Positions 1-64,000 of a stretch of 64,000 nucleotides of DNA are shown piece by piece. The notes under the pieces were generated by a model. It did no database searches and was not told where the DNA came from. It worked only from the letters and a program-made list of their open reading frames with translations. The position numbers were made by a program, and so were the translations under genes. The first letter of the stretch is position 1. Each line of letters opens with the position of its first letter. The stretch comes from Laetmonice hystrix (Eukaryota). The stretch is from positions 58,280,001 to 58,344,000 of the forward strand of contig OZ249436.1 of NCBI GenBank assembly GCA_965235115.1. Reading direction: 5' to 3'.

Positions 1-1382
1 TGCTACCAGTGGGATACCAACCTTACCTATACACATCCTCTGCTACCAGTGGGATACCAACCTTACCTATACACATCCTCTGCTACCAGTGGGATACCAA
101 CCTTACCTATACACATCCTCTGCTACCAGTGGGATACGAACCTTACCTATACACATCCTCTGCTACCAGTGGGATACCAACCTTACCTATACACATCCTC
201 TGCTACCAGTGGGATACCAACCTTACCTATACACATCCTCTGCTACCAGTGGGATACCAACCTTACCTATACACATCCTCTGCTACCAGTGGGATACCAA
301 CCTTACCTATACACATCCTCTGCTACCAGTGGGATACCAACCTTACCTATACACATCATCTGCTACCAGTGGGATACCAACCTTACCTATACACATGCTC
401 TGCTACCAGTGGGATACCAACCTTACCTATACACATCCTCTGCTACCAGTGGGATACCAACCTTACCTATACACATCCTCTGCTACCAGTGGGATACCAA
501 CCTTACCTATACACATCCTCTGCTACCAGTGGGATACCAACCTTACCTATACACATCCTCGATCTGCTACCAGTGGGATACCAACCTTACCTATACACAT
601 CCTCTGCTACCAGTGGGATACCAACCTTACCTATACACATCATCTGCTACCAGTGGGATACCAACCTTACCTATACACATCATCTGCTACCAGTGGGATA
701 CCAACCTTACCTATACACATCCTCTGCTACCAGTGGGATACCAACCTTACCTATACACATGCTCTGCTACCAGTGGGATACCAACCTTACCTATACACAT
801 GCTCTGCTACCAGTGGGATACCAACCTTACCTATACACATCCTCTGCTACCAGTGGGATACCAACCTTACCTATACACATCCTCTGCTACCAGTGGGATA
901 CCAACCTTACCTATACACATCCTCTGCTACCAGTGGGATATCAACCTTACCTATACACATCCTCTGCTACCAGTGGGATACCAACCTTACCTATACACAT
1001 GCTCTGCTACCAGTGGGATACCAACCTTACCTATACACATCCTCTGCTACCAGTGGGATACCAACCTTACCTATACACATCCTCTGCTACCAGTGGGATA
1101 CCAACCTTACCTATACACATCCTCTGCTACCAGTGGGATACCAACCTTACCTATACACATCCTCTGCTACCAGTGGGATACGAACCTTACCTATACACAT
1201 CCTCTGCTACCAGTGGGATACCAACCTTACCTATACACATCCTCTGCTACCAGTGGGATACCAACCTTACCTATACACATCCTCTGCTACCAGTGGGATA
1301 CCAACCTTACCTATACACATCCTCTGCTACCAGTGGGATACCAACCTTACCTATACACATCCTCGATCTGCTACCAGTGGGA
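1..1382 (+). repeat. 40-bp minisatellite, ~34 copies, runs off the window start
   Basis: Unit TGCTACCAGTGGGATACCAACCTTACCTATACACATCCTC repeated head-to-tail with few substitutions; 4-bp GATC insertions at 561-564 and 1365-1368; ends in a partial unit. It explains the three ~460-aa ORFs. Confidence 0.99.
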
Positions 1383-2903
1383 CTGGGCTCTGTTTACTGA
1401 AATATTCAGAGTCGATTGACTGGTGGTCGCTTGTCAGAGGCCGGCGACCTCCTCGGGTCTAGAACTGTTGTGTTTGGTACAGTAGGGAAGAGCCCCAACT
1501 TTGTGTCAGAGGAATAGCTCCTGTGGCCCCGGGCCTCATAGATTTTTTGGTGCAGAGTGAGAAAGGCCACTGTCGGGCTGGCAGAGGGACGAAGGCATGG
1601 CACACAGCGCGGGCTTAATCCAAGTAGAGGGATCAAAACGGTACCGTTTGTAGCGTCAATATTTACTCTGATTGTGAGGCAGGCTCGCTAATTTCTCCCA
1701 GGGGCTTCTAATGGTTGATAGGGCTCCACTCCGACAGGGCGCAAACGATCCGGCCGAAGGGGGTCGATGCCACTGACTGTTCTATCACAACAGTCTGCCG
1801 TCTTCCTAGCACCCCTCTAATCTAAAGATAAATCTGAGCCTTGACCGGCTAGAAATTCATCATCTTTGGATCAACACGCCACCTTGACCTTCGATGGTCA
1901 CTTCTGATGGTCAGTCCATTATTAAAGAGGTTTATCAATCCGAGTTGCCGAGAGTTTGACAGAAATTAGACAGGTTCAGAAAGATTTCATTAATACTGCA
2001 TGAAGGTTAAAAAAACTTATACAAGTTGAATCTCTCCGCGAAAAGAGTTGCTTAGACCCTTGAACATAGCTGTGTAAGCAGCTGCTCTGAATAGTTCTAC
2101 CCTTTACGTCATTCTTCCGGGACCACTCCAGAAAATTAGTGCACTCTTACTTGATCAAGTCATCTAACATGACAATAATTTTCTTCTTAATCACACAATA
2201 CCCAAAAAGTGGCAATTCATTTAGCATTCAGTGCCTCCGTGATAATGAATTTTGCAATACGAAAGAATTCAATTGCAGTAAATGTGAAATCAGACTCTTG
2301 TAGCTGGTTTAACTGCCATGATAAAGTTACTGTCACGAAGACTCTCTTCTTCTTCTCTAACACAATTTGGTGGTATAAAATCATCAATCCATATAATACG
2401 CATTGGCAGGTTTATCTAGGCAGAATGTATTACATTTCAACCAATGATTAGCTCTCTACACCCAAACAATTTTTAATTTGAATATCATCAAAATGGGAAA
2501 GTCTATCCTTTGTCCGATTCCATTTACACCACGATTCTATGAACTGTTAAAACCAGCAGACCTCCTTATTAGGAACTGCTCTATTGTTAAAACTTTTGAC
2601 ATCATCGCATTTCGTCACCACCCTCTCCATCACCTGCCTGTGTTCCCCTGGGATGACGGACATAAACACGTTCTAATTGCTTATGTCTAACACAACCTCA
2701 AACCTCTAATACCAACTCCAAATACCTTCTGCGGTAAGCTCCAACTTCCCCATCACACACCCTACAACGAAACCCCCCTACTCAAGAGCCCCCATTTTTT
2801 TTAAATTGACACCATTAATATCTGAATAGCGTTAGCGTTCTTCATATCAAATTATCATACCATGGTGATCTTCATATCAAACTCTGTCTTCTCCCCTCGA
2901 TAG

Positions 2904-3707
2904 TGGCAGATGTCAAAGCACATGCAACCTCACTGAGAATTCATTACAGCCGTATCGTGAACAACCTGAATGGGAGTGGCTCGAAAAAGAAAACGTCCCA
3001 ACTGCACTGGCTGTAAAGAAATTTGCAGTTCCTGAGACCTCACATTTGTATAGAAAACCTAGTCATCGAAACTAGCAGTAATGTATGGTACATTGTTTCT
3101 GGGTTTTTTTCAAATGCATGGGATACAGGAACCACTGAACCACAAAAGTGTATTGTTATTGTTAAATATCATAATATCTTTGCAAAAGCCATTAATCATC
3201 ACATCATTCAATACTTCAGGTCCCAAAGATGCCTAACACAGAATGTGGAGAGGAGGAGGGCGAGCCCAGGGAGGACAATAGTGAAACCGACCAGAACACA
3301 TTTGTTGCGACGCAAAAGTCCTGGGAAGAATCGGGCGATAATAAAGAGCCTGTGGATGATACTCAGAGGTGTCAGTCCCCTTCTCTTGGATGTTCTCAAC
3401 CTCCACAATATCAGTCGCCCTGTGCGCCTGTGTCCACACCGTCAACGCCAGGTCCGGTGGACGATTCCTTGCAGGACAGCAATATCTGCCGAGTGACGAA
3501 GAGAGGTAAAAAGGAGGATGACGAGGACGTTGTCTTTACAAAACAGATACTGGAATAATTCCGAGCAATTTCGGATCCGGCTACTAATGCGTTTCTCAGG
3601 AATCGTTTCAAAATCAGATCGACCAGGCGCGATTCGGAAACAACAGTTACACACCAGTCGATTCAGATCGACAGAAGAGTGTCAGTGTATCACCGGCTTT
3701 CACATAA
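2904..3707 (+). pseudogene. Spliced MADF (Myb/SANT-like) + BESS-like gene remnant, probably a PIF/Harbinger DNA-binding ORF; 5' exon missing
   Basis: Exon 2904-3082 after a pyrimidine tract and AG reads ADVKAHATSLRIHYSRIVNNLNGSGSKKKTSQLHWL*RNLQFLRPHI...ETSSN, matching the C-terminal half of MADF. A GT-AG intron (3083-3219) joins in phase 0 to an acidic/Pro-Ser linker and EDDEDVVFTKQILE*FRAISDPATNAFLRNR, then after a frameshift QNQIDQARFG (BESS-like). Stops at 3014-3016 and 3556-3558. Confidence 0.75.
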
Positions 3708-3957
3708 CCTTTCCTACCTTCGGTAATTGAAAGGTAGTCTCCAGCACGTCTCGGTGTACGATGTTACTATTACAGAATTGGTGTTGTAAGACACGATATG
3801 TGCTGCATTCTATCGGTACTATCCCGCGTGCTACAGCCACATGAATGTTTTCAATAACCTTCTCTTTATTTTTGAATCACACTAGGATAATACGGCCTCT
3901 TCCTTCATTCAAACACTACTTAGTACAGAAAGGTCTCAATTGAAAGATTATTACCAA

Positions 3958-4064
3958 GGCGTTCGGAGTGCTTCTAGTCGCGGCAGTTGAAAAAGAAACT
4001 GTTACTAAATGGGGCGCTCGAAGTGCTTCTAGTCGTGGCAGTTGAAAAAGAAACTTACTAAATG
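3958..4064 (+). repeat. Two-copy ~54-bp tandem duplication
   Basis: ggcgttcggagtgcttctagtcgcggcagttgaaaaagaaactgttactaaatg followed by ggcgctcgaagtgcttctagtcgtggcagttgaaaaagaaacttactaaatg. Confidence 0.95.
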
Positions 4065-6953
4065 CAGTATAGTACTTGTATAGAAGAGTGGGGCAATGTC
4101 TTCAATATAAAACGTCTCATTATTTTTCAACCAACTGCATGAGATCAGGTGTCTTTATGTTTTTTAGTAACCAAAGTCTGAACAATCTTATGAATATGCC
4201 CCTTTATCTAAGTAAAAATGGTCACATCGAGCAGTTTCTACCCTCCAGTCATGCAGATGTCTCCTGAAAATAAACTTGAAATGTTCATATGGGAATGAAT
4301 CTATCTCTCACCTATTTAACGGCTTCTTTCGGTTTTTAAGTTAAATAAGGCTTTTAATGCCTGAATGGAGCAAAACCTTTCACTAAATATTACAAGGTGC
4401 ATTTACTTAATAGACAAAGAGGTCGACAAAAACATCACAAAGAAACGCAATTGTCGAGCTTGAATCTTTCTCTCTTATACTCCCAGCAAACATAGAGGCT
4501 CTAATTGGCAGAAAATGCTGGATTTTCTCATGAACGTTTCTCATGAAGGCAATTCACAAATCATTTACGTTATAAACCATTCAGTACTTCAGGCCTCGCC
4601 AACTAACATAACCTGAAAATAACTTACACTGCATATAGGCAGGTTTTTTTAGCTCGGGAGATTTAGTGCCTTACGATTAACGCTGAAGTGCTGTTATTAC
4701 CTAGACTTTTCTTCCAATTACCTTTTTCTATTACCAAGTAAAAGCTTTCCGTATGTATATATACACGCATCAAAGTAATAGACACAACCTATAGCGACAC
4801 ATTTTCTCAGTACTATTAGAGGTATTTACACTGGTATTCTGACTGCGGTCATGATTCCCGTTTATGGATTGAATACCGCTCCAACTATTGCGACCCACAA
4901 GTCAATTCGCCCACATCATTTTACAACTGTGACGCTGCGACATGACGCTCACCTACCTCGTTACAACTACCAAATTAAAGGATTTAATTCAACTATTTCA
5001 TATTGGACAAACTGTGAAAAACATTGCTTCAATAGTGTATGATAATTAAGTTCCATAGCTGTTCTGTCTACTTGCCTAATTGGATTTCCCAAGTATTTTT
5101 TTAAATGTGTGAAAACCAGAAAATCTGGAAAGACGCGCGTACTTTCCTGTTTAGCATTATGCCCTTTCATCCGTCTGTTTGCTTGGCCGACTAACGATAT
5201 TTCTGAGGACTAGAACTAGGCAAAAATATGGCCGCCACTGGTTAATATCTTGCTGGTAGAAGCAAACATTCAGGAGTAAATAAATACTTTGTTAGATGCT
5301 AGCACATGCAGCATTTTTCATTTTCATGTCTCTCGTAACATTATTTTAGCCGTGCTCTCATGGTACGAATATCTGCGGTGACAAGGGCAAGGGACATATT
5401 GGAACTGATAATCGTATCGTGTGAGCGCTAAGTGTCGGTGACATTTCGCATTTGTTATCGACAAAAAGAAGTCTACTCTGCACGACGTTTTCGCGTGTGA
5501 GCGTGTGAGCGACGTCCAATAGTTCGTGTGCGAATGTCAAGAAGTACGGCAGCCAATCAGGGGTGCCAGTGTGAGTCACGTGATGATGAAGACATGACTT
5601 TGCAAAATGACTGAATTGTGGAACTGGACTACAGAGCTTGAAGAGCTATCCTCTTCCTCTCTCTGTTCCCTCGTCAGGGTGTCATAATTAGGCCCCCAAC
5701 CTTGACCTCTTTCTCAACCAGTTCTGGACCCACACCCTTTTCGTCTTCTCATTCCACTTCAGCATTTTCCTTCTCCTTTCCTCCCTCTACATCTTATCCA
5801 TCATCTTTGGAAATGCTGCCATTTTCGCTCCAGATCTCTGATACAAAATGGTCTATGTCACATCGGGTGAGCAAGATCTCGCCCATGTTTCAAATTTGCC
5901 GACATGAAACAACGTCGCTGATAATATAAAAATTAGAGAATATAAATATTGTGAGAGCACAGCTTTAAGAGGTTAAATTCATTATTTCTAATGCAGTGTA
6001 CTGCCTGGAGCACCTAAGTGTGAAGATACTACACAATTATTGGATTGTTTATGTGCATAGAATGCAATATATTATTTCAAACATCAGCCTGGACGTTCAT
6101 CCGGATGTCAAGGTACGAACGCTGAAATAACAAATCGGGATTATTGTGATAACATGACATTCATCAAAAATAACTTGAGTCAACCCCTGCCAGAAAACTA
6201 CACATAATTCATATGAATAAGCACACTTCTGTAAGTTCGTGATTTCTTTCCCTTTCTGTATGTTTAGACAGTTGCCAATACCAGGTTCCAATAGATAGTT
6301 CCGCGACAAGTCCATGATTGATACATTTCCAAAATATACATTTTAAAAAAACCTAGCCAAACCGTACATCACTGATATTACATTGAGCTTCTGCCTAGAC
6401 CGCAAACTGCTCCATCATGCTGTTTTATACAACCTCCTTAAAAACTCCCCTGGAGCCTCATCAAATCATGCCTGGCGGTGAAGTAGCACTTGACGGGTGC
6501 TTACACCAGGCCAGCTAATTGAAACAACAAAAAGTACAATTCTTGTATAATAGCTACAGCACCAAAGGCACGTAGAACAAAGGCCGCGACGCTGCCATCT
6601 GCGATGACTGCGACAGCCGCTAGTGAACGCCTGAGGCGCGTTAATATTTACTGACGGGATGACTGTTGGCAATACAGAGGCAATACTGTTGTAAGCTGTT
6701 GGAACAATGATGCAATGACAAATTTCACAACTGGTACGCATTCTCCCACTAACGGCATCATTTATATTCACAACATTGCAACACCCACAATAACTGGAAG
6801 ATAATTGACATTAGCAGCAAAAGTAACAATGAATCACAGAAATTCCGGAAAATATAAACAAAGGTTCAGGTACTATAAAACTCCACCGTAAATTAATGCA
6901 CTACAACAATAATGAAAGCAACAACTGGCATCTTAGAATTAGCAAGTTCCGCT

Positions 6954-8358
6954 GCCATTAGAACGTAAAAAAATGCAAACTAACATAAGACACCCATGTG
7001 GCTTTATGGATAGAACTATTCATTCAACATTCATAGCCCCAGCAATTTTAGCAGCTGCAGCCCTTGGTAATTGTAAAGACATGCAGTCTTGGGACTCCGT
7101 TCACGAAGACAACACAATGGCAGTCATGAAGAATGCTCGACAGTACCTCGTCCAAACCCGATATTGCTGCGCGAGCATTTTCTTGCTAAAACAGTCCTAT
7201 CCCGAGAGAACCTGCACTAAGAAACGTGCAATGAGCCTTGACCAACAATAAAAACTACACGCTACACCATTTTAGCTCTTAGAAAATTGCTTGTTAAGGC
7301 ATACGTTTCACCCCGAATCATCCCATAACAACCCGACTACATGGACATTATCAATTTTCTACAGAATGTTGTTCAGTGGTTGCTCGAGCACCATTTTGCT
7401 GCCGGGTTGAGCAGCATGCAAATGGTGCAGCAACAGTGAACAACTCCAATGACGAGCTAAACCGATCTGGCCATGGAGAATAATATGCACCCTAATAGAG
7501 CCTCCAAAGGCAAAACTAATGACTCGCCTCAACTCCAACACACAATAGGTTACAAGGCAGATACTCTCTGAGGAGTACAGAACAGAATTCTAGCAGAAAT
7601 GTAAGCAACATTCGCAGCAAAATTATTGTTCAAGAGACAAGGGACCCTGTGTACCAGAAAGCTCCCGGTCTGATTCCGAGTCTGTGAATTGTGTCCTATT
7701 CCCAACAGGCAAAGTTCTGCGAAATAATGATGTGCACTTGAATGCTTGCTGATAGACTGCATCATGCTGTTCATGCATAGAGATTGGCACTGCCATTGCC
7801 AGTAGCTTTGTATCACCAAATGACCATTCCGATTCCCAGCTGGGACAAACAAAGAGGATTTCCATCAAACTTTGCGACCGGGTGGGCCACCACACTATAG
7901 ACACCTATACCCTCTTGTCGGTGATTCATACATATATGATAAACAATAAAATTTTCTGCTTCAAGCGTTTAATCTTCCTCCAGTGCAGACAGAGCACCGA
8001 TCCCCTTGGTCTGGTTTTATTGTTTGTCTACATTTCCACCGTAAGTACAGCTTGAGATGAGCCAAGGCCATGCAGACCTTTCTCTTCAATGGCGCTGTCG
8101 ACACGAACTGCAGTTTTAGATAACTTGACACCCTACTCATGGCGGAAGGCGCTGCATGTCCCATTCCACCAACCCAGTGCAGGGCGTCAACATGTTCTGG
8201 AATTCGCGGAGAGCCGTGAAATAAATAGAGGCGGGGCTAAACAAGGAGTGTGTGAATACACAAGGAGCTATTACAACTTAAAACATATGCAAACTAACCT
8301 CAGACACCCATGTGGCTTTATGAACAGAATCATTCACTCAACATAGCCCCAGCAATTT
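6954..8358 (+). repeat. Pair of ~95-bp diverged direct repeats (6954-7048, 8267-8358) flanking 1.2 kb of decayed coding-like DNA
   Basis: Both copies contain atgcaaactaac..agacacccatgtggctttatg...catagccccagcaattt, roughly 80% identical. The interior has only weak retroelement-like peptide fragments. Confidence 0.85.
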
Positions 8359-9409
8359 GATGGCAGGTCAATCGGTATAATATTTGGAATATGCTTTCTT
8401 TCTTCTTAGCTTTTTCGGAAGCAGAAATAAGGGAGGTTGAATTGTTCTGAAAGCCTCGGATGTGGAATCTTTACTGACAAGTATACGTCGAATAAGTGGA
8501 GGGATGCCCTCAGCCTCCTTTTTTCCGACATCATTGTGATCTGTTTTAATAAGAAGAAGTCTGAGCCAGATTACCATTTACGGAACCTCCCTGGGAAGTC
8601 CAGAGAATGATCCATCACGTGGTGCGCAGCCATATCGGACCATATCCCGGGCGGGTTCTGTGCGGCACAACCCTCTCTAAGGACATCCCTGCCGCCCAAC
8701 CACCGCTACCTTCAAACACTGCTCCCTTGTCCGACCTGACTGCTTCACGGACATTGTCGTCTTGCTTAATCCCTCATGCTTTTGTTTACTTGCCAGTTAT
8801 TGCATGCAAACTGTTGCCTTCAACATCGGCCTTACAGGAAACGTCAGTGAAAAGTGATTGGTCGTGAATTCCGTATGGATTGGCTACGCTGGGACAAAGG
8901 TCTCTGGTGTGTAGATGGATGACATCACTATCCTAACCATGCTATAGTCATACAATATGGAAAATAGGATAAACTAGAATTAGTGGCACACGGCAAAGCG
9001 GCAATTCACCAACTCTCCTGTTTAAAAAAGGGTGTATGAAAAATACAGGTTCTGTACTAAATATGGCAGACTCACCTCTGCCCGTTTTCTTTTTCTATCT
9101 ACATAATCTTTATTCCATTCAAGTGGGTGATCGAGGTGTTCAATATAATTTTAGAGATTTATTTCTCATGAATCCGTCACGCAATCTTTAACCAGGATTT
9201 AACGATTTTCCTTGAATAACTAGAATTCGAGTTATTTATAGTTTTCAGTTTCAAGGATCGAATACCTCGTGTGATCATGGGTGGACCTACCCGTCATATC
9301 GGCATTATTTCCATACACGACCTCCGTATTGTCAGGTAAGAGATCTAAAGGTAACTCTTCAATGCTGACGACTGGTTACTTTAAAGCACTTTATAGGTGC
9401 ATGCACTTT

Positions 9410-9495
9410 AAGAATCACAAACTGGTTCTGGCCAACCCGAACGATATCATTTGAACTTATATAACAAGGAACTGACCTGATACTGGGCGGAGACT
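9410..9495 (+). mobile_element. Possible LINE (L1/Tx1-like) APE endonuclease remnant
   Basis: Fragments KLVLANPND and DLILGGDF* in different frames, in the order of the 'LxNIYxPN ... IILGGDFN' APE motifs. Very short and decayed. Confidence 0.35.
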
Positions 9496-9720
9496 TTTGA
9501 GTGGCAACTTGGGACTCTTTTGCCTCGCGAATTACAGAGGCTCGCCGAAAGTCGACCTGTTTACAACCCGACCGTGACGTCATCACTTCCTATCCTGTGC
9601 ATTCTCACGCTCTCGCCCTATGCTGAAAGAGGGGAGGGGGAGATTCCCCAACAGGTGCTTGTAATGTAAACAGACATTCGTCCGCATTAGGCTATTTGCT
9701 GCACCGGTTGAACAGGCAAC

Positions 9721-10142
9721 ATGTCGTGCACAGGGCACAACTTCAGCTAAAAACACAGGAAACGTGAACGATATATTATTAGGCCTAGATCTCAGCGTAG
9801 AATTTTTATCTGTGATGCATTGGAGCGCTGGGCGCATTTACGGGAGTTGTTCGAGTTGCGACCCAATGATAATGGCAATGTCAATGCCGGGCTTGCTGAG
9901 ATCCTTCTACTAGGCAGGTGAGACTTTGGACGTTTGGTCTGTACATAGGTAATTTCCGATTTGAACATGGCAACAATTTAGTCAGTACTCATACGCCTAG
10001 TATTAAGAAGGGTCGTCATATTGTCGATTACAGCTATGAAAAGTATCAGCTGAGGACCTCAACTGACAGGTGCGCGTCCGTTCCTAGTCCCAGTTCAAAT
10101 GGCGTCTCAATGAGCAAGAACGGATTTACGGTGCACGACTGA
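9721..10142 (+). pseudogene. Two-exon remnant of a transposon-associated protein carrying an R-I-x-I-x-x-A-x-x-R-W-x-x-L...LA-x-x-LL-x-SYE motif
   Basis: ATG at 9721, in-frame TAA at 9748-9750, then KHRKRERYIIRPRSQRRIFICDALERWAHLRELFELRPNDNGNVNAGLAEILLLG. Donor AG|GTGAGA at 9918, acceptor ttacag| at 10033. Splicing restores frame to give ...LLLGSYEKYQLRTSTDR...; stop at 10142. Confidence 0.55.
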
Positions 10143-10439
10143 TGAATTCATGTTAATATGTCCAGATTATCGTTCCTGTCTCAGCTAAAAGGCAGGTATG
10201 ACCTACGATAGCGGGTCTGCTTGATGTTGAAAGCGTTTTGGGGAAATATAGGAAAATTGTCAACATTGGATGTACGTATAGTCGCTGAATACTTAAAGGA
10301 CTACCGGTACATGTTTAGTCTACTCCATTAAACAAAGATAAGTGTCAGAAACATAATTACTCATTATCAGTAATCAAGTCTCCAAATTTGGCAACATTTG
10401 TTATAACAGGTATACAACATGTAGATAATCTACGCTATG

Positions 10440-10479
10440 TAGCAGACGCTTTAGCTACGTAGCAGACGCTTTAGCTACG
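10440..10479 (+). repeat. Two-copy 20-bp tandem duplication
   Basis: tagcagacgctttagctacg x2. Confidence 0.9.
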
Positions 10480-12397
10480 CCTTAGCACACGGAGTATATT
10501 CGGAGGATTCGTCTCAATTTATTGAGACATCGCATTGACTTTACTCGATTAAGGTCATGTGCAGCATCAAATCTCCCACCATACCTCGCCACTCGCCATG
10601 GTAATCAATGTATCCAACCCAAACCCGTTACATATCAATATGATGCATTTTAATACAAAGAAGAAGTATTTTTGATTTTAATAATATTAAGATATCTATG
10701 TGTCACCCATGGTTTCTTTTTTGTTATAAGCCTAGGTTTATGGGAAATCATGCCTTTGCAAAGCATTGGGTTTACCCTGGTGGCCCCCAGTTAGGTGCAC
10801 TCAAATTAACAGTAACGTGCATTTTCTAAAGACGTTCTAGAGCCCACACCTCCCGATAAAAAACAATCTCTCAATATCGCCTGAAATCTTCAAAATGAAT
10901 AAGTCAAGACCAGACGGCAGTCAGAAGTGGCCAGTGGCAGACATTTTGGCTATGGGTTTCCATCTAGCACAAGGCGTGCTAGTGCTCATACTATCTCGTA
11001 GGAGGCGTGAAAAAGATAACCTTTTTCAAACGATGTTTTACTCAGTCAGTACTTTAGAACATCAGCTTCTCTCCCGACAGAGATCCTTTTTAGGCGCCAC
11101 CTCGCCACGGTGTGTGTCATGCCACGGCCCTGTCCCACGAGCAGACATAGACACGAAATGAGAAGAAATGCTTTGACAATAGAAACTGTACACAAGGCTC
11201 GGGACGTGAAGCCAATGCTAGAGCTGGTGAAGACTAAATATCAGGCGCTTGCCCCGCCACGTCTTCAGTATAGTGATGCTAACAGCTAGGACCTGTAGCA
11301 CTCCGTCCAACTGCACCATCGATCATGAGAACAGTGGAAAGAAATACAGACATTTTTTGAGGGATTTTTCAAGAATTAATATTGTAAGAAAAGTACATTG
11401 TTTCGGACGAACACCATATATTTAAGATGTACAGTTATCATCCAATATTTCAGAACCAACTTACTAATTTTTGTTTGCTCTGACAAAACTTTATGGATAT
11501 TTTATACAGTCATAAAATGACTGAATGCAGGTCTATATCCTGGCCAGTTCTTGCTATCGACGTACATGGCCATAATGTTAGCAATATGCATATACATGTA
11601 TATAGTATAATCACATATTATATGGAATTTTGAAAGAGAGTAAACAGTTAATTGCTGCAGTTACCACTGCTTAATTTATCCAACGTCACATTAAATTTCA
11701 TGAGACAGCACTTGTTTGTTTTAAAAAATACTACGCCGCCAAGGTTCTGGTGCTGTATATATAAATATATTTGCACATCGTTATAGACCATCCTTGGCAG
11801 TCTGACTCGTAAGATAGAGTGATACATGTAGTGAAAAGTCATTGAACCACTCAACACATCTGATAGAATGATGATAACACAGTTTCTCACACGATGACAG
11901 CACACGGCCGACAACTTACCAGGGAGATAGCTATGTGTGAGGATTATTAGAGGATTTAAAGGTAGAATATCACCACCCTCATTATCCCTCATTATTAGAT
12001 CAATACCTCACGGTATCTTTTCCCCTCAGCTGTCAGATAGGTGTTTGCAGACATGTATCAATGTTCTGGACTTGACACTGCGTGAGGTTTACTGCATTTA
12101 ATTGAAGCGGCATGGTATTCAATTTTTCGTAGCCTCTGTCTACATGTTTGTGTTATGTGGAAACTATGCACAGAGGTGGCTCTGCCTATTTGAAAAGTGT
12201 GTGTGTGTGGGGGGGGGGGGGGGCACGGTGTATTCGACCCCCCTCCCCTGATTTTGGCAGGACTAATTTCCAGGGGCCTTGACTTTTTTAGGCAGTCATA
12301 TTCCGATTTCTGGATTAAAGCCATCAATGGCGGCGACTGGCTAAACTACGTCAGCAGATGACTATGCCCCCTATCGGTACACCTGAGAAATAACCTA

Positions 12398-12413
12398 CAG
12401 CGCCCTCTGTTGG
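12398..12413 (-). promoter_or_regulatory. CTCF-like motif
   Basis: Minus strand CCAACAGAGGGCGCTG resembles the CCASYAGRKGGCRS consensus with one mismatch. It may simply be part of a dispersed repeat. Confidence 0.3.
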
Positions 12414-15400
12414 CATTAAAAGACCTTGTCTGTCGACAATCCGTAGGTGTGTGTGTGTGTGGAGGGGGTATGTAATGCAGAGTGATACCAAGGCCAGATG
12501 GCAGGCAGAGGTGGCCACTGGCAGGCATATTTTGGCGAGGGGCTCGTACCTCTTAGCCCCCGATGCATACAATTTACACGGAGCGTCAAGTCAACTTTAT
12601 GATACGTCATTCATATTTCAAGACGTTTGGTGATATCATTTATTAATGTTTTCATATTGCTACCCTCCGCTGCTAACCATGAAATAAGTCCTGATCTCAT
12701 ACCTGATGTTCCCGCGCTCTCCTCTATAATCAGGACTTACAAACTCCGCTAAGACTGTAACTCTGCTTTACATTTATTATTAAGACACTAATCTCGAAAT
12801 GGATATATCAAGAGTGAACATTCAGTTTCATAACAACTCTTCATGTTTAACAGGACACTATGTTTCAGGAGCCTTCTACACTGCACCCAAGAACATAAAG
12901 AGCTAGTACAAACAATTGGCCAGAATCTCCCTGATCAAGCATGTGTTTCTGTCTACAAATTCATTTTCCAAGGCCTGGAAACATTTCGCCAAGACACACG
13001 GGAAGGCATACTATCACTGACCGTATGACGATGATCAATATTTGTAACTGGTCGAACAGTCCAACCTGTGCCAGCACGATTTACTGCCTTATCTCGTGGT
13101 TCTCTATGATTTTGTCAGTTCTTCCTGTGTATGGGGATATTTTACTGGCGGCAGGATGGAAAAATAGTTTTGTAGAACAGAGAGAGCCAAAACCTACTTG
13201 GTTAGCATAAACCTTTGCCGGAAAGATGCCTTAAACGATGTTATTGTCCTGCAGGGGAGCTAACATAATTTTATTCGTTTTAGAAAATGTATCCATCGAC
13301 AAAATTAACAGAAAAGTAGAGTATGCGGTGGTAGGCTATGTTGTTTTATAGAACACGTTTCTTCCTTGGCGAGTCGATGCCAATGATCTGGGTTAAAGCC
13401 ACAGATGTCATAATTTAGCTGTTCAAACACCTACGGGTACATGTTCTGTTCATAACGTCTACTAAATTTGTTGTTTAAAACGACTTGTCAGGAGCCTTTC
13501 GACCACAAACGCTATAAATATTCAACACTCAGAAACCCATGACATTACACGCCTCAATCGATAACGGCATGACGATGATGGAAAACCTTCATGTAAAATC
13601 ATAAAGTACTCATACAAACATTCGGACGCCACCGAAACATCACAAAATCCCATTTCTTGGCGGACTTCAGTACTGTTCAATGAAACCTCCCGACTGTGCG
13701 TGTTTGGCTTCACAGGAGCCGCGAGCGATGAAAACAACGCGAGCGTCAACCCGGAATGGCAAGAAAATGCTAGAACGTGCATCAATCACGAACCCTTGGC
13801 TGTCGTGGTCAATTCTTGAGAACTACAAATCAATACTTCAGTGCCCCACAGCACTTGGGACCTTTTACTTTATTTGGCCCTCGCCATGTTGAATTCCCTG
13901 GTTCCCGCAGTCGTCCTTGCCCTACATTTTGGCTGAAGTTTACGTCGTCTGCTTGAAGCCTCAATCTGCGTGCCACGCCGCGTCTGCATTATAGAAAACC
14001 AACAGCTCTGACTGAGTGGTAGTAACTGAGGCAAGTCTTGGCAGTAAATCTACTTTTCGAACCTCGCTTTTTCAACCGTATCTGATGCATTCCTTTATTG
14101 GCTGCCACTTTGATAGAGATCGGGTTGCAGTAATTTAACCCCCACGTTCAACAGGGGAAGGGTTGGAGGAGAATGCCAAAACACACGAATAAACACGTTG
14201 GTGTTCAGACTTGTTAACTGAACAGAGTTTACCCTAGAGGTTTCCAATGACTCTGACTTTACGTTTGGCACTGTACTTGGAATCGGTGTGCGAGACTGTC
14301 TGACTCAAGGAGACATCCATTGAATCTTCTACAAAAAGATGCAGCTGTTGATTGATTGAGTGAGTCAGCGAGTGAGTGCTGGTGGTTTTAGATCGTATCG
14401 GCAACTTTTAGGCCATCTTCACACCGAAAACATGGTTAATAGTAAAATAGTAAAATGCAACTTTTCTCTCACGGACCTGCGGTAAAAGTATAAAAGATCA
14501 GCAGATTACTTCAAGATTCTTCAAACCGGAACCAGAGATAAGGAAAGTGCTAACTGAATAGACCTAAAAATGGGTCGACAATTTAAAAACTAGAATGTGA
14601 TTCTATTTATGTATAATGTAACTATAAATGTCTTATTTTATCAAGTGTCTGATAATTCTGGATTTGAAATAACATTTCTATAAATTATTCCACTGCCCTT
14701 CTATTGCTCTTTTCGACTGAGGACACACTATTCCCCAGTGATTGTTCCTAGGCACCAATACATCTCTCGCATTGGTGAGGTATCACACTGCAAATTTTAT
14801 TCCGGATGAACATGAATACAAGAGTGACTTTTATTTCCCTGATGAGGATAAGCCATTATTTCTCCATGGTACCAGGAAAATGTTGAATCACTCTGGAGGA
14901 AATTGAAGGCACTGGGGCTTGGTCCCTTGTATTCTCAGTGGAGTTTGGTCCAGAGAGGATGGGGCGTGAAGGCTAGGAGTGGGATCCTCCAGTGCATCTC
15001 TCCAGTAACTGGTCTGGTGTACAAAAATGCTCATGTCACAGGAGGAGTTACTGGAGAGGGGACAACTGGTACTTCAGTCAACGGTATATAACGTAATAAA
15101 GTGCATTAGGACTATCATGCCCACTCTCTGCCCAGCCGGCTGTATTGGTTATGGAAATGCGGTTGTCCACTCCTCTGGTGCCAAGTGGCCAGCATAGCAA
15201 TGACCTGTATTGCATCCTATCTCTATCCTATGTTCTAGGGACCATCATCACTGACATTAATCACTGGTATTGGGGCGGTGGGGGAAGGGAAGGGTGATGG
15301 GGTGGGTAGGGTGGGGATGGGTAGGGTGAGGTGGAGAGAGAGGTTGGGGGGGGATTGATCCCATCATCAGCACATGGGTCTGTACGGAGGCGTGCGTTCC

Positions 15401-18400
15401 ATGTGCCATCACTACATCTCCAGGGGTACTCCTGAGACTTGGCCTCCTTCCTTTTCCTTCAGGCAATTACACAAGGCTCGGGTTCTCGAGACACCAGGGA
15501 GGGTACAGCCACTTCGATCTTATAATTAATTGTTCAGGCTGGCCCTCCGCTGGTAATCCCCGAGAAACTTGCCCAAATCCTCCCCAATGATGTGCTTCAA
15601 TTTTGCCTAATCCAGAGGTAATGAGGGGAGTAAAGGCACGACAAGAAACGACTGGGCCACGCCAATGAAATTAACAGGCTGACCCTCTTCAGGCAATGAG
15701 GGTATTTCGGACAAGCTGAGAAGTTGCGATATTAAAGGGAGGGGTATTTGCGTAGGTGACTAGATGATGACCAGTGGTCAGCCGCCCAGGTAGGCTAATG
15801 GCCGCTGGCCTGACCTCGCGGGAGCTTAGGGACCTTCTGAAAGATTTATACTGGTTGCACTCTCGCCGGCCCCATCACCTTCTATATTCTCAAGCACCTC
15901 GTTATTATAATCAGTGTTTATTCTGACGCAATAAACCGAGAATCACTTAGTAATTTACTATGACACGGCAAATCTCCGAAGATGTAGAATGATTCTCCAT
16001 GACACCAAACTCTCCTATTTGCATCTCAATACGATGCAACGGTCAGCAACTGAACATCGCGTCCTGAAGTCGCCTTTCCAATTTAAGCTTGTCATAGAAT
16101 TAGTTTAGAAACATAACTTCCCCGGACAAACGACTGAGGTAGCAACAAAATCTTGATTCAATTGGAAATAACAAACCAGCATTTTCAAAAACAATCGTCT
16201 TGATGAACGTCTACAGAATTTCTGAACTAATATTCTTCATTATCAAGCGTTTCTTTAGACACAATTGTGATAAATTAAGTTTAAACTTTCAGTTTCCCCC
16301 AGACAAGGTCCCAATAGCAAGTAACTCCCCAAAAAATATTAATAGAATGCCAAACGTGGTCAGTATGAAGATTTGGTGGGGGTTGCTCTCAAGCCGAATT
16401 CACTCAGAGTTATTTTTTCGGGATCATGTGATCTAGCATGCGAGTACTGCCAGTCCCATAATGTGAGACATAATATACATGGCACTACATGTTAGGTTTG
16501 ACTTTATTGAATACCCTAACACCGCCAGATAGGTACTCCGTCAAGTCCTGATTAAATAAAATTAACCCTTGTTCCACTAGGAAGCTGATCGACGGTGGGC
16601 GTGTCAAACGTTGCTAACTGTCTACAAAATTAGTGTATCTATAATCACTATCATTTCATAGGTACTTCCAATCTACATTTTTGTGCAAATCTTTCCATAT
16701 GAGACTTGTATCTTTAAACATCGCTCAATAATGAATACGAACCCGATAACTGGGTTCTTTTTCCCAGGCAAAACATGATTTATTAGATATGTAAGCGGAA
16801 ACCGTTAAATCACTTACCGTTTGTGAGGATAGCGTTTGGCGTATTACCGACAAAATCAGCACGACGATGGAAGCCTCGTACACGATGCAGTTACACTATG
16901 AAACCCAGCACCACCACCTGATGACTGACGCCAAACTGTGGTTACATTTTTTCTCGTTTTAATCAGGATTTTAGAGGATGTCTGCAGCTAGTTTGATGCA
17001 AATAAATCAAATCTTCCCTAGGGCCTTCTTTTTACCTGGATATTTCCCCTGATAACAATGCCTTAGATATAAGGGACAGATTAAAAGGTGTTTTAATCAC
17101 CTTATCTAATTTTTTAGTTTGTGAAGGGGACGGGGAGAAGCCCATTTCTTATTCTATGAAAAGTATCAGTGATATGATGAATATTTGATTGTTTTGTGCT
17201 CATGAATCATTCATTTGTCTTCTCTAGTTCCATCCTCCGTCGGGGTTGGGCATTGAGGCGACAATCCAGGAACTGCGTTATGACTGGAACCGAAGCGATA
17301 AATATGCGAAGTCCTGCTGAAAAGGGATCAAGCACACTGAAACCGATGCCAATTACTCGAGCCGGTAAAACAGGTGGCCGTAAAACACGTAATCGAGTAT
17401 TGTTTCCTGTCTCATCCGGCCTCGTACCGGCCATCATCAGAGCCATTATTACCCGTGCCTTGCATGCACGACAGCCACCCTATGTACCCGTATCCTACAA
17501 TAGTCCATCAAACCACTAAGTGTACGCCATCATTCCCTCGTACCAGACACAATGTCCAGTCCCTGCCTACTTCGGAAGCTGACCGGTCTCTTATAACAAC
17601 TCTGGTCGAGGGTTTTACCCAAACAGATCAAGTAAATTGGTCGGTTTCTGAGTTATTACAAGATGTGGCCATCTCCTACATTAACCGACTGGTCAAGGAG
17701 TCATGTTGACCACTGTCGGTTCAGACACTGATCCGGCCGACAATGGGGTAACAAGAGAGATGAATCACAACGACATGAATAAAACATTTCACTATGCAGT
17801 CCTAGTAGTTGTCAGTTGTTGAGTCAGCACTAATGCGACCATCCATATGAACTCTCCTGAAGCGATTACACCTTCTATATTACCCGGCAACTTGGGTTAT
17901 GATACAGCTTCAACAAGGGCAGCCTTCACATCCTTTTACCTTGGTTCCGAACTTCCCGGATAGAATAAAATGACCATACCTGTTATGTACACAGCCAGCT
18001 CTCACTCAAGGTAAATCCAACCATACATACCTGAAATGACAAGAAATAATACATTATTCCATTATAGCGTTCACAATCGGCTTTTTGCGGCGTAAATACC
18101 TACTACATTAGGGGACGAAGGTATTCTATCCCATGACATTAACTTGACCTTCGTCATTCAACCAACTATAAACATATTGCTGATTTCATGACTGAAAAGG
18201 ATAATTAATGGTAACAGTAAAACATCTATATAGTTTAGTGAGACTATCGACCACCAGTAATATACCCACTCTTAACAAACTACCGTCGCTAGTTGCATCC
18301 TCTAATAGAGTCAGCACGTGTCGCCCATTCGGTAGATTGTTGATAATGGTAAATGGTAAGGCAATGTGCCAGGCCGTTACAGTAAGAGGGCAGTAATTAC

Positions 18401-18494
18401 ATTATACCAGCCTGACTAATTAATCGATTATTTCCCCCAGTCTCGCCACACCAGTGACACCCAAAAAATCCTCCCAATTTTGTCGAGTTCGTAG

Positions 18495-18803
18495 AAGAGT
18501 TTGAACCTGGACAACAACCGAATGGGTATCATCCGTCACATTTCATCACTCGAACACACGACGGGTAAGCTGAGTGGGAGTTCGATCAATCCACTTCAGG
18601 GTTGCTGAAATAGACATGTCTGTGGACTAGCTGGCAAGATCTGTCGACTTACAGGTCCACCTAAAGGCACTACTGCCTTGGGCGTGGAGCCTTACAATGG
18701 AGCCCATGGAGTTGTTAATATCACGTCCAATATTGGTATTTACACAGTCAGCTCATCGACAAATACTACCGGCCATGAGCATGCCGAGCACATCAGTCAG
18801 TGA
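18495..18803 (+). other. Candidate two-exon fragment with one LRR-like motif
   Basis: Exon 18495-18564 reads KSLNLDNNRMGIIRHISSLEHTT (LxLxxNx-like). Donor G|GTAAGC, 90-nt intron, acceptor ttacag| at 18654. The phase-compatible continuation GPPKGTTALGVEPYNG... ends at TGA 18801-18803. Confidence 0.25.
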
Positions 18804-18989
18804 CGGGTTGCGCAGCCATGTGATCGCTGCCATCAGCATACCCACCTCCAGCTCCACCGCCTTGCTATGCTTCACTTGCTATTTACTGATAATCAAATCA
18901 ACTAATGTTTGAACAATAGGAGAGATATGGATCTTCAAAGGGTGAGCATTCGGCATTTTGTATTACAAACGTCGATCTACACGTAACGA

Positions 18990-20280
18990 CCAATCCCGAC
19001 GACGACGCTCCCTGCTTTCAGTCGGTCCGTTTCCGAGACAACTCGCTGTCAGTCCAGAGATTTTCCCTTTCCGCTTAGTCATTACAGGCTTTGATAAGAC
19101 AGTGGGAAACCAGCAGACACTTTGAAGAAAAAAGTAACATTTCTGATTAGCTTTCTGCATGGAGGCCATCTTCGGCTATGGCTAACATTTCAAGGCACCT
19201 GCCTCGCAATATGACGCGATCGGTCTCCCCTCCCGTTGAAATTTCTCTGTTCCTTTCACCCATCAATACATCAGCGATGAGTGCAGAGATCGCCTTTAAA
19301 GTTCCTTCTGATGGATCCATGTCACTTCTTTCATTAAAACTTTGAAAAACAATTCTGGACGAAGAAAGTCGAAGGAAAGCCAAGAAAAAACCCCCAGACC
19401 GTTTTTTTTGCCTTACTGAGAAATGCTCTGCCGGGACGGAAGTTCCGTGAATAATAAAAGCTAAGAATAGATTGAAATGAGCAAAAATAGCACCACCAAA
19501 CATTCAAACCATGTTTCATCAAATCGTTATTCAGTTTCTTTGCATCTATCTTTACACAAAATGGGCGAGAGTATCGGTCATGATCATCGCTACAAGAAAT
19601 ATTTCACTGACTGCCGAACCGAAATGCCCTTGGAAACACTCAATATAATGACTGTTAACTGTAATTGAGACCATTGGATTCAATGCATTATTATATGTAT
19701 CTACAATAATTATTGTCCTATCCGAATTCAGGATTATACTACATGCGGCAATCTGAGCTGCAAGATTAAGAAGGTTAGATAGCGACCTGACCAAGATCAT
19801 AGTGAGACCTTTGACTCCAATGGTCGACATGAGCAATGACGGGTGTTGTATTTGTACTGGCCAGCCGCTAGACGTCGCTGGGGATGGGTCAGGATCTGTC
19901 CACACTGTGTAACAACGTCCAATGAAAGGCCCGGGGCTGGCAGAGCCGACCATGGGCCAACCCTCTTCAAGGATTACCCGCCGGTACTTGGGATGCAGCC
20001 AGCAAGCCAACCGCCGCCATCTCTGCTGACCAGGTGTCCGACACACCTTTTAACATTGAAGAGAACCTCAAACATCTTCGACATGGCCTCCAATTTCTTG
20101 GGCAAACGTTGGCGCCTGCTCAAGACGCCCAAAGCTCCTTTGTGAACGATGCCCTTGCCCGGCCGATTTGTGGATTGAATGAAAAGTCTTTGGTTCAAAC
20201 CGAGAGGGCCTGAAACCCCTGTCCTAACACAAACGTCTTTCAGGCCATTGCGTTCCACTGATCCTCTTCGATTGTTCAGT
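18990..20280 (-). mobile_element. Highly decayed retrotransposon pol-like remnant (Gypsy- or DIRS-type, unresolved)
   Basis: Minus-strand fragments LEAMSKMFEVLFNVKRCVGHLVSRDG (like RT 'KC...LGHxVSxDG'), VWTD..SSGW and IILNSDRTIIIV (RNase H-like), FQSFNERSDMDP..IADVL (like the DIRS recombinase N-terminus). Many stops and frameshifts. Confidence 0.3.
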
Positions 20281-23200
20281 CAATAAGGATACAAAATACC
20301 CTTAATTTAGATTTGCCGGCAACATTGGGAGCGGCTACTCTTGATTTAAGCAAGATTGGCCTTTCAGCCACCAAATGCACCTAAGTCAAACTTAAGGCCT
20401 GACATTTTAGAAACTGCAGCTCAATCGAGGTGCTATTAAAAGGCACCGAGTATACCCGCCTGTCAATGCTACAACGCAGGTGGTCCAAAGTTTACAGACC
20501 CAAAAAGTAAAGAAGCTTTCTAAGACACAAACTTCAGATAACAAAAATAGCAAGTAATTCATGCGTGCGCAATTTTTGTCCCTTGAAACTTTCCCTGATC
20601 CCCATAGTGCCATTATGTGCAGAAACATCTGCAGAGATAGTCCCGGTTCTCTTGGCCTAAACAAGATCACTAAAAAACAGGACTAGAAATCAAATCTGGC
20701 TGGAGCAATCTGTATACTCCACAAAGTGATTCGGCGGAGCCAAGCCGCTTTAATTCGTGACCCTAACATCGTACACAGCGGTCCGTGTCTGAGATCCATG
20801 GCCTAGATGATCAGCCTCCACTCAGTGAAGTCTCTGTGATCACGGCCGTGACCGAGATCTCTATGATCATATAGCCGGTAACAAAACGCTCCTGTTTCCC
20901 CGGGGCCGCCTACCCTGAGCTCTCCCGGCGCGGCGGTCCTCCGTCAGAAACACGATCCTCCTGCTTCCCCCGGGGGAGGAGGAGGGGGAGGGGGCCCTAG
21001 TGGAGTGAGTGCGGCGGGTGAGGGGAGGGAGTCAAACACGGGGGTGGCAGTCTGTAGAGACACGTGTCTGGGAGGACTGGATCCTTAACGTACACCCTGG
21101 AGGGACAGGTGCAGGACGACGCCTGCTGCGGTGGGCCGATCACAGACACCTGGCCGGACACCAACCACAGTCCGTGACAGGTTTGATCGGTGATAACTGA
21201 CGGCATGCACAACTTTCTCATCAACTCGGCAAGACGGCAATGGCAATGAGCAATCACAGGTGTCAAAGCCATCGAACTTTAATTATGTCAGACCAAACGT
21301 TCTGAATTGTGTCAAAATTTGTGCGTCTTTGCAGGCAATGGAATGTCCTGAAATAACATCTTATGTTGTTGGTCTACGTCTTAATATCTACTGACAGGAG
21401 ACTCGTAACTTGTACAAAATGTTTTAATAAAGGGGCTCGGGACGACCATTACTTATGCATTCTTCAATTAAATATTTCGAGCTTGCACTTAGTTTATTTA
21501 ATTTCCTAATTTTTCTTGTCTGACCGTTAATGTATTGAGTGGTCTCCTTTACAAAGAATCCATTATGGTGTCATACCTTGTTCATGGCCTCCTTGGTGGG
21601 TGAAATCATGCTTTGATCAATACAATCAATAGCTCGAGCGGTCTATGGAGAACACGACAGACATCTTCTACCTTTATTCTCCACAGTTTGGCTTCATGAT
21701 TTCATGTGAACCCTGGTTCCTATCAGGACGTCCACTTATACCAGTCCTCCCCTGGCTGTTTCGGGTCGGTCGGTCCATCTCCCCTTCACCAGTCCTCCGC
21801 AGCCATGAAAGCCGGAGCGTGCCGGTTGTCAAAGCTGTCATCGTCAAGGGCCGGCCGTCATCGCCACCGCCCACTGACCACGAGACGCCCTGACCAAGTC
21901 GGTCCGCAGACCCCCAGGGACCTCCTGTACAAAGAAGATACTGCCTGTCCAACAAAGTCTCCAAATGTCAGCCTCGGCTTTGGGAGCAGGCAGGTACAAT
22001 CCATAATGCTCTCCTCCGGCTGCGAGGAGTTCGAACCGAGTGGGAGTGAGTTGGGGGTAAGGGAGCGACTGAAGACAAAGCCTTGCTGAAATTAATTTCT
22101 ACTCTGTTATATTTGCGGAATCAATGTTTTCATCAAGATAATTCTTTACTGCCATCATATCAACAGAGACATACATTCGGTGCTGAGTGGCCGCCTTTGG
22201 TGCCGAAATCACCCTTCTTCAGCCTTGTCCCCTCCCGCCAGAATCCGCTATATTTATGACAATTAGGCTGTACACTTAGACATTGCTCCGTAGCATGACC
22301 AATATTTTCCCTCCTGCATGCCCGACACAATAGGCTGCATTACAGTGTCTGAAACAAGCTCATTAATTTCAATAAGCAACACATATATTGATTTGCATTG
22401 CCTGACTGCCTCAGCCGGCCCCGGGGACGGATCACACATATTGCCGGTCGTAAGACCATTGATTTCCCAGAGTATACCGTTCTCCATGGGAAATCCACTG
22501 CTGAAGGGATGTGATAGGACGGGGCTATATTTACCCGGCCGCACATACATCTGAATGTCACCGAGGTGCCTCAAACAAAGCGGCCTTCCCTGCTTTACTG
22601 GCCCGGTCCGCATACAGTAATCTCAGATTCCGGCACCACGCTGCTCCGGTCTCGATAATATACATTGAATTTCTCCTCACTCACCTCAACTCAACGATCA
22701 AAAGAACGTGGACCAAGACGAATTATTTGCTGGGCAGGCCTCAGTCGTACAGGGATCTAGAAGAACCTCAATGAAAATGCTTCTATTCTAAATCCTCCTC
22801 CCCGCACTAAAGTTTTACAGAAATGATTCTAGACTGGCCCTGCTCAAATAAAAAACGGCACGACTAGAATGATGTGACCATTATTTTAATAGTTAACATT
22901 TCTTCCACGTGATAATATTTGCCTATACCTTTCCAAGAAAGTTGCGGGATAAACTTGATAACTGTATCCATTGTATAGTTTTATAATTATTACCTAAGGA
23001 GCCGAGGTATAAAATAATATGAGAATAATTATTCACTTTAGCCTAATGTGGTGCAATTACATACCAAATCTTACTAAGCAACAAAATAAGTGAACATTAA
23101 CTAATTATATCATAGTCCCTTTAGGACCCTCCATTTAAAAAGAAGGAAAACGTAGGACACAACCCGAGGCTAGCCACAAATCACAACATACTTAACGTCA

Positions 23201-23584
23201 ATCTGTGTGCAAGTATGGGCCTACATCTCAATCACTACTGATTATGTACGTGGTCAGTGAATAAAGTACCTCTATACCTTCAATAACCACACATAGTGGT
23301 TTTCTCCGAACAGATACCATGGTGGACACCAACAGTGATTTCAACGTTATCCATTGAGTGCCTGAACCTGTACCGCCGACGTCATATGAGAGTCCTACAG
23401 GCGCCTGACGCCTGATCCCCTGCGTTAAATACCCACTTCCAGGTTGGTGGATCTGTGGCCGAGGTGAGGGGGCGCCGGCCAAGGCAGCCGGATAAACGAG
23501 GTGTTAGTGCAGGCACTGGCCGGCTGTCTCCTGGCGAAGTCTCTGCTTCCAGCTGACCAAACCAAGGCCGGTGGAGCAGCGCTC

Positions 23585-23609
23585 GGGGGGGGGGGGGGGG
23601 GGGGGGGGG
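23585..23609 (+). repeat. G25 homopolymer
   Basis: 25 consecutive G. Confidence 0.95.
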
Positions 23610-24116
23610 CTGAGCGCGGCCACAGGTAAGCTTGACCGGAGGGAGAGATCTAGGATGGCGATCGGACGGCAGACAGGTGGGCAGGGGTAGCCGAGCTCCA
23701 GTCTGCCTCAGCTGAGGCGATCATTGCTGCTGGAGTTCAGGAACACTGAGGATTTATGTGGACGCCGGCCGGTATCAGAGCCTTAAAGGATCACACTGGG
23801 TGGGAGAGCCAGAGCTGATGTGACACAGCGAGGGGAGTCACAGTCCTAATTTTTAACGTCCATTTGTTAAAGTTCATACAGAAGATATAAGTTATGCTAT
23901 CGACTCAGAAAGTTGACTTGGCCTAACAGACATTTAAGTGACTTTGTTTCTGATCTATAATTATAAAGAAGTAGGACTGAAACAGGCCAGCCTTATTTAT
24001 CCTGCCCCCACCCACCCTACTGAGTTCTCTGATTGGTTGAGTTTGCCCCATCCCGGCCCCCACCGCCCCTGCCGGCGGACAAACACAACCCTCAATTGAT
24101 GCTCTTCCAGTCCTTC

Positions 24117-25447
24117 AGATCCCTTCTCTTGTTGATCGAAAGAAACACAAAGTTCGATGAAGTTCCCCTCCATACCAGTATGTCTTGCTCTCGTTTGCTT
24201 TTCACAAATCTTTTCCTCCTGCATGTAGGAGCTAAACCGTTCCGTTCCGTTACGAACTGTGTATTTGACCTCAATCTAGTGCTACTATTAACGATTTTAA
24301 CCTTTCAATGAAGAAATGAAGACACACTTTTTCTATTGGGCATCGAACTTTTCAAAGTTCAATTCCACCAGCGGATACAGAGTTCGACAATCACACAACC
24401 TTCTAGGCGTCTTTAATGAGGTAACGGTGCCAGTTATATGTGATCTTTCGTTTCCAACAATTAGATATGGCGTAACGTGACGTATAACCTCACGTGACGT
24501 CACGCACCTCTCAATAGGGCCTTCATTTCCGACCATATCATTTTGAAACCAACCCCACAACTACCGTCACGTTTTGCCCCACGACCAGTATATACATGGT
24601 GGGCTATCTATCATGCAGAATCATACTTAGACCCGCCAGTCACTGCTGAGCTCTGAGAAGATTCTACTTTCAATGAGTTCCCAGCACACGTCAACATGGG
24701 GTCTAGCCCAATTCTAGTTATTTCTTCTTTTGAGGCAAACCTGCAGTGGCATTGAAAGCTCTACTTAGTGAGAAGTACATGAAGTACCACTGCTACTGAG
24801 CCATCACTCTAAAACAGGCATCAATATTTCAACGCTTGTACTGTAATTACTAAAAGCTAGTCAAGCACAATTTAAAATACAATCCAAAAGCAATGTATAT
24901 ACAAAATCTACGAATTGATTCTCCTGCAAAGAAGCTTCCTTTCCAAAGTTAAAGTCACTTTCCATTAATTTGATCTGGGTTTTTTTCTTCACACTTTGGC
25001 CTTTTTCCCATCCAATTAGTTGCATGATAGATGACTGGTGATCAGACTGAAATGACTTAATCTTCTGTCTCATTACTTAATCCATTACTAAAGCTCTGAT
25101 GGATGTACTTATTACAGGCCTGCAATCCGAGATTTTGGTTCGTAACGGCAACCAAAGCCTGTCCCCTACACCATAAAACATGCCTGTATTGTCAACATTT
25201 CAGAGAAACATATTTTCCCGATGTCACGCTAGTCTTGGAAAAAAATACAATGACTTTTTCTGCAGAGGCCATGCAAACAACATTGGCACAACACGTTAGA
25301 CTGTTTCTTTTACTCTTTATTTATTTATTTTTTTATTTACTTATTATTTGCAAACGCAGTGTCAACTAAACGAGAGAAAGACATACTGGTATGGAGGGGA
25401 ACTTCATCGACCTTTGTGTTTCTTTCGATCAACAAGAGAAGGGATCT
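24117..25447. repeat. 80-bp inverted repeat pair (24117-24196 and 25368-25447), 78/80 identical
   Basis: agatcccttctcttgttgatcgaaagaaacacaaagttcgatgaagttcccctccataccagtatgtcttgctctcgttt versus the reverse complement of 25368-25447; two mismatches. Confidence 0.97.
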
Positions 25448-27502
25448 CGATCAATATACATATATGACAGTTCTTAACATAAGATCCTCTCTAAAACCTT
25501 TCGATACAGACATCATGAACACGCCGCGCGTCTGTGGACGTAAAACCTTCCGGCTATAGGACAGAACCTGTATTTATGGAGTTCCTCTCCCCCATATAAC
25601 AGCTTGCGACGCCCATTGCCGACACACCTTTCAGGTGATCCAGATTACGGGGCCCTACCTTTGTGCCGGTCGGTGAAGACCACTAAGAGATTCCTGCTCT
25701 TTCTTTGGTTGTATAAATGCTAATGCTGTAATCTAAGTGACAAGACGCGGGAGAAAATTATAATTTGGCCAAGTAACCAGGGAACCAATCAAGAAATGTC
25801 GGAGATTACTCCAGGTGCACGTTATTTCAGCACGCTCTAGTGTTAGTAATTAGTTATGAACTTGAATGATTCTCACTTCAAATGATCACCTCTCAAAGAA
25901 TGTCATATTAACAGTGAATGTCATATTTTTGCATTCACAAAGTCATACGAGGTAAGCATCTCTTGGATGAGCATGTCTCTTTATATTTGGCTCCACATCA
26001 GCACAATTAGCAGTGTGTACGAGGAACATCAATTATCAGGATAACAAAACGCACATGGCTGGCGGCAGGTTACCACTCATAACTGGCTGATACACGATTC
26101 AGCTTTAATAATCTACCTCCAGTAACATAATGTGAAATAACAGAATTAAGGTTGAGCCTGAACGCATGAAGTTTCGTAAGAGCGAAACCTCTACCGCAAG
26201 GCGTTTGGTTTTGTTGAGGTGATAAGTCACCATGTGATCGCCAGGATCGGCCTTGCTCAGCCAGACGGTGGTATGAATCTTTGATGCTGCAGCTGTTCCT
26301 GAGTACCATATTTGCCGGAGGTTGAAGGATGAGATTGAAACTATGAGCTGATTACATGGATGGCACCGAAAGTTTGGAGGAGGGTTCTAGATCTGAGGTA
26401 GGCCTACACAGTTCTACCCTGCAGTGCCGCAGCACCACAAGCTACCTTCAATCCGAGAGATGAGATTATACCTGCATACTTCATCTCTCTCCGGTCAATG
26501 TGGCTAGTGGCACTTATCCCTTTCACCCTGTACAACCAATACGGGTCTTCACTCACATCTGTTCAGCTCAATAGGATTAGCGGGTAAAAGAAGTATGCTG
26601 GGAAGGGGCTGGGAATGAGGGGTGGGGAGGTGTGTAAAGGGGAGCTGGGGTTATCACTAGAGACGGACACAACTCTTGAGTATGTCTGCAACAAATTTTC
26701 TTCTGCAAGTCCAAGCTTGATCTGATCGCTTGCCTTTATGTTCGCTTCGACGAGGACAGTATACACAATGGTGACATAGCCCACAGCTATGGACAGACAG
26801 CTGGCCAAGGGCCGTTCAGAAAGTCTAATAACATATCTAATAAAAAAAATTGATGAGGCCGATCATGTTTGACGCTGCTAATATAATGAAAAGTAGTGCA
26901 AACGCCACGTACAATTAAATTTCATTAATTGAAACCTTGCAGTTTTCTGAAACACTGGTTAACTTTAAGGAAGACATTTCAATGGCTGCGATCTGTCATC
27001 TAATGGCTGCGATATGTTATCTAATGCAAAGTTATTGACATCATAGTTCTGTATCCACCTTCAAGTGTTAGCGGAAATTTATTTGGCATTAATCATTAAT
27101 CACATATTCAAAACCTGAAGAACCGTAGACTTTCTGGAAAATGGCCGAAAGCCACAACATGCCATGAATATAAGAAAATTTCGGATGTTCTTTTAAAACA
27201 ACTTCTTAGATAAAAAACGAAAGATGTAGAGGCACTAAATATTCTCAGATGGAAGATAGCAACGTGTACTATCTAGGATGAGAACCAATTCAGACACACT
27301 CGACTGCAGTCGACTTGCAGACACCGTGGGCCATTCTGTGTTCCCTCAATATGTGACCTGTCTGCCCCGATTATCTAGGCGGGCAAAGATTACAACTACT
27401 GCGGGGACCATCATCCTACACACCCGGTCTCCTCCTCTTGCTCGGCCCATCCCTCTACGTCTTTACAACGTCGGCCAAACAGGAAACTGCTACCGTGCTT
27501 AC

Positions 27503-27613
27503 CAACTCCGTCACCATTCTGACAGACTGACCACAATCTTCAAACTGACAGCAGCAATCACATTCGGATTCTGATGCGCCATTCTCGGCGGTGGTTGTGT
27601 CTGCGCCAGCCAT
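27503..27613 (-). CDS. Candidate first coding exon of an unidentified host gene (37 codons, MAGADTTTAENGASESECDCCCQFEDCGQSVRMVTEL)
   Basis: Strong Kozak context (act ATG G), ETS-type CACTTCCGG about 15 nt upstream, phase-0 donor TTG|GTAAGC at 27502. No downstream exon could be linked. Confidence 0.45.
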
Positions 27614-30600
27614 AGTTAACAGAGGAACCGGAAGTGGCAATAGGCGACACCAACGTGATTTACTCTACTTGCAGTGCCTGATTTATCTGGTAGTGATCGA
27701 GAAGGGACAATACGCTAATGGTCCCCTTATGTTGAGGGCGGATCGCAAGGAATACTTTTAACACTCCAAGGAGTCACATCTGTCGCTTTATCAACGCCCA
27801 GTGGATTCAGCCTCTTGTCAATGGTAACCAATCTTGTCGATGACCCGTGTGTCTGATTGGTTTAAATATTACCCGACATACAATTTTGGGCTCATTTATT
27901 TGAAGGTCAATACTTTCTAATGATCATCTGAAATTCGCAGAGTGCAAAAGATTCTCTCGAGTGCAATAGTGGAGCTGAACCTGATATAATTCCCCATGAA
28001 AGTTGAAAGCTTGTTGTGGATCAATAGCAATTAATGTGGAGAGTTTGCCTGACGAAGTCAAATGCAATTGTGCTTCAAGTGAACCAACCACAAAAGAACT
28101 TCTGCTCGGAGAATTGGATGAGACTTATGTCAATTGATGGAGAGACAAGATAATCCAAGATGGGACTGGCAGTGTTTAAAATTATTACCCATTCCTTGCA
28201 AAACACTGAGATCTTGGTGTGCTCCACTTGGCGAAATCCAATTCAACCCATTGCGACTGAAAGAAAATCTCCATCAGTCTATCACTCACGGGGGGCAATG
28301 GAGTCCCTGAAAGGCCTGCTGCCTTTAACGCCCGGTGCCCGATTATGCGTCACTAAAGGTTTCTAACTTTATATGGCCCTCTCGATGCCTTGAGATAAGG
28401 CCAATTAGATACCTACACGGACAGGGATTTTCATGGCTAAGTAGAGCAAATGATTTTTTCATATGAGCCGTAACAAAAACGGCGCAATCCGAATTGGATC
28501 AATTTGTATATGTGTGTAATTAACGGTGACAGGCCGGGAAGCCCTCGGCTGGGTGTCTGAGATGACAGTGACCAATATGCGTCCCTCCGAAGGCACTTGA
28601 AATGCCAGGGGCACGCCAATCCACAGCTAAAGTGAGGCTCCCATAGTTTGCACTACTGCAAATATTTAGATGTCATCTTTTATCAGAGAAGATCATTCAG
28701 TTGACGGTGGTCCTAACAAAACTTAATTCAGTTGCAAAAGCAGCTAATAGCCAGGGTAACAAAGTCTTTCCAATACCACAGATCAGAAACTAATAGCCAT
28801 AATCAGATCTAACCGCCCTCAAAAAGGAATAACATAGAGTTCAAATAATCGATATGACTTTCAAAAGAAGGAATCTCAGAACTGCCTAAATTCTACGTGT
28901 CCCGAGATCTACAATGTACAATCAGAGTATCAGGTAACTGCATATCCACGTCTCCCATGACGATAGGATATAAATATAATTTACAGAAATGTTTTGTTCT
29001 GCATTTTTCAAATATCAAATTGTGTAATGTTTGCGCTTTAGTCTAGCTTAACCCATTCGAAAGCGGCAGGGTACAAGTCCATGACATGATTTTATCATCC
29101 TATTTCAATTACAGCAGAAATACAGGACATTGGCAGTACAGCAGTGGAATATAAGCCGGGGGTGAGGTCGTGTTGCGTGCAGCCATACAGGTTCCAGCCA
29201 ATGATGGACACTGGACGGGCCCGCCTCATTCAGGACAGGCAACTTTAAACCACCTCAGTCCCTCGTATATAATACACTTGTGATGATTCCTATTCTGCTG
29301 ACCGGCTCTGGCTTGTGGAGCACTCGGGGAGCACAATGTCATGAACGACTTTGATGTTCATCAGAATAATGTCCGAGAAAAAGACCTGACATGCTGACGC
29401 CAAATAGGCAGTTCTACCCCATGCGAGGGCTCTACATCATCTATCTATTATCTATTATGAATATAAGTATAATTACTGACATGGAACTATCTCACAAAGA
29501 ATTCTCCCCAGGTGACCTTTCCTTTCACCTTTGCTTAAATTTCCTATTTTATGCTAGTTTAGCACCCTGCCCATGTCTGTAAGCATAGTTGCTTACCTAC
29601 TATATACGAATTTTACTAGAGTCTCTTGGAAACAATAAAACATAACTTAAGGAATTGTGAAAGCAAACATCTCGAGTTTTCCAAATCCCCCAACAGCAAC
29701 TGAACAAAAACTGCAGCTTTTGTTCAAAAAGTAAATATCTGAGGGGAAATCATCCCCAGGGCCTCCATGAAAACATAATGATGTCGGGAAACACAAGGTG
29801 ACCCGCAAATGTTTCAAGCTAATAATTTGCATCAGGTGTACGGTCCACAGTATTGTTTCATTCTGACATTATTTACGCCACCCGACCCAACTATAGTCCA
29901 AATACTTCGGAGAGCTAATCAAATTAAGTTGCATCCAACCAAGATTGCAATGATCCTACTGGTTTAAATGTAATGAGCTCTGTACAATTATCTTTGTGCA
30001 TTTACTTGGAGCACTGCTCTCCCCATACAACGTACGTATACATATCGTCGACGGAGGTGACAGCACCTTTGCCCACATGTATTATTGCGACAGGTCAAAA
30101 GGTCTTTCAACTTTATTTATTTGTTTCATTACTGCGTTACCATGAGATATTGCTTCATTATTATAACCAATTTCACACTAGACTATTTAATTAGATATTT
30201 TGTGTGAATACATGTACCTCAAAATACAATAATATCACTACCAAGAACATTGACATCTGACACCAAGGCCGACGTTATAAAATGACTGGTTTTCAGATGA
30301 CAAAGGCTACACGATTGACAACTACATATCGAATGAAATCGTTTGAATGCGTTCATCCAGTGAACTACCAAAGAAAAAAACAATTTGTTATTAAAGGTGG
30401 GGGGGGGGGGGGGTGCGTGTTCAAGTACAAAAACATATCAGTTCTGGACATTGTTTCTCACTCCAAAATCTAAAATAAAGTCAGAAAATTACTCACATGA
30501 AATAATAAAACGTTCACATTCCACCAACTTAAACGAAAAATATCTTAACTAGATATTCTCATTACCGGATACCTTTCAATGATTTAACGTGTCTTCTCAA

Positions 30601-33600
30601 TCATAAAGTAATAAAGGTTCGTCTAGGTGAACGTATTTGTCATCATCATTCTGGACTCAAGTGGATCAGAGCGGCTGACAAGAGATCAGAATTCCCGTAA
30701 ACACTAATTCGATCATTCAAACAGATAATTCGCAACCTCCGAGTCCTTTGTAAAATGTTCTTAGCCCTGTCTTCTTCAGATTGACGTATTAGCAACGAAT
30801 TTTAACAACCCAAGACAATGAGATGCTAATTCCATGCATAAAAGGAAATAATTAGGACATTTGGAAAAGAATACTGGATGAACACCATCAGCTAGACGGT
30901 GACGCAATTACAGACTTTGAGTGATACTAATAGTCGCCTTAGAATGCAAAGACTTGGAGAAACGACTTAGCATCCTGAAATAATTTACATAACAGATGCA
31001 ATTTTATCTATTTTAGTGAGGCATTTCATCAATTCGATGTAAAACTACGAGATATTTTTGTTATGAGTCAGCCACCTAAATCAGGCAGACCGAAGAACGG
31101 ATCTCGTGGATTAATATTGAAGAATGACTGCAGTTCCTCCGAGCAGAGCTGTCGGCATTCCACTAATTGTCTGCCAACTATTCCCTAGTGCATTATAGCA
31201 CTAGCCCGAGTTATAACATTGCCAGATCATCAATACTACATTTACTGATCATCGCCTTGGGATTTTTCTCTTGCGACCAAACAAAAAAAACAAGTCGAAG
31301 GCAAACTGTCAGCAAATATTACTTTGTCTGTCAGCTAAATGTTGGCTTTCGTTTAATTACATTTCACTCCGTCTTCCCCCTTTTCCAAAGGCCTAATTAG
31401 GAGATACTAGAGGCACGGGTCCATGCTTGAGTCGAGCTATTACCTGCTGTTTTGCTACCTATTCTTAATGACCCATGGAGGGCGTGACGTCCTCGTTAAA
31501 GTGCCCCCTGTGGGATGGCCAGAGTCCAGCTAACAAGACGGGACAAGGCAGGTGTCAGAAATCTCCTGTGGCCACTAATGCACGCTTCTCCAGTGAACAC
31601 CCACAAGTGCCGTGGATGGAGGGAGAGTTTTTGGCCAATCGCATCTCGAACGGCAGCACGACAAGCACACGCTCATACCTAGGGACCATGTTTGTGGGAG
31701 GGGTGCCGGGGGATGGCGAGTGGAGTGCCGGGAACGCGATGTCCAACAGCAGGCAGTGAGAGCCTTGAGGACTCCTCGTGCCTGACTGAGTGCACCGACC
31801 TGGGATGATCACGTGGGATGAGTCGCGGACCCCTGTGTGCCTGCGGCCCTTTCTGTTGATTGGTCACTCTCCATCCTTTCCCGAGGGCCTCCTGAACGTG
31901 GTCACTTGGGCATCACACCCCTTAATAATTGTTCTATGGACGCAGCCCACTTCCATGATTTGCATCAAGAACGGTCAAGGCCATTCACAACCATATTACA
32001 CGCTAAAGGCCAAGCAAAGTGATTCATATTTATTTGTTTCACAGGTTCAGTCTCGTTTAATTCTGATAGAAGTGCATTAAGGTAACAAAAGAAAGAGAAT
32101 AAATTAGACGATATTCATATAATCCCGATGTTGTCACGGATTAATCCGTGTAATCGTCGACTTCTGGCAGAATATAATCCATCTTCTTCCAACGTACAAA
32201 TACAACGGCAGCCAATATATTGTAGTAATGGTTGTTATACCTTAACTATAGCCATCATTGTTACGAATGTAAATACAAATAAATATAAACATTTTAGCAC
32301 TTATTTCGTTTGACAGAAAGACATAATCTTCCCTCTTGAGGCTGACGTAATTACTGAATACTTGTAATATATCCAGGTACTATTCTATGAGCTGGTTTTG
32401 TTTGCATTCCGAATTTTTTCTCATCTTCCGAGCACCTGGCAGGCACAATAAATGGTTAAACGTGTTCATAAACAGGAAGTGTACGCTTGGCTATTTGGAT
32501 TGTGTATGTCATATCGATTGGTTATCTAAGAAGGAAACCGTCCCCCATCGCCTCATTATTCCTCCAATTATTCATGACCTTAGATTACGTGTTTAAGTCT
32601 TTCAAACAAATCTAGTATCGACGGAATGAAAGCAGTGATCTTTTAGTTTACATGCACAAACGAATCGTGCACAAAAGAAATGAGCCCTTCGTACTGACAA
32701 GGGTCCTTCCAATTATCAAGAATGAAGTTGACATTGGTTTGACTCCATTGTTTGACATTATAAGTGATAACCTAACGAAATAATATAATGTCAAATGATG
32801 GCGGCAGGATGAAGTCCCTCATCTTGTCGAGGAGGTCGATGAACTAATCTATTTAATGAGATTTCAAACACAGCCAGACTCATAGACTAGTCACCCTAGA
32901 TTATTGTACGGATCCTAAACAGCTAATTATGCTTTAAAAGCTCTTGCGTACTTATGTTTCAAACACTAGAGACTATACAAGTTAGAACACTTGGTAAGTA
33001 AGAAGTCTACAAACTTCTATTTTATCGAGGGCATTCAATTGAACACTGGTTAATAATACCTAGATTTCAATTTGCTATTATTGTCTCCCAGATATATTCT
33101 GTGCAGATTTTAACAAAATGAACTCCATGAGCTATATCTATCCATGGAAAAACAAAGATTGGAATTAATTCCAATCAAACATGTTTTCTTATAAAATTCT
33201 GAGGTTGAACTGATCACAAAAATTATCACAGTCATTCTTCGAGCCCGATCAAATCTAAATTATCAGCTGTTTGGTGAACTTTTTCACTTTCTTCACGTCG
33301 TAGCACAACATTTGATATTTAGTGCCGTGATCTTGTATGAATGATTCAGTACTTTGACGATTCGTTCTGCGGCTGTCAAGCAATGCAAAATACAAGAATG
33401 CGAGACTCCGGTATTCCTAACGCTGACTAACCCAGAAACTTCTAATCTAATAAGAAGCATTAGATTCATCATGTCATACTCTAATAAGCAAAGGCTGTAC
33501 TTCATTGCATATATCTTCAATTTCTGTTAAAGAAGAAGATTGAAATTAACGTGCGCCTACTGTATTTAAAGCCTGAAGTGTATGCCAACACCGCCAGGCA

Positions 33601-34499
33601 ATACCCGTTCAATTAAGGACAAAGCACAAATAATTCCAATCACATAACACCTAGAAGTCACATAAATTTCCTAGCCATTGACAAAGTACTCCCATCAGAA
33701 TTCACTCTTGTTGGGGGTCATTCACGAGTGTGTCATAAATTGTTTGTAATGCCTGTCATGAAAGCATGAGTTACTGCTATTATATATTGGTAGTGATCAT
33801 CTGGGGCCTCACTGCCGTCAACAGCTCAGTACTCCCTCAATCTGTACGTGTGCCATCCATACCACCATCACGGCTCTAATAAGGCACCATCGCCTCGAAT
33901 CTGGAACAATCCCTCCCCCCTTAACCATCCAAGATCTACTACTGCCCACACGTCGAATCATATCTATCTACACGTGACGACAGTCCTAGGCGTGGCACGA
34001 GTTTTAAATTTCTAACAGGATATGATCCGTCATTTAGGTCTCCCGTTAACACGCCAGTGTCCTCACTGAGAAATTGCTTTAAGTTTACAGAAAATTATCA
34101 AAATAATGACTACTAACCTATTATGATAGGAATCTTTTTTTCTACTGTTGTTTTTCTAGGAATGATAGCAATAAGCACGTCAGGTTATTGATGGCACATT
34201 TATTTATCTTCCATTTCACAGTGAAATTATGATGTGACTAACCTTGTTCACCCAGCCAGAACAATATGTAAATATTATGCAAATTACGGCCCGGAAATTG
34301 TGCTTGGAGATTCCCCACATTAATCTCCTGTCGTGACTGACTTCTGACCCCTGAAGCTGCCACGACAGCCACACCAGCCGCCACAGCAGCAGGAACAGCA
34401 GGACACCTGTGATGGAAACAATCCAGAGAACATTCAATATCCGTTTTCATTACACCGAGGTGCGCGCCCCCAAATCCTGCCCCGTTCATCGTGCGCTAG

Positions 34500-34573
34500 T
34501 TTGACGACCTGATTGAGGGCAAAACATTCCAGGACAAACATCGGTGGCATTATGTGGGCACCGGATGTGGGCG
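34500..34573 (+). other. Isolated candidate exon (FDDLIEGKTFQDKHRWHYVGTGCG)
   Basis: ctag| acceptor and CG|GTGAGC donor around an open, GC3-rich frame. No recognised domain. Confidence 0.25.
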
Positions 34574-35507
34574 GTGAGCAGTGACAGCGTCTCTCAACAC
34601 GTCGCCTGGCCTGCTCCAGAATGACCACGGATCAGGGAGAGGCTTCCTGCCGGCCGGCCGACCACTTCAAGGATGGTCACTGACCAGGTCACAACAGATC
34701 AACCCCGGGTCACGGTTAAGTGCAGAAAGGAAGCGCTCACAAGATGCGAGAACCCAGCGTGACATAATCGAATAATGGTGATTCATTCACTCCACATTCA
34801 ATGTTCTTTCTGTCCGCACAAGGACTATTCACGAAGTATGACTATCGGCGACGACTTCGTCCTCTCCGAGCCCTGCTCCGCCTCTTGCGGGGATCAATAG
34901 TTATGGATCCTTACTCTTACTGTGCCCTCCCGCCACCTGCGTCATCCTGCACCTGCATAACACTGCCTGCATCGTTTCTTGTAGGTATACCATGTGCTAG
35001 CCCTAGACCAATGTGACCCCCAGGTGACTGCTTCCCACTTTTTGTCCTGATAGATTGACTCTGTGTCCCAACTTCAAAAGGACTCTCGTCTGAATTACAA
35101 CTCAGTGACTGAATCGTTCTAGGATGTCATTTGGACGGATATCTCCATGATTTTAATCTTCGAAGCATAACCTCTATAATAAGATCTGCCTAATATAATC
35201 AAGTTAATCTTCCCATTTTTGTGGTCTTGATAAAGATACATGATTCACTTGACTGAGTGTCGTCCCAGTTGCCAGCAAACAGGGACTGACATCGCGGGTC
35301 GTTAAAACTATACCTCCAATGCGAACTCACTGCTATGTACAATTCGTCTTGAATCATGCCGTTTGATCAAATTGCTGTATTCCTTCTCGTCAAACCACTC
35401 CACTGCTCACTTTTTTGATTTTTATCCCATATATTTAATAAATCAGACGTTTGAAAAATCGAACCGAGCAGTTTGATTTCCGTTGCCTGCAATGTTGTCA
35501 GTCCTAA

Positions 35508-35642
35508 TGCGCATGCGCACTGAAGGCCGGTAGGGGAGCATATCATCACACAAGGAACCAAGCACTCCTCCATTATGGCCCGAGATCCGGGCCCCCTTCT
35601 TAGATAATAACTGCTCCCTTCGTTTATTTAAAATGGCCGCCA
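35508..35642. promoter_or_regulatory. Promoter-like motif cluster (NRF1 palindrome, YY1-like site)
   Basis: Perfect TGCGCATGCGCA at 35508-35519 and AAAATGGCCGCC ending near 35641; GTTTGAAAAATC occurs on both sides (near 35448 and 35671). Confidence 0.35.
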
Positions 35643-38600
35643 CCCGTGACGATGTCGAAGTGCCCGCTTCGTTTGAAAAATCACCTTAATCTGCTCTGTA
35701 GAAGGACTTGAGCTAAATTCATTGCACTCAACGGCTGAAGGTAAAGGCAAAACTTCATTTGAAATGATTGGTTATGTGTGAGCAAGCCTCTCATTCCGCG
35801 AGAGATTCAAAATCTCTCATGGGCATAGCCTTGGCTATAGACCGAGTATAGGAGGCCTATTACAGAGGCAAATGATTCACCAACTATCCTGTATACTGGT
35901 AAGATGATTAGAGTGAAGGATATTACCTAGGCTGTAATACTGTTAAGTTTGAATTCCCATGGATCAACATGGAACATTATGAGGTTAACCACATCATTAA
36001 TTTACACATTCTGCACATGTACCTCTTCTAGGCTTCCTTAGTCCTCTTATACCAGCAGCGCTTTCATCCAACGATTCAAAAGTAGTCGTCTTACCTTATA
36101 AGATTTTCACGGATTCGTTTAAAAAAAATTTTTTTGAATCGCCTTCATATTTAGTAGCGTAAAAAGGTGGTTAAAGTGTAACACAGCTGCAATGATAACT
36201 GCTTTTCATCCATTGGTTACCAGTCTTTCAACTAAAGCGTAAAGAACAAAGTATGTACACAATAAAAGTTAATGAATTATTGCTGAATATCGTAATGATA
36301 TTTCCTTGAAAACCTCACAAAATGAGAGACCATTCATCTACACACAGTAATTACGGCATTCCCTCTTGGTTTCCCAATAAAGACTGCATGAAAACAATCA
36401 AGTAATTGCTGTTCTGCCCGACCACAAGAAACCATTGATTCGACAAAATTAGAGAGTAAAATTAACTTTCCGTTATCCTCCATGCTTTGAGGCGGTGAAT
36501 AAAGAAGGGCAGCTAATAGGAAGCCAGTCTGATGGCTGATGTTTGATTTAGGCGATAATCCCTTGTTATCAACTCAATTTAAGCAATTTTCCTAGTAATT
36601 TATTAGCTATCAATAAAGTATGTGGTCGTTTCTATGAGACACGTTTCATTCTCTGCTAAGACGCCGGATTGAAATCCCAGCTTACTTAAATTTTAAATTA
36701 GCAACATATTTGGGCCTGATTTGTAATTATGATTTCTTCGACTATGGCCTTTATTACCTCGACAATAACGGCAGGCTCTAACAACGCACAATCTCGTCAC
36801 TATTCTTCTCTGACCGCTCGGTTGGGCCTTATAATATCCGGTGTTACTTAATACAGCAAAGCTTCTACGTATTAGAACACTACTTCACTTATATTCTTAA
36901 CTAAAATGAGGTCACTTATTTGTTAGATTGCATGATATATTCATGCATAGAGAATGCCCTAAGCCGTGCCCTTCTGTTGTAATTGCCACTTTAACATTTG
37001 AAATTTCACAGTGACGATTCGGTCTTCATCAGAATTCAGTACACAATTCTGAAGCCAATGTGATAAGGTTGCTCCATATAAAAGAACCATGGGACCTCCA
37101 TGTGATAAGAATAGCTTCTCTAGCACCCTGTTCACTGAGCCTCTCCTACAGCAAGTCAGACGCTGGCCAAATCAAAAAATAAGGTCACAGTTGTCAAGGA
37201 GCCTTGGTCTTGGTTCATTAGCGGAGTCCGTGCGACTGGTCTGCGTCGCCCCGACACGAGACAACCCCTGGCTTCTTAAAGCTAACCACAGACAGACGAA
37301 CACGTTGAAACATTCTGCTAGTTGACATTCTAATTCAGAAATGGGTGGGATTTAAAAAAATCCGTTGGTTTCTGCTCTATGATCTTGAGGACAAATGCTC
37401 CTGTTCGCTACGTCAGAAAACCTGAAGTACTAAAACCTCATGTATGGAAACACTTTCGCCTGGAATATCATACATCGAGGGCAGCAAACTCAGCTTTGCC
37501 TGATCCCACAGGTCAAGAGGGATCAATATGATCCAATTTGATACCGCTATAGTCCCGTGGATGTCTTAATAATTATCTTTACTTGTCCTACTGTGGCTAA
37601 TGTATTTATAACCATGATAAGTGTTAGGAGAATCTAGACGACACAGGTCTGATTTAGGAAATTTCTTAAAAGAAATGCTCAAAGCCTTGTGTACTTTATG
37701 TGAATGAAGTTCAGACAACAGTGAATATGATTTAATCATAGAGATGAAAAGAAGTACAACGTAATTCAATATCACCTTGTTTTGCGAACACATTCCATTT
37801 CTGAAATGTAGCTGCCGAGGCTGAAATCAATAAAATTCGCCTCTTGAGTTAGCAGAGAAGCACCCCCTCCCCTCCACACGTATCACCCTGTGGCCTTGTA
37901 TGGATATTAGCTTCTTGTCTGGTTTTATGTCAATACATTGTGGTAATACGATAATACTCGTCTTAGTGCACAGACTTACAAGCGTAACAAACTCCCTGAG
38001 GTAAATGTAAAATTCTTGTCACCAGCACGCATTCAGACTGAAATCAGTTCAATCTGGTTCAAGTCAGTGTTGGAACACTTTGGATAACTAACTATAACCG
38101 GAGACGTATTTGTCGTGGCATTGGTACAATCTGTGATAGGTGCAATCATCACCCCTACAACTAGTAGGAATTCCGGAATTTATGCCAATTGATATTTAGT
38201 ACTACGTCATCAGAAGGACAATCCCCGATAAGCCACCCTGCCGAAAATTATGTTTATGGTTGCGTGATTATTCTGTACAAACACTTAAAATTCATGAAGT
38301 ATTAAAATACTGAGAAGAAACAACAACAAAAACGTAAAGACATCTGGCACTTGTTATCTGCAGTCAATAAATCAATTTTAAAAATCCAAATAGATTGGTC
38401 TATCGTGGAGCCTTGTCTGCAGGTGGCTGTTTGGTCTGACATTCAAAAAACCCCTAAAAGACATGTAACTCTTCTGCTGCGTCCTTCCCTGACAGCCATC
38501 TGCGTGGGCGATTCAAAGACTACAGGTGACCATTGACTGGATAACCCGTCCAGGTGAAGAAGAAGGCAGTGAAGTGACATAGGAACGGCCAGGAGGTCGG

Positions 38601-38892
38601 GAGATCAGGACAGATCGGCTGCTGCCTTGGCCCCTCTCCAGCAGGCCACCTCCACGCAGACAGCTCGCCTTTCCTCCGATCACCTTATGAGAATGTGATA
38701 CTTCAGTTGGCCTCTGTATCTGGGCGTCGAGGTCGGGGATGAGATGAGGCTATCGACACGGTCGCCATGCTGCTAGGAGAGGCGAGCATCGCTGAGCTGA
38801 ATCAGTGGTCAACGCTTCTCATCCTCTTGGAGCCACCTAAAACAGCCAATCCACTTGCACACAGAGCCGCTCCAGCCCCCCCCCCCCCCAAC

Positions 38893-39012
38893 AACACACA
38901 CACACCACCACCACCACCACCACCACGGCCATTCCCTTTCCCTGCCCCCCCCCAGCCCCACCCCCCACACCCAACACACACACCACCACCACCACGGCCA
39001 TTTCCTATCCCC
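38893..39012 (+). repeat. Duplicated (CA)n-(CCA)n-CGGCCATT compound microsatellite block
   Basis: Two copies of caacacacac-(cca)n-cggccatt-pyrimidine tract. The His/Pro-rich ORFs here are artefacts. Confidence 0.9.
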
Positions 39013-42000
39013 TACTGACGACACCGGGAGGTCGGCCACTGCATGCCGCTTCAGTCAAACAGCAGCTTTATACCAAACGGTTGGCATTATGTCTTCAAAC
39101 CTGGCCATCACACCGCAGATAAAACACAAGATTCTACCTGTGCCATAAATTCTTCTGCTGCTCTCATATTCTGTGCCATTTCAGGTGACAAACTCTAATG
39201 ACAACTGATATGGTAGTAAAGGCTTGAAGTTTTCATCTTTAATACTAAACGCACGAACTACCAATCATATTGATGTTCTGCCAGTGGTATCTTGCTAAAT
39301 TGGAACGGTGGCGTCAGAGTCAGATTGAGTGAGGAGGTCCTACAAACCAATGCTGTGCCAATCATGCGGTCCATCGGAGCAATATGTCCTGGGCACATCT
39401 TCCTATTGAACCCAAACCCTGCTAAGAAGCGCTTGCGAGCAATTACAGTACTTTGGTGACTCCTACCCAACTCCCACATTCTTCTTCTTCAGTTAACCTA
39501 CATACCAGACCACTACGCCCTTATTAAGCTGTACCTAGTTAAATCCAGAAACGACCGCATAAATATCACCTAGTTACAGTTTTAATTTCAAGTTAATTGT
39601 GAGATGGTATGCGGTCAATTCGAGCTAGAATAGGAACTACAATAGAGGAACAATAGGCAAGTGACGTGTTTGTGTACCAAGCAAGCAGTTATCTGTTGGT
39701 GCAAGGTGTGATGTGCCTGTGCCTTAGAAACATGGCGCAGTAACCGAATATTTGCCAGTAGAAGAAATGCCTTTCGTGTGTGTATTGCTTCTTTCGTCAA
39801 AGTCCACCTTTATCGTTTTGGGCGCGGGACTCCATAAAGACATCCTCTTTTTCAATATTGATCCTGACACAAGTCATTAAAATTCTTTCAACAAAAAACG
39901 GAAAATGAGCATAGAAATTCACCATGAAAGGATGCGTTTTGACGTTGGACTTCCACGACGTTCCATCAGTACAGGATGTCTGGAACCCTAGAAAAAAACC
40001 ATTCTTTTGGTGAATCAATAGTGAGAACTGCTGCCAAATGGCCGCTGGATGTGGACAATTCTACATTGGCCCAGGGCAGAGTTGAGAGGGAGATCCATTC
40101 AGATTTGTCAAAGTAAATTTCTTGACATTTTGATAGGGTTTATTGATTATTGATTGGCTTTCTCGCATGAGGCATCTACTACAGACTTCTTGGCTTTCTT
40201 GCATGTAGGTCCCATGAGACTTCATATTCTTGCCCCTGAGAAAGCTCGCTGTGAGTGGCACACTGTTCAGGACTGGTTCACATCTGATGCACACTTCATT
40301 ACCCGTCCAGCGCCGCTGGCCACACCATTTTCCGGGGGCCACCAGACATCCACACAGCCACCATAGCCACCACCAATATTTCAATTTTGCTGACTCTATG
40401 ACATGAAAGGCCAATGCTCAACACGTGCAATTTGCTCCCGCTTTCTGCCTGGCCTGGTGCTGTGAATGTCGTATATATGGCACCCAATCAGGGTGTGCCA
40501 GGACCTTGTCATTTGTTGGGACTCTGACTGCGGGCGGCCCGCCAATGCTTCTTGAACCTTCACCGCCGGTTCCCCTTAGGAGAAACATCCTAAGAACAAC
40601 TTCCCTCACCGTTATGCTTCACCAGAAACGTTGTAGCCTTTTTGAGATATGCGCCTCTTCCAAACGCCACAAAGATGATGAAGAGGACGACATCAAGCCT
40701 GATCAAGTGGATTCGGTTCGTCACTGGCTTACTGGGTCCTCTATCAGGTCACGCTGCCGGTTCGCAGTCAGATCGAGCTCGATTCCTTTACTGGCCAACT
40801 CCTGATGAAATTAAGTTCTCTTGGAAGCTGTTACGGATGTCAGAGTGAGAAGAGCCCCTGCGACCCTGTCTAAGTGCCACCTGGGGTGGAAGGGATCAGA
40901 CGCTCGCTGGCCCCAGTCAGCTTGGTCGGCAGTGCAACTGTCAGTCCTGATCCCCGGGGATACTGGAGGGGTGAGCACAATGACGGGGTATCATGGCTGC
41001 CCCTGACCTGACCCCAGGAGGAATGATCCAATCACACCCGGATCGGTCCTGTCACACTCCCTCTCTCTACCTCTCATAACGGCCTGCCAGGGACCGTGCA
41101 TCTGTGGCCTCAGCTCCCGACCACAACCACCACTACCACCACCATCAGCGACAAAACTCTTCCCAACACTTCAGCCACAATTTAATCGGCACACAGGGGT
41201 AAATTCAATAACCGCGCCTTGTGTTGTTGCCGCAGTATCAGTGCGGCTGGAGAGCAAGAGCAGGCCTGCTCTCGTATTCCCATTATCTGCTGACCATGCC
41301 AACTTTATGCCTCTTGGCTATTTATCTTAATTCCTTTAAGAGTTCGTGTGGTGATTCAATGTTGAGGCAATCATTAACGGATAAACAAAAACCAGCCGCT
41401 TCACATCATCCCATGGTACTTTGACACTATCCTTGTCTGCAAGGACAGTACCAATTCTTTATCACATTTTGGGCCCTTTGCCTATAATGGTTCAAAATCT
41501 ATTTTCCCGTTTAAATCCTAACAGTCTGTTAAGCAGTACATAAATTATCATCAACCTCATAATGACTGCGTCAAACGGTTCTTTCTGCCGTGGGTCTCAT
41601 TATGCGGACGCTGTGCTCCAGTAGTGTGTCAGCTCATCCACAGATGTGTACACTTGGCTTCATTATTTCCTCCTATTATGACAAAGTCCCACAACCGCTA
41701 TATTTGTACTTCATTAGAAATTCTGTGTAATAGGAAATTGTCAGAAAAGTGAAGTCAAATAAAGTGCTGACAATTTCCACATTATATCCACGCACACTTG
41801 GTGGTTTTCTACCTGTTCCTGTGTTGTTTTAACTGTCGAGCTGACCGACCAAATCAAGACCAGTTACCAGCTGACGACTAGCAGGACCTGGTGAAGTCAA
41901 CAGTCCCGACAGGCCACACTCCGTAGATATCGAGTCCCAGTAGTCTAGACCTTGGTCGGTGATGGCTTCACGGTGTTAGCGGTGACCGGTTTCTGGAGCA

Positions 42001-42056
42001 CATCCGGTTTTCGGGAACACAGGAAGCAAGGCAGCCAATGCTCTTGCTGTATACTA

Positions 42057-42814
42057 CAGGGTGAGTCAAAAATACTATACACTCACAAATAGGGTGATGA
42101 ATCAGAGATTTGGCAAAATCAGGACAATGTAGTAATTGGTATGGAAAGAGTAACTCTTGTGCTTCAATTTGGTAGTTGATCCACTCAGATGCGACCAGTA
42201 ATAAAGCAATACTTGCCATTTTTAAAAAAAACTAAAATACCACTTTTCAATTCAAAGCAATTCAAAGCATGATGGAAGTAATAAAAAGCAATGAAACGGA
42301 CCAGCATCATGGCTGAGGTAATAATCAATTCTGATCTGTGGATGTTGCTCATCCTATTCGTCTTGGTGCTGCTAAAAAGCATGGTGCATCCACAGTTTAC
42401 ACCCCAGCCACAGAGTGGCACTCTGCGTTTGGGAAAAATTCCTTAATTAAGCAAAAAGGCCCTTTGCTAGGGTGTAAACTGTGGACGCACCATGCTTTAG
42501 CAGCACAAAACAGGCTTATGAGAAATAGGAGCAGTATGCCATCCATGAACACAGTCATAACAATGGCCCATTCGATTGCTTTTCGTTGCTTCCATCATGT
42601 TTTGTTTGAATTTTTGAATTGAAAAAGTGGTATGTTAGGGGGTTTTGAAAAATGGCACGTATTTCTTTATTATTGGTCGCATCTGATCGAATCAACCAGC
42701 AAATTGAAGCACAAGAGTTACTCTTTCCATACCGATTACTACATTGTCCTGATTTTGCCAAATCGCTGATTCATCGCCCTATTTGTAAGTGTATAGTTTT
42801 TTTGACTCACCCTT
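42057..42814. mobile_element. Tc1/mariner-type fold-back MITE, ~758 bp, almost wholly palindromic
   Basis: Left end TA|CAGGGTGAGTCAAAAATACTATACAC and right end GTGTATAGTTTTTTTGACTCACCCT. About 230 bp of clear outer TIR, a weaker middle part, and an inner ~40-bp inverted pair (gtgctgctaaa..gcatggtgc.tccacagtttacaccc) around a ~55-bp spacer. Confidence 0.92.
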
Positions 42815-42886
42815 ATACATATAATAATTACTACAAGGATAAGTAAACCACGGGGGGGGGGGCTAACATGTCTCCCTCTAGACCTA

Positions 42887-42890
<4 letters not shown>

Positions 42891-42926
<36 letters not shown>
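42891..42926 (+). repeat. (CT)18 microsatellite followed by a ~200-bp pyrimidine-rich tract
   Basis: Read directly from the sequence. Confidence 0.97.
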
Positions 42927-42929
<3 letters not shown>

Positions 42930-44537
42930 CTGTCCTCTACATCGTCATCTTCCTCAGCTTCCCCTACTCTTTCGTCTCCTCTTACTCTTCATGTCCTTGT
43001 TCACTCTCATGATGCCTTGAATCTCTCTAGTTACTCTAGCTCTGTTTTTCTCCATCTCGTTATCACTTTATACCTCCATTGACCTCTTTGTTTCCATTGC
43101 TCCACCTTTCCTATTTCTATCATTCTTTCTCTCTCCCGATCTTTACATGCATGTCCCTCTGACTGCATGTCCCACTTCCAATAAGTTTCCCACCGGCACA
43201 AATCAAATCAGTCCTGTTTACCTTTCTGTGCTGGCGACGAGTGCAGACCGTGCGGCTCAGAAACACATCCACAATGCTAGATTAACCCACCATCTGTCTT
43301 ATGTGTTCATGCCTACCCTAATCGAACCTTTGCGCCGTCATGGTGGGCAGTGAAAACCTCCCCAAGACTAAGTCTATTTGCCAGTGTCGACCATGACATT
43401 TCTTTGGGGACTGCAATATGCAGTCCCGTAAATCTTCCTGTACCCCAAGTTGCCGAACGGTGCCCTTTGCATTATTGTTGCTTTTCCCAGTATAAATCAT
43501 CATCATTAACTATATACATTGTCTATAGCTATATAGTTTGTTCCATTCCTGACTCCGTACACCCACGAGTTCAACCCTTCGGAAATGTAAGCATTTACTA
43601 AGAATATTTATCAAATAACACAATAAAATGTTATAATACTTCTGGTTTTTGTACTAAAGATAGGAAAACAGGAGAACAAATCACATTCATTCTTCATTTC
43701 CAGCCACTTGATAGAACCGTCAAACTGCATGCATTTCAACTGTAAATGAATCATTTTATTTTTTATCCGTTATTGAGTGTCCTACCAGTTTCTCAAAATA
43801 ATCCAGTATTCAACACACAATCTTATCTCTTCGAGCTGCTGTCCAGAACTCATTTTCAGGGGAATATTTCTTTTCTCGGCGTTCCTAAAAAAAAAACCCA
43901 ACTCGATGGTGTGTGCGACGACTGCGGATTGGTGGAATCAAACAGGACGGATGCTACCAGTAGTTATCCGAGGTGTCTACGGTTGACAGTGGGCCATGTT
44001 GGGGGTGGGGGAGGTTTGACTTCCAGTGTCGGTAGCCGATACCATGAGATCACACCTCCCCATGTCTCCAGGTCTCTCACATGTGGCTGGCGGTGAAAAC
44101 GGTCAAACGAAATCGACATCGTTGTTCTTATCTTACGATTGTGCCCCCAAAGATGTTTTTAAAGACGCTCGTTTTGATGTTTTCTGCTGGCTGGCGGTTT
44201 CTGCCGTGTTTTCAGGGGGTTCAGTTTACTCTCGGACCCAAGAGGCTCCGCCATATCAGGTGATTATAACACTACCTTTCAGAATGACATCAAAGAACTA
44301 ACCACTTACTGCATACGAGTTCGTGTACCTCTAGGAATATTACCATCAATCACATTTTGGTCCTTTTACTGCATGTTACTGACTCTAAATACGTTAGTCC
44401 CATTATACATGCCTCTGACAGGGGCAATCATAATTAATAATAAAGAACAATGTCTTAATTTCTTTCCCGACCTGTTTTAAATGTTGAACTGTATAGATAA
44501 TCTGAGGTACAAATCCTGTCTGTGAGTAATATATGTA

Positions 44538-44801
44538 CGTGGTCGAGTCTCACGAATTTGGCCAAATTAGCGTTATGTGTGGTCAGCAGGAAACATCACA
44601 AAAACTACTTCCTCTGATCTGATCTTCATCTGATTTGATCTTCAATTTCTTCTAATTTGATCTTCATCATCATTCATATAAGATTGTTAACAGGAATTAC
44701 TTCCCTTGCCAATGTGACAAAGCAGATGATGTACTTTTGTGAAATTTTCTGCTGACCACACGTAACGCAAATTTGGCCAAATTCGTGAGACACGACCACT
44801 G
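44538..44801. mobile_element. Tc1/mariner-type MITE, 264 bp, ~70-bp TIRs, TA target duplication
   Basis: ta|cgtggtcgagtctcacgaatttggccaaattagcgttatgtgtggtcagcag... and ...ctgctgaccacacgtaacgcaaatttggccaaattcgtgagacacgaccactg|ta. The core holds tgatcttca repeats. Confidence 0.9.
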
Positions 44802-46099
44802 TATGTATGTTATTATTCCAGCCAGTTTTCTTCATTAATCCTATCAATAAGACACAAAATCATGTTTGGATACGGCCACTTATTTGCTCACATGATTATT
44901 TTCTACGTTTTCTTTTAATTAGCGTCTTTTTAAGTAATCTAAGCTGTGGTATCATATTTATGCCCGGACACTAGATTCTCAGGTAAAGCACATTAAACTG
45001 GAAAATAGTTCGGCCTTACTGCCCACCTTCACAGTGCAGGTTTATGGTACAAATCTTTAACACTGAACCCTCACCTTCCACTCGAACCATCACTTCTCCC
45101 TCTTTCAAGGTGATTTTGCTCGCAATGAATAAAAATACTGAGATCACAAGAACTGAATTCAGAATATAGGCCTAGAGCATTAAACTCATCACTAGAATAT
45201 GGTGATTTACATCAGAGCTCTGATTCCTGAATTATTGTAGTACCTGAATTGTAGCACCATGAGTAATGCAGATGATATAAAATTCAAGCATTCAGTTCCT
45301 GAATTACTTTTCCGGATTTTTCTTTTTCAACGTTTCATCAAAGTGTTTTCACCATGGCTTACCCAAAACTTACTCCAACAAACGCCCATCTTGGGAATAA
45401 AGGACCAGTAATGACATCAATCATTTCTGTAAGGACCTGCCTGACAGGATCCAGGATTCTTATAGATCTTTACAGCAGGTTCATTTGCATTATTGATTAA
45501 GAACTGCGGTTAGCATATTTCAGCCCTAAAATGCTACGCTTGGCGATGCCTTTGATGAATCATATGTAGGTGATCTTAAGACTCCTTCTAAGTCTCACCT
45601 CCTTGGAGGTCATTACTGATGCAGCTGCTGAGGAAACTTGAAAAATGACGCTACGGGTGGAAATCCTGGCAGGCAGGTGATAGTGGCGGAGTGCCAGAAT
45701 AACAATCCCTTCCTGCGACCCCCCCCCCCCCTAGCCTGTATCTGGTATCAGTGATCGTTTGGGCTTACATAAACATCCATCACTGAGATCCTGTCCCACA
45801 TCCTCCCTACCTATTCCTCTCACAATATGTTGCTGCTTCCACTTATTTAATAACATGAGTAGCTCTCCTACATCTTAAGTCGTAATCTGCTTCATATAGC
45901 GGCTCTTCTTCCTCATTTGTGCGCGTATGTCAGGAAACTTTGTCCCAAATGTGCCTAAAGCAATAAAGGTTGACATTCTTTCTCGGTCGGTTTTATATCA
46001 TATGCATTACTCATGTTGCTACAATTGCAGCTTAGACAATCTGTATTTTACATGACAAGAGATGCAACATTATAAATCCACAACCGCTGGATAGTATCC

Positions 46100-47950
46100 T
46101 CCTAACGCCTGCCACACAATGCAAATTGATTCATTATCAGAATGCTGCAGCGCAATTACTCCCAGGAGTTGTTAACACTGCAACGTACTAAATACACACA
46201 ATTCTACCACCACAATCAGCACTTCACAAATCTTATCTAGTTCCTGAATCAAAAGCTAATTAACAATGATTTCTTCCCATGGCAACTTTTAGCCATCTTT
46301 ATTGTCGTATTGTATTTCCACAAAATTGTATTCCTAGCACGGGTGACAATATTATGGGCAGCTCAGCTGTTGGCTAATCTTCAACAAGTGAGAACACTTT
46401 GAAGACTACTTTGGCTATGATGAACCGGCCCCACTCTTGTGATACATGGTGTTTTCTTACATCAATTCCTCCTTTCCTGTCTCTTTTAACCTGAACCTAG
46501 AAGCAGCTTGAAGATGGCTCTGTGCGCCATGCTCAACAAACACCTCAGACCTGAAAAACACCACCCTAGTTCTCTACCCGGCTGTAGGACCTCCCCTTTT
46601 TACATTGACTTCGACTGGCTTTGTTTCTCTGTCACTGTTATCACGTCCTAACATCAAAAACCTCTTTTAAACGACCGCATCTCACATACAGCTCTTCTCT
46701 GGGATGGCTCGATTTTCTTTATGAATCAATATAGAAATACTTCCACCACAACAGAAGAGGTTATCAACATGATAAAGACAAGCACACAGTCACTCTCTCC
46801 TTCTATCAACATACTTCTACTATACCGACTCAGTCCACATGTTGAACAGTGTTCAGACTCAGTCCACATTTTGAACAGCGTTCAGCCGATGGTAGTGCAT
46901 CTGAAATGCTTCTCTAATTTCGTTAGTTCACCCCGCCGCAGCCACCCCCGTAGGAGCGCCATTTGCTGCTGAGGTCTTTGACCTTAACGCTGGCTGTCAC
47001 CACTAATACGTTGGGCCACCATGATCTCGCCAATGATCTGGCTTCGGAGGAAGCATTTAATTCCCGCCTTCCCTTTCTACTCCAGTGACTCCAGGCACCT
47101 TTCTCCATGGGATGACTGTCTGGGTGTTTTTTTTTTGGGGGGGGGGGGGTTGGGGGGGGGGGGGTAGGGTTATGCTAAATCCATTAAAGTGACATTAAGC
47201 ATCGTACCTTTGAGAAATTTCTGATACAGTTATACTGATTCCCAGATCGCTCTGGATATATATTGTCCCGGATTCTGTCGCTTCCCCTCAATCTAACCGT
47301 ACATAGATTTTAAGTTCATCCCTTCACACGACCGACCTTACAAAGTCTCACCAAATTGTAAATCCATCAAGCTAACACTGACGAGTATAGTGGATGCTGA
47401 ACCACTGACCAAATGTGAATCAACTACTACAGGATGCCGTGAACTGGTACTTCACCATAGACAATGATGGAATCAGTGTAATCACGCCCCATTCTTCACT
47501 TGATCTTCATCATCCTCAAGCTATCAACAATCTCCACTGATATGGCTCACAAAGATTCACAGAGTCACCCACCTCGGGAGTCTTCAGCTTCAAGCTATCC
47601 TGCTCTGTCATGGTGAGATTTGCCTCAGCTATCGATAAAACTATTCCAATCTTGGTGCCAGTCCCTGATCTGTGGCCTACGCAGCCTCTGCCGCCGCCTC
47701 TGCAGTTCCTACTCTACCAGTATACCCAGCCTGGCCCTTCCACTAGCGCGGCGATGTCAACCTCACAGAGGGCCATGCCAATACTCCGCCACTGCTCCAA
47801 ATGGCCAGTACAATAGTAATTTGCTCCAATTTCCCACCTCTTTACCAATTACCCTGAATAACCTCATTTCCGAGGCAGCTGTAAAAACCGCTGCCAGATC
47901 GCCAAGCCTGTTATTTGACGCTGTACTGGGTGAAAAAAAGAAATACTAGA
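46100..47950 (+). mobile_element. Decayed L2/CR1-like LINE RT fragments
   Basis: QNAAAQLL near 46140 (L2 'QNAAARL'), TTEEVINMIKTST near 46750, FASAIDKTIPIL near 47620 (like 'LSAAFDTIDHxIL'). The order implies at least two fragments. Confidence 0.3.
46827..46884 (+). repeat. Two-copy 29-bp tandem duplication
   Basis: gactcagtccacatgttgaacagtgttca followed by gactcagtccacattttgaacagcgttca. Confidence 0.93.
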
Positions 47951-47974
47951 GTAGACCAAGCATTGTTATCACCA

Positions 47975-48480
47975 TGCCAACAGGAGGAAGCGTGCCTGGC
48001 ATCACTGATGAAACCTCGACTCGGACTGGCTGCTTAAACCTGGGATTCCTGCGCAGAAAGAATACGGCAGAAACCCACGCAACTTGGAAATCAGGAGGCC
48101 GAGGCGTCAGCTGCCACGTACCATATCATTAATGAATAGCTTCCTCTGGCCGTAAACAGGAGATTTTGTTCTAATCCTGGTGCTAGCCTAATCCCACCAC
48201 CGCGTGTCACTTCACATCGCCCCACGCCAGCAGCTAAGACATTCATGGAAGCCAATACGGGCAGGCATGCACATTCTGTGACCGTGCCTAATGACCCGAG
48301 CACTTGTCTCAGCTTATACATGTTGCTCTATTTCTACATGTACACCCTTAACCGTCCATTTTCGCGTCAGCCTGTGCAGAAACGACAGTCTAACAGTGGA
48401 ACATCCCGTGTAATCTATCACTGTCTTCTTTTATGTTTCTTTACCCGTACCACGTGGGAGTTGGGTGGACTCTATTATGT
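47975..48480 (+). mobile_element. Possible 3' fragment of a CR1-clade LINE
   Basis: LGFLRR (CR1 'TLGFLRRNL') near 48040 and CFFTRTTWEL (like 'SFFPRTIxEWN') near 48440, in the expected order. Confidence 0.3.
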
Positions 48481-49949
48481 GATATATGTCATCATTTATT
48501 GCTCTGCACCGAGTACCATTGTTTATCAGGAGACCCCACCTAGCTATCATTTACCAGGCCAACAAGACTGCAAGTTGCAATATTGTGTTTTTAGATATGA
48601 CCCTTTGACTTCACGTAGGGTATTTCTTGAATTGGACGGCCCTAGCAACACGCTGGTTTAAGAGGTACAATTACTCTTTCATTATTTATCATTCATGACA
48701 AATGGCACCGAATCATTACATTGTGGATCCATTACATGCCATCAGCTCAAGCCTCAATGAAGTGGGCACGTGGCCAACACGAGGGCGTGCATGATGACCA
48801 CGGTTAGAACTGGGTCAACCAGCAGCAAAGAACTGGACGTGCAGCCCAGAAAACGTTCAATCATCCTCGAACCAGCCATGTGTGCATGTATTGCTACTGA
48901 TCAGCTACTCAGGGTCTGAGAGAAAAGATGTCTACATGTCTTCATAAGATATGAAAGATCATGCTCAACAACTTGGAAACAATTGCTTACATTGACATTC
49001 CATGAACTACTTCCTGCTTTTATCATCCATCATAAACTTCAACCCTTATACCGACTTCCATTAAGGAACCCAGATAAAGCCTTGGCATCAAGGAACGTTT
49101 TCTGATATAAATCGCCCGTGGTAGAGGTTCGGTTGAGGTCAGCTCTGTTTCGTCATTACATTACTGCCCCTAAAAAAGGCAAACCCAACACGTGCTCAAC
49201 TTCTCTGGTCTTTTTGTGACACCCACAAGCACTATAATGGCGTATGTTATATTTGGCACCAACTCTGGATGTGGCAGGTGACTGGAATAATGACGGGGTC
49301 CACACCCGGGCAGGGCCAGCCACTGAGCACCTGTGTGACCGGACTGATGTAGTTGTGTGGACAGAACACTTCTCGGAACCTTCTGACCGTTCAGCAAAAT
49401 GTAACTTACAGTCAAGATCCGAATGGTAGGAAACCACGCCCTTCTACTGCACAATACCGGATGGCAACTGTCGCTTACCGTATTTATCATCGGAACTGTC
49501 ACCATGTAACCTTGACAGATCAGTTCACTCCACATATAATTCCTGGTATATCTTGAAAAAAAACGATGGTTGAGATACACGCATACTCGAGTGTTTAAAG
49601 CTGTTTTTGCCGGAAGAAAAATTTTAATACCACAACCATTTAATATACTAAAGGTAGACCTAAATAAATGGAATGTGATACCGCATCCATCGCATCTAGT
49701 AGAGGTAGATATTTTAGTATAAGGTTACTATTCTCAAAGTGCGCTGTAAAGATACTAAACTGGGGTTTTTGCAGATTTCTCAGTTTCTAATATCTATCTA
49801 GCACCTTTCACAAATTAAGAAATAATGCTAGGAAAAACTTTCTATTCAGATTTCTCGGATATGTCATTGGCCTTAATGTATTGTTAAAGGCCAGTGCTGT
49901 TAGTCTATCAATGGATCCAGGGGACATAGTCATTATCATTAACTGGGCA

Positions 49950-50562
49950 GTTGTGTCGGGACTGAGTCTGCAGTGGGGATAGTGTGTTGTGTCGGGACTG
50001 AGTCTGCAGCGGGGATAGTGTGTTGTGTCGGGACTGAGTCTGCAGCGGGGATAGTGTGTTGTGTCGGGACTGAGTCTGCAGTGGGGATAGTGTGTTGTGT
50101 CGGGACTGAGTCTGCAGCGGGGATAGTGTGTTGTGTCGGGACTGAGTCTGCAGTGGGGATAGTGTGTTGTGTCGGGACTGAGTCTGCAGCGGGGATAGTG
50201 TGTTGTGTCGGGACTGAGTCTGCAGTGGGGATAGTGTGTTGTGTCGGGACTGAGTCTGCAGCGGGGATAGTGTGTTGTGTCGGGACTGAGTCTGCAGTGG
50301 GGATAGTGTGTTGTGTAGGGACTGAGTCTGCCGCGGGGATATCATGTTGTGGGGACTGAGTCTGCAGTGGGGATAGTGTGTTGTGTAGGGACTGAGTCTG
50401 TAGTGGGGATAGTGTGTTGTGTAGGGACTGAGTCTGCAGTGGGGATAGTGTGTTGTGAAGGGACTGAGTCTGCAGTGGGGATAGTGTGTTGTGTCGGGAC
50501 TGAGTCTGCAGTGGGGATAGTGTGTTGTGTAGGGACTGAGTCTGAAGCGGGGATAGTGTGTG
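49950..50562 (+). repeat. 37-bp minisatellite, ~16 copies, with a 74-bp higher-order period
   Basis: Unit GTCGGGACTGAGTCTGCAG(T/C)GGGGATAGTGTGTTGT. It explains ORFs 49908..50753, 49973..50359, 50342..50578 and 50349..50765. Confidence 0.99.
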
Positions 50563-50563
50563 T

Positions 50564-50716
50564 CAGTAGCGTACCCAAGCACCCCCCTCAATTTGCCAAT
50601 TTTTTTTTTTTTGGGGGGGGGGGTTGTTTTTTGGTGCGCTTGTTGCCAACGTGCAGGGCCTACAACGTTGGTTATTTCCAGCATCCCCCTGGGTCCAGTT
50701 TCTGGGTACGCCACTG
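50564..50716. mobile_element. 153-bp MITE with 15-bp TIRs (CAGTGGCGTACCCAG type, hAT-like termini)
   Basis: Left CAGTAGCGTACCCAA and right CTGGGTACGCCACTG, 13/15 match. Internal poly-C/T/G tracts. No TSD recognisable. Confidence 0.8.
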
Positions 50717-51102
50717 TGGTGAAAAGGTGAACTTGGTAAAGATATGGCTTCACAACGGCCGATGAAAGACGGCGGCATGCGTGATCACTCTAAATGGTGT
50801 GGTTCAACATCAGTCTCCTCCAGATGACAGACATCGTAAAGGACTCCTGCCTCTGTTCATGCCGGGGTTGACAGTCAGCGGTCCTTTTCAATAGGTCATC
50901 GATTATCACGGTTCACCGAAGCCCCCCTTCTCGTGTCCCCTTTCACCTAGATAATTCTCTCTAACAGGGGCCGACTTTAATTCGAGTTTCCAAGCCAAAA
51001 GGATGCTGGTCCTCTTCAATTGTACAATGGTGCCTGCGTGAAGATGATTGAGTCGTGCATGGCCTGTGATCAGACTAAAGTGTATCTGGGGATGGTACTC
51101 AC

Positions 51103-51190
51103 TGTGACCTGAATCTCCACCAATGGCCGGCGGTGGAGCAGTCTGGGTCAGTGGTTCGGTGACAATGGATGCCTCCCGGCGGCCAGCCGC
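51103..51190 (-). other. Isolated candidate internal exon, 88 nt
   Basis: Acceptor cccccgccagcctcgtctgaccctgctacag| with a CTGAC branch-like site and donor ACA|GTGAGT. Two frames are open (GWPPGGIHCHRTTDPDCSTAGHWWRFRS or AAGRREASIVTEPLTQTAPPPAIGGDSGH). Confidence 0.3.
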
Positions 51191-54100
51191 CTGTAGCAGG
51201 GTCAGACGAGGCTGGCGGGGGTCGAGGGGAGGTTGTGTCTCTATATTAATACGCTTGCACCCGTCCTAACCTAGTCATTTACACAACTATCCATCACAAA
51301 TTGCACTCCCATGCCCCAGCCCTGAAGCCGGATTGATCCAAGGTCATTATATGACCGCCGATCACGCCGCCTGTAACATGGCACCAACTTTTTCTCTCTC
51401 TGCAATACGGAATGGTACGATTCTAGTCGAGAACGGCGGACGTCCTGCCTCGGCACTGGAGAGGACGGAAAATGTGCAAAGGCCAATACTGCAACCACGT
51501 ACGCCCTGCCTTTCCCATGAATAAGTGACAACAAATTTCCTGTGACTCCCCAAAACAAAGTCATGCTAAGGTTAAGTCTGCCACCTAGCATACGTTCTGA
51601 GAACTCATTGTTGAGAATGTTGCCATAGATCACGCTGCATGGCGCGAAGAGCTAAACAAAACTCTAAATCGCACCTTTTCGTTTTGGCAATGTATGTTGG
51701 GGTAATGTCCTCAAATCCGAATAGCCCTTTTCCTGTTCCGGTAAGAATTTATGTAAACTAGTGGGTAGGCCTACCTTTAATAGTGGCAAAGGTTATAAAA
51801 TATATTTTTTACAAGGTTATTGCCCTAACCCCGTGAGTAAAACTGACCATCGACATCGATATGCCCCTGGCTGTTTTTGAAGCTTAAATCCCTAATCGCA
51901 ACCTAGACATAACATAATGCTATAATACTTACATATCCTTGCACTGCATTATCTTATAACTCTATTTTCAAAAAAATGCAGTTATCTTATTTTTAAATGA
52001 CACTCTGACATGCGATACATGCAAGCGAAGTGTGCGTGTATACAGGAACACGTAGAGAACTGACGGATGGTGTTTACGTATCAACAAGTAATGTGATGCA
52101 GCAATACAAAGCTGAACTGGTCCCATACAACTATTAGAGACCTATGTCTCTTGGCTTCATTGTTCCTTTTCAGATGCTTGTGCAGAAGCCTTCCTGACCT
52201 CCCAATCAAGGACGTCCATGTGTTAGACTTCTTGACGTCAGAAAGGCATTATGACACGATTTAAAATGTTGCTATTATCGCTGCAAACACTCGATGGACT
52301 TGTTTGCATCCAGACAGTACCTAAATGACACTACCGGGGTATATAAATTTCCAGGGAAAAGCTTTAAATCCAAATTATACATCGTCTCATATTCTTACAA
52401 CTTTGGGACCTTACAGGAGATGTGGTTGTTCTATGACGGTGGAATTTCAGTGGCGCACCTGACAGCTGTTTCATAACACTTCAGTCAGTCTCAGATGTCT
52501 GTCTGTACAACACAAGTCTGGATGATGACAAAAAACTGCTACTCGAACATTGCTGCTGCCTCCATTACCAGGCGACACACAGCTCACCACGACATATACT
52601 GGTACTAGTTTCGCTTACTACGCAATACTTCACTGTGTTGGAACGCTAATGTAATAGCAGAATACCAATATTATTTTTATCAATCAGTTTTTATGCGTAG
52701 CAGTCTGGTGTTTTTTTCTAATTTGATGAAGGATAAGGAACCCTCTTTGTTTACCCACAAAAAAAGCGAAATCGCTTAATGCTATAGAAATAACAAAAAC
52801 CCGATATATCTTCTGTGCACGAATTCATCTGTCTATGGATGGTAGGGGCCAATGTTTGGCGTGTGATATTTGCAAGAGGTCCGACGGAGCGAATTTATAT
52901 GTCCTTCCCAAGGTTGTTCCGCTAATATATGCTGTCTTTAGTAAGATATCGCGTCGTTTTACAAAGATATGTCGCAGAAAAAACTAGCCGTATAGGAAAA
53001 AAGAACTAAAATAAAAGCATGGAGCAGATTCTGTGAACTGTTGAAATACAGACTCCACCTGTGTGGGAATGAATTGTTTCTTCAGGTCTACATTAATATA
53101 ATCACCTCTCCCATATTAACCTAATGATATATCTTGTTTCCCCTCAGTCCCCTTTCTCTCGGGCTTCATGAGGGATTCAATGATAGAAACCAGAAAGTGA
53201 AAAAATACTCTTGGTGATGTTTGTTTCAAAGCCATCCATAGATTTTTTGTTCTTCCTGCCGGTATCATTCCATTTAAATCGGGTGACTTTTATTTCGTGG
53301 TAATAAATCATGGTTGGTACACCCCAGAGAACATGAAAATCCAGGCAACTCCAGGCTCCATGTTGATTGTGGATAAAATACCAGCATTTTCTTGTCACAA
53401 AATATTCTTAATTAATTTTCACTTCATGGACATCCATGGATTTTCCAATCATACAAATGAAGCTACATAAATTCACCAATCGAGCCAGTGATTCTTGTAT
53501 GTTGAAAACATAAATTCCAGGGCTCTCTCAGAAATTTGTTATTTGAGGAAAAATGTCAAGACTTCTGACGGCATAGAATAACGATTTTTAAAATTCCAGT
53601 ACATTTGAGAAAATCCAGGCCACGTGAAATGTAGTCACCTTCTCCGTGGTTTTATGTCTTCTCATATTATGCAGACTCGCACGATTTTATTACCATACTA
53701 GGACAGACTGGTGTGAAGCGACTTATCTTGTAACTCTGTCCGGCGGCCCAAGATCAAGAACCATCATAAATACCACTTGGGAGAGGTCATTGCCAATTCT
53801 GCCCTATGATACTGAAAAATACGTAGTGTAGGTAGGTTTGAATATTACACAATCAAAAAGGCAACATTAATTATCAAATAGTTGTGGGTTTGATCACTAA
53901 ATTAATACCAATTTCTCTAAATAGAAAATATCACAATTGTCAAAAATGCACTTTTCGATGGTTCGAATCTAACATGTTTCGTCACTTAAACTTGAAAAAA
54001 GTGTTTCTTTCCAAATTGCCCCTATATTGATTGAGGCAATAAATTACTCAACCCCTAAAAAATTGTATCCTATCCCGCCTTTCAGTTAGCAGGGATGGCA

Positions 54101-55499
54101 ATTAGATCTTGACAATGAGTACCAATTGTGTATTTAAATTAGACACTGACATTTTGATTGGTTGACACACAATATCATTTTCAGAAAAGTATACGAAAAG
54201 AGAAAAGAACAATGTCAGGAAGGTCTTGAGATCTTGAAAGTAATCAAGCTGACTCTGCACTTGGTTAAGTCTATCCACTTAACAGCGTCAGGAACATCGA
54301 GTGGCTTTTAGCTAATTACACAAAATGCACAAGGCAAGCAGACAATCCCGATAGACCATTTTTCCAAAGTGAACTGCTGTAGTTTTAGCTGTAGTACTAA
54401 CTTTCTTTCACTCATACGGACTTCTGATTTCTGCGCGGTCACACTCAGTAAATTATAGAAACGGCCTCCCGGTCGGTAACCTGAGCAGTGAAATGTACAA
54501 AGAGAGTGACCAGATTACGGGATGCCAGTCTTCCTCATGTGTGCAGTATCCAATCTCCTCGGGGAAGACCCTTCAACTGGTGTACATTGTATTCGTGAAG
54601 GTAATACCTTTCAGAAAGACATCTTTATACACACGGGATAAGTTATCCGTCATCTGACACGGCACCAAATGCTGCACAAAAAGCCTGTTGGAGGATTATA
54701 TTAACACAATTATTAAAATGGGCCCTGATTATGACTGACTGATTTAGTGTTAGATTCAGATTGTGCCTGGATTTCACTGTCTGAAAGCGATGAGGTCATG
54801 ATATGGAGCATGTAGAGTGAGCGTAAATTGGCAGAGCTGGAGTCGTGCAGGAGTTTCTAGTCTGGACCCCTGGCAGCTCCGGACCCGGTGATAAATCGGC
54901 AAGACTTTCCTTACACCCCAACTTCATCCACACAATTTGCCTGCGAACATCAGCGGCTGACTGCAGCAACAGCAGCCTCCCGAGGCAATCTTGTAGCCGA
55001 GGTAATCCTCCAGCAGCGTCAGCAGAGAAAGGAATAGCTTCTCATGACGGAATGCAAACCGTTTTTTATTTCACCCTTTTTTGCCAGCTTTTTCTTTTCT
55101 TAAGTCTTGGTGAGATTAGTAAACCACCCCGGCTTGACCCAGTGGCTGACAGCGCTGACGGTTTATGGGGTAATTGTGGCGGTCTTACAACAGACCCAGG
55201 TGTGATTTACCACAGCGAGTGGTCCAGCCGACCGCCCACAACCTCCAGTTATCATGTACTTGGCCCCATCTTTCACTGCCCCAACAACTCTCTTTAACTG
55301 TTGTTAGGTTTTACTGGGGTCGCGCGTCATTTCCTTCCTGTTCCACCATTATTCTGCTGCATGTTGGTAACCTTCAATTAACATAGGAGGGCTGCGAAAC
55401 CCTACATCAAGCATTCGCAGAAGGGTCTGGCTCCTGTACATACAGACGTGTACAGCAACAAGAACAGCTCGTGACCAGCGGGTATTCCCGCAAGATTCA

Positions 55500-55671
55500 G
55501 TAGAAACGAGCAGCAGGTTCGTTTGGTTTTATTCCGTGAGACGTGCTCACAGTGAGCAAGCTCACAGGGGAAAAACCCGATAACGGTGAGCATGAGCTCA
55601 TGCTCACCCATATTCAGCTCAGCTCAGCTCAGCCTTGCTCAGGGTGGAAAAGTAAGCAAAACCGGGCCCTG
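55500..55671. mobile_element. One-ended PIF/Harbinger-type MITE fragment
   Basis: Right terminus AAAACCGGGCC|CTG; subterminal GCTCAC/GCTCAG repeats; perfect 24-bp palindrome at 55585-55608. Left terminus not found, so the left boundary is approximate. Confidence 0.6.
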
Positions 55672-55989
55672 AACAGGTAGCAGCTGGGAAACAGGTCTAT
55701 CAGCCAAATGGCTTCTCCTGATTATCTAGATTCACATTTACGGGCCAGCAAAACTTTTGGACTGTTCGTCTCTCTTTGAAGTTTTGGACTTCCAGTTGAT
55801 TTACGACCTGACGTTAGGCAAGGAAGAATAGATCTCCATTACTTCAAGCATGTTCTGCACTCAAATGGGACGGAGAAGAGGCTTTCGGTTTTCGTCCCAG
55901 GGAATGAGTCCGGGAGCGCTCTTCCACCGTAAAAGTGCTCGGACCATTACGATTATTTGAACACTCTTCTGACCATTTAATGTCACCTG

Positions 55990-56119
55990 GGCCCAAGTCG
56001 TAAAAACGTAAGTTCCTTCTTAAGCTTAAGCTTAATGCTTCTGATTGGCCGATCTGCCTAGACCAGCCAATCAGAAGCGTTAAGCTTAAGCAAGATCTTA
56101 AGTTTTTACAAACTGGGCC
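55990..56119. mobile_element. Complete 130-bp palindromic PIF/Harbinger-type MITE with CTG target duplication
   Basis: CTG|GGCCCAAGTCGTAAAAACGTAAG...CTTAAGTTTTTACAAACTGGGCC|CTG, with inner arms cttaagcttaa.gcttctgattggc and gccaatcagaagc.ttaagcttaag. A 3-bp CWG TSD is known for some Harbinger families. Confidence 0.88.
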
Positions 56120-56551
56120 CTGAGATCGCGTTCCTTATCTCTCCACTACTGTCCCCTGGTGTCAAAGCCAGGAATCTCCCTATATTACTCGATACACAGC
56201 ACGGACAAAAGTCCAACATGAAGGGGACGACGACCATACAGTGGCCTCAGCTGTCTGTTAAACTTGACTACAACAGCTCCCTGCTCACGGTTAGCCAGCA
56301 ATCTCCATGCTGGTCAGAGCTGACTGACTACCATCGTCCAGCCTCAGTAAGACCAGCACATCTGGAGGACGGGTATGACCTGTGATATTGATGACCACCT
56401 CCCCCTACCCCCAGCTGAGCGCCACTCCCACCTTCACCCCCGGGTGACAAGATAACAGGCGATCTGACGGTTTAAGAGGCGCCGAGTGCAGACGGTGGTG
56501 ACGAGCAAGTCCGGCTGGCAGCGCTTACACCATATGTTGTGGTCAGCTGGG

Positions 56552-57336
56552 TGCTACCAGTTTACAACAAGACCACCTGTACCAGGGTGTTTGTGTGCTA
56601 CTAGTTTACAACAAGACCACCTGTACCAGGGTGTTTGTGTGCTACCAGTTTACAACAAGACCACCTGTACCAGGGTGTTTGTGTGCTACCAGTTTACAAC
56701 AAGACCACCTGTACCAGGGTGTTTGTGTGCTACCAGTTTACAACAAGACCACCTGTACCAGGGTGTTTGTGTGCTACCAGTTTACAACAAGACCACCTGT
56801 ACCAGGGTGTTTGTGTGCTACCAGTTTACAACAAGACCACCTGTACCAGGGTGTTTGTGTGCTACCAGTTTACAACAAGACCACCTGTACCAGGGTGTTT
56901 GTGTGCTACTAGTTTACAACAAGACCACCTGTACCAGGGTGTTTGTGTGCTACTAGTTTACAACAAAACCACCTGTACCAGGGTGTTTGTGTGTTACTAG
57001 TTTACAACAAAACCACCTGTACCAGGGTGTTTGTGTGCTACTAGTTTACAACAAAACCACCTGTACCAGGGTGTTTGTGTGCTACTAGTTTACAACAAGA
57101 CCACCTGTACCAGGGTGTTTGTGTGCTACCAGTTTACAACAAGACCACCTGTACCAGGGTGTTTGTGTGCTACTAGTTTACAACAAAACCACCTGTACCA
57201 GGGTGTTTGTGTGTTACTAGTTTACAACAAGACCACCTGTACCAGGGTGTTTGTGTGCTACTAGTTTACAACAAGACCACCTGTACCAGGGTGTTTGTGT
57301 GCTACTAGTTTACAACAAAACCACCTGTACCAGGGT
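56552..57336 (+). repeat. 44-bp minisatellite, ~18 copies
   Basis: Unit TGCTAC(C/T)AGTTTACAACAA(G/A)ACCACCTGTACCAGGGTGTTTGTG. The ACTAG and AAAACC variants are concentrated in the distal half. Confidence 0.99.
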
Positions 57337-59817
57337 CTGTGTACGACACCTGAGGTCGGAGGGACAGAGCCGAACCACGGCACAGATTATCTAGTGCCAA
57401 CTAAACGAGCGCGGACTCTCCAAACCTCAATCTTAATCATGGTTAGCTCACGACTTAAATCAGCATTATTTAGTATTTACAGCCATAGATCTTCAGGCGC
57501 TGCAGATCACATTTTATTTACTTACTTATTATAATCATTCATTCGTTCAGTTATATATTTATTTGTTTATTTATTGATATTTTATGACCTCTGACTCTGC
57601 CCTGGAGTATCCTGTCTTGGCGTTATGGCCTGTAAGGCAGGGATGCGGTCTAACGTCGAATAGTAGGAGCCTCCAAAATGTTCCGCCTTTCGCTTAGCTG
57701 GACACCAAAGTGTAGCGTGTTCACCATGCTCTGGACCATTCCAGGACCTTCCAGACCTTTGTACTCTTCCAAAGCATTCCATCACCACCTTATGGTCTAC
57801 ACTTGATAAAGTAGCCACGAATCCAAACTCACCTAGAATTGCCCTCAGTGGCAAGCGGACCACAGATTATTGACGACATTGCATGTCAAGAGAGCATGTC
57901 ATGTAGCTTGTACCATTTATAAAGCCCGACACGTGCTTATCTGTCGTACCCCATTTAGAGCGACTCCTCTTCGACAAAAAAAGAAATATTTTATGCAGAA
58001 ATCCTCCACTCCTGGCATCACTGCTGCCAACAGTAGTCTTTGAGAATTAATCGTTTTTCTTTTGTTTATGGAGATCTTTTTAACCGATGAATGTATCAAT
58101 TTAGCATTGAGTAGAGTTGAGTAATATACATGGCCAACGAATCACTAGCGTAGACTGTGAAACCGAGTCTTAGAGGCAATGTACGTTCCCACCATCAACC
58201 CAATTACCTCAACATGGTTTTTACACTGCACTTTAATACAACACTTGCCTGTATTAGATGACGAGATTGAATATGTAAGTATATGTGAGACGAGGCCAAA
58301 GTCAACCTTATCGGCCCGAGAATGCAAATTTGAACGATAAAATCATAAAAGGTATGACGAAAGATCTACATGTAACTAATGCAATACATGTATATCGTTT
58401 CTACAACTGCCAACCGAATGTTTGGTCTCTAAAAAAATTGAATATGTAATTAAAGTACATGGCATGTCAATGGCGTACAGCCTTTATCAGCATACCGCAT
58501 CTGCAAATTGTTCTAACATACATGACCCATTACCTTTAGCAGCCTGCCGTGTTTGCAATAATAAAAACAATGGAATCACTGAGCGAGTGTGTGCCAGACA
58601 TGCAGAAGCTGGCTTGAGAGAGTTGTGCATGGGTAGCATGTCAAAACGATGTGCATTACCAGACAGTACTACCAGAGTCCGCGAAATCCTAAATACAGAA
58701 CCCTGGATAGGTCAACAGTTCGTGGGGGGGGGGGGTCCTTTTATTATTTCAGCCTTCAAAACAATATTTTGTCAACGTTAAAGAGCAATTCTAAAACAAC
58801 CTAAAAGCAGAGTGTTTTAAGTATCACCTCTAGCTTTTACCTTCATACACAGTTTCCAGAGGCATAACATTTCAAGAATGCCATACTGAGATCGATCAAT
58901 GCGCTAAAAAAAACTCACAAGGGAATGTAACGGCTATTATTCTTCAATCATGGCTTGAATTTGTCCGACAAACTTGGGAGGAATTGAAGAAAAACAGCAT
59001 TGGGAGAGGAATGATTTTGATTTGGTATTAGTACTTGTGACGCTGAGAGACCATGATATATCCTGAGGGACCTCAGTGACGGGGCATACAGTGGCAGGGT
59101 GCGCCCGCCCACAGCACACCGCCCTAATAGGAGAACCTCCACACCAGCCCAGGCCCGTCCCGCGGCCACATCAAAGTGACATTTTCCTCAGCGCATGCTA
59201 GCAAAGAACACACTAACTCCTCAGACAGAGGCCAGCTCTGGCTCACCAGAGTCTTATGCACATCTGTGTCATCTTGGAAGTCTTGCTGGAATGGCACGTG
59301 CCACCCGAGTCTAGAGCCAAGCCATGCGTCTGGCTTGATGCCATTGTCTTCGCTAGATGATGATCGTCGACACTCGGGGACCCTGCCACTGATTTAAAGA
59401 AGGACAAACGCCTACAGACCTAAATAATTCACGTGTCAGTATATCTGTGCATGCCAGCACCCATTTTCTGATCAATCCTAATTAAGACTAACCAATCTAT
59501 AAACAAGGATAAATAAGGCGGGCAATGTCCAAACAACATAGCCTTAACACGACGGTTTCTCATTGCGCCATTGTGTTGCTCGGTGATCGTTCTATGGTTC
59601 ATCGTTTGTGAAGTTTGAATACTATCCTTTAGAAGTACTAAGTTTCTGAGGGATCAGGTGGTTATTTTTGTGTTATACGTTGATGCTTGTTAAATGGAAA
59701 ACATATTAGTATTTTCAGAGAAATCGGCTATTGGTGGCCTCCCCGGGGTCGTGACTGAGCCAGCCCTTCTATGTGTCTGGCTGAATGGCAATCAGTGCAC
59801 AATCATTACTGTCCCTA

Positions 59818-60740
59818 CTGTCCCAGACCCACACCTGTCTCAAACCGGCTGCCATCTTTGATCCATTCTGTCCAAGGCCCATCTGTCTCAAACCGACTGC
59901 CATATCTGATTTCTCCTGTCCCAGACCCAAACCTGTCTCAAACCGCCTGCCATCTCTGATCCATTCTGTCCCAGACCCACACCTGTCTCAAACCGACTGC
60001 CATCTCTGATCCATTATGTCCCAGACCCACACCTGTCTCAAACCGACTGCCATCTCTGATCCATTCTGTCCCAGACCCACACCTGTCTCAAAACCGACTG
60101 CCATCTCTGATCCCTCCTGTCCCAGACCTACACCTGTCTCAAACAGACTGCCATCTCTGATCTCTCCTGTCCCAGACCCACACCTGTGTCAAACCGACTG
60201 CCATCTCTGATCCCTCCTGTCCCAGACCTACACCTGTCTCAAACAGACTGCCATCTCTGATCCATTCTGTCCCAGACCCACACCTGTCTCAAACCGACTG
60301 CCATCTCTGATCTCTCCTGTCCCAGACCCACACCTGTCTCAAACCGGCTGCCATCTCTGATCCCTCCTGTCCCAGACCCACACCTGTGTCAAACCGACTG
60401 CCATCTCTGATCCCTCCTGTCCCAGACCTACACCTGTCTCAAACAGACTGCCATCTCTGATCCCTCCTTCCCATCCTGTCTCAAACCACCTGCTCAAACC
60501 GCCTGCCATCTCTGATCCATACTGTCCAAGACCCACAGATTGCCCCAGACTGACCATCATCTATGATCCTTCTCTCTCAGACTGACCACCGTCTCTGATC
60601 CTCACTGTCCCACACCCACACCCCTACTGTTCCAGCCGCAGACGGACTGCCATCTATAAACCTTACTTTCTCAGACTTATTGCCAGTCTCACAAGGACTG
60701 TCATCTCTGATCTCTACAGTGTCCCAGACCTCTGGACTCT
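59818..60740 (+). repeat. 50-bp minisatellite, ~13 good copies to ~60470, then a degenerate tail
   Basis: Unit CTGTCCCAGACCCACACCTGTCTCAAACCGACTGCCATCTCTGATCCATT, with ccatt, tctc and ccctc end variants. Diverged relics continue to ~60740. Confidence 0.97.
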
Positions 60741-61374
60741 GGACAGCTAACTCGTATCCCAGAAACCTTCCGGCATCGATCCTCTTCATGAGGCTGCCGT
60801 GCTGCCTGACCAAATAGCTGCTACTCATAACAACGGGCTGCATATAGCAGTGGAAGAATTGTGAAGAGGCGATTCCCTGATAGGAGGATTGGTGGCAATC
60901 TGCAAAGCTTTACTAGCCTGATACCTGGCCCAGTCTGACCATTACTGGTCAGACAGATGTACCTCCTTATCGGACTTAGTGGCCTCACCACTAATCCTCA
61001 TACCAGTTATGATTGGAAGCTTAACAGCCTTTTTATTTGCCAGTATGACGGTTTGCAATATTCATCAACATTCTATGCGACTGAGGCAGAATCATTCAAC
61101 ATCTCATATGCTAAATATTCAAAATATTCCTTGTTTTAAAAACTGTCCATTTAAACCACTCCCTCAACTGAAGCATGAAATTAAATTTACCTTTTCATAG
61201 ATCTTCCTGACAATGACAAGAACTCCGTTATCAGTCTAATGGTTTTCAACTCACATGATTCAAAGTCTCCACAGACATCGGCAGTGTCATCCTAACCGTG
61301 TCGATTTAGTCCAAAGTAGGCCTATATCTCTATTTGGTCTCATTTCTTTTCTCCATGAGCTCTCGCATAGAAGT

Positions 61375-62289
61375 ATGCTGGAGAGGACATCTCTCAGAGC
61401 CGCTGCCAAGAGTGGTGGCTTCCTGGGTCTTCTCTTCGCAAAAACACCCTGATCACCAAGGCTGCCAGTACACATCAAACATCTCCGCATCTCTGTGATG
61501 CTCACTGGATGCCCCCCCCCCCCCTCCCCGCCCGTGTGGATGATCCCTGCCGGTGAGTTATCTTTGTCGTGTGAGTGGTCGCATGTCAGAGTGAATGACA
61601 CCATGGGTCTATAGGAGCCATGTCTTATCATCACATACTGATCGCTGGTCTCCACATTATTGTACTCATCACAAAGGGTGGGGCTCTTACTAACGGCAAT
61701 TGATGATGATAAACTATAGCGAGATACACGCGTTACAGGCCTGGGGCCCGTTGCATAAAAAAATCCCCGCCCGCTACGTCAAACTGCCCCGTTAAAATAG
61801 CGGGCACCTTTTAGGTGCCCGTTAAAAAACAACAGTTAACGGGAACTGTAGCGGGTGGGAATTTATTATGCAACGCAACATCCCGTTAACTGACCGTTAG
61901 CGGAGGATTTAACGGGCGGGTTTTTTTATGCAACGCGTGTATCTCGCTATAGTTTATCATCATCAATTGCCGTTAGTAAGAGCCTCACCCTTTGTGATGA
62001 GTACAATAATGTGGAGACCAGCGATCAGTATGTGATGATAAGACATGGCTCCTATAGACCCATGGTGTCATTCACTCTGACATGCGACCACTCACACGAC
62101 AAAGATAACTCACCGGCAGGGATCATCCGCACGGGCGGGGAGGGGGGGGGGGCATCCAGTGAGCATCACAGAGATGCGGAGATGTTTGATGTGTACTGGC
62201 AGCCTTGGTGATGAGGGTGTTTTTGCGAAGAGAAGACCCAGGAAGCCACCACTCTTGGCAGCGGCTCTGAGAGATGTCCTCTCCAGCAT
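61375..62289. repeat. Near-perfect ~360-bp inverted duplication (61375-61734 and 61932-62289)
   Basis: The arms differ by three substitutions and a 2-nt poly-C/G length difference. ORFs 61287..61655(-) and 62011..62211(+) begin with the same peptide. Confidence 0.98.
61744..61935. mobile_element. PIF/Harbinger-type MITE with truncated right TIR, at the centre of the inverted duplication
   Basis: CTG|GGGCCCGTTGCATAAAAAAA...TTTTTTTATGCAACG, lacking the terminal GGCCC|CTG. Internal hairpin cgggcacct/aggtgcccg at 61801-61821 and an extra ttatgcaacgc subrepeat. Confidence 0.85.
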
Positions 62290-64000
62290 GTACAAGTGCC
62301 GGCTATTCCAGCAGCTTTTCTTCAATGATCCTTCACTGTATATATAATGGCAGCTTGACGGACAGAATAGGGGGAGCCATGCGTGCGCAAGGATCGATCA
62401 AGTCAACAAAGCCAACGTCAAAATCTATCAAAAAGTAGGACTCGAGTGTCAGAGATATACTTCCAAAGCAACAATATCTATGATGGAAGTTGAAGCCGTA
62501 CGTCCATATGCCACATTACATTCATGATTATCACTGGTTACGGCACTATTTGAGTCGGTAATATAGATATTCCTTCATGCTGTATGTATGTAGCATTTAT
62601 CTTGACAATTAACACAGCTCCAAGGTTATCTTTTCCTACAATCTCATTATTTTTGATTTACTTTTCCAGCATGTAGCCAGAGTGGCTACGTTCACGTTCC
62701 GGTGTGGTGCCGCTGTGGAACTGCCGAAACCTACACTTAACTTTCGGAGTTGATGCATATCTTATACTGGGGAATTTCACTGTCAATTATCTTTGGCAGA
62801 ATGTGACGCATGCGAAATTCTAGACTTATTTAATCTTAAACCTACTTTAAGATACGGTGGTGATGAGGAAGCGGATGATAACCATAATACATAATCCGAT
62901 AGAGTACAGCCCACCCTCCCTAACATACAATTATTCTATCCTCGGGCCATACAAACGGTTTTAAGCCAGTAGCTGTCTGAAAGTTCTCCACTTCCTCAGC
63001 TATTCCTTGGCCTGTTCTTCTAAAGCTACCTCTGACCTATGATCCAAAGTCACATCAAATACCGTGGGACTACCCGTTCAATCTCAGTTCAGTCACCTCC
63101 CGAGTGTTTTGTTCACTTACACAGACACATCTACTCTCTTAAATACAGAATAAACCTCGACAGCCAACCCATCTCCGGCAAAACGGCCCACTGCAGAGCT
63201 TCACTTGGAATGTACGGTGGCCAAAATTGGCCGTAAGGACAAGAGGTTGTGTATAAATCCTTGACAAGCAGTGCTTTTAAGGCCTACTCTTAAGGAACGG
63301 TGCTTTGGCGAATAACGCTCTCTATAATGCCTTGAGTGCACCCATGAACAAAACAAGAGAAACAGGATTTCCACGAAGTTAAATATCCCAGTAAACAAAA
63401 TACAAAATACTCTGTGTGTGTGTGTTAATTTGCACCCCCACACCCACTCTTTGTTCAGTGTAGGCTGACTATATAACTGCCAATATTTACGATTAGGCCC
63501 CCAGTTGGGGGGGGATCTAACTGATCTTCCTATGTCCGATGTATGATTATTTTGAATACACGAAATCTTTGTGGTGTCCTGCGTTGCTCGTATGAATTTT
63601 GAGAGAAAGTTCCAGCGTCATCAAGGCCTAGACTTGTAACCCACGATACGTGGGGCCTTTCTCCTAGCCAGGCGTCCCGGTGCGGTCGACCGACCCACTC
63701 GATTCAGTCTGCCAGAACACAAGTGCCAAGCACGGTCCCCATGGGAGTTTCTGACCCTTGGGTCTCTGGCCTCCGCCTCGTCTGGACGACATGAAGACCC
63801 TTTTTCTGCCGGACCTACTGCCCTGTCCATTAGTCGTCTCTGCCCGACCAAAGCCTTAATTCAGTGCAGCTGATTTACAGTGAGTTACCGGTTGACCTAC
63901 CTTTAAACTCTCATCTTTCTAACCGCAACCTCCCCACCCCATCCCTTCCAATCCCCTTGGCGTGCCCCCACAAGGGGAGTCAGGACAGTAAGCACCCACT

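What the first reader, a model, noticed from the sequence alone, without database searches (positions are those of the whole stretch)
61375..62289. Recent fold-back duplication launched from a microhomology inside a Harbinger MITE terminus
Seen: the structure is A(360 bp)-ACAGGC-CTG-[MITE]-A'(358 bp, inverted). The MITE's right TIR stops at ...ATGCAACG and continues as CGTGTATCTC..., the reverse complement of the left flank ending CACGCGTT. The 4-mer CGTT/AACG is shared by flank and TIR, and the terminal GGCCC, the TSD and ACAGGC are skipped. The arms are ~99% identical. Inference: the nascent strand folded back via the MITE TIRs, slipped to the CGTT microhomology, copied 360 bp of flank, then rejoined unique DNA at ...CAGCAT|GTAC. 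Aberrant transposition is the alternative. The product is a ~915-bp hairpin that could behave as a new composite element with host-derived long TIRs or yield long dsRNA.
Basis: partly seen in the sequence, partly recalled or inferred. Interest (0 to 1): 0.72.

Follow-up and report, generated by a model that had tools for sequence, protein, structure and literature searches.

The report
Fold-back duplication at a MITE end
A 363-bp stretch of unique DNA beside a small transposon has been copied in reverse onto the transposon's other side, giving a 915-bp hairpin-forming locus; this is a tidy natural example of a known DNA-repair error (fold-back priming), not a new kind of element.

Summary
Arms 61375-61737 and 61929-62289 are inverted copies: 357 of 363 aligned columns match, with 3 substitutions, a 2-nt poly-C indel and 1 mismatch in the junction. 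They flank a 193-bp MITE. The arm and both outer flanks occur nowhere else in the 627-Mb assembly, so this is not a long-TIR transposon.

The MITE is multicopy (at least 344 candidates), has a CWG 3-bp target duplication, and ends canonically in ...ATGCAACGCACCC. This copy lacks the last 4 nt and the right duplication. The junction homology is AACGC (8 of 9 with neighbours), not the 4-mer CGTT, and sits where the MITE's perfectly paired terminal stem ends.

k-mer contigs from three runs of one sample carry the outer right junction at depth 26-37, about half to most of flank depth, so it is not a single chimeric read. The inner junction was not seen. The same contigs point to a second allele joining 61707 to 62286, without MITE or right arm; depths roughly fit a heterozygote.

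None of 34 other MITE copies has such a palindrome.

Best reading: fold-back priming or template switching at the MITE end, a known mechanism. It is a one-off event of moderate-to-low interest.

The parts
61375..61734 (+). Left arm A, the original unique flank. It is contiguous with the left flank L and ends in GCGTT (61730-61734), the template side of the junction microhomology.
   Evidence: arm alignment. (only two copies in the genome, both here). (contig 60434-61404 crosses the L|A boundary at full flank depth).
61735..61743 (+). ACAGGC plus the CTG left target-site duplication. This is single-copy spacer not copied into the right arm.
   Evidence: sequence. (other copies have CWG directly before GGGCCC; target roughly GNY-CWG-RNC).
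61744..61936 (+). MITE, 193 bp here. The left terminus GGGCCCGTTGCAT is intact. The right terminus stops at ...ATGCAACGC and lacks the last 4 nt (ACCC) and the right CWG duplication. Bases 61932-61936 (AACGC) are shared with the start of the right arm.
   Evidence: at least 344 candidate copies; 100% identical to the copy at C12:14650451. (canonical ends from 29 copies). (hairpin -57.3 kcal/mol, z -8.4; perfect stem ends at CGTTGCAT/ATGCAACG).
61937..62289 (-). Right arm A', an inverted copy of 61375-61729 of the left arm. With the shared AACGC it reaches 61932.
   Evidence: (arm contigs laid here; the reads give A at 62129, which is the left-arm state).
62286..62339 (+). Outer right junction ...CCAGCAT|GTACAAG (62289|62290) and the start of the unique right flank. 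GCAT (62286-62289) is also the point where the putative second allele joins 61707.
   Evidence: 80-nt unitig 62260-62339 at depth 33/25.7/37 in three runs; joint 61959->62286 on opposite strands in all three runs. (flank unique in the genome).

Best explanation
This is a real, one-off germline rearrangement produced by fold-back priming, that is, intrastrand or cross-fork template switching. A free 3' end arose at or just inside the right terminus of a young MITE. The source was either a break made there, plausibly by a PIF/Harbinger transposase cutting one end, or a nascent strand stalled at the MITE hairpin. The MITE's terminal inverted repeats snapped back and brought that 3' end next to the left flank. 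Instead of extending in the hairpin register, the end ...TGCAACGC paired 16 nt further out with the look-alike flank sequence GCGTTACA, and a polymerase then copied about 355 nt of the left flank. The new strand was rejoined to the right-hand chromosome at GTACAAG, possibly through a 4-nt GCAT homology. Shown: the anatomy, the uniqueness of the arm, the truncated terminus, the junction homology, and the presence of the outer junction in many reads. Inferred: the order of events, the source of the 3' end, and the polymerase and end-joining steps. The sequenced animal seems to carry it on one homologue only.
For: The arm and both flanks are single-copy in 627 Mb. The left MITE end and its CTG duplication are intact, while the right end is cut 4 nt short with no duplication; this polarity is what copying from left flank to right predicts. 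The junction shares AACGC, 8 of 9 with neighbours. The switch point coincides with the end of the perfectly paired TIR stem, because the canonical termini GGGCC/CACCC carry a 2-nt mismatch there. The outer junction unitig has depth 33/25.7/37 against flanks of 51/29/53 in three runs. Arm contig 62153-62289 in X3 has depth 71.5 against flank depths of 52.7-62.7 for two homologues, that is 26-31 per homologue. By my own rough arithmetic that is about three arm copies per diploid genome, which suits a heterozygote. Published yeast work shows this class of event: inverted duplications primed from ssDNA hairpins near breaks (PMC7467729), and short local fold-back insertions in which one end needs Pol delta synthesis and the other is captured by end joining (PMC11724301). 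PIF/Harbinger transposase genes are abundant and many have open frames, so end-cutting activity is plausible.
Against: The inner junction (61936|61937) was not among the read contigs listed, so it rests on the assembly alone. All three runs come from one sample, probably the assembled one. No allele with an intact MITE was recovered, so what was lost on the right is unknown. The putative second allele (61707 joined to 62286) shares the GCAT|GTACAAG breakpoint, which a simple one-step fold-back does not explain. The arms differ at 2-3 sites although the MITE is 100% identical to another copy. None of 34 other MITE copies shows the same outcome, so a MITE-specific propensity is not demonstrated.
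Confidence: 0.6

Rival explanations
1. A multi-step repair between homologues. A chromosome of the short type (left arm joined directly to GCAT-GTACAAG) broke and copied the 30 bp, the spacer and the MITE from a MITE-bearing homologue. It switched template at the MITE hairpin to copy the arm backwards, and re-annealed to its own right end through GCAT. The mechanism class is still microhomology-mediated template switching, but with the short allele as the recipient and not a later derivative.
For:: all three runs hold a contig reading left arm up to 61707 and then 62286 onward, so the short form and the fold-back form share the same right breakpoint. At three of four arm markers the contigs carry the right-arm state and at one the left-arm state. 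This suggests the short allele's arm resembles A' more than A, so the arm differences look allelic and not mutational.
Against: The record sequences could not be inspected and 38 of its letters were not placed. Contigs from a k-mer graph of a palindrome can be mosaics. The short allele could equally be a later centre-break deletion of the unstable palindrome. The model needs a third, unseen allele with an intact MITE.
Confidence: 0.15
2. An assembly artefact: a palindromic chimeric long read or a mis-join created the inverted copy.
For: The inner junction was not seen in the listed contigs. The only read sets available come from one sample. At 62129 the assembly disagrees with all three read sets. 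Poly-C and poly-G lengths differ between the arms, a typical error site.
Against: The A'|right-flank junction k-mers have depth 26-37 in three runs, and a random chimeric read would not recur at one site. Arm depth exceeds single copy in contig 62153-62289. Chimeric palindromic reads join at a fragment end without a spacer, whereas here there is a structured junction with microhomology at a MITE terminus.
Confidence: 0.07
3. Aberrant transposition: the transposase itself joined the MITE's right end into its own left flank by intramolecular strand transfer.
For: The breakpoint lies within 4-5 nt of the element's end. Harbinger transposases are abundant.
Against: Strand transfer uses the exact 3' terminus and makes a new 3-bp duplication at a CWG. 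Here the terminus is truncated, the joint is at GCGTT and not CWG, and there is no new duplication. Intramolecular transposition inverts or deletes flank and does not duplicate 355 bp of it (established knowledge of cut-and-paste elements, not tested here).
Confidence: 0.05
4. A larger transposon with 360-bp terminal inverted repeats (Foldback-like) into which the MITE inserted.
For: The overall shape is long inverted arms around a short centre.
Against: The arm has no other copy in the genome. Its inner 24-mer has only these two copies at up to 2 mismatches. There is no target duplication at the outer ends (AGT|ATGC... versus ...GCAT|GTA). The MITE is truncated exactly at the arm.
Confidence: 0.02

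Closest known systems
Fold-back inversions / inverted duplications primed from ssDNA hairpins at breaks (yeast: PMC7467729, PMC10622511; short local fold-back insertions: PMC11724301; human: PMC3907307)
   Same: Inverted copy of adjacent unique sequence. A single-copy spacer between the arms that corresponds to the hairpin loop. Short homology at the inversion joint. The second end captured with little or no homology.
   Different: Here the event is small (about 355 bp copied) and interstitial, and was resolved back into the same chromosome. It was not chromosome-scale with a terminal deletion. It is longer than the mostly 5-34 bp yeast insertions. The hairpin is supplied by a transposon's terminal repeats, and priming happened out of register, 16 nt beyond the hairpin base.
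Quasi-palindrome / short template-switch mutations at replication forks (own knowledge; no paper fetched here)
   Same: A nascent strand switches to the complementary strand at an imperfect inverted repeat and returns, leaving an inverted templated patch.
   Different: Those patches are usually a few to tens of bases. This one is about 355 nt and is accompanied by loss of the element tip and of an unknown amount of right flank.
PIF/Harbinger-type MITEs with 3-bp target duplication
   Same: The central element is about 195 bp and multicopy, with roughly 25-30-bp imperfect terminal inverted repeats and a CWG duplication.
   Different: No autonomous partner with the same ends was identified, so the superfamily label rests on the duplication and on the abundance of DDE_Tnp_4 genes.
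Foldback or long-TIR transposons, and hairpin-RNA loci born by inverted duplication
   Same: Long inverted arms around a short loop. A transcript would fold into a roughly 360-bp duplex.
   Different: The arms are single-locus host DNA. There is no evidence of mobility, transcription or small RNAs.

Membership tests
PIF/Harbinger-type MITE (central element) | 3-bp target-site duplication (TWA or CWG type) | tested here: met
   most of 29 other copies are flanked by matching CTG or CAG on both sides. The window copy keeps CTG on the left only.
PIF/Harbinger-type MITE (central element) | Short, non-coding, multicopy, with terminal inverted repeats | tested here: met
   at least 344 candidates, with the 40 scored at 93-100% identity; hairpin z-score -8.4; the TIRs are GGGCCCGTTGCATAAAAAAATCCCC and the reverse complement of GGGGATTTTTTATGCAACGCACCC.
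PIF/Harbinger-type MITE (central element) | An autonomous element with a DDE_Tnp_4 transposase sharing the same termini | tested here: inconclusive
   151 matches over the Pfam cut-off (720 candidates); none of 12 sampled loci has the TIR motif within 1.5 kb, and element ends may lie further out.
Fold-back (hairpin-primed) inverted duplication | Inverted copy of adjacent single-copy sequence, separated by a single-copy spacer | tested here: met
   The spacer is ACAGGC+CTG+MITE (61735-61931).
Fold-back (hairpin-primed) inverted duplication | Short inverted homology at the inversion joint, within a hairpin-forming sequence | tested here: met
   AACGC/GCGTT is shared. The joint lies at the end of the perfect TIR stem.
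Fold-back (hairpin-primed) inverted duplication | Origin at a DNA break or stalled fork, with polymerase extension and end capture | not testable with these tools
   Only the product is visible. The 4-nt truncation of the MITE end fits flap trimming of a 3' end but does not prove it.
Foldback / long-TIR transposon | Arms repeated at other loci, and a target duplication at the outer ends | tested here: not met
   the arm occurs only here. The outer flanks AGT and GTA are not a duplication.
Palindromic-read assembly artefact | Novel junctions absent from the bulk of reads | tested here: not met
   the outer right junction unitig has depth 33/25.7/37 in three runs. The inner junction was not shown, so this part is inconclusive.

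The most novel reading that the evidence does not exclude
Single-end cutting of young MITEs by Harbinger transposase regularly feeds fold-back priming. MITE hairpins would then be a recurrent source of long host-derived palindromes, which in turn seed hairpin-RNA genes or new long-TIR mobile elements. On this reading the short allele seen in the reads is the palindrome's centre-break deletion product, caught segregating in the same animal.
Probability: 0.08. Interest if true: 0.6.

Novelty: new member of a known kind. Interest (0 to 1): 0.3.

Why it matters
This is a clean natural specimen of a mutation class mostly studied in yeast reporters and cancer genomes. Every part is readable at base resolution: the hairpin donor, an out-of-register 5-nt priming site, the copied tract and the rejoining point. 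It also appears to be still polymorphic. It shows one way a transposon's terminal repeats can damage neighbouring DNA without transposing, and how a long perfect hairpin can arise from unique sequence. It does not reveal a new mechanism, no function is indicated, and it did not recur among 34 other copies examined.

Tried and rejected
- **Long-TIR element:** rejected, because the arm, its inner 24-mer and both flanks are unique in the genome.
- **Recurrence:** none of 29 full MITE copies or 5 copies with a non-canonical right end sits in a flank-derived palindrome. A search for the exact junction word found only this locus plus one unrelated 1-mismatch hit. The left-end pattern search only returned ordinary right TIRs read backwards, so it was uninformative.
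- **Coding content:** ten open frames of 71-156 aa between 56.5 and 63.4 kb gave no Pfam family above cut-off, so no exon is evident in or beside the arms.
- **Autonomous partner:** not found among 12 transposase loci.
- **Expression and small RNAs:** no RNA run holds the stretch.
- **Dating from arm identity:** rejected as unreliable. The flanks differ from the read contigs at about 2% (8 sites between 60930 and 61311), so arm differences may be allelic exchange. One of them (62129) is contradicted by the reads.
- **Organism:** not identified.

Full report
**1. Observation**

- The repeat finder reports two adjoining inverted pairs that together make arms at 61375-61737 and 61929-62289.
- A local alignment gives 357 identities in 363 columns. 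The differences are:
  - three substitutions: 61451/62213, 61537/62129 and 61681/61985;
  - a 2-nt difference in a poly-C/poly-G run;
  - one mismatch at 61735/61931, which lies in the junction and not in the copied tract.
- As single-stranded DNA the 915 nt fold into one long hairpin at -540.8 kcal/mol, against a shuffle mean of -129.7.
- This is far beyond chance.

**2. The centre**

The 198 nt between the arms match many places in the window's own genome (627 Mb in 35 pieces). There were 344 first-look candidates, and the 40 scored were 93-100% identical.

I lined up 29 other copies with their flanks. The canonical element is about 195 bp. It starts GGGCCCGTTGCATAAAAAAATCCCC and ends ...TTTTTTATGCAACGCACCC, flanked by a 3-bp CTG or CAG duplication in a loosely palindromic target (about GNY-CWG-RNC).
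- The two termini pair imperfectly: CC faces CA just outside CGTTGCAT/ATGCAACG.

The window copy:
- keeps its left terminus and the left CTG (61741-61743);
- stops on the right at ...ATGCAACGC (61936), so ACCC and the right CTG are missing;
- is 100% identical to the copy at C12:14650451, so it belongs to a very young subfamily.

Alone, the MITE folds into a hairpin (-57.3 kcal/mol, z -8.4) whose perfect stem closes at CGTTGCAT/ATGCAACG.

A 3-bp duplication is the PIF/Harbinger signature. DDE_Tnp_4 transposase matches are very abundant, with 151 over the cut-off and many open frames. I found no autonomous element carrying these termini among 12 loci, so the superfamily label is probable, not proven. 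Earlier notes of this scan also describe CWG-targeting MITEs as common in this genome, which agrees with what I measured.

**3. The junction**

- The right arm begins ...TGCAACGC|GTGTATC.
- The reverse complement of the left flank reads TGTAACGC|GTGTATC.
- The bases shared by the MITE end and the flank are AACGC (61932-61936, pairing with GCGTT at 61730-61734). That is 8 of 9 if the neighbours are counted.
- Extension in the plain hairpin register would have copied the left terminal bases, the CTG and ACAGGC. Those 16 nt are skipped.
- The switch point coincides with the end of the perfectly paired TIR stem.

**4.

*(a) Is the arm a multicopy TIR? No.*
- The 363-bp arm hits only its two copies here.
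- Its inner 24-mer has only these two copies at up to 2 mismatches.
- Both outer flanks are unique.

*(b) Is it an assembly artefact?*
- Only three public runs hold the stretch. All come from one sample and all are kept as k-mer contigs.
- Laid on 60400-63300, a contig crosses the left-flank|A boundary (60434-61404) at full flank depth.
- An 80-nt unitig (62260-62339) crosses A'|right flank at depth 33/25.7/37, where the flanks have 51/29/53.
- Its 30 arm letters are one short of the tool's bridging rule. They are what a 31-mer unitig starting at a branch must show.
- A junction at that depth in three runs is not one chimeric read.
- The inner junction (61936|61937) was not among the pieces listed, so it remains unverified.
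- Because the runs are probably from the assembled animal, this is not independent biological support.

*(c) Do other MITE copies sit in flank-derived palindromes? None did.*
- None of the 29 full copies.
- None of the 5 copies with a non-canonical right end.

**5. An unexpected second form**

In all three runs the arm contig carries a 92-letter extension at its inner end that follows neither inner path of the assembly. 54 of those letters lie on the opposite strand starting at 62286 (table 5).

Read on the plus strand, this is left arm up to 61707 followed directly by GCATGTACAAG... That would be an allele without the last 30 bp of the arm, the spacer, the MITE and all but 4 nt of A'.

Depths suit a heterozygote. 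Contig 62153-62289 in X3 has 71.5, against about 26-31 per homologue. By my own rough arithmetic that is near three arm copies per diploid genome once the k-mers around the arm difference are allowed for. The other arm contigs (62.2, 30.8, 42.9) are roughly compatible.

At three of four arm markers the contigs show the right-arm state. At 62129 they show the left-arm state.

I could not inspect the record itself, 38 of its letters were unplaced, and k-mer contigs of palindromes can be mosaics. I therefore treat this allele as probable, not established.

If it is real:
- GCAT (the reverse complement of the arm's first four bases, ATGC) preceded GTACAAG before the event and offers a 4-nt homology for the second joint.
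- The short allele is either the recipient of a multi-step repair between homologues or a later centre-break deletion of the palindrome.

An allele with an intact MITE, which must have existed because the left CTG target lies in sequence the short allele lacks, was not seen.

**6. Mechanism**

The polarity points to a 3' end at the MITE's right tip that folded back on the TIR hairpin, mis-paired one step further out, and was extended along the left flank before being rejoined. That polarity is an intact left end and duplication, a trimmed right end, a copy running from the flank-proximal homology outward, and no new target duplication.

This is the fold-back priming or template-switch class documented in yeast:
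- ssDNA hairpins mediate fold-back inversions, and short-stem hairpins act when close to the break (PMC7467729, abstract);
- in short local fold-back insertions one end needs Pol delta synthesis and the other is captured by NHEJ or alt-EJ (PMC11724301, abstract).

Large human inverted duplications are attributed to the same class (PMC3907307, title).

The product cannot say whether the 3' end came from a transposase cut at one MITE end or from a fork stalled at the hairpin. The closeness of the joint to the exact terminus (4 nt) mildly favours a cut followed by flap trimming.

Direct transposase strand transfer is unlikely. The terminus is not exact, the joint is not at CWG, and flank is duplicated and not inverted.

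**7. Age**

The 99% identity does not date the event. The flanks differ from the read contigs at about 2% (8 sites in 60930-61311). One arm difference is contradicted by the reads, and another is a homopolymer length. The remaining differences may come from allelic exchange on the left arm.

**8. Context and function**

- No Pfam family above cut-off in the ten open frames of 71-156 aa scanned between 56.5 and 63.4 kb.
- No RNA run holds the stretch.
- Nothing indicates that the hairpin is transcribed or mobile.
- The organism was not identified.

**9. Verdict**

This is a real and nicely legible product of a known repair error at a transposon hairpin. It is probably heterozygous and is a one-off among the copies sampled. 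It is a new member of a known kind, of moderate-to-low interest.

Noticed in passing
G000 C12:27.56-27.93 Mb and C1:26.03-26.08 Mb (outside the window): Harbinger-type transposase domains (PF13359) occur in two regular tandem arrays. One has about 25 or more copies at a period of about 12.95 kb, each with a 399-aa open frame. The other has 8 copies at a period of about 7 kb. A transposase gene amplified as a tandem array is unusual.
   Followed up: no
window 61707|62286 (joint seen in read contigs): All three read sets hold a contig joining the left arm at 61707 to GCATGTACAAG at 62286. It implies a second allele lacking 578 bp: 30 bp of the arm, the spacer, the MITE and the right arm. 38 further letters of that contig were not placed.
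   Followed up: partly
window 62129: The assembly has G, but contigs of all three runs read A, which is the state of the left arm (61537 T). This is either an assembly error or the minority allele.
   Followed up: no
window 60506-60714: A degenerate tandem repeat of 25-32-nt units (CAGACTGACCATCATCTATGATCCT-like, 66-88% identity) lies about 700 bp left of the palindrome.
   Followed up: no
L008 (G000 C1:55271001-55274195): Another copy of the same MITE sits inside a long tandem-repeat array. Its left and right flanks match each other in direct orientation at many offsets.
   Followed up: no
window 61829-61896: Read contigs show MITE variants that skip 37 or 59 nt of the internal region, the latter replaced by 26 other letters (tables 5 and 5c). 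These are probably other subfamily copies elsewhere in the genome and not variants of this locus.
   Followed up: no
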